28,233 bases of DNA, taken from positions 1 to 28,233 of the IMG/VR virus record IMGVR_UViG_3300017955_000003; one strand, 5' to 3'. The notes under the pieces are model-generated. The model had not been told where the DNA came from, made no database searches, and was given only the letters and a program-made list of their open reading frames with translations. Shown in pieces: positions 1-28,233 of this stretch. Origin of the DNA: a virus (Duplodnaviria; Caudoviricetes). Position 1 is the stretch's first letter; the number at the start of each line of letters is the position of its first letter. The position numbers and the translations under genes are program-made.

Positions 1-241
1 CGCGTTCGGAGCGAGCCCCCACGTCAGGTTGAACCAGTCAATATAGGGACTGGCCACCATTAGCTGCCCTGTTTCGGGCGGCTTGGTTCCTCCACGATAG
101 CCCCAGCCCCTGTAATATTCAGTGGTTTCCGTCCAAAGCACCCAAGTATCGGGTGCAATCTTGCTCACAGTGTCGGAATCAAGATTGCGGGCCACCCATC
201 TCGATTGAGCCAAGTGCAGAGAATGGGGTTCCCGACAGCAT
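1..241 (-). CDS. 5' end of probable portal protein (runs off the window). Start is TTG 213, or ATG 241 if a 43-nt intron is removed
   Basis: The frame is open from 213 to 1 (...GQLMVASPYIDWFNLTWGLAPNA). It lies downstream of terminase on the same strand. The VxxPYxxxFxxxWGxxP pattern resembles archaeal provirus portal N-termini (from memory, unverified). Confidence 0.45.
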
Positions 242-248
242 TAAGGAA

Positions 249-680
249 CTAACCGAGGTCAGTCAGATTCGGAAGATGATTCCAGATGCCGAGATACTTG
301 TGGTGTCGGACGCAGGTGTGGCCTCCCCGCTTGGCGGTGTTGCAGGGTCGGCAGAGGAACTGGAAATTGCTAGGATTCCCGAGATACTGACGCATCGTGA
401 GTTGCGAGTTCCTGTCCCATCGCGGGAGAGGAGACGGCGCTACGTGGTCTAGCTCGACAGGCGTTGCTCCGCAACAAACACAAATCTTCCCCGTGTAGAT
501 TCTGGCTTTCGTCTTTGCATACCAAGTCTTCATCCCCGCGTTCCGAGCCGCTCGATACTCTGGTGTGCGCTGGTAGTCCTTGAGATGCTCCTGATTCTTC
601 GCCGCCCATTGATACCAGTAATTCCGTTTCTTCTCAGGAGTCAGATATGTCCCATTGGGACCGCCGCGTGGTCGTGGCAT
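249..680 (-). CDS. HNH endonuclease (free-standing, homing type)
   Basis: CVCCG...ELDHV...NFQFLCRPCNTAK motif, basic helical N-terminus, and its own TTTAATA box at 704-710. Confidence 0.85.
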   Translation of the reverse strand: MPRPRGGPNGTYLTPEKKRNYWYQWAAKNQEHLKDYQRTPEYRAARNAGMKTWYAKTKARIYTGKICVCCGATPVELDHVAPSPLPRWDRNSQLTMRQYLGNPSNFQFLCRPCNTAKRGGHTCVRHHKYLGIWNHLPNLTDLG

Positions 681-754
681 ACCGCGTCAGGCATCAATCA
701 GGATATTAAACCAACCGCATAATCAGTCTGCCCACTAGGGAGACCACTCTGAAA

Positions 755-1018
755 CTAAGCCTTGATTGGAACCTTGTCCCTCACATGGCATTTCTTACAG
801 TAGAACAGCAGAGCTTTCGGCTGTTGCGTCCCCTCGGGCTGGTCTTGGGCTAGGATGTCCCACTCGTGGCCGTAGACCTCGCACTGGGACGGAATCTGCA
901 AATCCTGTTGGAGCAGGCAACGAGAACAGGCCCTGAACGTGGTGGTGCGGTTGTCCTTCTTCAGCTCCCCGACGAGAAAATCCCATTTATGGCCGAAGAT
1001 GCGGCAGGCTAGAACCAT
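755..1018 (-). CDS. small Cys/His protein with two CxxxGHxW...CxxC modules
   Basis: CRIFGHKW...CSRC and CEVYGHEW...CKKC. ATG 1018 overlaps the upstream stop (TGATG). Confidence 0.7.
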   Translation of the reverse strand: MVLACRIFGHKWDFLVGELKKDNRTTTFRACSRCLLQQDLQIPSQCEVYGHEWDILAQDQPEGTQQPKALLFYCKKCHVRDKVPIKA

Positions 1019-1146
1019 CAGGTAGACCTCTGCGCCGCAAATGGACACTGGCAGAACTTGGGTGTCTCGTCACATCTTATGCAGAAAATGAACATCCTGT
1101 ATCCCTTGAAAGCGGAATATGTTTCTCTGCCACAAGTGCAGTCCAT
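1018..1146 (-). CDS. 42-aa Cys-rich protein
   Basis: MDCTCGRETYSAFKGYRMFIFCIRCDETPKFCQCPFAAQRST. The stop is coupled to the next ATG. Not in the ORF track. Confidence 0.55.
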   Translation of the reverse strand: MDCTCGRETYSAFKGYRMFIFCIRCDETPKFCQCPFAAQRST

Positions 1147-1171
1147 CGTCACAGGCTAGGAGTAGAGTCGT

Positions 1172-1444
1172 CTATAAAGTTGGGGTGCTCCCGTCTTGGT
1201 TTTTCGAGACAGCTCTCACGTTCCCGAATTGGTCGGTTCCAAAGCTAACGTTTCCTGCGACAAACAGGAGCCCCGGCACGGGGTCGATGTTCGCCGGGTT
1301 GTCCACTGGCACGTTGAAGAAATTGCCCGGCATCGTCACATAGACGGTAGCTTGCCCTGCAATCTGGGAGACCCCTGACGCCGTGAAAGGATTCAGTTCC
1401 GATGCTGGCGAGGGCGAGGACGACACGACAAGTATTCTTATCAA
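1172..1444 (-). CDS. hypothetical protein (start uncertain)
   Basis: 90-aa ORF with typical codon usage, divergent from the gene at 1469. Confidence 0.55.
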   Translation of the reverse strand: MIRILVVSSSPSPASELNPFTASGVSQIAGQATVYVTMPGNFFNVPVDNPANIDPVPGLLFVAGNVSFGTDQFGNVRAVSKNQDGSTPTL

Positions 1445-1468
1445 GAGGGCATATCAGAACTAGCCTAG

Positions 1469-2089
1469 ATGGCAATCCAGATTCCGAGCGGCCTCATCAC
1501 TTCTGCCTCGGGGGCCGCAGGTGCGGAACTCATCGCCTTCCCGCAGCCGGTCGTCCTCGTGGGAGCCCTCGGGGCGTCTGCGTCGGGCAACAACACGATA
1601 ACCCACTACTCGGGAGCCCTGAACGTCAACATCTCGGGCGGTTCGCTTGTCACCAACATCATCTCATCGGGCGGGACGGTCCTCACGCTACCAGCCTACC
1701 AGTCAGGGACCTTGGTGGCCCTCTCGGGAATCAACGCGACCGTCATCAGCAGCTCAGGCGGAGCCGCTGGCGTCTTGGCCTTCCAGCCTGTCGGATACTC
1801 CTACCAACTCGTCTCGGGAGCAGGAATCTTCAACATCCACAGCGGGGCTGGCTTCCTCCACACAATCAACGTCACCAACTGGTGCTCGGGCGGCGTCATC
1901 ACGGTCTACGACTCCCTCTCAGGGGCTGCAGGGAACGCGATAACAGGCTTCGGCCTCTCAGGCGCCACGGCGGCGTCCAACCAGGCGTCCAGCCTGAGAT
2001 ACGACATCCTCTTCACCAGCGGCCTCGTGGTCAGCTCGTCCGGCGTGACATGGAACGCCTCGGTCGCGTGGAGAACAGCCACCAGCTAG
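1469..2089 (+). CDS. Ser-Gly-rich putative virion protein
   Basis: Strong C-ending codon bias. Shares LNVNISGG and PAYQSGTLVALSG with the 13649-15031 protein. Confidence 0.75.
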   Translation: MAIQIPSGLITSASGAAGAELIAFPQPVVLVGALGASASGNNTITHYSGALNVNISGGSLVTNIISSGGTVLTLPAYQSGTLVALSGINATVISSSGGAAGVLAFQPVGYSYQLVSGAGIFNIHSGAGFLHTINVTNWCSGGVITVYDSLSGAAGNAITGFGLSGATAASNQASSLRYDILFTSGLVVSSSGVTWNASVAWRTATS

Positions 2090-2147
2090 GGCGATGAAGA
2101 GAGGCTTTTCCATAACTTTCACTCTCCGAGCCTAGAAGAATCCCTAG

Positions 2148-2173
2148 CGTAGCGTTAATATAACGTAGCGTTA
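2148..2173 (+). promoter_or_regulatory. TATA-like box TTAATATA flanked by direct repeat CGTAGCGTTA
   Basis: Repeat copies at 2148-2157 and 2164-2173, TATA at 2155-2162, upstream of ATG 2198. Confidence 0.55.
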
Positions 2174-2197
2174 GTAGGTATAGAGGGGTAGAGGAAG

Positions 2198-2578
2198 ATG
2201 AGCGTCGGTTCCGCGTTGGTTTGCGCCATGAGAGAGAGTCATCTGACTGCTGGCGCGGTTCTCTATTCAGTCTTGAGAGATGCCACCCGACGCGAAGAAT
2301 GGGACTGTAAAGACAAAAGACCCCATCACACTCACACTTTCGAGGGTGCGACAGATACGATAACCGATAAACAACTTGAGAAGGACTTGATGATTTTCGC
2401 GTCGTCTTGTTGGTTCCTATGGAAAGGCCCTCAAATATCCAAGCGAGATTACGCCTCCATGACGAAGGGACATTCCCCGCCAGCATGGGTCAAGAAGGCA
2501 GGTATCCCATATTCTTCAGACGAAGCCACCAAGAAATACGCGGCCAAGTTCGGCGTGAAGACGGTCGTAGGATATTGA
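2198..2578 (+). CDS. hypothetical protein
   Basis: 126-aa ORF with GAGG RBS, first gene of a coupled three-gene unit. Confidence 0.65.
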   Translation: MSVGSALVCAMRESHLTAGAVLYSVLRDATRREEWDCKDKRPHHTHTFEGATDTITDKQLEKDLMIFASSCWFLWKGPQISKRDYASMTKGHSPPAWVKKAGIPYSSDEATKKYAAKFGVKTVVGY

Positions 2579-2697
2579 CAACCCCTCACGGCAACCCCCG
2601 CAAGTATCCACCAGTCGAGTGCCCCAAGTGCGGCGAGAAGGTCGGCGCGTCCTATCTGCCGAGGCACATGAAGAGGGAGCATCCTTCCGATGCCTGA
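2575..2697 (+). CDS. 40-aa C2H2 zinc-finger protein
   Basis: TTG start overlaps the previous TGA. Sequence VECPKCGEKVGASYLPRHMKREH. Confidence 0.7.
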   Translation: MTTPHGNPRKYPPVECPKCGEKVGASYLPRHMKREHPSDA

Positions 2698-3286
2698 TAG
2701 ATTCCACGACAAGATATGCGCCATCTGCTACAAGACCTTCACTCCGACTGGGCATAACCAGAAGTTCTGTCGTAGGTGTATGAACTGGCACGACCCAGAG
2801 CACAGGCGTCAATATCGCAAAAACTACCACGAGGCTCACAGGCCGAGGGCGAAATGGATTGCCAGACGATACAACCAAAAGAAGAAGGAAATCGTCATCC
2901 AGCACTATTCGCCCGACAAGGTGTGTGTGCGTTGTGGATTCTCCGACATGAGGGCGTTGTCCATCGACCACATCAACGGAGGTGGGGTTAAGCATCTGAT
3001 ACAACTCTTCGGTGCCAAGAGAGGCGGGAGAATCTTCTACGAATGGCTAATCGAGAACAATTTCCCCGAGGGGTTCCGAGTTCTCTGTCTGAACTGCCAG
3101 TTCATCGTGATGGCGGAGAAAACTGAAGCCCAACTACAGGAAGGAAGCATCAAAAGAAAAGAGGTTCGGGGTAGGTTCGTTCTTCGAGCGGGGTCTTCAT
3201 CCAAGTCTTGTCAGGAACAAACATCTGATAATCCGACCAGCTCTCGTCAATATGAATATCCTTCACAGCAAGAGCAAGAGCCGTAA
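2690..3286 (+). CDS. HNH-type endonuclease with N-terminal Zn finger
   Basis: CAIC...CRRC, CVRCG...LSIDHINGGG...VLCLNCQ. Overlaps the terminase nuclease 3' end convergently. Confidence 0.8.
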   Translation: MPDRFHDKICAICYKTFTPTGHNQKFCRRCMNWHDPEHRRQYRKNYHEAHRPRAKWIARRYNQKKKEIVIQHYSPDKVCVRCGFSDMRALSIDHINGGGVKHLIQLFGAKRGGRIFYEWLIENNFPEGFRVLCLNCQFIVMAEKTEAQLQEGSIKRKEVRGRFVLRAGSSSKSCQEQTSDNPTSSRQYEYPSQQEQEP

Positions 3287-3821
3287 ATAAATCGTCGTGC
3301 ATTCCCGTCTTGAATATCTCAATCTCTGGGTTCGACATGTCCTCCCTCACCACCTTGGCCTGAACTTGTTTCATCTCGGTTATCAACTCTGAAAGGGTGC
3401 GGTTGTAGACTTCATCCCCCTTGCGGCGGGCGAACTTCAGCCTCCCGAAAGCATGGAGCACCTTCACCTTGCCGACAAGCTCCCGCTTCCTCTGGTTGGT
3501 GAACACGAAGGGCTCGACCCTAGCGTCAGGTAGGAGCGTTTGGAGATACTTGGCTGGCTCAGAACCTACCCCTGTGGCGTCAGCCGCGAACGTGGTCACG
3601 GTGCCGTTCCATGAGCCGTCCTCGTCCGTGTGGGTCGAAACCACCGACTTGTAGAGCCCCACCACAGTCTCCACCACTGTAGGGTAGCCAGTCCCGAGAG
3701 GATACTTCACGAGGGCCTTCACCACGGCCTTCTCGCCGACCTCGACCAAGCAGAGCGCACTATGGTCTTGGCGCTGTCCGAAGTCCAATCCGATTCTGAA
3801 ATCCCGCTCTCGGGCGCTCAA
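3150..3821 (-). CDS. terL: terminase large subunit, RNase H-like nuclease domain (separate gene)
   Basis: IGLDFGQRQDHSAL, ADATGVG and HDDLFTALALA acidic motifs. TTG start overlaps the TGA of the ATPase gene. Confidence 0.85.
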   Translation of the reverse strand: MSARERDFRIGLDFGQRQDHSALCLVEVGEKAVVKALVKYPLGTGYPTVVETVVGLYKSVVSTHTDEDGSWNGTVTTFAADATGVGSEPAKYLQTLLPDARVEPFVFTNQRKRELVGKVKVLHAFGRLKFARRKGDEVYNRTLSELITEMKQVQAKVVREDMSNPEIEIFKTGMHDDLFTALALAVKDIHIDESWSDYQMFVPDKTWMKTPLEERTYPEPLFF

Positions 3822-4699
3822 ATCAGTTCCACGTCTCCCTTGGGGCCTATGACCTTCTGAATCTGCTCCATCTGGGCTGAAAAGACGTTCTCGTTCTCGT
3901 CGATGGAGTCCTTGAGGGCCTGCTCCGGGAACAGGGAAGAGACATCGTCCAAGAAGATGCACTCATACTCTTGGTTCACGAAGGCGTCGCCATACAACTG
4001 CCGTCTCTCCTGGATGCGCTCCTTGCTGATGCGGGGGCAGTCGGCCCAAGTCACCCTGAAGTGCCTGTAGCGCGGGTTCGTCTTCCACTCCCTGCAGAAG
4101 AAGCCGTCTGTCCCGTTAGGCGTGGATGCGAGAATCAACTGCCCCTGAGAGACCTCCATCATGGGGTCTATCGCCACAAACACCTCGTCGTCCACCCACC
4201 CAGCTTCGTCGATTATCACCAGAGTAGGTGCCGAAAAGCCTCTGACCTTCTCGTTGGCGGGCAGGGCTATGATTCTTGAGTGGTTGGCGAACTCCAGCGA
4301 GGTCAGGTTCTCCGTGAGCAGGTTGCAGGTCAGGGAGCCTCCGTATTTCTTCCTGAGATACTTGTCGTAGCCCCTCACCAGCTCCCGCACCTTGCGCAAG
4401 TCCTCGTTCGACTGTCGCTGTTCAGCCACTATCAGCACCAGGCAGTTCTCGTTCACTAGGGCCGTCCACAGGGCCTTCACCGCTAGGATGCTACTCTTCC
4501 CTGATTGGCGCGAGCAGTTGAGGATGGCGAACCGCTCGCTGAACTTCAGGACCTCTCGCTGCCAGCCGTCTATATTCTTCCAGCGCCAACTCTCAAGAGT
4601 CACCCTAGCCGCAAAGAGTTCGGGGTCAGCAAGAACCATCTGTTCTCGCTCAATCGGCGTCAAATCGGCTTTTCCTCCTGCCCTTCTTGGTCGGCGCAC
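3818..4699 (-). CDS. terL: terminase large subunit, ATPase domain
   Basis: Q-motif WQ, Walker A SRQSGKS, Walker B LVIIDEA, motif III ASTPNG, and QEYECIF. Confidence 0.92.
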   Translation of the reverse strand: MRRPRRAGGKADLTPIEREQMVLADPELFAARVTLESWRWKNIDGWQREVLKFSERFAILNCSRQSGKSSILAVKALWTALVNENCLVLIVAEQRQSNEDLRKVRELVRGYDKYLRKKYGGSLTCNLLTENLTSLEFANHSRIIALPANEKVRGFSAPTLVIIDEAGWVDDEVFVAIDPMMEVSQGQLILASTPNGTDGFFCREWKTNPRYRHFRVTWADCPRISKERIQERRQLYGDAFVNQEYECIFLDDVSSLFPEQALKDSIDENENVFSAQMEQIQKVIGPKGDVELI

Positions 4700-4904
4700 C
4701 CACGGCTATGTCCTCGGTCTGGTAGCCCTGCTGATGCAGTTGGTGAAGGCCCTTCTCAAGCAACTCCGTGAACCCGAGCAGTTGGTTCCTCAGCTTCAGC
4801 CTGATTTCCGGCTCCGCGTCGGCCATCTCAGCCTCGACCGCCTTGATGTTCTGGTTGCAGTATGCTACGAGCTTAGCGGGATTGTCGATAAGTTCTGCCA
4901 TCAT
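4650..4904 (-). CDS. probable terminase small subunit
   Basis: Small helical protein immediately upstream of terL. Call rests on position only. Confidence 0.45.
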   Translation of the reverse strand: MMAELIDNPAKLVAYCNQNIKAVEAEMADAEPEIRLKLRNQLLGFTELLEKGLHQLHQQGYQTEDIAVGAPTKKGRRKSRFDAD

Positions 4905-5352
4905 CTATCCACCTCCTTGCGCCACGCTCGTATTCATAGATTATGTTGCAGTTAGCGCATCTCAAATCCACATCGTCTGTTGTCCGCGTTCCTAAGACTA
5001 TCCCGCGATAGATATGGGTGCTCCCAATTCGCTTCAACTCCTTCAGCCCACCTCCGTTCTTATGATTGACTTGAAGCACTCTAGGGTCGGTCATTCCACA
5101 GGCTACACACTTGCCGCCAAGTTTCGCTATCACCGCCAATTTCAGACGAACTTTGGATGCAGTTTGGATGGTGCTGTAGCGTTTGAGGTCCAAATGCCTC
5201 AGCGCATGATTGTATGCCGTATTCAGTCGTCTACATTCAGCACAACCATTCTCCCGCTTGTTGTGATTGGGACAGTGGTGTGGTAGCCCTGTCTTGCTCC
5301 AACGCGCTCCCTTCGCACCGCCATACTGGGGCGTTCCTTTCGCTCTAGCCAT
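4873..5352 (-). CDS. HNH-type endonuclease
   Basis: LGGKCVACG...LQVNHKNGGG...LRCANCN, same family as 2690-3286. Confidence 0.8.
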   Translation of the reverse strand: MARAKGTPQYGGAKGARWSKTGLPHHCPNHNKRENGCAECRRLNTAYNHALRHLDLKRYSTIQTASKVRLKLAVIAKLGGKCVACGMTDPRVLQVNHKNGGGLKELKRIGSTHIYRGIVLGTRTTDDVDLRCANCNIIYEYERGARRWIDDGRTYRQSR

Positions 5353-5380
5353 TGACGACCCCACAGAGTCATCAACAAGC

Positions 5381-5388
5381 TATATTAA
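5381..5388. promoter_or_regulatory. bidirectional TATA-like box TATATTAA
   Basis: Lies about 23-28 nt from divergent ATGs at 5352 (-) and 5412 (+). Confidence 0.6.
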
Positions 5389-5411
5389 CCATCGGTTCCA
5401 AGACACAGCTT

Positions 5412-5627
5412 ATGGCTGGAAAAGAAAGACGAACCCGTTGTGACTGGTGTAAGGCGATGTTCCATGAGCCGACGAATCCAGACACAGCGACTGTCACATT
5501 CAAGACGGCGACTGGATGGACAATCAAGAAAGTTCATTCACAGGAATGTCTCGAAGCGGTTGTCAAGGATATACCACGTTATCGGAAGGCAGTCTTGGCT
5601 ACATGGTATAGAGAAAGGGAATCCTAA
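5412..5627 (+). CDS. small Zn-binding protein
   Basis: CDWC...HSQEC, with a leaderless ATG after the TATA box. Confidence 0.6.
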   Translation: MAGKERRTRCDWCKAMFHEPTNPDTATVTFKTATGWTIKKVHSQECLEAVVKDIPRYRKAVLATWYRERES

Positions 5628-5635
5628 TCGGGTCG

Positions 5636-5854
5636 TCAATCAGTTCGGCGGCCAACTATGGCACAACTCCCGCAGATGAGAGGCTTCTCAGGGCCACAGT
5701 AATCGTCGTCAGTCTGGAAATACATCTTCGTCTTGTGGCAGATGCTACATTCATGGTGATGGAGAAGCGGATGGTTTTCGGGGCACTTTTGAAACGCCTC
5801 TTGCGCGTCGGGATAGAATCTCTCGCATTTCTGGCAATATCCATCTTCTACCAT
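5636..5854 (-). CDS. small Cys-rich Zn-binding protein
   Basis: CQKC, CPENH, CSIC and CGSC motifs. Coupled to the GT4 stop. Confidence 0.65.
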   Translation of the reverse strand: MVEDGYCQKCERFYPDAQEAFQKCPENHPLLHHHECSICHKTKMYFQTDDDYCGPEKPLICGSCAIVGRRTD

Positions 5855-6951
5855 CTACATCCCCTCTGCACAGACTTAAGCGTCTTTTCCAGCCGTTGCG
5901 CTATCGGACCTCGGGCAAACCTCTCAGCACTCGCACGGCAAACAGCAGGGTCGAATCGGACAGTCCCGTCCATCACCTCGGTCACCCGCTTCACGGCCTC
6001 GTCGATGTTCTTGATGATGAACCCTGTCACGCCGTCCTGAATTGTGTCAGAAAAGCCCCAGCTATCAGCCGCAATCACTGGAGTCCCAGCCGCGAGCGAC
6101 TCGACAGCCTGCATCCCGAAGACCTCCTGATAGCCCCCATCGACGAAGCAGAGCGTCGCCTTGGCGTTCTGGAGCAACTTGACCCTCTCAGCATCACTGA
6201 CTAGCCCATGATAGACCACGTTCGCGCTCTTGGCACAGCGTTGCTTGACCATGTTGACATATCCTTGGTCTGGAACCAGCGTGGAATCGTCCCCAGCGAC
6301 ATCTCCCTTGGCCTTCGTCTTCTCGCAGACATCCAAGAAGTAGTGTATCCCCTTGGTGGGCATGACCCTGTTGAGCGACAGCAGCCTCTCCGACTTGTCC
6401 CTCTGCATCGGGATTGCGTCTACATCGACGGGGTTCCACTGTGTCCTCACGGGGATGTGCAACTGCTGGGACAGGAACCTAGAATGAGCATGAGACACTC
6501 CAAGGAACAGGGGGAAGTCACGCGGAGGCTTGACGTTGTAGCTTTTGACCGAGTGGTTCACCCCGAGGATTTCGTCCTTCTTGCTGGTGTAGCTCCACTT
6601 GGCCCACGAGGCGTCCAAGACGGCGTCGAACTCTGGGAGCCTGTCCCTGTAGAAGCCATAAGCCTCTTCCTCGGCGCTTCGCCAGCCGTTCCAAACTCTA
6701 TCTGCTTTCGCATAGCTCTGCCTCTGTGCGTCGTTCAGCTTGTTCCACGGCTCCACGGTCTTAATCATGGAGACGCCCTCGGGAGGCTCGGAGTCCTTGG
6801 TGGCTACCAGCGTGACATCGTGGCCTAACTCATGGAGGCCCTTAGCCTCCTCATAGACGACCCGTTCTAGTCCTGCGGGTAGGTTTGCCTACTCTCCGTA
6901 GCTAGTCGGGGGCGTCCTGAGGGCCATGCTACTGATTAGCAGTAGCTTCAA
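5848..6951 (-). CDS. GT4 (GT-B) glycosyltransferase, 360 aa after removal of a 21-nt intron
   Basis: TTG 6951 gives MKLLLISSMALRTPPTSYG|GLERVVYEEAKGLHELGHDVTLVA. The C-terminal part has RVMPTKG and EVFGMQAVESLAAGTPVI. Confidence 0.88.
6873..6893 (-). other. BHB-type micro-intron (21 nt) in mRNA
   Basis: AGTAGGCAAACCTACCCGCAG contains an in-frame TAG and a GTAGG/CCTAC stem. Removing it restores YGGLE. Confidence 0.8.
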
Positions 6952-7477
6952 GGGGAACCGCCTTTAGGTTCTGAAGGTCTCCGAGTGTGAGTTCTTCGCA
7001 TCCTGATTCATACGGGGACTTGATGATGTATTTATCCAATCGAGGACGGATATAGAGGACGCGCCACAAGAGGCCCAAATCCTCAGCAAGCCTGAGATGC
7101 CACCTGTGCGAGTCTTGGTGAGTTCGCATGGTTATCTGGAATACCCAGACTTGACTCGACTCGTTCTCCGCCCGAATGTCGAAAGGGCTGGTCTTGAAGT
7201 AGTCTAGCCGTCTGACATTATGATAGCCCTCGGCTTCGAGAACCTTGACAGCGACCTTCTCAGAGTCTACCCAATGTAGATTCCGCCATGTCCCCTTCTC
7301 TCCACCGACAACGCCCCAGAGCCGTTGAATCTCTCTCCTGCGGGCTAGCCTATGGTCGTGCGTGTTCTCTGCTAGGTGAGCTTTGTTCTTCTCGTAGTAG
7401 TCCTTGGCGTAGACCTTGTGTTCCTCTCGGTGAGCGTCACGGTAGCGTTTGTCTCCAGCCTTCTTGTCGTATGGCAC
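6929..7477 (-). CDS. PD-(D/E)XK-like endonuclease with homing-type basic N-terminal arm
   Basis: SEKVAVKVLEAEGY...PFDIRAE...VFQIT. Own TATA-like box at 7500-7507. Confidence 0.6.
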   Translation of the reverse strand: MPYDKKAGDKRYRDAHREEHKVYAKDYYEKNKAHLAENTHDHRLARRREIQRLWGVVGGEKGTWRNLHWVDSEKVAVKVLEAEGYHNVRRLDYFKTSPFDIRAENESSQVWVFQITMRTHQDSHRWHLRLAEDLGLLWRVLYIRPRLDKYIIKSPYESGCEELTLGDLQNLKAVPLEATANQ

Positions 7478-7552
7478 ACCACACTCTCTAACCCTCCACT
7501 AAATTAACCCTTATCTATTGAGTGTGACAAGGGTAAGGAGGTGGATGAAACT

Positions 7553-7717
7553 ATGAACTGCCCCAAGTGCGGTCGGCCTCATAGGTGCGGGGCTATTCGG
7601 TTCAAGTCGTGGAAACACCTGACTCCCCATCAATGCCGAATCTGTGGATTCCAATGGGCAGAGATTGACGGACAGATGCTGGACGCAGGAACTCGGTTGC
7701 CTCTAATCGTAGTATAG
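7553..7717 (+). CDS. 54-aa Zn-ribbon protein
   Basis: MNCPKCGRPH...HQCRICGFQW with a GGAGGTGG RBS. Not in the ORF track. Confidence 0.65.
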   Translation: MNCPKCGRPHRCGAIRFKSWKHLTPHQCRICGFQWAEIDGQMLDAGTRLPLIVV

Positions 7718-7736
7718 TCTCAAAACGTCAGCCTCC

Positions 7737-8234
7737 TCACTTGGTGCCCGTCTGCCCAGCAGGAGCGGAGCTTGGCGCTGTCTCTGAGTTCGATGTCGAT
7801 GGACTCGGTGTCACAGCGGAAGTGGACTGCCCTCTCTGTAGTGCGGCGCGCTTCTGCTTGCGGCGCTCCTTGCTGTCCAGCTTCGGGACTGGGACTGACG
7901 ACATGATTGCCCTTGGCTCGCCTCTTACGGCTTCTATGCTCAACCAAGACCAGCCACCCGACTCGATGGAGCGGAGGATATAGGTTTCCCAGCCGGCGGC
8001 TTCGAGGTGCTCCACCAAGAGGTCGGCGTCGTAGAACCGCTTATGTGAGGGATTTTTCATCGGGGCCAGTTGAGGGGGCCAGTTCCACTCGTTAGGAACC
8101 ACTATGACCAGCCTTCCGGTAGTGACGGCCTTCAAATCCGCAACAGGGTCGTCGGACTTCTGCAAAAGTTCATCGGAGATGGTCATGTCTACTTGGTTCG
8201 CAAATTGCCCGAGATACTGCTCTTTTGGAGTCAT
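7737..8234 (-). CDS. methyltransferase-like fragment protein
   Basis: ELLQKSDDPVADLK...GRLVIVVPN...HKRFYD resembles the C-terminal half of class I SAM methyltransferases. No GxGxG motif. Confidence 0.5.
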   Translation of the reverse strand: MTPKEQYLGQFANQVDMTISDELLQKSDDPVADLKAVTTGRLVIVVPNEWNWPPQLAPMKNPSHKRFYDADLLVEHLEAAGWETYILRSIESGGWSWLSIEAVRGEPRAIMSSVPVPKLDSKERRKQKRAALQRGQSTSAVTPSPSTSNSETAPSSAPAGQTGTK

Positions 8235-8686
8235 TTCTTGTGCTCATAATACCATCGTAGTTCTTTCTCACGTTTGCAAGTCAAACATTCTCTATATCCC
8301 CGCCTCAACTGGAAGAGAACCAAGTTATCCCCTGCAAGCGGATGCCCTCTCGGACAATGAGTCTTTTCCGTATTGAGTTTTGTGACATTCTCGCTCAACA
8401 GGTTGTGTTCCTTCGGTGTGACTGGTTGGAGATGGTCGGGGTTCACACATGGGGGGTTGTGACAAAGATGATGGAGGTCTTTGCCTTCGGGAATCGGCCC
8501 CTTGACGAGTTCGTAAGCCACTCTATGAGCACCGTGCAATCTCACTCTGCCGCCCTCCCATGTCCCGAATAGTCCGTATCCTGCCGTGTCCAGCGACGCC
8601 GTCCAAAGCCAACATCCTTCCGTCTTTCTTACCTTCGGCCAGAACCTCTCGGAGAGCGATTTGTGGGGGTAGATTCCTCTGGGCAT
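8231..8686 (-). CDS. HNH homing endonuclease (phage HNH_3 type)
   Basis: ERFWPKV...CWLW...GYG...AHRVAYELVKGPIP...HHLCHNPPCVNPDHL...N and KTHCPRGH. Confidence 0.92.
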   Translation of the reverse strand: MPRGIYPHKSLSERFWPKVRKTEGCWLWTASLDTAGYGLFGTWEGGRVRLHGAHRVAYELVKGPIPEGKDLHHLCHNPPCVNPDHLQPVTPKEHNLLSENVTKLNTEKTHCPRGHPLAGDNLVLFQLRRGYRECLTCKREKELRWYYEHKK

Positions 8687-8725
8687 CGACTATGGGCATA
8701 TCAGCATAGGTCTTAACCTTTTGTA

Positions 8726-8804
8726 TGGTCAGCGTCTCGTTGAGGACGGTGATGTCGGCCTGTCCCTCGAACTGCTTCAACCAGAGAGTCTTGGGGTCGC
8801 TCAA
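8726..8804 (-). pseudogene. orphaned original 5' end of the 7737-8234 gene
   Basis: TTG 8804 gives MSDPKTLWLKQFEGQADITVLNETLT, which aligns with MTPKEQYLGQFANQVDMTISDELLQ. Confidence 0.6.
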
Positions 8805-9034
8805 TTCTGCCACCAATGTTTCTTCTTGGCTGGCGTCTGCGCCGAAGCAACAGTATAGAGATACGAGTTGGTTTCAAGTATCCAGACATGACCATTGCCG
8901 CAGAGCATTGAATGAGTTCCATCCTTCCGAGCTACGCTATTGACTCCATCAGGTGTCCAAGAGACAAGCCTCGCGGTTATCGGATTCGGTCCAGCCCCAC
9001 ATTTGGGACAGACAAGAGAGTAATGTTGGCTCAA
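8801..9034 (-). CDS. small Zn-ribbon protein
   Basis: CPKCG...CGNGHVW, with coupled starts and stops. Confidence 0.65.
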   Translation of the reverse strand: MSQHYSLVCPKCGAGPNPITARLVSWTPDGVNSVARKDGTHSMLCGNGHVWILETNSYLYTVASAQTPAKKKHWWQN

Positions 9035-10089
9035 CTGTTAGCCACCCTGATTACCTCGTCTACTTGAGCATCCGACATCGAATTGAAGATGGGAAGCATC
9101 ACGGCGCGGGAGAAGATGTTGACGGCGTTGAGATTGAAGTTTAGCGGGTAGTCTTGGTCAAACGGGTCTTGGAGATGGATTGGTCGCCATGCCTGCCTCG
9201 CGTCAACCCCTGCGGCCTCGAACTTCTTGACTAGCGCAACCCACTCGGTCAAATCCTTCGTCAGCCCAATCATCGTCCAGTAGGCATGTCGGGTCACATA
9301 GTCAGGAACCCTCTGGAACGTCAACCCTGCAATCTCCTTGCGATACCTCGCTGCAATCTCGTTCCTGCGCTTCAGGCTCTCCTCAAGGCGCGACAACTGG
9401 ACAAGCCCTATCGCTGATGCAATATCGGTCGTGCGGAAGTTCATGCCGATTTCCGAATGGACGTAGCGTTCCTTGGTTCTGCCATAGTCGCTGATGCGTC
9501 GGCACTTCTCGATGAGTTCCGCGTCCTTGGAAGCTATCGCGCCCCCCTCGACGGTGCTCAACTGCTTGGTGGCTTGGAAGCTGAAGATGGTGAGATTCTT
9601 GGTAGAGCCAACCTTGCGACCGTCTGCTTCAGCCCCTAACGCTTCTGCGGCATCTTCGATAATCCATACCGCGTAGTCATCCTGAGGAACTGGCAATCCA
9701 GCCACATCGGTCACTATCGACCACGGAACTGTCGGCTTCGTCCTGTCGTATGCCTTGGCGAAATCATCGCCCACATTGAACGTCTCTGGGTCTGCATCTA
9801 CAGGGACAATCTTACACCCCAAGATGGCTGGAACCGAAGCCGTAGCGACAAAGGTGAAATCAGGAACCAGCACGGTGTCCCCAGCCTTGACCCCGTTCGC
9901 TAGGAGCGCCACCATGAGAGCGGCAGACCCTGAGTTGACCAAGGCGATGTTGCTGTGGAGATAGTCAGCCAAGGCGTCCTCAAACCGCTGCGAAACCTTC
10001 CCCTTGCTGGGCCAGCCCGAATCCAAAACGGCTCTCACGGCCTGCTTCTCCTCCTCGCTGACGGTCAAATCGCTGAAGGGAACTCTCAT
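9031..10089 (-). CDS. DegT/DnrJ/EryC1/StrS PLP-dependent sugar aminotransferase
   Basis: VNSGSAAL, FTFVATA, IIEDAAEALG, FSFQATKQLSTVEGG (PLP lysine) and GMNFR. Confidence 0.93.
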   Translation of the reverse strand: MRVPFSDLTVSEEEKQAVRAVLDSGWPSKGKVSQRFEDALADYLHSNIALVNSGSAALMVALLANGVKAGDTVLVPDFTFVATASVPAILGCKIVPVDADPETFNVGDDFAKAYDRTKPTVPWSIVTDVAGLPVPQDDYAVWIIEDAAEALGAEADGRKVGSTKNLTIFSFQATKQLSTVEGGAIASKDAELIEKCRRISDYGRTKERYVHSEIGMNFRTTDIASAIGLVQLSRLEESLKRRNEIAARYRKEIAGLTFQRVPDYVTRHAYWTMIGLTKDLTEWVALVKKFEAAGVDARQAWRPIHLQDPFDQDYPLNFNLNAVNIFSRAVMLPIFNSMSDAQVDEVIRVANS

Positions 10090-10229
10090 TTCTTCTCTTC
10101 CTTCCATCTCCTTACAATCCTTCCTGTCTCGGTGCTAATCTCCGATGTCTCATTCATGTGGAAAAGAGACTCCCGAATTATATTGAAAGCAAACCTGAGT
10201 TCTGGCACGACCCTAGAGAGAACCCTCAT
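10086..10229 (-). CDS. 47-aa hypothetical protein
   Basis: ATGA overlaps at both ends and it fills the gap exactly. Confidence 0.55.
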   Translation of the reverse strand: MRVLSRVVPELRFAFNIIRESLFHMNETSEISTETGRIVRRWKEEKK

Positions 10230-10795
10230 CTCAGAAACAACGCCCACGAGTCCACCTCAAGCGGCACATCGTCCAGCCACTCCTGCTTCTTGAACACCGC
10301 TTCGAGCTGGAACCCGCAACTCCTGTATAGCTTGATGGCGGCGAAATTGTCCGAGTAGCATTGGAGGTAAATCTTCCGCATCCCCCGCTTCTTGGCCTCC
10401 GTCAGCATCACGGCCATCAGCATCGAGCCGACTCCGTGGTGTTGGTATTCATCCTTGACGACGATGCCGAGCGAACAAGTCCATTTCTGGGTCGGCCTGT
10501 GCGGGGAGAACCTTAGGAACCCATAGCCCACAATCTCTGAATATACTGCCCCAGACTGACCGCTTGCATCTCTGAACGAAAAGTTCTCAACGGCAACCCA
10601 TCCCTGCTCCTCGTCCGGCTCCCTGCTGATGAGGCTGGTCTGGAGGTCGGCCATCGCCCTCGCGGCTGGCTCCCTGTTGACTGGGCCCAAGCGACCGTTG
10701 AAGCGATTGAACTGGGTTATCGTCTCATCGCTCAAGCTCAAGAAAAAGGCGTGGAGCGCGTCCCTGTCGGTCGTCTCAAGCTCGCGGACTATCAC
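10226..10795 (-). CDS. GNAT-family N-acetyltransferase
   Basis: LGIVVKDEYQHHGVGSML...DNFAAIKLYRSCGF. GTG 10795 overlaps the upstream TGA. Confidence 0.9.
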   Translation of the reverse strand: MIVRELETTDRDALHAFFLSLSDETITQFNRFNGRLGPVNREPAARAMADLQTSLISREPDEEQGWVAVENFSFRDASGQSGAVYSEIVGYGFLRFSPHRPTQKWTCSLGIVVKDEYQHHGVGSMLMAVMLTEAKKRGMRKIYLQCYSDNFAAIKLYRSCGFQLEAVFKKQEWLDDVPLEVDSWALFLR

Positions 10796-10944
10796 TTGAC
10801 TACACCATGTGTCACGATTGCGTTCTCTCTCCACCACTTGTCTAACTTCTCAAACGCGGAGTTGGCCTTCTCTTGTGATGTGAAAGCCTCGACAGAATGA
10901 TACGAATAGTCGTCGCCTCGTAATATCAGCAACCAAACCTCCAT
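10792..10944 (-). CDS. 50-aa hypothetical protein
   Basis: MEVWLLILRGDDYSYHSVEAFTSQEKA..., fills the operon gap. Confidence 0.55.
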   Translation of the reverse strand: MEVWLLILRGDDYSYHSVEAFTSQEKANSAFEKLDKWWRENAIVTHGVVK

Positions 10945-10946
10945 TT

Positions 10947-11945
10947 CTATGCCCATCTCATCCCCTCCGCAATCTCACGGTAGAACGCCTCATATTTGGG
11001 TATGCGAGAATCCACGCTCCAATCCACGGGACTCGGCTGAAACCATTGATTCACCGTCTTCATGGCCTCCAAGAACTCGGGCACCGACCCCACGCAACGG
11101 GTTATCCCCAGCGACGGCAACGCTCCCCTTGAGTAGCTTATCATGGGCGTGTGACACTGGGCCGCTTCGATAGCCACTAGGTTGTGCGCCTCGTCGAACT
11201 GGAGCGGATACAAGATTGCTACCGCATCCTGAATCAGCCTAATCTTCTCGTCCTCGGTGACGTTGAACCTGATGCTGATGTCGTCGCTCTCGTGCTTCCG
11301 CAGGTCTTCAAGGTAGCGCATGTCGTCAGTCGCAAGCAACCCACCAACAACGTCCAGCTTCGCTCCGCAAGCCTTTGCCAGCGAGATAGCCTCCATCGCC
11401 CCCTTGTTCGGGGTCAGCTTCCCCAAGAAGAGGAACCGCTCCCTGAGGGGCTCGTTCACTGGATGATACTTGCGACCGTCCACATAGCCCCAGCTTGGGA
11501 AGACCTTGGCCTCCTGCGAATACATGTGCCTGAACCTCTCCGCCTGCCACTCGCTCACACAGCAGATGTTGAAACGGGACTTGTTGTAGCGGGTCACGAC
11601 GGGGTCCCACACCATGAAGCAGGCTGGCAGCTTCTCACTGGCGTAAGCCTCGTCCACCCCGAGAGCGTGACCATGTGAGAAGTCGTGGATGGCGTCGTAA
11701 GGCCCAGCCTGCTCGAACCAGAGCCGCCTCATCGCAATATCATCCCTGTCCTGCTCCTGAGGCAGCTTCACGGTGGGGAGCAGTTTGACGCCCTGAGGCG
11801 GTTCGCTACCGATGGGAGCGGCAATATCGACGGAATGACCAGCCCGCTTGAGAGCCCCAGCAAGCGTCGCGGCCATTAGCTCGACTCCGCCATACCTATT
11901 CTCGCCTATCGGGACAACTGAAGTGCTGACGATGAGGAGCTTCAT
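10947..11945 (-). CDS. GT4 (GT-B) glycosyltransferase
   Basis: RYGGVE...GHSVDI, FLGKLTPNKG and EAHNLVAIEA. Confidence 0.9.
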   Translation of the reverse strand: MKLLIVSTSVVPIGENRYGGVELMAATLAGALKRAGHSVDIAAPIGSEPPQGVKLLPTVKLPQEQDRDDIAMRRLWFEQAGPYDAIHDFSHGHALGVDEAYASEKLPACFMVWDPVVTRYNKSRFNICCVSEWQAERFRHMYSQEAKVFPSWGYVDGRKYHPVNEPLRERFLFLGKLTPNKGAMEAISLAKACGAKLDVVGGLLATDDMRYLEDLRKHESDDISIRFNVTEDEKIRLIQDAVAILYPLQFDEAHNLVAIEAAQCHTPMISYSRGALPSLGITRCVGSVPEFLEAMKTVNQWFQPSPVDWSVDSRIPKYEAFYREIAEGMRWA

Positions 11946-12668
11946 CTAGGTTCCCATGAACTCAATCGAAAGCGAGTTGTTCCCGCTGGGGGCAAAGCGC
12001 ACAGGACCTAGGTGGCGTCCCGCTAGGCTCGTATCGCAATAGCTCGGGATTCCTTGCCTCGCCGCCCTCATGCAGAAGCTGAAGTCCTCACTCGCCGATT
12101 CGTTGGGGTTGAGCGAGCGCCACTCCGTCCACAGGAACCAAGCAGGTCTGCCAAGCACACCGTCAATCGCTATCTGGAACGGCTTCAACTGCTCGAAGAG
12201 GTCCATCCTGAGGAGCATCCCTCCAGTAGCTACAGCGTCGCACTTCACCAGTTCACCGGGCTGGTATTCGCCGTCCCTGATGGGCTGGAGTCCGGGGTTG
12301 CCGTCCTGTCGGAACTTGAGCATCTCGTTGAAAGGCGGGTTGTGCCTCCTCACATACAAGCCCGAGGTTATCATCTGGTTGTGCGCCATCAAGCGCGGTA
12401 GAACGTCGGGGGGCCACATGAGGTCCGTGTCGCAAAACCAAAGCCAGCGGGCGCCCATCTGGATAGCCGTCTGGACCGCCTTGTCCCGTGAGACATCCAC
12501 CACGGGCTCGGGGAACCTCATGCGGGCGACCTTCATGCCCTGAGGGACGTTCTGGATTATCTGGTTCATGCGTTCGCTCCACTCGTAGGGCACCTGCTCC
12601 CAGCCCGAGATGGCGTGAGCAATCAGGATGTCGTTGACTTGGTTAGCCCGCTCCCACGACCCGCTGAT
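11946..12668 (-). CDS. GT-A (GT2-like) glycosyltransferase, probable ATC start
   Basis: SRDKAV, WFCDTD (DxD), ATGGMLLR and SEDFSFC. The first beta strand (DILIAH) lies upstream of the first canonical start at 12593. Confidence 0.8.
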   Translation of the reverse strand: MSGSWERANQVNDILIAHAISGWEQVPYEWSERMNQIIQNVPQGMKVARMRFPEPVVDVSRDKAVQTAIQMGARWLWFCDTDLMWPPDVLPRLMAHNQMITSGLYVRRHNPPFNEMLKFRQDGNPGLQPIRDGEYQPGELVKCDAVATGGMLLRMDLFEQLKPFQIAIDGVLGRPAWFLWTEWRSLNPNESASEDFSFCMRAARQGIPSYCDTSLAGRHLGPVRFAPSGNNSLSIEFMGT

Positions 12669-12710
12669 GGTAAATCCCCGTTCAGCGTCTCACGGCAGAG
12701 TATTTGAGTT

Positions 12711-12872
12711 TCAGCCGAAGGCCGAGCTGTATTGGATGCCGTAGGACGCGAGCGTCGCACCGCTGACCCCTCCGATGAGGGCGACTATCTCCCCCTTCAG
12801 GGTGGAGTTCGCGCCTGAGACTTGGTCTTCCGTGACGCCAGTGACCGTGAAGCTGACTACCGCGTTGCCCAT
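12711..12872 (-). CDS. 53-aa small protein
   Basis: MGNAVVSFTVTGVTEDQVSG..., with typical codon bias. Confidence 0.6.
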   Translation of the reverse strand: MGNAVVSFTVTGVTEDQVSGANSTLKGEIVALIGGVSGATLASYGIQYSSAFG

Positions 12873-12904
12873 CAGGGAATCTTGCAGAGCGGTGGATAAG
12901 ACCA

Positions 12905-13645
12905 CTAGCGATTGAATCTCTTGAGCCTGAGGGGGCCGGAGTGCTGGAAGAACGAGGGAGCGGCGGCTGAAGCGGCTTGGATGGCGTCGCCAGCGAGAAT
13001 CCACAGACTGCCAGCGGCGGTAGACCCGCTCACGAACGACACGGGGGCGCTGGTCTGGGCAGACGACACTATGAGATACTCCGTGGCGGCGCTCCCTCCG
13101 GATGTCTGGCCCGATGTCTGGCTCAGTTGCGTCCAGCCGCTCGCGTGGTAGCCCCATCCGCTGTAGGCGGCTGTCGCCATGAACGCGAGAAGGATGTCGT
13201 TCGCGTTCGTGGTGGACACGACCCCGCTCTGGGCGGCCCCTTGGACAGAGCCCGTTCCGCTCAGGGTCAGCGGGATGGAGGCGTTGCCGTCGAACGGCGA
13301 CGAAGTGTTGGCGCCGGCCACGCTGACCACGGCGAGGTAGGCGTAGTTCTTGCTGCCGCTGTTGCTGAAGCTGCCGACCGTGATGTTGGCGTTGCTGAGG
13401 GTGGACGCGGCTATCCCGTAGAACGACCGCCCGAGGATGCCGCCCTGCCCGAAGATGGGTATGCGCTGCGTCCATGTCAGGCCGCCCCCGCTGATGGCGA
13501 CCGTCCCGGAGTAGGTCTGCCCCACCCAGACGTAGACTATGTCGTTGGAGTTCGCCGTGGAGATGCCGCTGACGGTGAGCCCCGATACCTCCGACGCGCT
13601 TGACACGTTGATGGCGAACCCGCTGACCTCTATCGAGAGCGGCAT
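12905..13645 (-). CDS. Ser/Gly/Ala-rich beta-strand virion or adhesin-like protein
   Basis: Amino-acid composition and strong codon bias. Confidence 0.7.
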   Translation of the reverse strand: MPLSIEVSGFAINVSSASEVSGLTVSGISTANSNDIVYVWVGQTYSGTVAISGGGLTWTQRIPIFGQGGILGRSFYGIAASTLSNANITVGSFSNSGSKNYAYLAVVSVAGANTSSPFDGNASIPLTLSGTGSVQGAAQSGVVSTTNANDILLAFMATAAYSGWGYHASGWTQLSQTSGQTSGGSAATEYLIVSSAQTSAPVSFVSGSTAAGSLWILAGDAIQAASAAAPSFFQHSGPLRLKRFNR

Positions 13646-13648
13646 GGC

Positions 13649-15031
13649 CTAGCTCAGATACCTTTCAATCCAGTCAACCGACGCCATGCCGACGCCTATA
13701 CCCGAGGTCATTATGGCGAGGAAGTCCTGTCCGCTCGTCACCTGCGGGTTCTGCATCCTCCACGAGTTGAAGTCGAAGGCGTAGTTGTGCATGTAGCCCG
13801 ACGAGTTCGCCTCCAAGTATAGGCTCTCGATGGGCGTGACACCGCTCCACGCCCCCGACACCATGCCGGAACTCGAAATCACGAAGCCCGAGGCGATGCT
13901 GACGGCGTTGCCGCTGTAGTAGGGGACTATCGTTCCCTTGGGGCCGCTCATCTGGACCACCGAGTTGTCGGTCCTGTAGAGGTCCAAGCGGTTGATGTTG
14001 CCGGAGGCGTATATCCCCACCTCGATTCTGGTTATCTCCAAGACCATGCCCGACTGCCCCGCCGCGACGCCGCTCCCGTAGTTCGAGAGCCCGAACAGCC
14101 CCACGCCCGCAGGCCCCGACCAGAACACGGTCATCGTGTAGCTCGGCCATTCCCTCGGCGTGACGAGCCCCGAGAGGTCGTTGACCGCGCCCGAGGTCAC
14201 ATAGACGTTCCCCGAAGTGATGGAAACAGTCCCGCTTACAGTGACACCTCCCGAAATCGTTAGACCTCCGCCGGAGATGCCCACCAGCCCCGAAACGGTG
14301 ACGCCGCCAGAGATTGTGATGCCGCCGCCCGAAAGCGCGAACAGCGTGTTGGAGATGGCTACCGTCCCAGAGACTTGAACCCCGCCGCTGACAGTCACCC
14401 CCCCTGTTATCGGGAGTGTCCCGCCTGAAATCACGGCGACTATCCCGGAGACAGGAAGGGGCTGCCCCGACAGGGTCGATACTATGACATCGGCCACCCC
14501 CGATGTGGTGACAATCACATTCCCAGAGACTAGGAGCGTCCCGCCCGACGCCACAAGGACCAAGTTCCCAGAGACGCTGACGGGGAGCCCAGAAATCCCA
14601 GCGAACCCTCCAGAGAGGATGACCATCGTTCCCGATTGGAGCCCGAATGGATTGACCGTCGTGGTGACTGGGAGCCCAGAGATGCCGGCAAATCCACCCG
14701 ACAGGGCGACCAAGGTTCCAGATTGATATGCGGGAGGCGAGACGCTGACCGAAGCGGTGACGGGCAGGCCGGAGATTCCAGCAAAGCCCCCAGAGAGCAT
14801 CACATACTGGCCTGACTGCGGCGAAGGCGGCGTGAAGCTCGCGGAGACGACCCCGCCGGAGATGTTGACGTTGAGCGACGTGTTGCCGTCAGAGCCCGAG
14901 AAGATGGTCACAGGCTGGACTTGGCCGGAGCCGTAGACACCGACAGGCAGGGGCTCAAGATAGAGCGTCCGACCCGTGGGCGCCCAGCCGCTCGCCTGAG
15001 TGACTGCGCCGCTAGAGGTTCCGAGAGCCAT
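13649..15031 (-). CDS. Ser-Gly repeat fibre-like virion protein
   Basis: About 45 SG dipeptides in 460 aa, three copies of QSGxxVxLSGGFAGISGLPV, and 6-7 aa xxVSG periodicity. Confidence 0.75.
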   Translation of the reverse strand: MALGTSSGAVTQASGWAPTGRTLYLEPLPVGVYGSGQVQPVTIFSGSDGNTSLNVNISGGVVSASFTPPSPQSGQYVMLSGGFAGISGLPVTASVSVSPPAYQSGTLVALSGGFAGISGLPVTTTVNPFGLQSGTMVILSGGFAGISGLPVSVSGNLVLVASGGTLLVSGNVIVTTSGVADVIVSTLSGQPLPVSGIVAVISGGTLPITGGVTVSGGVQVSGTVAISNTLFALSGGGITISGGVTVSGLVGISGGGLTISGGVTVSGTVSITSGNVYVTSGAVNDLSGLVTPREWPSYTMTVFWSGPAGVGLFGLSNYGSGVAAGQSGMVLEITRIEVGIYASGNINRLDLYRTDNSVVQMSGPKGTIVPYYSGNAVSIASGFVISSSGMVSGAWSGVTPIESLYLEANSSGYMHNYAFDFNSWRMQNPQVTSGQDFLAIMTSGIGVGMASVDWIERYLS

Positions 15032-15084
15032 CTGAGTTCTTTAGTGCTAACACTGTGGTTGAATGAACTTAGGAGCCTGAGACA

Positions 15085-16887
15085 ATCCCCGAGCGTCCCC
15101 CGAAGTCGTGGTTTGACAAGACCAGCAAGAGCGTCAAGGATTCTCTGAAGGAGGCTCACCCAGACTGGACGGAGGAGACTCTTGACGAGAGGACGCGGCA
15201 GACGGTGGGCGACATCTGGTATAACAAGCTCTCACCATCCAAGAAGCAGGAGATTCTCAAGAAATACGAGAGCGAGGCGTTCAGCAAGGACGAGTTCAAG
15301 AGCTACGACGCCCTGATGGCGAAGTGCGAGGCCGACATCTCCGACTCGGAGACTGCCCAGAGGGCGGCCATGAAAGCCGACCTGCTCGACGACAACACGG
15401 GAGGCCCCGCGATAGACCAGCCGGACGAGCAGCCAATCTCCGACGAGCTGGACCGCTCCACAGACAGCGACCAATACGGCGAGATTCCAGCCGCAGCCGC
15501 GGACCACACCCCCGACCTGAAGCGCAAGACCGAGACGGGCCAGCCCGACATCCTCCAAGAAGGAATCGAAGACCCCGACGACAAGCAGGGCGGCGGCGAC
15601 ACGAAACCCGGCAACAAGGACAAGCTGGAGCTTCAGAGCGACCAGAAGGACAAGGACACGCTGAACAAGACGCTCAAGGATACCGGGCTGCCGAAGAACG
15701 TCACCAAGCTGGACGCCAGCAAGAGAGACGGCCTGCCGCAGTTCATGTCCGTTCCCGCTTACAGAACCCCCTACGTCGCCACCCCCAACTTCGGCGGCAA
15801 GGAGGGGGAGATACTCATCAAGGCCCTCGTGCTGGAGGAGGGGTTCAACGTCAACGGCTGGAGGGTCAGGCCGAGCCAGTTCCAGAGCGTGGCAGCGCAA
15901 TACCAGCAGGGGCGCCAACTGAGGATAAACCACTCCAAGGACATGCAGCACGTCATCGGGAAGTCGATGAAGGCCGCGGTCCTGAAGGGCTCCGAGGTCG
16001 CGCAATACATGGGCTCCAAGATAGAGGGCATCAACCCCACGGGGATGTATGTCGCGGCGGAGTTTGTGGCTAACCCAGCCGACCCGCAGGTGAGGACGAA
16101 CATCCTTCAGGGGTTCGTGGAGACGGGCTCGATAGGTCTCAACGCGGAGGCGTTCTGCGCCGAGTGCGGGAAGCCAATCAAGATTGACGACGAGGGCAAG
16201 ATGGACAGGACATGCAGGCACTACGATTCGGGCGTTGACCTCGACTCAGTGGAGACCAAGGAATACTCCTACGTCGCGGAGCCTGCCTACTCTCACTCCA
16301 TCGCACTCCCATCGTTCGGCGCCGCCACCCAGTTCATGGCGTCTAAGATGGTAAAGCATGACGCAAGTTCTCTTAGTCAATCGGAAACCAAGGGAGTGCA
16401 GATGTCAGTTTCAGTCCAAGCCAAGGCCGAAGGCGGCAAGAAGGCTGACGCTGAAGGCAAGTCCGACGCCGAAGGGGACGCCAAGTTCTCGCAGGCAGAC
16501 ATGGAAGCCTACGCCGAGATGCGGATGGCCGACTTCAAGAAGGGACTCGCGGAAGGCGCGAAGTTCAGGGCCAAGAGCGACGCCGAGGGCAAAGCAGACG
16601 CTGACGCTAGTGCGGACGCGAAAGGGGAAGCCGATGCCAAAGCGGACGCAGACGCCAAGGGAGACGCGGACGCTCATGCGGAGGCTTCGGCCAAGACGGA
16701 CCAGGCCACGAGGTTCCCGGCCAACAGGAATCAGCCGTTCTCGCAGGACATGATGGCGAAGATTCTCAGGCCGACATCGACCGCTCTTGCGAGCGAGAAG
16801 TGGGTCAAGGAGCTATGGGTCGCGGCAGCGGAGCACCCGCGAGCGCCAGCCGAGTTCAAGGCCGCAGTCAAGAGGGCGTATCAGTAG
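15085..16887 (+). CDS. prohead protease-scaffold fusion, probable ATC start
   Basis: NVNGW, LRINH, GSIG, CAECGK...CRH and EYSYVAEPAY motifs, then an A/D/K-rich scaffold. The frame is open from 15073, with AGGAG 9 nt before ATC. Confidence 0.8.
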   Translation: MPERPPKSWFDKTSKSVKDSLKEAHPDWTEETLDERTRQTVGDIWYNKLSPSKKQEILKKYESEAFSKDEFKSYDALMAKCEADISDSETAQRAAMKADLLDDNTGGPAIDQPDEQPISDELDRSTDSDQYGEIPAAAADHTPDLKRKTETGQPDILQEGIEDPDDKQGGGDTKPGNKDKLELQSDQKDKDTLNKTLKDTGLPKNVTKLDASKRDGLPQFMSVPAYRTPYVATPNFGGKEGEILIKALVLEEGFNVNGWRVRPSQFQSVAAQYQQGRQLRINHSKDMQHVIGKSMKAAVLKGSEVAQYMGSKIEGINPTGMYVAAEFVANPADPQVRTNILQGFVETGSIGLNAEAFCAECGKPIKIDDEGKMDRTCRHYDSGVDLDSVETKEYSYVAEPAYSHSIALPSFGAATQFMASKMVKHDASSLSQSETKGVQMSVSVQAKAEGGKKADAEGKSDAEGDAKFSQADMEAYAEMRMADFKKGLAEGAKFRAKSDAEGKADADASADAKGEADAKADADAKGDADAHAEASAKTDQATRFPANRNQPFSQDMMAKILRPTSTALASEKWVKELWVAAAEHPRAPAEFKAAVKRAYQ

Positions 16888-17376
16888 ATGTCGCAGTTCG
16901 GAGCGCCCCGTCCAACGCCGGTCACAGAGAGCACAGCGATAGAGATTCAGAGGAAGGAAGGCAGCGCGAGGAGCGCGCTACTCGGGGGCTTCACGGGCAC
17001 CAGCACCATCCCGGCGGGAACCATAGTCAAGCTCATGGGCTCAGGGCTCATCCAGACGGTGGGGACGGAAGACCCTCAGGACGTGTTCGGGGTCACGCTC
17101 TACCAGGGAGTGAGCGGCAGCTTGGCGACCACCATCAGGGGACGGGTCAGGTGCTTCTTCGACGGGGTCAACTCGGGCGGGGCGTCTCTCGCTCCGGGCA
17201 CCGAGCTTCAGCTCTCATACACCTACTCGGGATGGGTCACGCTCGGCAACACCTCGGGCGCGATAGACGTTGTAGGGTTCTACTCGCCGTTCTACGGAGG
17301 CACGGGCGCACCGGGCGGCGCGGCGCTCAGCCTCACGACGAACTCGGGACAGCTAATCCCGGTGGAGTTGTTCTAG
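16888..17376 (+). CDS. capsid decoration/cement protein
   Basis: Lies between protease and MCP, with an IPAGTIVKL...FGVT...TTIRG pattern. Confidence 0.6.
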   Translation: MSQFGAPRPTPVTESTAIEIQRKEGSARSALLGGFTGTSTIPAGTIVKLMGSGLIQTVGTEDPQDVFGVTLYQGVSGSLATTIRGRVRCFFDGVNSGGASLAPGTELQLSYTYSGWVTLGNTSGAIDVVGFYSPFYGGTGAPGGAALSLTTNSGQLIPVELF

Positions 17377-17379
17377 TAG

Positions 17380-18318
17380 ATGTCAATTTCAGTAGGGCAG
17401 CTAGTCACGACGCAGACAGAGTTCGCCTACCCTGAACTCTCCACGAGGATAATCCAGGCCGTCTTCCCTGCCAACATCTTCGTCAACACCCTCACCTACT
17501 ACTCAATCGCAGACAGGCAGGTCCCAGCGGTCACGTTCGCGCTTCAGAACATCCCCACCTCGCAGCCCACGATACTGCCCATCGGTGAGTCAGAGGACAT
17601 CCCCGTGGACATGACCCCATACAGCAAGTCAACCGTGACTCCGCAGTTCTGGGGCGACTCAATCAGGATTCCAAGAACAGTGACGGAAGACCTCCAGCTA
17701 CCAGTGATGCAGGACTACCTCCAGCGCATCACCTACAAGACCCAATACACCAGGGACAAGCATGTGGAACAGACGCTCAACGCGGCTCTCTCGTCCACGG
17801 CCCACGCCGCAGGAACCAGCAACTTCGTAGGCTTCACAGGGACAGGCTTCGACCTCGCCAACGTCTTCTCGCAACTGGACATCAGGACGTGCAAGGCCAA
17901 CGTAGAGAAGGACCCCAACAACTACCTCATCTCAGACCTAATCTTCAACGCCATCAACGCGGCAGACCTCATCAGGATTCCGAACTACGTCTCAGCCTTC
18001 TACTACGGACGAACCAATGTCGGTGTGCAGGGAGCCCTCCAGCAAGCAACGGCACCAATCGGACTGCTTCACGGCTACAACGTCTGGGTCAGCAACGTCG
18101 CCACCGCAGGGACCGTCTACGCTCTGGCAGCCAACGGCGCCAACGTCAACAACATGTATTCCCCGCTAGGGTTCTTCGTGGAGAAGCGCCCCCCGACTGC
18201 GGAGTCAATCTTCTGGCCCTCGACCGACGAGTTCAGGGTCTTCATCACCACGAGGTTCAAGGCTTACGTCGCAAGGTCTCAGGCTGGGTATATGATAACC
18301 AGTCTCGCCACGAGCTAG
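17380..18318 (+). CDS. major capsid protein (HK97 fold)
   Basis: 312 aa, IGESEDIP, WGDSIRIPRTVTED and IGLLHGYNVWVSN motifs, synteny and strong codon bias. Confidence 0.85.
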   Translation: MSISVGQLVTTQTEFAYPELSTRIIQAVFPANIFVNTLTYYSIADRQVPAVTFALQNIPTSQPTILPIGESEDIPVDMTPYSKSTVTPQFWGDSIRIPRTVTEDLQLPVMQDYLQRITYKTQYTRDKHVEQTLNAALSSTAHAAGTSNFVGFTGTGFDLANVFSQLDIRTCKANVEKDPNNYLISDLIFNAINAADLIRIPNYVSAFYYGRTNVGVQGALQQATAPIGLLHGYNVWVSNVATAGTVYALAANGANVNNMYSPLGFFVEKRPPTAESIFWPSTDEFRVFITTRFKAYVARSQAGYMITSLATS

Positions 18319-18330
18319 GAGCCATAGAGA

Positions 18331-18756
18331 ATGGCCTCTTTCATCAACACGGAACAGACCTACTCGGCGTCGGGAGTCACCGGCGTCTGGCTCGCTTCAA
18401 ACACGGCCTTCTCAACGTCGCTCAACACGGGCGGCCTTGTGAACGTCGCTGGCCCTCAGCTGCTGATAAAGTCCGTCGTCCTGCAGTCGGTCTCGGGGTT
18501 CACGGGCGCGGGGACTTCAGGGGCCGCAGTCATAGTGGCGACCGGCCAGAGCACCACGTCGGGCGGCTCCACGGCGTCGGGGGCGAACATCCTCTATCAC
18601 CTCTACGGCAGGGCGAGCGGTTCCGTCACAGAACTCACTCCGTTGTTCGTCAACTACGACTTCATCACGACCAGCGGCTTCTCGACCTTCGTGGGCGCAT
18701 CGGGCTTCGCCCAGCCCTACAACCTCCTAGTGACATACGCAGGCAGACAGATATAG
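18331..18756 (+). CDS. Ser-Gly-rich minor virion protein
   Basis: AGGAG RBS, follows MCP, SG-rich. Confidence 0.7.
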   Translation: MASFINTEQTYSASGVTGVWLASNTAFSTSLNTGGLVNVAGPQLLIKSVVLQSVSGFTGAGTSGAAVIVATGQSTTSGGSTASGANILYHLYGRASGSVTELTPLFVNYDFITTSGFSTFVGASGFAQPYNLLVTYAGRQI

Positions 18757-18792
18757 AACGCTCAAATACGCGCATCCTCTCCCTGAGAGTCC

Positions 18793-19263
18793 ATGTCTGA
18801 GAAACCCGACCCTGACCGACCCATCATCAAGATAATCGACCTGACGGACGCCATCAACAAGGGCATAGGCGTGAAGGTGGGGCCAGACCTCGTGATAGGC
18901 CCAGTCTCTTCTAGGGACAACCCGCCCACCAAGCTGAAGTTCCTGAGGGAGCCCAGAGAGTGGACGGCAGAACCACCGCAGGGCGAAGGCGGCAAGACGC
19001 CGATGCAGTTCCAAATCACAGAATCATGCGGCGTGAAGCAGGAGAACGGCTCCAAGTGCAGGATGAAGCTCATCGTGGCGAGGGTCAAGAAGATGATTTT
19101 CGAGACCGACGAGAACGAGGGTGGGGGCCAACTGCAATTCAAGGAACGCGAAGTCTCTCAGTGGATTTACTGTCCAAAACATGGCCCATTTCCGAGTGGC
19201 CCTTGGGTCAAGAAGGACGGCACATGGGTTCAGCCGAAGGTTGAAAAGGTCGTCGTCGGATGA
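18793..19263 (+). CDS. hypothetical protein (possible Zn site C..C..CPKH)
   Basis: 156-aa ORF with CTCAAATA about 24 nt upstream. Confidence 0.65.
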   Translation: MSEKPDPDRPIIKIIDLTDAINKGIGVKVGPDLVIGPVSSRDNPPTKLKFLREPREWTAEPPQGEGGKTPMQFQITESCGVKQENGSKCRMKLIVARVKKMIFETDENEGGGQLQFKEREVSQWIYCPKHGPFPSGPWVKKDGTWVQPKVEKVVVG

Positions 19264-19499
19264 GCGAATCAGCCACACTGAGCAGGCCAGTCAAGCAAGA
19301 ACCATGCAAGATACGAATAGGTTTCAACGGGCTCGGGATGGTGATGTTCGAGTGCGCCACCCATTCGACCATGAAGGAAACCACCCAGAAGATAGGAGAG
19401 CATGAGGTTCCGAAGTTCGATGGGGAGCGACTTGGTGAGGTCTGCGCGGAACGGCTCAGGCAAGCCCTCAAGAAGCTAATCGACGAGGCACCTATCTAG
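19260..19499 (+). CDS. hypothetical protein
   Basis: ATGA-coupled 79-aa ORF. Confidence 0.6.
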   Translation: MSESATLSRPVKQEPCKIRIGFNGLGMVMFECATHSTMKETTQKIGEHEVPKFDGERLGEVCAERLRQALKKLIDEAPI

Positions 19500-19575
19500 T
19501 TGCCTACGCTCTACTGGCCCGACATCGGCTCGTCCCTGAGCGGCGCCTACACTCTGCCCGAACAGCAGGTCTGCT

Positions 19576-19977
19576 ATGGCTCCTTTTCGCAAGCCTCGCC
19601 GACTTGAGGACGCGCTGAAGGCCAAAAAGCACAAGCACCAGTGGAAGGACTGGAAGGACGGCGCCAAGTTCTGCACTCGCTGTGGGATGCCAATCATCCC
19701 TGTCGCCAAGGCTACTTGGGCCGAGTCCTCTGGAGACTGCAACCATGCGTGGGAGCGGTCGGGCTTCAGCATGAGGTCCAACGACAGTTGGGGTGCCAGA
19801 TGTTCGAGATGCGGATACATAGCAAGGGGAAACAACTACAAAGCATGGTTCCGCAAGTATGCGAAGTGGGACGCGCAGTATCGACCGAAGTGTCTCGTGT
19901 GCAGGGAGCCGGTGATGAAGGAAGCGACTATCTGCGAGAACTGCAAGCCGGCCGAGCCTCAGGTGGAAATCCTTTAA
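19576..19977 (+). CDS. multi-Zn-finger protein
   Basis: HKHQW..CTRCG, CNHAW..CSRCG and CLVC..CENC. Confidence 0.65.
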   Translation: MAPFRKPRRLEDALKAKKHKHQWKDWKDGAKFCTRCGMPIIPVAKATWAESSGDCNHAWERSGFSMRSNDSWGARCSRCGYIARGNNYKAWFRKYAKWDAQYRPKCLVCREPVMKEATICENCKPAEPQVEIL

Positions 19978-20001
19978 CCTCACAGGGCTATCCGTTCTCT
20001 T

Positions 20002-20502
20002 ATGTCGCTGGGGACAGTAGCCACCGTTTTCGATGTCGCCAACGAGTTCCTAGCCCAGTCGGGAGCCGTCTTCACGCTTTTCAATAACTCCAACGTCGCC
20101 TCGGGGGTCATCTACTCGAAGATTCAAGAAGCCAACGCTTCCCTCCAAGGCTGGACAGGCGTGGGCGGCCCCAGCTCCAATCCGAGCGTCCTCGGCAACC
20201 AGTGGGTCAAGCAGTATGAAGTCCAATACGCGGCAGGGGTTCTAGCTGCTAACCTCGCTGGATTGACAATCACGGACGGCTTCAACGTCACGGCGCAGGG
20301 GCTCGCCATATCGAGGCAGGGCGCGCAGCAGAAGACCTACGAGGACTTCATTCGGAACCATTTGATGATTGCGAAGGAATACTTGAAAATGCTGCATCCG
20401 TGGTTCTTCGTCTACAACAGCGCGCAACCCCAAGGCTTCGACGAATACGGCAACCCCGTGTCCTACTGGGACGTTTCACAGGCGAGGGACTTCGGAGGAT
20501 GA
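20002..20502 (+). CDS. probable head-tail adaptor
   Basis: Helical 166-aa protein (YSKIQEANASL) in the neck position. Confidence 0.55.
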   Translation: MSLGTVATVFDVANEFLAQSGAVFTLFNNSNVASGVIYSKIQEANASLQGWTGVGGPSSNPSVLGNQWVKQYEVQYAAGVLAANLAGLTITDGFNVTAQGLAISRQGAQQKTYEDFIRNHLMIAKEYLKMLHPWFFVYNSAQPQGFDEYGNPVSYWDVSQARDFGG

Positions 20503-20693
20503 GCGAGGAGTCCTACAAGCTGGTGGTGGAGAACCGACTGTCAACGCTGGAGACATCCATGCGCGACCTCAAGGACACGGTCGTCCTCAACAACAAGTCG
20601 ATAGTCTCGCTAGAGAGGACGGTCGCAAGGATGTCGGTGGTGATGCCCCTGCTGGGCGGCTTGCTCTTCGTGGTGGGCTACCTTATCCACTAG
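20499..20693 (+). CDS. small coiled-coil protein with C-terminal TM helix
   Basis: ENRLSTLETSMRDLK...VVMPLLGGLLFVVGYLIH with a GGAGG RBS. Confidence 0.65.
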   Translation: MSEESYKLVVENRLSTLETSMRDLKDTVVLNNKSIVSLERTVARMSVVMPLLGGLLFVVGYLIH

Positions 20694-21162
20694 CCCCCCC
20701 GACACTGTCAGGATATTCCTCAACGCCATCCAGTCCGGCCTCGTGGTCTCGGGCAACTCCTACATCACGGCGGCTAGAGTGGTCAACTCAGGCGATGCCC
20801 TCTCTTCGTTCAGGGTCTCGGGCCCCACCGACTTCATCGGGCTCAGGCTCTCGCGGAGCATGGGTGTGCCTTACACCAATTCCTTCTACACCGAGGTAGC
20901 GGACACGGTCACATGCGAGGTGTATCACCATGATGTCACGGCAACATCTTCAGGTGTCACAGATTCAGGCTCAAGCATAGCCATAGTGGAGCAGAGGATT
21001 GGCGACCTCAAGTTGACTGTGTCAGGATACGCTTGGGGCTCGGACCTGTCGGGGAACCACACTGGGATTCCGACGCCGAGGTTCCTGAGTGAGACCCATC
21101 CGTTGGCCTTGGCGACTTTTGCGAGGGGCGAATTACAATACCGAGTCAGATACTTGCTCTAA
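20683..21162 (+). CDS. probable tail-completion/terminator-like protein, start non-canonical (TTA 20683 or ATA 20713) or GTG 20743
   Basis: The frame is open from 20644. It sits before the tail tube gene once the insert is removed and ends in a beta strand (ELQYRVRY). Confidence 0.6.
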   Translation, partial: LSTSPPDTVRIFLNAIQSGLVVSGNSYITAARVVNSGDALSSFRVSGPTDFIGLRLSRSMGVPYTNSFYTEVADTVTCEVYHHDVTATSSGVTDSGSSIAIVEQRIGDLKLTVSGYAWGSDLSGNHTGIPTPRFLSETHPLALATFARGELQYRVRYLL

Positions 21163-21164
21163 AC

Positions 21165-21197
21165 AAAAAGGAGGCAGGCACCCGAGAGCGCCTGCCT
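21165..21197 (-). terminator. hairpin plus U-tract ending the array transcript
   Basis: AGGCAGGCGC-TCTCGG-GTGCCTGCCT followed by CCTTTTTG. Confidence 0.7.
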
Positions 21198-21270
21198 GGT
21201 CGTAGGCTCGACTGTCTGGCTGCGTGGCTGAATGTGTAGCTGTGTGGCTGAGTGGGTGTGCGATTGTCTA
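21187..21270 (-). ncRNA. CA-NN tetramer array, putative non-contiguous guide RNA
   Basis: taga caat cgca cacc cact cagc caca cagc taca catt cagc cacg cagc caga cagt cgag ccta cgac cagg cagg cgct: 21 units in unbroken 4-nt register. Confidence 0.75.
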
Positions 21271-21963
21271 GGTGGCCCACTTGGGCGCGTCTGTCTCCCT
21301 GAAGGTCGTTGTCGAGACGCTACCGCGCTTGTTGGGGCCGAATGGGATGCTGCCCATGCCGTGTATGATGGCCTGAATTTCCTTTGGGCCGAGAGGACAG
21401 ATGGCGTTCTGCTTCAGGAAGAGCGAGAAGGGGCCACGGTTCTCCACCACTTCCCACACGACGGGAACCATGACCATCCTGCCGTCGTCTCTCTTGCTGT
21501 GCATTGTCTGCATTTCCACTGATATTCTGTCTGCTGGGGCGTTGCCGATTGGAGTGCCGTTGTCCTCGCCGTGGGGGCCGTAGACCGTGAGCAAGTCCAC
21601 TGGTGGAGCCCAGTATTTCGCCTTGCCCATCGCGCTGATGACCCTTGCGAATCCGTTTTTGATGATGCCGTAGTGCCCCGCGAGCGGAGCGATGAGGGTG
21701 CCGTCTTTGACCTCGAACTTATGCAGGGGGATGTCGTTCTTGACCTTGGAGATTTTCTGGGTCGTCCTTGTGGATGTGTCTCGTTTGCGCTTCTCGTTAC
21801 CCTGCGCGAAGTCCGTCGTGCGCTCCTGTATGACTCGAATCATCTCCTTGCCCTTGTAGAACTCGGTGTTGGCCTCATCCTGTCTGGCGTAGAGCCTGTC
21901 GATTTTCAGTTGCCATTCATACCATTGGTCGTCTAGTTTGTTGAAGTCGTTTTTGTAATCCAT
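21268..21963 (-). CDS. putative Cas7/RAMP-like RNA-binding protein
   Basis: FEVKDGTLIAPLAGHYGIIKNGF resembles the Cas7-group F..dG...ikG helix. It has a C-terminal Gly-rich loop GMGSIPFGPNKRG and a GGTGA RBS. Fold call is by eye. Confidence 0.55.
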   Translation of the reverse strand: MDYKNDFNKLDDQWYEWQLKIDRLYARQDEANTEFYKGKEMIRVIQERTTDFAQGNEKRKRDTSTRTTQKISKVKNDIPLHKFEVKDGTLIAPLAGHYGIIKNGFARVISAMGKAKYWAPPVDLLTVYGPHGEDNGTPIGNAPADRISVEMQTMHSKRDDGRMVMVPVVWEVVENRGPFSLFLKQNAICPLGPKEIQAIIHGMGSIPFGPNKRGSVSTTTFRETDAPKWAT

Positions 21964-22016
21964 GTTATAGAATCACCGTCCTTGCGTGTTTCACGGCATC
22001 ATGCTTGGAGAGCGAG

Positions 22017-22107
22017 TCTGTCTGTTTGCCTGCTAAGCTAACTGCTTGAGTGGATGACTGGATGTGATGATTACTTGTTTGCTCGACGCTTGATTGGCTC
22101 GTGCTTA
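22017..22107 (-). ncRNA. second CA-NN tetramer array (5' of the RAMP-like gene)
   Basis: taag cacg (agc) caat caag (cgt) cgag caaa caag taat catc (a) catc cagt catc cact caag cagt tagc ttag cagg caaa caga caga. Confidence 0.65.
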
Positions 22108-22121
22108 CCATCATGTGCGTT

Positions 22122-22165
22122 CTTATCATCGGTAAGAAGGGTTAATATACTTATCATCGGTAAGA
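22122..22165. promoter_or_regulatory. divergent TATA box bracketed by two 16-bp operator-like repeats
   Basis: CTTATCATCGGTAAGA at 22122-22137 and 22150-22165, TTAATATA at 22142-22149. Confidence 0.75.
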
Positions 22166-22172
22166 GCGAGGC

Positions 22173-22271
22173 ATGAAGCTGAAGTGCCGAAAGTGTTCCT
22201 ACGAATGGATTCCAAGGACTGAAGGCGAGCCGAAGATGTGCCCCAAGTGCAAGAGCAGGTATTGGAAATGA
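22173..22271 (+). CDS. 32-aa C4 zinc-finger protein, likely regulator
   Basis: MKLKCRKCSYEWIPRTEGEPKMCPKCKSRYWK, leaderless after the TATA box. Not in the ORF track. Confidence 0.8.
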   Translation: MKLKCRKCSYEWIPRTEGEPKMCPKCKSRYWK

Positions 22272-22414
22272 CCGACAAAGAAGACATGATAGTATCTGGC
22301 GATTATCACGCCCATGAATGGAAGCCGCTATTGTGGGTTTGTGATTGTGGAGACATCACAGCCCATAAGCCTCTGGTTGGGCGACAGGTGGCTAAGGTGA
22401 TTGAAACTGACTGA
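22268..22414 (+). CDS. 48-aa hypothetical protein
   Basis: ATGA-coupled, with HAHEW...CDCG. Confidence 0.55.
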   Translation: MTDKEDMIVSGDYHAHEWKPLLWVCDCGDITAHKPLVGRQVAKVIETD

Positions 22415-22754
22415 CAAGGAATACGACCCATACAGCCCAGAGGCCGAAGGCAAGGCCCTCGGCGCGGGAGACAACTGGACGGCGCTCAGAGAGGCCAACT
22501 GGTGGCGGTATGAGACCAGAGGGAAGGCGCACTGCGAGGCCGAGAACATCGACATCGACCTTGCGAACAGGTCAAAGCTGTTGAGATGCGCCGGATTGGG
22601 ACACTCGCTGAAACGTTCTATCGAGAAGACAGGCGGCAGAGAGAAGGCCACCGTCTTCCTCAGGTGCGTCCACTGTGGGGACATGGACATCCGCGACACC
22701 AAGGCAATCCAAGCCTGCTACGCCAAGGGACATCAGCCCACGAGACTCACATAG
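22401..22754 (+). CDS. hypothetical Cys/His protein
   Basis: AGGTGG RBS, CAGLGH...CVHCG...CYAKGH. Confidence 0.6.
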   Translation: MKLTDKEYDPYSPEAEGKALGAGDNWTALREANWWRYETRGKAHCEAENIDIDLANRSKLLRCAGLGHSLKRSIEKTGGREKATVFLRCVHCGDMDIRDTKAIQACYAKGHQPTRLT

Positions 22755-22797
22755 AGTTCTTTAAGGCAGAGCGACAGCCTTCAACCCAGAGTAGACT

Positions 22798-23229
22798 ATG
22801 GCGATTTCGCCTCCCGACCGGACGCAGACGTTCTGGGCCGCGCAGACTACCATCACGATTTCAGGCGTCACCTACGCCGCGATAGCTGACATCACCGTGA
22901 AGTGGGGCTACAAGATACACGAGGAAGTCGTGACCGGCACCAACAACCCATACTTGGGAACGGGGGTCTTCCACGGCGAGGTCACGCTAGACGGCATAGG
23001 CTCCCCTGACAACCGCTGGGAGAACCTGATAGCCATCACCTCAGGCGTCGTCTCGACCTACGGCTTCACATGGAGGGAGTCCGATACTACTGCGACGCTG
23101 TCGGGAGCTAGGACGTGGACGGCCTCGGGCAAGTTCACGGACTTCGAGCACAAGTTCACGAAGGACGGAGCCGTGATGTTCAAGACGAAAGGCATACTGG
23201 GACTGGCACCAACTGTAAGCCAGAGCTAG
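22798..23229 (+). CDS. tail tube protein
   Basis: 143 aa, all-beta pattern with GEVTLDG and WTASGKFTDFEHKF, plus synteny. Confidence 0.7.
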   Translation: MAISPPDRTQTFWAAQTTITISGVTYAAIADITVKWGYKIHEEVVTGTNNPYLGTGVFHGEVTLDGIGSPDNRWENLIAITSGVVSTYGFTWRESDTTATLSGARTWTASGKFTDFEHKFTKDGAVMFKTKGILGLAPTVSQS

Positions 23230-23238
23230 GGGCAATCG

Positions 23239-23607
23239 ATGTCCATCGTCATCACGGTGGATACCAGCCAGTTCGACGCCATGCAGGAGTCAGTCCAATC
23301 GGCAATCTCGAACCTAGGCGAAGGGCTGAAAGAGGCCGTGGACGCGATAGTGATGCCCGACTTGCTGATGCTGTCGCAGACCCTCTACAACGTCATCACC
23401 GGGGAGTATTCTACTGGCTGGTATGATGTCCAGATTGACGACATGTCGGTGATGGTCGATTGCCTAGCCCCATACGCGCAGATATTAGAGACGGGCTCGG
23501 TTCGCATGGAGGGGAGAGCGGTTCTTGAGCAGGCTACCGAGGACACGGTCAACGACCTAGCAGGATACGTGCAATCATGGATAATGTCGCAAGTGGGAAT
23601 AAGCTGA
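23239..23607 (+). CDS. HK97 gp10-like tail-completion protein
   Basis: VITGEYSTGW...APYAQILETGSVRMEGRAVL matches the V.TG.L...YA.YVE.GT..M..RPFL pattern. Confidence 0.75.
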   Translation: MSIVITVDTSQFDAMQESVQSAISNLGEGLKEAVDAIVMPDLLMLSQTLYNVITGEYSTGWYDVQIDDMSVMVDCLAPYAQILETGSVRMEGRAVLEQATEDTVNDLAGYVQSWIMSQVGIS

Positions 23608-24164
23608 GTTTCGATGACCTGCGGGCGCTCCTGACGAAAGAACGGCTCGCTTCTCAAGAGATACTGTCGCACATCGAGGACCCCAACTTCGAACGTCCCG
23701 TTGTCTACCTCGCGGAGAAGGCGACCTACAAGTTTCACCGCTTGAGGCATGGCGAGCTTACGCTCCTGACTAGACTGCCGTTCTTCTTCAAGCTCCTGCA
23801 CACCAAGGACGGCAAGCCCGACCCGCTGCCGCTGGACTCTGCCGAGGAGTCGGCGTTCAGGAGGATGAAAGAGGCCCTGCTCGTCAGGACTAGCTTGGAG
23901 CCCGACAGGTGGAAGTCCTTCGCGGTGGAGCACCCAGAGCACATCGACCCAGCGTTCTACTTCGTGATGTCAACCAGCAACATGACCCTGGAGTTGGGCA
24001 AGAAGCTGAACGACTACTTCGCAACGGATGAGGGACACGGCTACGGCCAGCTCTGGTTCGGGCTGATGCACATGACGCCTTCGCAGGTGGCCGCGCTCCC
24101 CGAGTCGGACTATCAGGCGGTGCTGGCGTGGTGGAACAGGGCTAACGAGAGGCTGAAGCGATAG
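23604..24164 (+). CDS. probable tail assembly chaperone (CTG 23604 or ATG 23577 start)
   Basis: Directly upstream of the tape measure gene, with C-terminal HMTPSQVAALP. Confidence 0.55.
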   Translation: MSFDDLRALLTKERLASQEILSHIEDPNFERPVVYLAEKATYKFHRLRHGELTLLTRLPFFFKLLHTKDGKPDPLPLDSAEESAFRRMKEALLVRTSLEPDRWKSFAVEHPEHIDPAFYFVMSTSNMTLELGKKLNDYFATDEGHGYGQLWFGLMHMTPSQVAALPESDYQAVLAWWNRANERLKR

Positions 24165-24989
24165 ATGTCCGAAATCCCAGTCACCTACACCGGCGACGCC
24201 AGTAGCCTACAGTCGGCTTCGCAACAAGCCTCTGACGCAGTATCGTCCGCGACGGGCGACATCAACAGCTCGGTAGGAGCGTCCACTTCGGCGATGGCTG
24301 GGATGGGAGGCGGGGCGATGAGGATGGGGGTGACAGGCATGGCGGCGTTTATGATGATTGACGCCGCCAGTGAAAGGCTGCAGTCCACCCAGATGCAGCA
24401 GACGATGGCGCAGGAGCGGCTGACGGAGGCGGTTCAGAAGTATGGTGCTGGTTCCGTCCAAGCCGTCCTCGCACAGCAACAGCTACAGGTCGCCACGGAC
24501 AACGTGGGCAGGGCTACCGACCAATACTACATGAGACTGGCGATGGCCGCGGCGACTACGATTCCGCAGGTCCTGAGCATGATGACCAAGCTGGGGACGA
24601 CGACCGAGGCGGCGAGCGTCCAATACCTCAACCTCGGGGCGGATACGCAGGCCCTCACGGCGGCGCAGGTCCAAGAGTCGGCGTCGATGGACGGCGTGAT
24701 ACTGTCCGACGAGGAGGCCACCGCAGTCTCAGCCGAACTCAGCGCGAGCTACGTCACCCAGACGGCCACGACCAACGCCCTCACATCGTCCCGCTTGGCC
24801 CTCATGGCGGCGTCAGGGATTGGTCTGATAGCGGCCCTCGGGATAGCGGCGGCAATATCGAGCGGGGCGTTGAACCCCAGCGGCGGGGCCTCGACGGGGA
24901 CGAACATCAACGTCTACGGCGACGTGAACGTGCCCGGTGCGGCCTCGCCAGCCGCCTTCGCAAGCTCGCTGGGTTCCTACAGGGGTTAG
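24165..24989 (+). CDS. short tape-measure-like protein
   Basis: Starts with VTYTGDASSLQSA, A/S/Q-rich helices, ends NINVYGDVNV. Confidence 0.6.
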   Translation: MSEIPVTYTGDASSLQSASQQASDAVSSATGDINSSVGASTSAMAGMGGGAMRMGVTGMAAFMMIDAASERLQSTQMQQTMAQERLTEAVQKYGAGSVQAVLAQQQLQVATDNVGRATDQYYMRLAMAAATTIPQVLSMMTKLGTTTEAASVQYLNLGADTQALTAAQVQESASMDGVILSDEEATAVSAELSASYVTQTATTNALTSSRLALMAASGIGLIAALGIAAAISSGALNPSGGASTGTNINVYGDVNVPGAASPAAFASSLGSYRG

Positions 24990-24993
24990 CCAG

Positions 24994-27111
24994 ATGAGCA
25001 CAATCACCTTCAACCCGATAATTTCTGGAATTTCGGTCAGCGGGAGCATGGACACCGACCACCAGATAATGCGGCTCAACATGGGCAACTCAGACACCGT
25101 GGGGTCGCTCCAGTTCTCGCTCGCCAACCCCACGGGCCAGTTCTCCCAGCTCACGGTCTCGGGGAACGCCGTCATGCAGTTGGACGCCATGCTGGGAAAC
25201 AGCGTGGTGGAGACCGCCTTCCGAGGCACCATCGAGCGGACGGAGAACGAAGTGACCTACGACCGCGGCTCAGTCACCAAGGTCTTCGCCTACGATTTCG
25301 GCCAAGAACTGCTGGGGCTACTGAGCCCAGACGCTAGGATTCCCTCCGCCCTGCAGGTGGCGCCGCTGTCGGGCCAGACATCGGGGTTCGGGGTGGTGTC
25401 GGTGCTGAGGCAGTCGGGCGACCAGGGCATGGCGACATCCACGGGGCAGGACTTGGTGCTGTTCGTGAGCGGGGCGAACCTGTCCAGCGGGGTGACGGTA
25501 GCCAGCTTCATGTCGCAGTTCTACGGCACGGCGTCAGACCACACGGGCGCGGCCTCGGGCCAACTGTTCAGCTTCAAGCCATACTTCAGCGGCATGGTGG
25601 TGTCAGGGTTCAACGCGGCTTACAGGACTTGGTATTACCCGGACAGCGGGGCGCTAGGCGGAGACCTCAACAACAACTACTGGATGCCCCTGAACGCCAT
25701 CAAGGTCAAGCGGCAATACGCCGGCGACGTGCTCAAGAAGATGACGCGCATGGCCGTCCCCATAGATGTCGCCGGCAACAAGGTCCAGTTCGAGTCCTAT
25801 GTGGGAGTCTCAGGGGATATTCACATCTTCACTTCGGGCTCCAACGAATTTTTCGCGTCGGGGGTGGTATTCCAGTTCTATCCTGCAGGGACCAGCGGAG
25901 CGCCTCTCAACAACATAGTCACGGCCAACATACCGCTGGACACCACGATGCTGAAGAACATAATCGTGGGGCAGTTCCCGGTCTGGACGCAATACCCGCT
26001 GGACGGCGACTCGTTCACCGACATCCCAGCTTTGTCGGGCGGATACTGGGTGACGACATACTCGGGCTATCTGTCTCCTGGTCCGCTCTCGGGGAGCAAG
26101 GTCCAAGGGTTCCTCTCGTCGGCACTCAGCGGCTTCACTCCTGGCACCAACGCAGGACTCATCTCCATCATGGCGACTGGCTACAGCGGAGCCACGGGTG
26201 TCACCAACAACTCGTTCGCCCTGCAGTTCAACTGCTGGCAGAACCTGCCTCTCAACAAGTTCAACGTGGTCTACTCTGGCGGGGTGGGATACGGCGTCGC
26301 CCTCGGTTTCCTCTTCTATCAGGTCTTCAACAACGCCCCCGGCTCGTCGGAGTTCTATGTCTACCTCTACGACACCAGCGGGCGCAACATCTACACCAGC
26401 ACACCGATAAGCACCACGGGACAGTCAGGGTGGGCTCCTCAGTCGCTCGTCATCTTCGGCTCGGGGGGCATCCTCAACTCAAGCGTCTGGAGTGTTGGGC
26501 TCTCCGGCCTGCCGAACATGAACGCCATAGATGTCGTCCAGTTCATCCTGCAGGTCTCCCAGGCGGGAGCGCCCTACAACTGGAGCGCGGCGGTGGACCA
26601 GATGGCGTTCTCGTTCTCCTACCCGTTCAGCCCCATCGAGATATACAACAGCGGCTCGATAGCCGAATACGGAGCCCGCTACGAGACCTTCGAGTATCCC
26701 TACATGACCACGGACCTTGACGCCTCGGGAATCATAACGAGCGAGCTGCTGGCGAGGCAGGCGCCGAAACAGGTGGCGAAGCTGGTGGTGAGGGACAACC
26801 CCGCGCAGTCTTTCAGCTATCAACTAGGGGTCAAGCCGGGGCAGATATTCGTCATCGACGCGCCGACGCTCAACACGGGCTCGGGACAGACCTTCTACTA
26901 CTGGAGAGCCACCTCGGTGGAGCACGACTACGACACCCACACGGGCTTCGAGACTACAATTCAGGCTTACCCGTGGTTCTCGGGCACCTCGGCATTGACG
27001 GCTTATAGCGGGGCCAACATCATCGACTACCAGTTGCCCGTGATTGACTCTCCTGCGGTGTCGAGGCGCTCTGACTACCTCCCGACTGGCTACGTTGGAT
27101 ATACCCCTTAG
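24994..27111 (+). CDS. baseplate hub / tail tip protein
   Basis: FRGTIERTE...VFAYDFGQEL, SIAEYGARY and VKPGQIFVID...VEHDY...FETTI are typical hub motifs. Confidence 0.7.
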   Translation: MSTITFNPIISGISVSGSMDTDHQIMRLNMGNSDTVGSLQFSLANPTGQFSQLTVSGNAVMQLDAMLGNSVVETAFRGTIERTENEVTYDRGSVTKVFAYDFGQELLGLLSPDARIPSALQVAPLSGQTSGFGVVSVLRQSGDQGMATSTGQDLVLFVSGANLSSGVTVASFMSQFYGTASDHTGAASGQLFSFKPYFSGMVVSGFNAAYRTWYYPDSGALGGDLNNNYWMPLNAIKVKRQYAGDVLKKMTRMAVPIDVAGNKVQFESYVGVSGDIHIFTSGSNEFFASGVVFQFYPAGTSGAPLNNIVTANIPLDTTMLKNIIVGQFPVWTQYPLDGDSFTDIPALSGGYWVTTYSGYLSPGPLSGSKVQGFLSSALSGFTPGTNAGLISIMATGYSGATGVTNNSFALQFNCWQNLPLNKFNVVYSGGVGYGVALGFLFYQVFNNAPGSSEFYVYLYDTSGRNIYTSTPISTTGQSGWAPQSLVIFGSGGILNSSVWSVGLSGLPNMNAIDVVQFILQVSQAGAPYNWSAAVDQMAFSFSYPFSPIEIYNSGSIAEYGARYETFEYPYMTTDLDASGIITSELLARQAPKQVAKLVVRDNPAQSFSYQLGVKPGQIFVIDAPTLNTGSGQTFYYWRATSVEHDYDTHTGFETTIQAYPWFSGTSALTAYSGANIIDYQLPVIDSPAVSRRSDYLPTGYVGYTP

Positions 27112-27120
27112 TGAGATAAA

Positions 27121-27678
27121 ATGCCACTCCAATCATTCGGAAACTTCACATTCACCAGCGGGGTCAACCTCACCAAGATAGGCGGACTCATCTGTAAGCG
27201 ATGTGGAAAAGAAACTGAACGGCATAGCAATCATCAGTTGCATTGTCCAGACTGCAAGAAGGCTATCGCCTGTGAGAGAACCAGACTATGGCGACTCGCT
27301 CATCTCGAACAAGCAAAAGAGCAAGTCAAGAAATGGACAAGAGAGCATCCAGAGCGAATACAAGAGATGCATCGCAAGTCGCGCCTAGCACACCCAGAAC
27401 CACAGTGGCTGAAGGCAAGACGCTATCGTGCATGGGCAAAGGCGCATCCCAACACAATCAGATACTATGAAAGCAAACGCAAGGCCAAGCGACGCGGTAT
27501 GCCGATACGATTCACTCTCAATTCGTGGTTTCCCAATTCGCATCTCCACCACCTAGAGACGAACATCGGCATCTACATCCCGAACACTCTACATGATTCG
27601 GTTCGTCACAACCTTCGGACTGGCAAAGGCATGGTTCAAATCAACGAAGCCGCCGCAGGATGGTTGGGGAGTCGATAG
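27121..27678 (+). CDS. HNH-like endonuclease fused to the first 22 codons of the downstream tail gene
   Basis: CKRCG...CPDC, a basic arm, and HLHHL...IYIPNTLHDSVRH. Confidence 0.7.
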   Translation: MPLQSFGNFTFTSGVNLTKIGGLICKRCGKETERHSNHQLHCPDCKKAIACERTRLWRLAHLEQAKEQVKKWTREHPERIQEMHRKSRLAHPEPQWLKARRYRAWAKAHPNTIRYYESKRKAKRRGMPIRFTLNSWFPNSHLHHLETNIGIYIPNTLHDSVRHNLRTGKGMVQINEAAAGWLGSR

Positions 27679-28233
27679 ATGCCACTTCAAGCGTTTGGGC
27701 CGTTCACATTCAGCTCTGGAGTCAACTTGACTAAGATTGATGGTGGCCGCCGCGACATGTATGTCATCGAGCACGCGATTCCGGCGAAGGAAGGCGGCAT
27801 CGTCGAGTATCTCGGCTCGAAGCAGACTACCTACCAACTGAAGGGCATCTTGGCGGCTGATGCTACTGGATTCGCTGGTGCTGTCCTCTCGGGGACGGCC
27901 TACTACGGGGTAAATGCTGATGATGCCCAGTCCTACCTGAAGGCCATCCGAGGTAGCGGGGCGCAACTGCTGGTATTGGAGTCCACGTGGAGCAACCTGT
28001 CGGGTTATCCTGTCCTCTACGAGAACGGGTTCTTCCAAATAGAGAAGGAGACCTTCGGCTTCGAGGGCGGCCACGGCTACCCATACTACCCGTTCACCCT
28101 AGACCTGAGCGGCGCGACCCCGGCGACCTACGGCAACTCGTCGGGCACCCAGACGTTCCCATACAACTCTGGGGTCTACTTCAGCGGATGGGCCTACTAC
28201 TGGCGCCTGTCGGGGACGCAGAAGGGAGAGCGC
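27679..28233 (+). CDS. tail/baseplate protein (partial, distal-tail or tube-initiator-like)
   Basis: Open to the window end, with VIEHAIPAKEGGIVEYLGSKQTTYQLKG. Confidence 0.65.
   Translation, partial: MPLQAFGPFTFSSGVNLTKIDGGRRDMYVIEHAIPAKEGGIVEYLGSKQTTYQLKGILAADATGFAGAVLSGTAYYGVNADDAQSYLKAIRGSGAQLLVLESTWSNLSGYPVLYENGFFQIEKETFGFEGGHGYPYYPFTLDLSGATPATYGNSSGTQTFPYNSGVYFSGWAYYWRLSGTQKGER

Follow-up and report, generated by a model that had tools for sequence, protein, structure and literature searches.

How a virus can use a glycosyltransferase (GT4) gene whose conserved N-terminal motif is broken by a short stop-bearing insert, and why such an insert should be kept, are the questions raised by this locus. 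The gene lies on the minus strand of the window, the 28,233-nucleotide stretch of viral DNA analysed here, which belongs to the 45,964-bp genome of a tailed virus (G001; CheckV estimate 100%) and departs from the sequence of that record by six single-position differences, all outside the insert. The answer we favour, with a probability of roughly three in four, is that the insert is a tRNA-type intron cut by the host and kept because it would block the target of a homing endonuclease predicted to be encoded directly upstream.

Translation of the minus-strand frame from a TTG at 6951, the start indicated by alignment to homologues, gives MKLLLISSMALRTPPTSYGE, then a stop, then ANLPAGLERV. The initial annotation of this DNA had described a YGG-LE motif interrupted by 21 nucleotides with an in-frame TAG, and this description holds: the TAG is at 6891-6889, within an insert (6873..6893, minus strand) that separates a 58-nt exon 1 (6894..6951, minus strand) from exon 2 (5848..6872, minus strand), which ends at a TAG where the homologues end and carries the Pfam domain PF00534 (66.5 bits against a cut-off of 26.4). 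The boundaries predicted from the bulge rule proved equally sound, since deletion of 6893-6873 restores YGGLE, as do two equivalent registers 1-2 nt upstream, while the remaining 10 of the 13 deletion registers tried do not. A paralogous GT4 (10947..11945, minus strand), used for comparison only, has the intact YGGVE that had been attributed to it and lacks the insert. Thirty-six homologues were aligned, 28 of which span the site; as the proposed comparison with intronless homologues required, all 28 are gap-free at the motif and none has an insertion, the motif reading YGGLE in 27 and YSGLE in one. The best homologue is 360 residues long, that is 367 minus 7. After removal of the insert the gene presents the N-terminal YGG-loop motif, and PPxYGG[VL]E is conserved as far as the solved GT4 structures 8x3q and 7fg9. 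The insert is identical in three other assemblies (L002, L003 and L004) and, with zero differences, in contigs of five runs (X1-X5, which may include the window's own source; the site is uncovered in X6-X8), and therefore the assembly artefact that the initial annotation had considered is ruled out. A group I or group II intron or other Rfam RNA was likewise rejected, as 21 nt is too short for a ribozyme core and Rfam gave no match in the window, in the related locus L011, or in L106 and L107.

The bulge–helix–bulge (BHB) fold that had been proposed for the RNA was recovered in all its parts at 6867..6905 (minus strand throughout). The exon helix CUAG/CUAG pairs 6905-6900 with 6871-6867 and includes a further U-A pair; the central helix ACGG/CCGC (6899-6896 with 6878-6875) forms three of its four pairs, the fourth being an A.C mismatch; the bulges AGA and AGG occupy 6895-6893 and 6874-6872; and the inner stem GUAGG-CAAA-CCUAC pairs 6892-6888 with 6883-6879. 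When the insert was shuffled with its ends fixed, helix and stem (a central helix of at least three Watson–Crick pairs plus a 5-pair inner stem) were kept in 2 of 200,000 sequences, and among the 91,764 sites of length 21 in the 46-kb genome the full BHB pattern was found at the insert alone. A loose BHB pattern is frequent by chance (106 matches on the plus strand alone), so the support comes from the coincidence of the motif with boundaries defined by homology. In a control, the junction pattern matched 242 times across 239 viral loci, and a single one of these matches folds as a BHB, identical to that of the window. A strict scan of the 46-kb genome at lengths of 15-60 returned seven sites, the insert and six others. 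One of the six is a weaker BHB-like fold of 51 nt, possibly a chance occurrence, at window 13638-13688 (minus strand); it spans a TAG that separates two ORFs in one frame, 13649-15031 and 12905-13645, and its removal would fuse the two.

The 5′ bulge, central helix and inner stem are well populated, and the folds of lowest energy partly close the 3′ bulge; for the window, the strict 3-4-3 form lies 4.8 kcal/mol and a relaxed bulge–helix–loop form 2.2 kcal/mol above the minimum. The weight of this weakness depends on the host. P0002, to which the interrupted GT4 is most closely related (69%), is annotated as coming from a Nitrososphaerales archaeon and lies on a 15-kb contig, and the only NCBIfam models that the virus SSB matches are those of archaeal SSB and RPA, each with a score under the cut-off; from these two pieces of evidence, one annotated contig and the SSB, we infer an archaeal host, probably of the TACK group. 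In the available parts of the literature, EndA is described as cutting after the second base of each bulge, the introns of cbf5 as mostly unconventional BHB structures (PMC2738675), and the (αβ)2 EndA of TACK archaea as the broad-specificity type that cleaves relaxed motifs (PMC6379350, PMC5829648). With such a host the weakness of the fold would be tolerable, because cbf5 introns are themselves unconventional and the TACK enzyme accepts relaxed motifs. The virus genome gave no match to the EndA family PF01974, and no tRNA genes were found.

A scan of 62 of 64 parts of a metagenome collection gave 13 loci that cover the site besides the window virus, and one of them, L011, also has an insert. 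This second insert (L011 6059-6088) is 30 nt long, falls at the same base as that of the window and carries an in-frame TAG. At the homology-defined borders of both inserts a 4-bp central helix and two 3-nt bulges can form; L011 shares the AGA and AGG bulges, has a perfect central helix (4/4) and encloses an unrelated inner stem. Of the 14 pair positions compared between the two, seven are the same, six have changed on both sides and one on one side only, the last being the A.C of the window; this covariation comes from two sequences only. Shuffled L011 inserts reached the helix-plus-stem threshold in 7 of 200,000 cases. The structure is kept while its sequence changes, and may have arisen by convergence rather than descent. 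The exon helix has 5/5 pairs in each insert-bearing gene and 1-4/5 in the same register of 12 intronless loci, one of which (L008) forms six exon pairs if the register is left free. As in the window, the lowest-energy fold of L011 partly closes the 3′ bulge, with the strict form at +6.3 and the relaxed form at +0.8 kcal/mol. With at least 40 nt of flank the in-register exon helix falls below a probability of 0.1, its arms pairing in another register, and the central helix and most of the inner stem persist. Taken from the sequences and their predicted folds, the reading of the insert as a BHB mRNA intron spliced by the host is very probably correct, and this part of the initial annotation is supported.

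The two insert-bearing genes are not sisters. In a tree of exon 2 (39 rows) the window gene groups with the intronless P0002 (support 100/98) and L011 with the intronless L006 (100/100), and a single clade of window and L011 is rejected (AU p 5e-128, 21-row subset). Repeated invasion of the site, sideways transfer or many losses must therefore be invoked, and the tree fits all three. At the DNA level two insert-bearing lineages only were found. L011 and L006 are less alike in exon 1 (32 of 57 nt) and over the next 100 codons (52-78%) than beyond them (80-93%), a contrast tempered by the variability of the N-terminal part of GT4 across the whole family. When the genome and 22 loci were scanned by homology, the genes they share showed no other stop-bearing insert or frameshift, save for a deletion of roughly 140 nt with a frameshift in L008 (about 6116-6141), just past YGGLE, which represents either a broken gene or an assembly error.

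Gene callers shorten such genes: the call for the window GT4 is P0001, of 306 residues from the ATG at 6768, and P0018 is the corresponding truncated call for L011. Several other calls (P0015, P0122, P0124, P0126 and P0127) begin at the Leu directly past the insert site, and P0012 and P0123, nearly identical to them, are full length; the difference may be due to an insert polymorphism or to the choice of start codon. The N-truncated P0015, P0023, P0025, P0026, P0124, P0126 and P0127 could conceal further inserts, although unusual start codons or contig ends may equally account for them. P0130, the partner of P0022 in grouping, begins at the edge of a contig and corresponds to locus L016. The insert counts given here are made without the N-truncated calls, P0022 and P0130.

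The genome around the locus encodes a two-gene terminase, a portal and what is probably the major head protein, and a large set of sugar-modification genes (window 5848-12593 and G001 41412-44374), much of it common to related loci, that includes two GT4s, a DegT aminotransferase, a GNAT acetyltransferase, and GDP-mannose dehydratase-like and methyltransferase-like proteins. The two large terminase genes (window 3150-3962 and 3818-4699) are split likewise in relatives, and so the split is not an intron. The portal protein (G001 about 39490-39690; L107) has about 73 extra in-frame residues compared with L020. The probable major capsid protein (window 17380-18318) is highly conserved across 47 clusters, most of them 73-96% identical, and a close match to this family among named phages was not found. 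Scans of viral contigs with the GT4, the capsid protein and both nucleases described below returned this virus, one capsid relative or nothing; a phage collection gave distant terminases only, and a genome collection, of which 1 of 64 parts was covered with cellular archaea barely sampled, distant bacterial GT4s only. About six of the approximately 75 ORFs of the genome are nuclease-like, most of them judged by eye. Five are HNH-like (window 252-680, 2690-3286, 4873-5364, 8231-8686 and 27121-27678; one over the Pfam cut-off, one weak and three by eye), and several of these adjoin the terminase and portal genes.

What the initial annotation overlooked is the gene next to the insert. A free-standing ORF of 182 residues (6929..7477, minus strand) overlaps the GT4 start by 23 nt and is a candidate homing endonuclease with an Hjc-like PD-(D/E)XK fold. 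No Pfam family is matched above its cut-off (Mrr_cat reaches E 0.048), and the model of the protein (pLDDT 94) has no Foldseek match at E ≤ 0.001. The predicted fold is of the restriction-endonuclease type: the model matches Hjc with Z 9.7 (rmsd 3.2, 104 aligned) and a second Hjc with Z 8.9, the splicing-endonuclease subunit 2zyz_C with Z 8.7, tied with 1gef, and the homing endonuclease I-Ssp6803I with Z 8.4. E73 is found in 50 and D100 in all 52 of the 52 sequences compared, and both align with DNase residues of Hje; in place of ExK, position 114 is Q in 36, E in eight and D in five sequences, and position 116 is an invariant Thr that sits where Hje has its Lys. In L011 a different nuclease stands beside the insert gene. 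Its ORF of 246 residues (L011 5264-6004) abuts the CTG start of GT4, contains a Vsr/DUF559-type domain over the Pfam cut-offs for MTES_1575 and DUF559, and is unlike the window nuclease. A nuclease ORF lies directly upstream of the GT4 in both insert-bearing loci and in none of the 11 intronless loci that extend upstream of the gene (post hoc Fisher p 0.013; 0.015 when L005 and L009, which are one lineage, are merged), the call of adjacency being made partly by eye and L007 and L013 having less than 200 nt of upstream DNA. L006 shares about 5 kb of synteny with L011 and has neither nuclease nor insert. The presence of the intron is likely explained by this adjoining nuclease gene.

The nuclease family has further ties to the GT4 gene. 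A word search with the window nuclease found three other clusters (P0181/P0183, P0182 and P0180), the first of which starts with about 28 residues of a GT4 N-terminus ending in SGGLESV, fused in frame; a profile search gave 82 hits, and of these P0206 is a further protein that opens with the N-terminal part of a GT4. P0181, P0183 and P0182 come from contigs equal in size to those of the N-truncated GT4s P0025, P0131 and P0023 (1,977, 16,708 and 41,789), a correspondence that is circumstantial; among the contigs listed, none with GT4 equals in size that of P0180, P0206 or nine other nuclease relatives. It is possible that P0181, P0183 and P0206 are large nuclease-encoding introns in the GT4 gene. 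In the window itself, codons for SGGLESV lie just upstream of the nuclease start and out of frame with it (7480..7500, minus strand), matching the linker that fuses P0181 to its GT4 N-terminus. They are the sole occurrence of GG[LIV]E.[VI] in the six frames of the 46-kb genome, against 0.35 in each shuffled genome, and we read them as the relic of an insertion that entered a GT4 gene at its 5′ end. Together these sequence relationships make it rather likely that the insert protects the site that a free-standing homing endonuclease would cut, in a homing partnership.

The strongest competitor of this reading accepts the spliced BHB intron and treats it as a neutral passenger, the nuclease being there by coincidence or serving the virus as a Holliday-junction resolvase. 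The top fold matches of the nuclease, the archaeal resolvases Hjc and Hje, are what this would predict, the genome is rich in nuclease-like ORFs, and the pairing is known from two loci. It must however be set against two unrelated nucleases that each adjoin an insert gene and none that adjoins the 11 intronless ones, the lack of both elements in L006, the fusion of the nuclease family to GT4 N-termini on two occasions and the GGLESV relic just upstream of the nuclease start, and we consider it unlikely. Further from the evidence is the view that the insert is never spliced and is a scar that gives immunity at the DNA level, so that the gene is dead or yields only the 306-residue product from the ATG at 6768. 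Gene callers do give that product, and the 3′ bulge is absent from the lowest-energy fold. The 306-residue form would, however, begin 61 codons late and so miss the conserved motif of the N-terminus. Of the 19 residues of exon 1, moreover, 12-13 are retained, most of the changes being synonymous, and exon 2 is intact, without further break, and under purifying selection (dN/dS about 0.18 for window/L005 and about 0.09 for L011/L006), so that the interrupted gene looks alive; two different inserts also share one fold. On these grounds a scar is improbable.

Ribosomes might instead hop over the insert or read through it, in the manner of the bypass of T4 gene 60 that protects against MobA. Both inserts are multiples of three between in-frame GGA codons, with the TAG in a hairpin, and in the available portion of its description the MobA cassette has both repeated insertion and replacement by a Vsr nuclease (bioRxiv 2022.08.31.505936). 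Bypassing is disfavoured because a hop from GGA to GGA gives YGLE, one Gly fewer than 27 of the 28 homologues; in addition, the stop lies two to three codons past the take-off codon instead of adjacent to it. Readthrough would place seven or ten extra residues in the GG loop, and TAG terminates 14 of the 22 genes checked, including the interrupted GT4 and the capsid gene at the ends of their homologues, so that this virus uses TAG as an ordinary stop. Genome-wide recoding of TAG is rejected on the same count, and hopping or readthrough has very little to recommend it. The tie of 2zyz_C with 1gef among the top matches and the invariant Thr in place of the usual Lys could suggest that the upstream ORF is a virus splicing factor (an EndA-like subunit or a maturase) and not a DNase, an idea which is least credible of all given the lack of a PF01974 match in the genome, the alignment of the conserved Glu73 and Asp100 with Hje DNase residues, the Vsr-like DNase that partners L011 and the fold common to EndA and PD-(D/E)XK-type nucleases.

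We therefore return to a predicted intron that the host would cut out and that would protect its carrier. What is observed is an insert with an in-frame stop, the YGGLE regained once it is deleted where the BHB rule places the cuts, the second insert and the adjoining nuclease genes. In the proposed sequence of events host EndA would cleave both bulges, each behind its second base, and the exons would be joined by an RNA ligase, giving the 360-residue enzyme. In a co-infecting virus the upstream nuclease would cut intronless alleles near the YGGLE codons, and repair would copy nuclease and intron together, as in collaborative homing. The intron would render its carrier immune and leave the protein unchanged. 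With somewhat less assurance, at odds only a little better than even, we extend this to a two-part selfish cassette in which interchangeable endonucleases target the YGGLE codons and micro-introns spliced by the tRNA enzyme of the host confer immunity, the nuclease family also occurring within genes (P0181 and P0206). If that is true, a single locus displays a path between mobile BHB introns that encode nucleases and bare micro-introns, and viral glycosylation depends on host EndA. The dependence of a viral gene on host tRNA splicing would offer a possible point of control, and a stop-bearing viral BHB insert that recurs at one base in two lineages that are not sisters, each time beside a nuclease gene, provides a small, testable model for the origin and spread of such introns.

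The origin of archaeal mRNA introns is called unclear in the portions of the literature available, in which those shown are only the introns of cbf5 and one in a Haloferax 5′ UTR (PMC7714728). Our literature search, of incomplete coverage and with supplements excluded, found neither a demonstrated BHB intron in the mRNA of an archaeal virus nor a BHB collaborative-homing pair, and the available part of bioRxiv 2026.10.13.758758 does not mention mRNA, viruses or homing. The initial annotation had named cbf5 as the main archaeal case. The cbf5 introns of Desulfurococcales and Sulfolobales are 16-44 nt long and lie between codon bases 1 and 2, and resemble the present inserts in these respects and in their position at a conserved motif, their often unconventional BHB, the cut after the second bulge base and their variable interior; they differ in being cellular, gained once in an ancestor and of demonstrated splicing, with no partner nuclease described in the sections available (PMC2738675). 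The inserts described here are in contrast viral, occur in two non-sister lineages beside nuclease genes and are predicted to be spliced. In Haloferax HVO_1309 a BHB intron likewise makes an mRNA a substrate of EndA, but it lies in the untranslated region (5′ UTR) of a cellular gene, as far as the available text describes it (PMC7714728). The precedent that the annotation missed is the rudivirus SIRV1, whose putative 12-bp introns (Peng et al. 2004, cited in PMC2738675) are also small inserts in coding genes of an archaeal virus. In the accessible part of that source their splicing is undemonstrated and they are possibly tolerated in frame (PMC2738675), whereas the inserts described here carry stops and so require removal.

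As a partnership, the locus is closest to systems of bacteriophages. Collaborative homing has been described for F-CphI and the psbA group I intron of cyanophage S-PM2, for T3/T7-like phages and for the ICP1 terminase, and in the parts of these accounts available a free-standing endonuclease gene adjoins a conserved gene that bears an intron thought to block self-cleavage; the introns are self-splicing group I ribozymes (PMC6083498, PMC10448857, PMC2988022), whereas here an insert of 21-30 nt in an archaeal virus is predicted to be spliced by a host enzyme. The cassette of T4 MobA and the gene 60 bypass offers a second likeness, in that an endonuclease has entered a conserved gene, protection comes from a short insert close to where the downstream portion begins, and insertion has recurred at one site, with the endonuclease swapped for a Vsr type; as described in the portion available, its insert is bypassed by ribosomal hopping and not removed by RNA splicing (bioRxiv 10.1101/2022.08.31.505936). 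By analogy with both, we infer that the pair proposed here would work like phage collaborative homing and the T4 MobA/bypass cassette, but with the tRNA enzyme of the host removing the insert.
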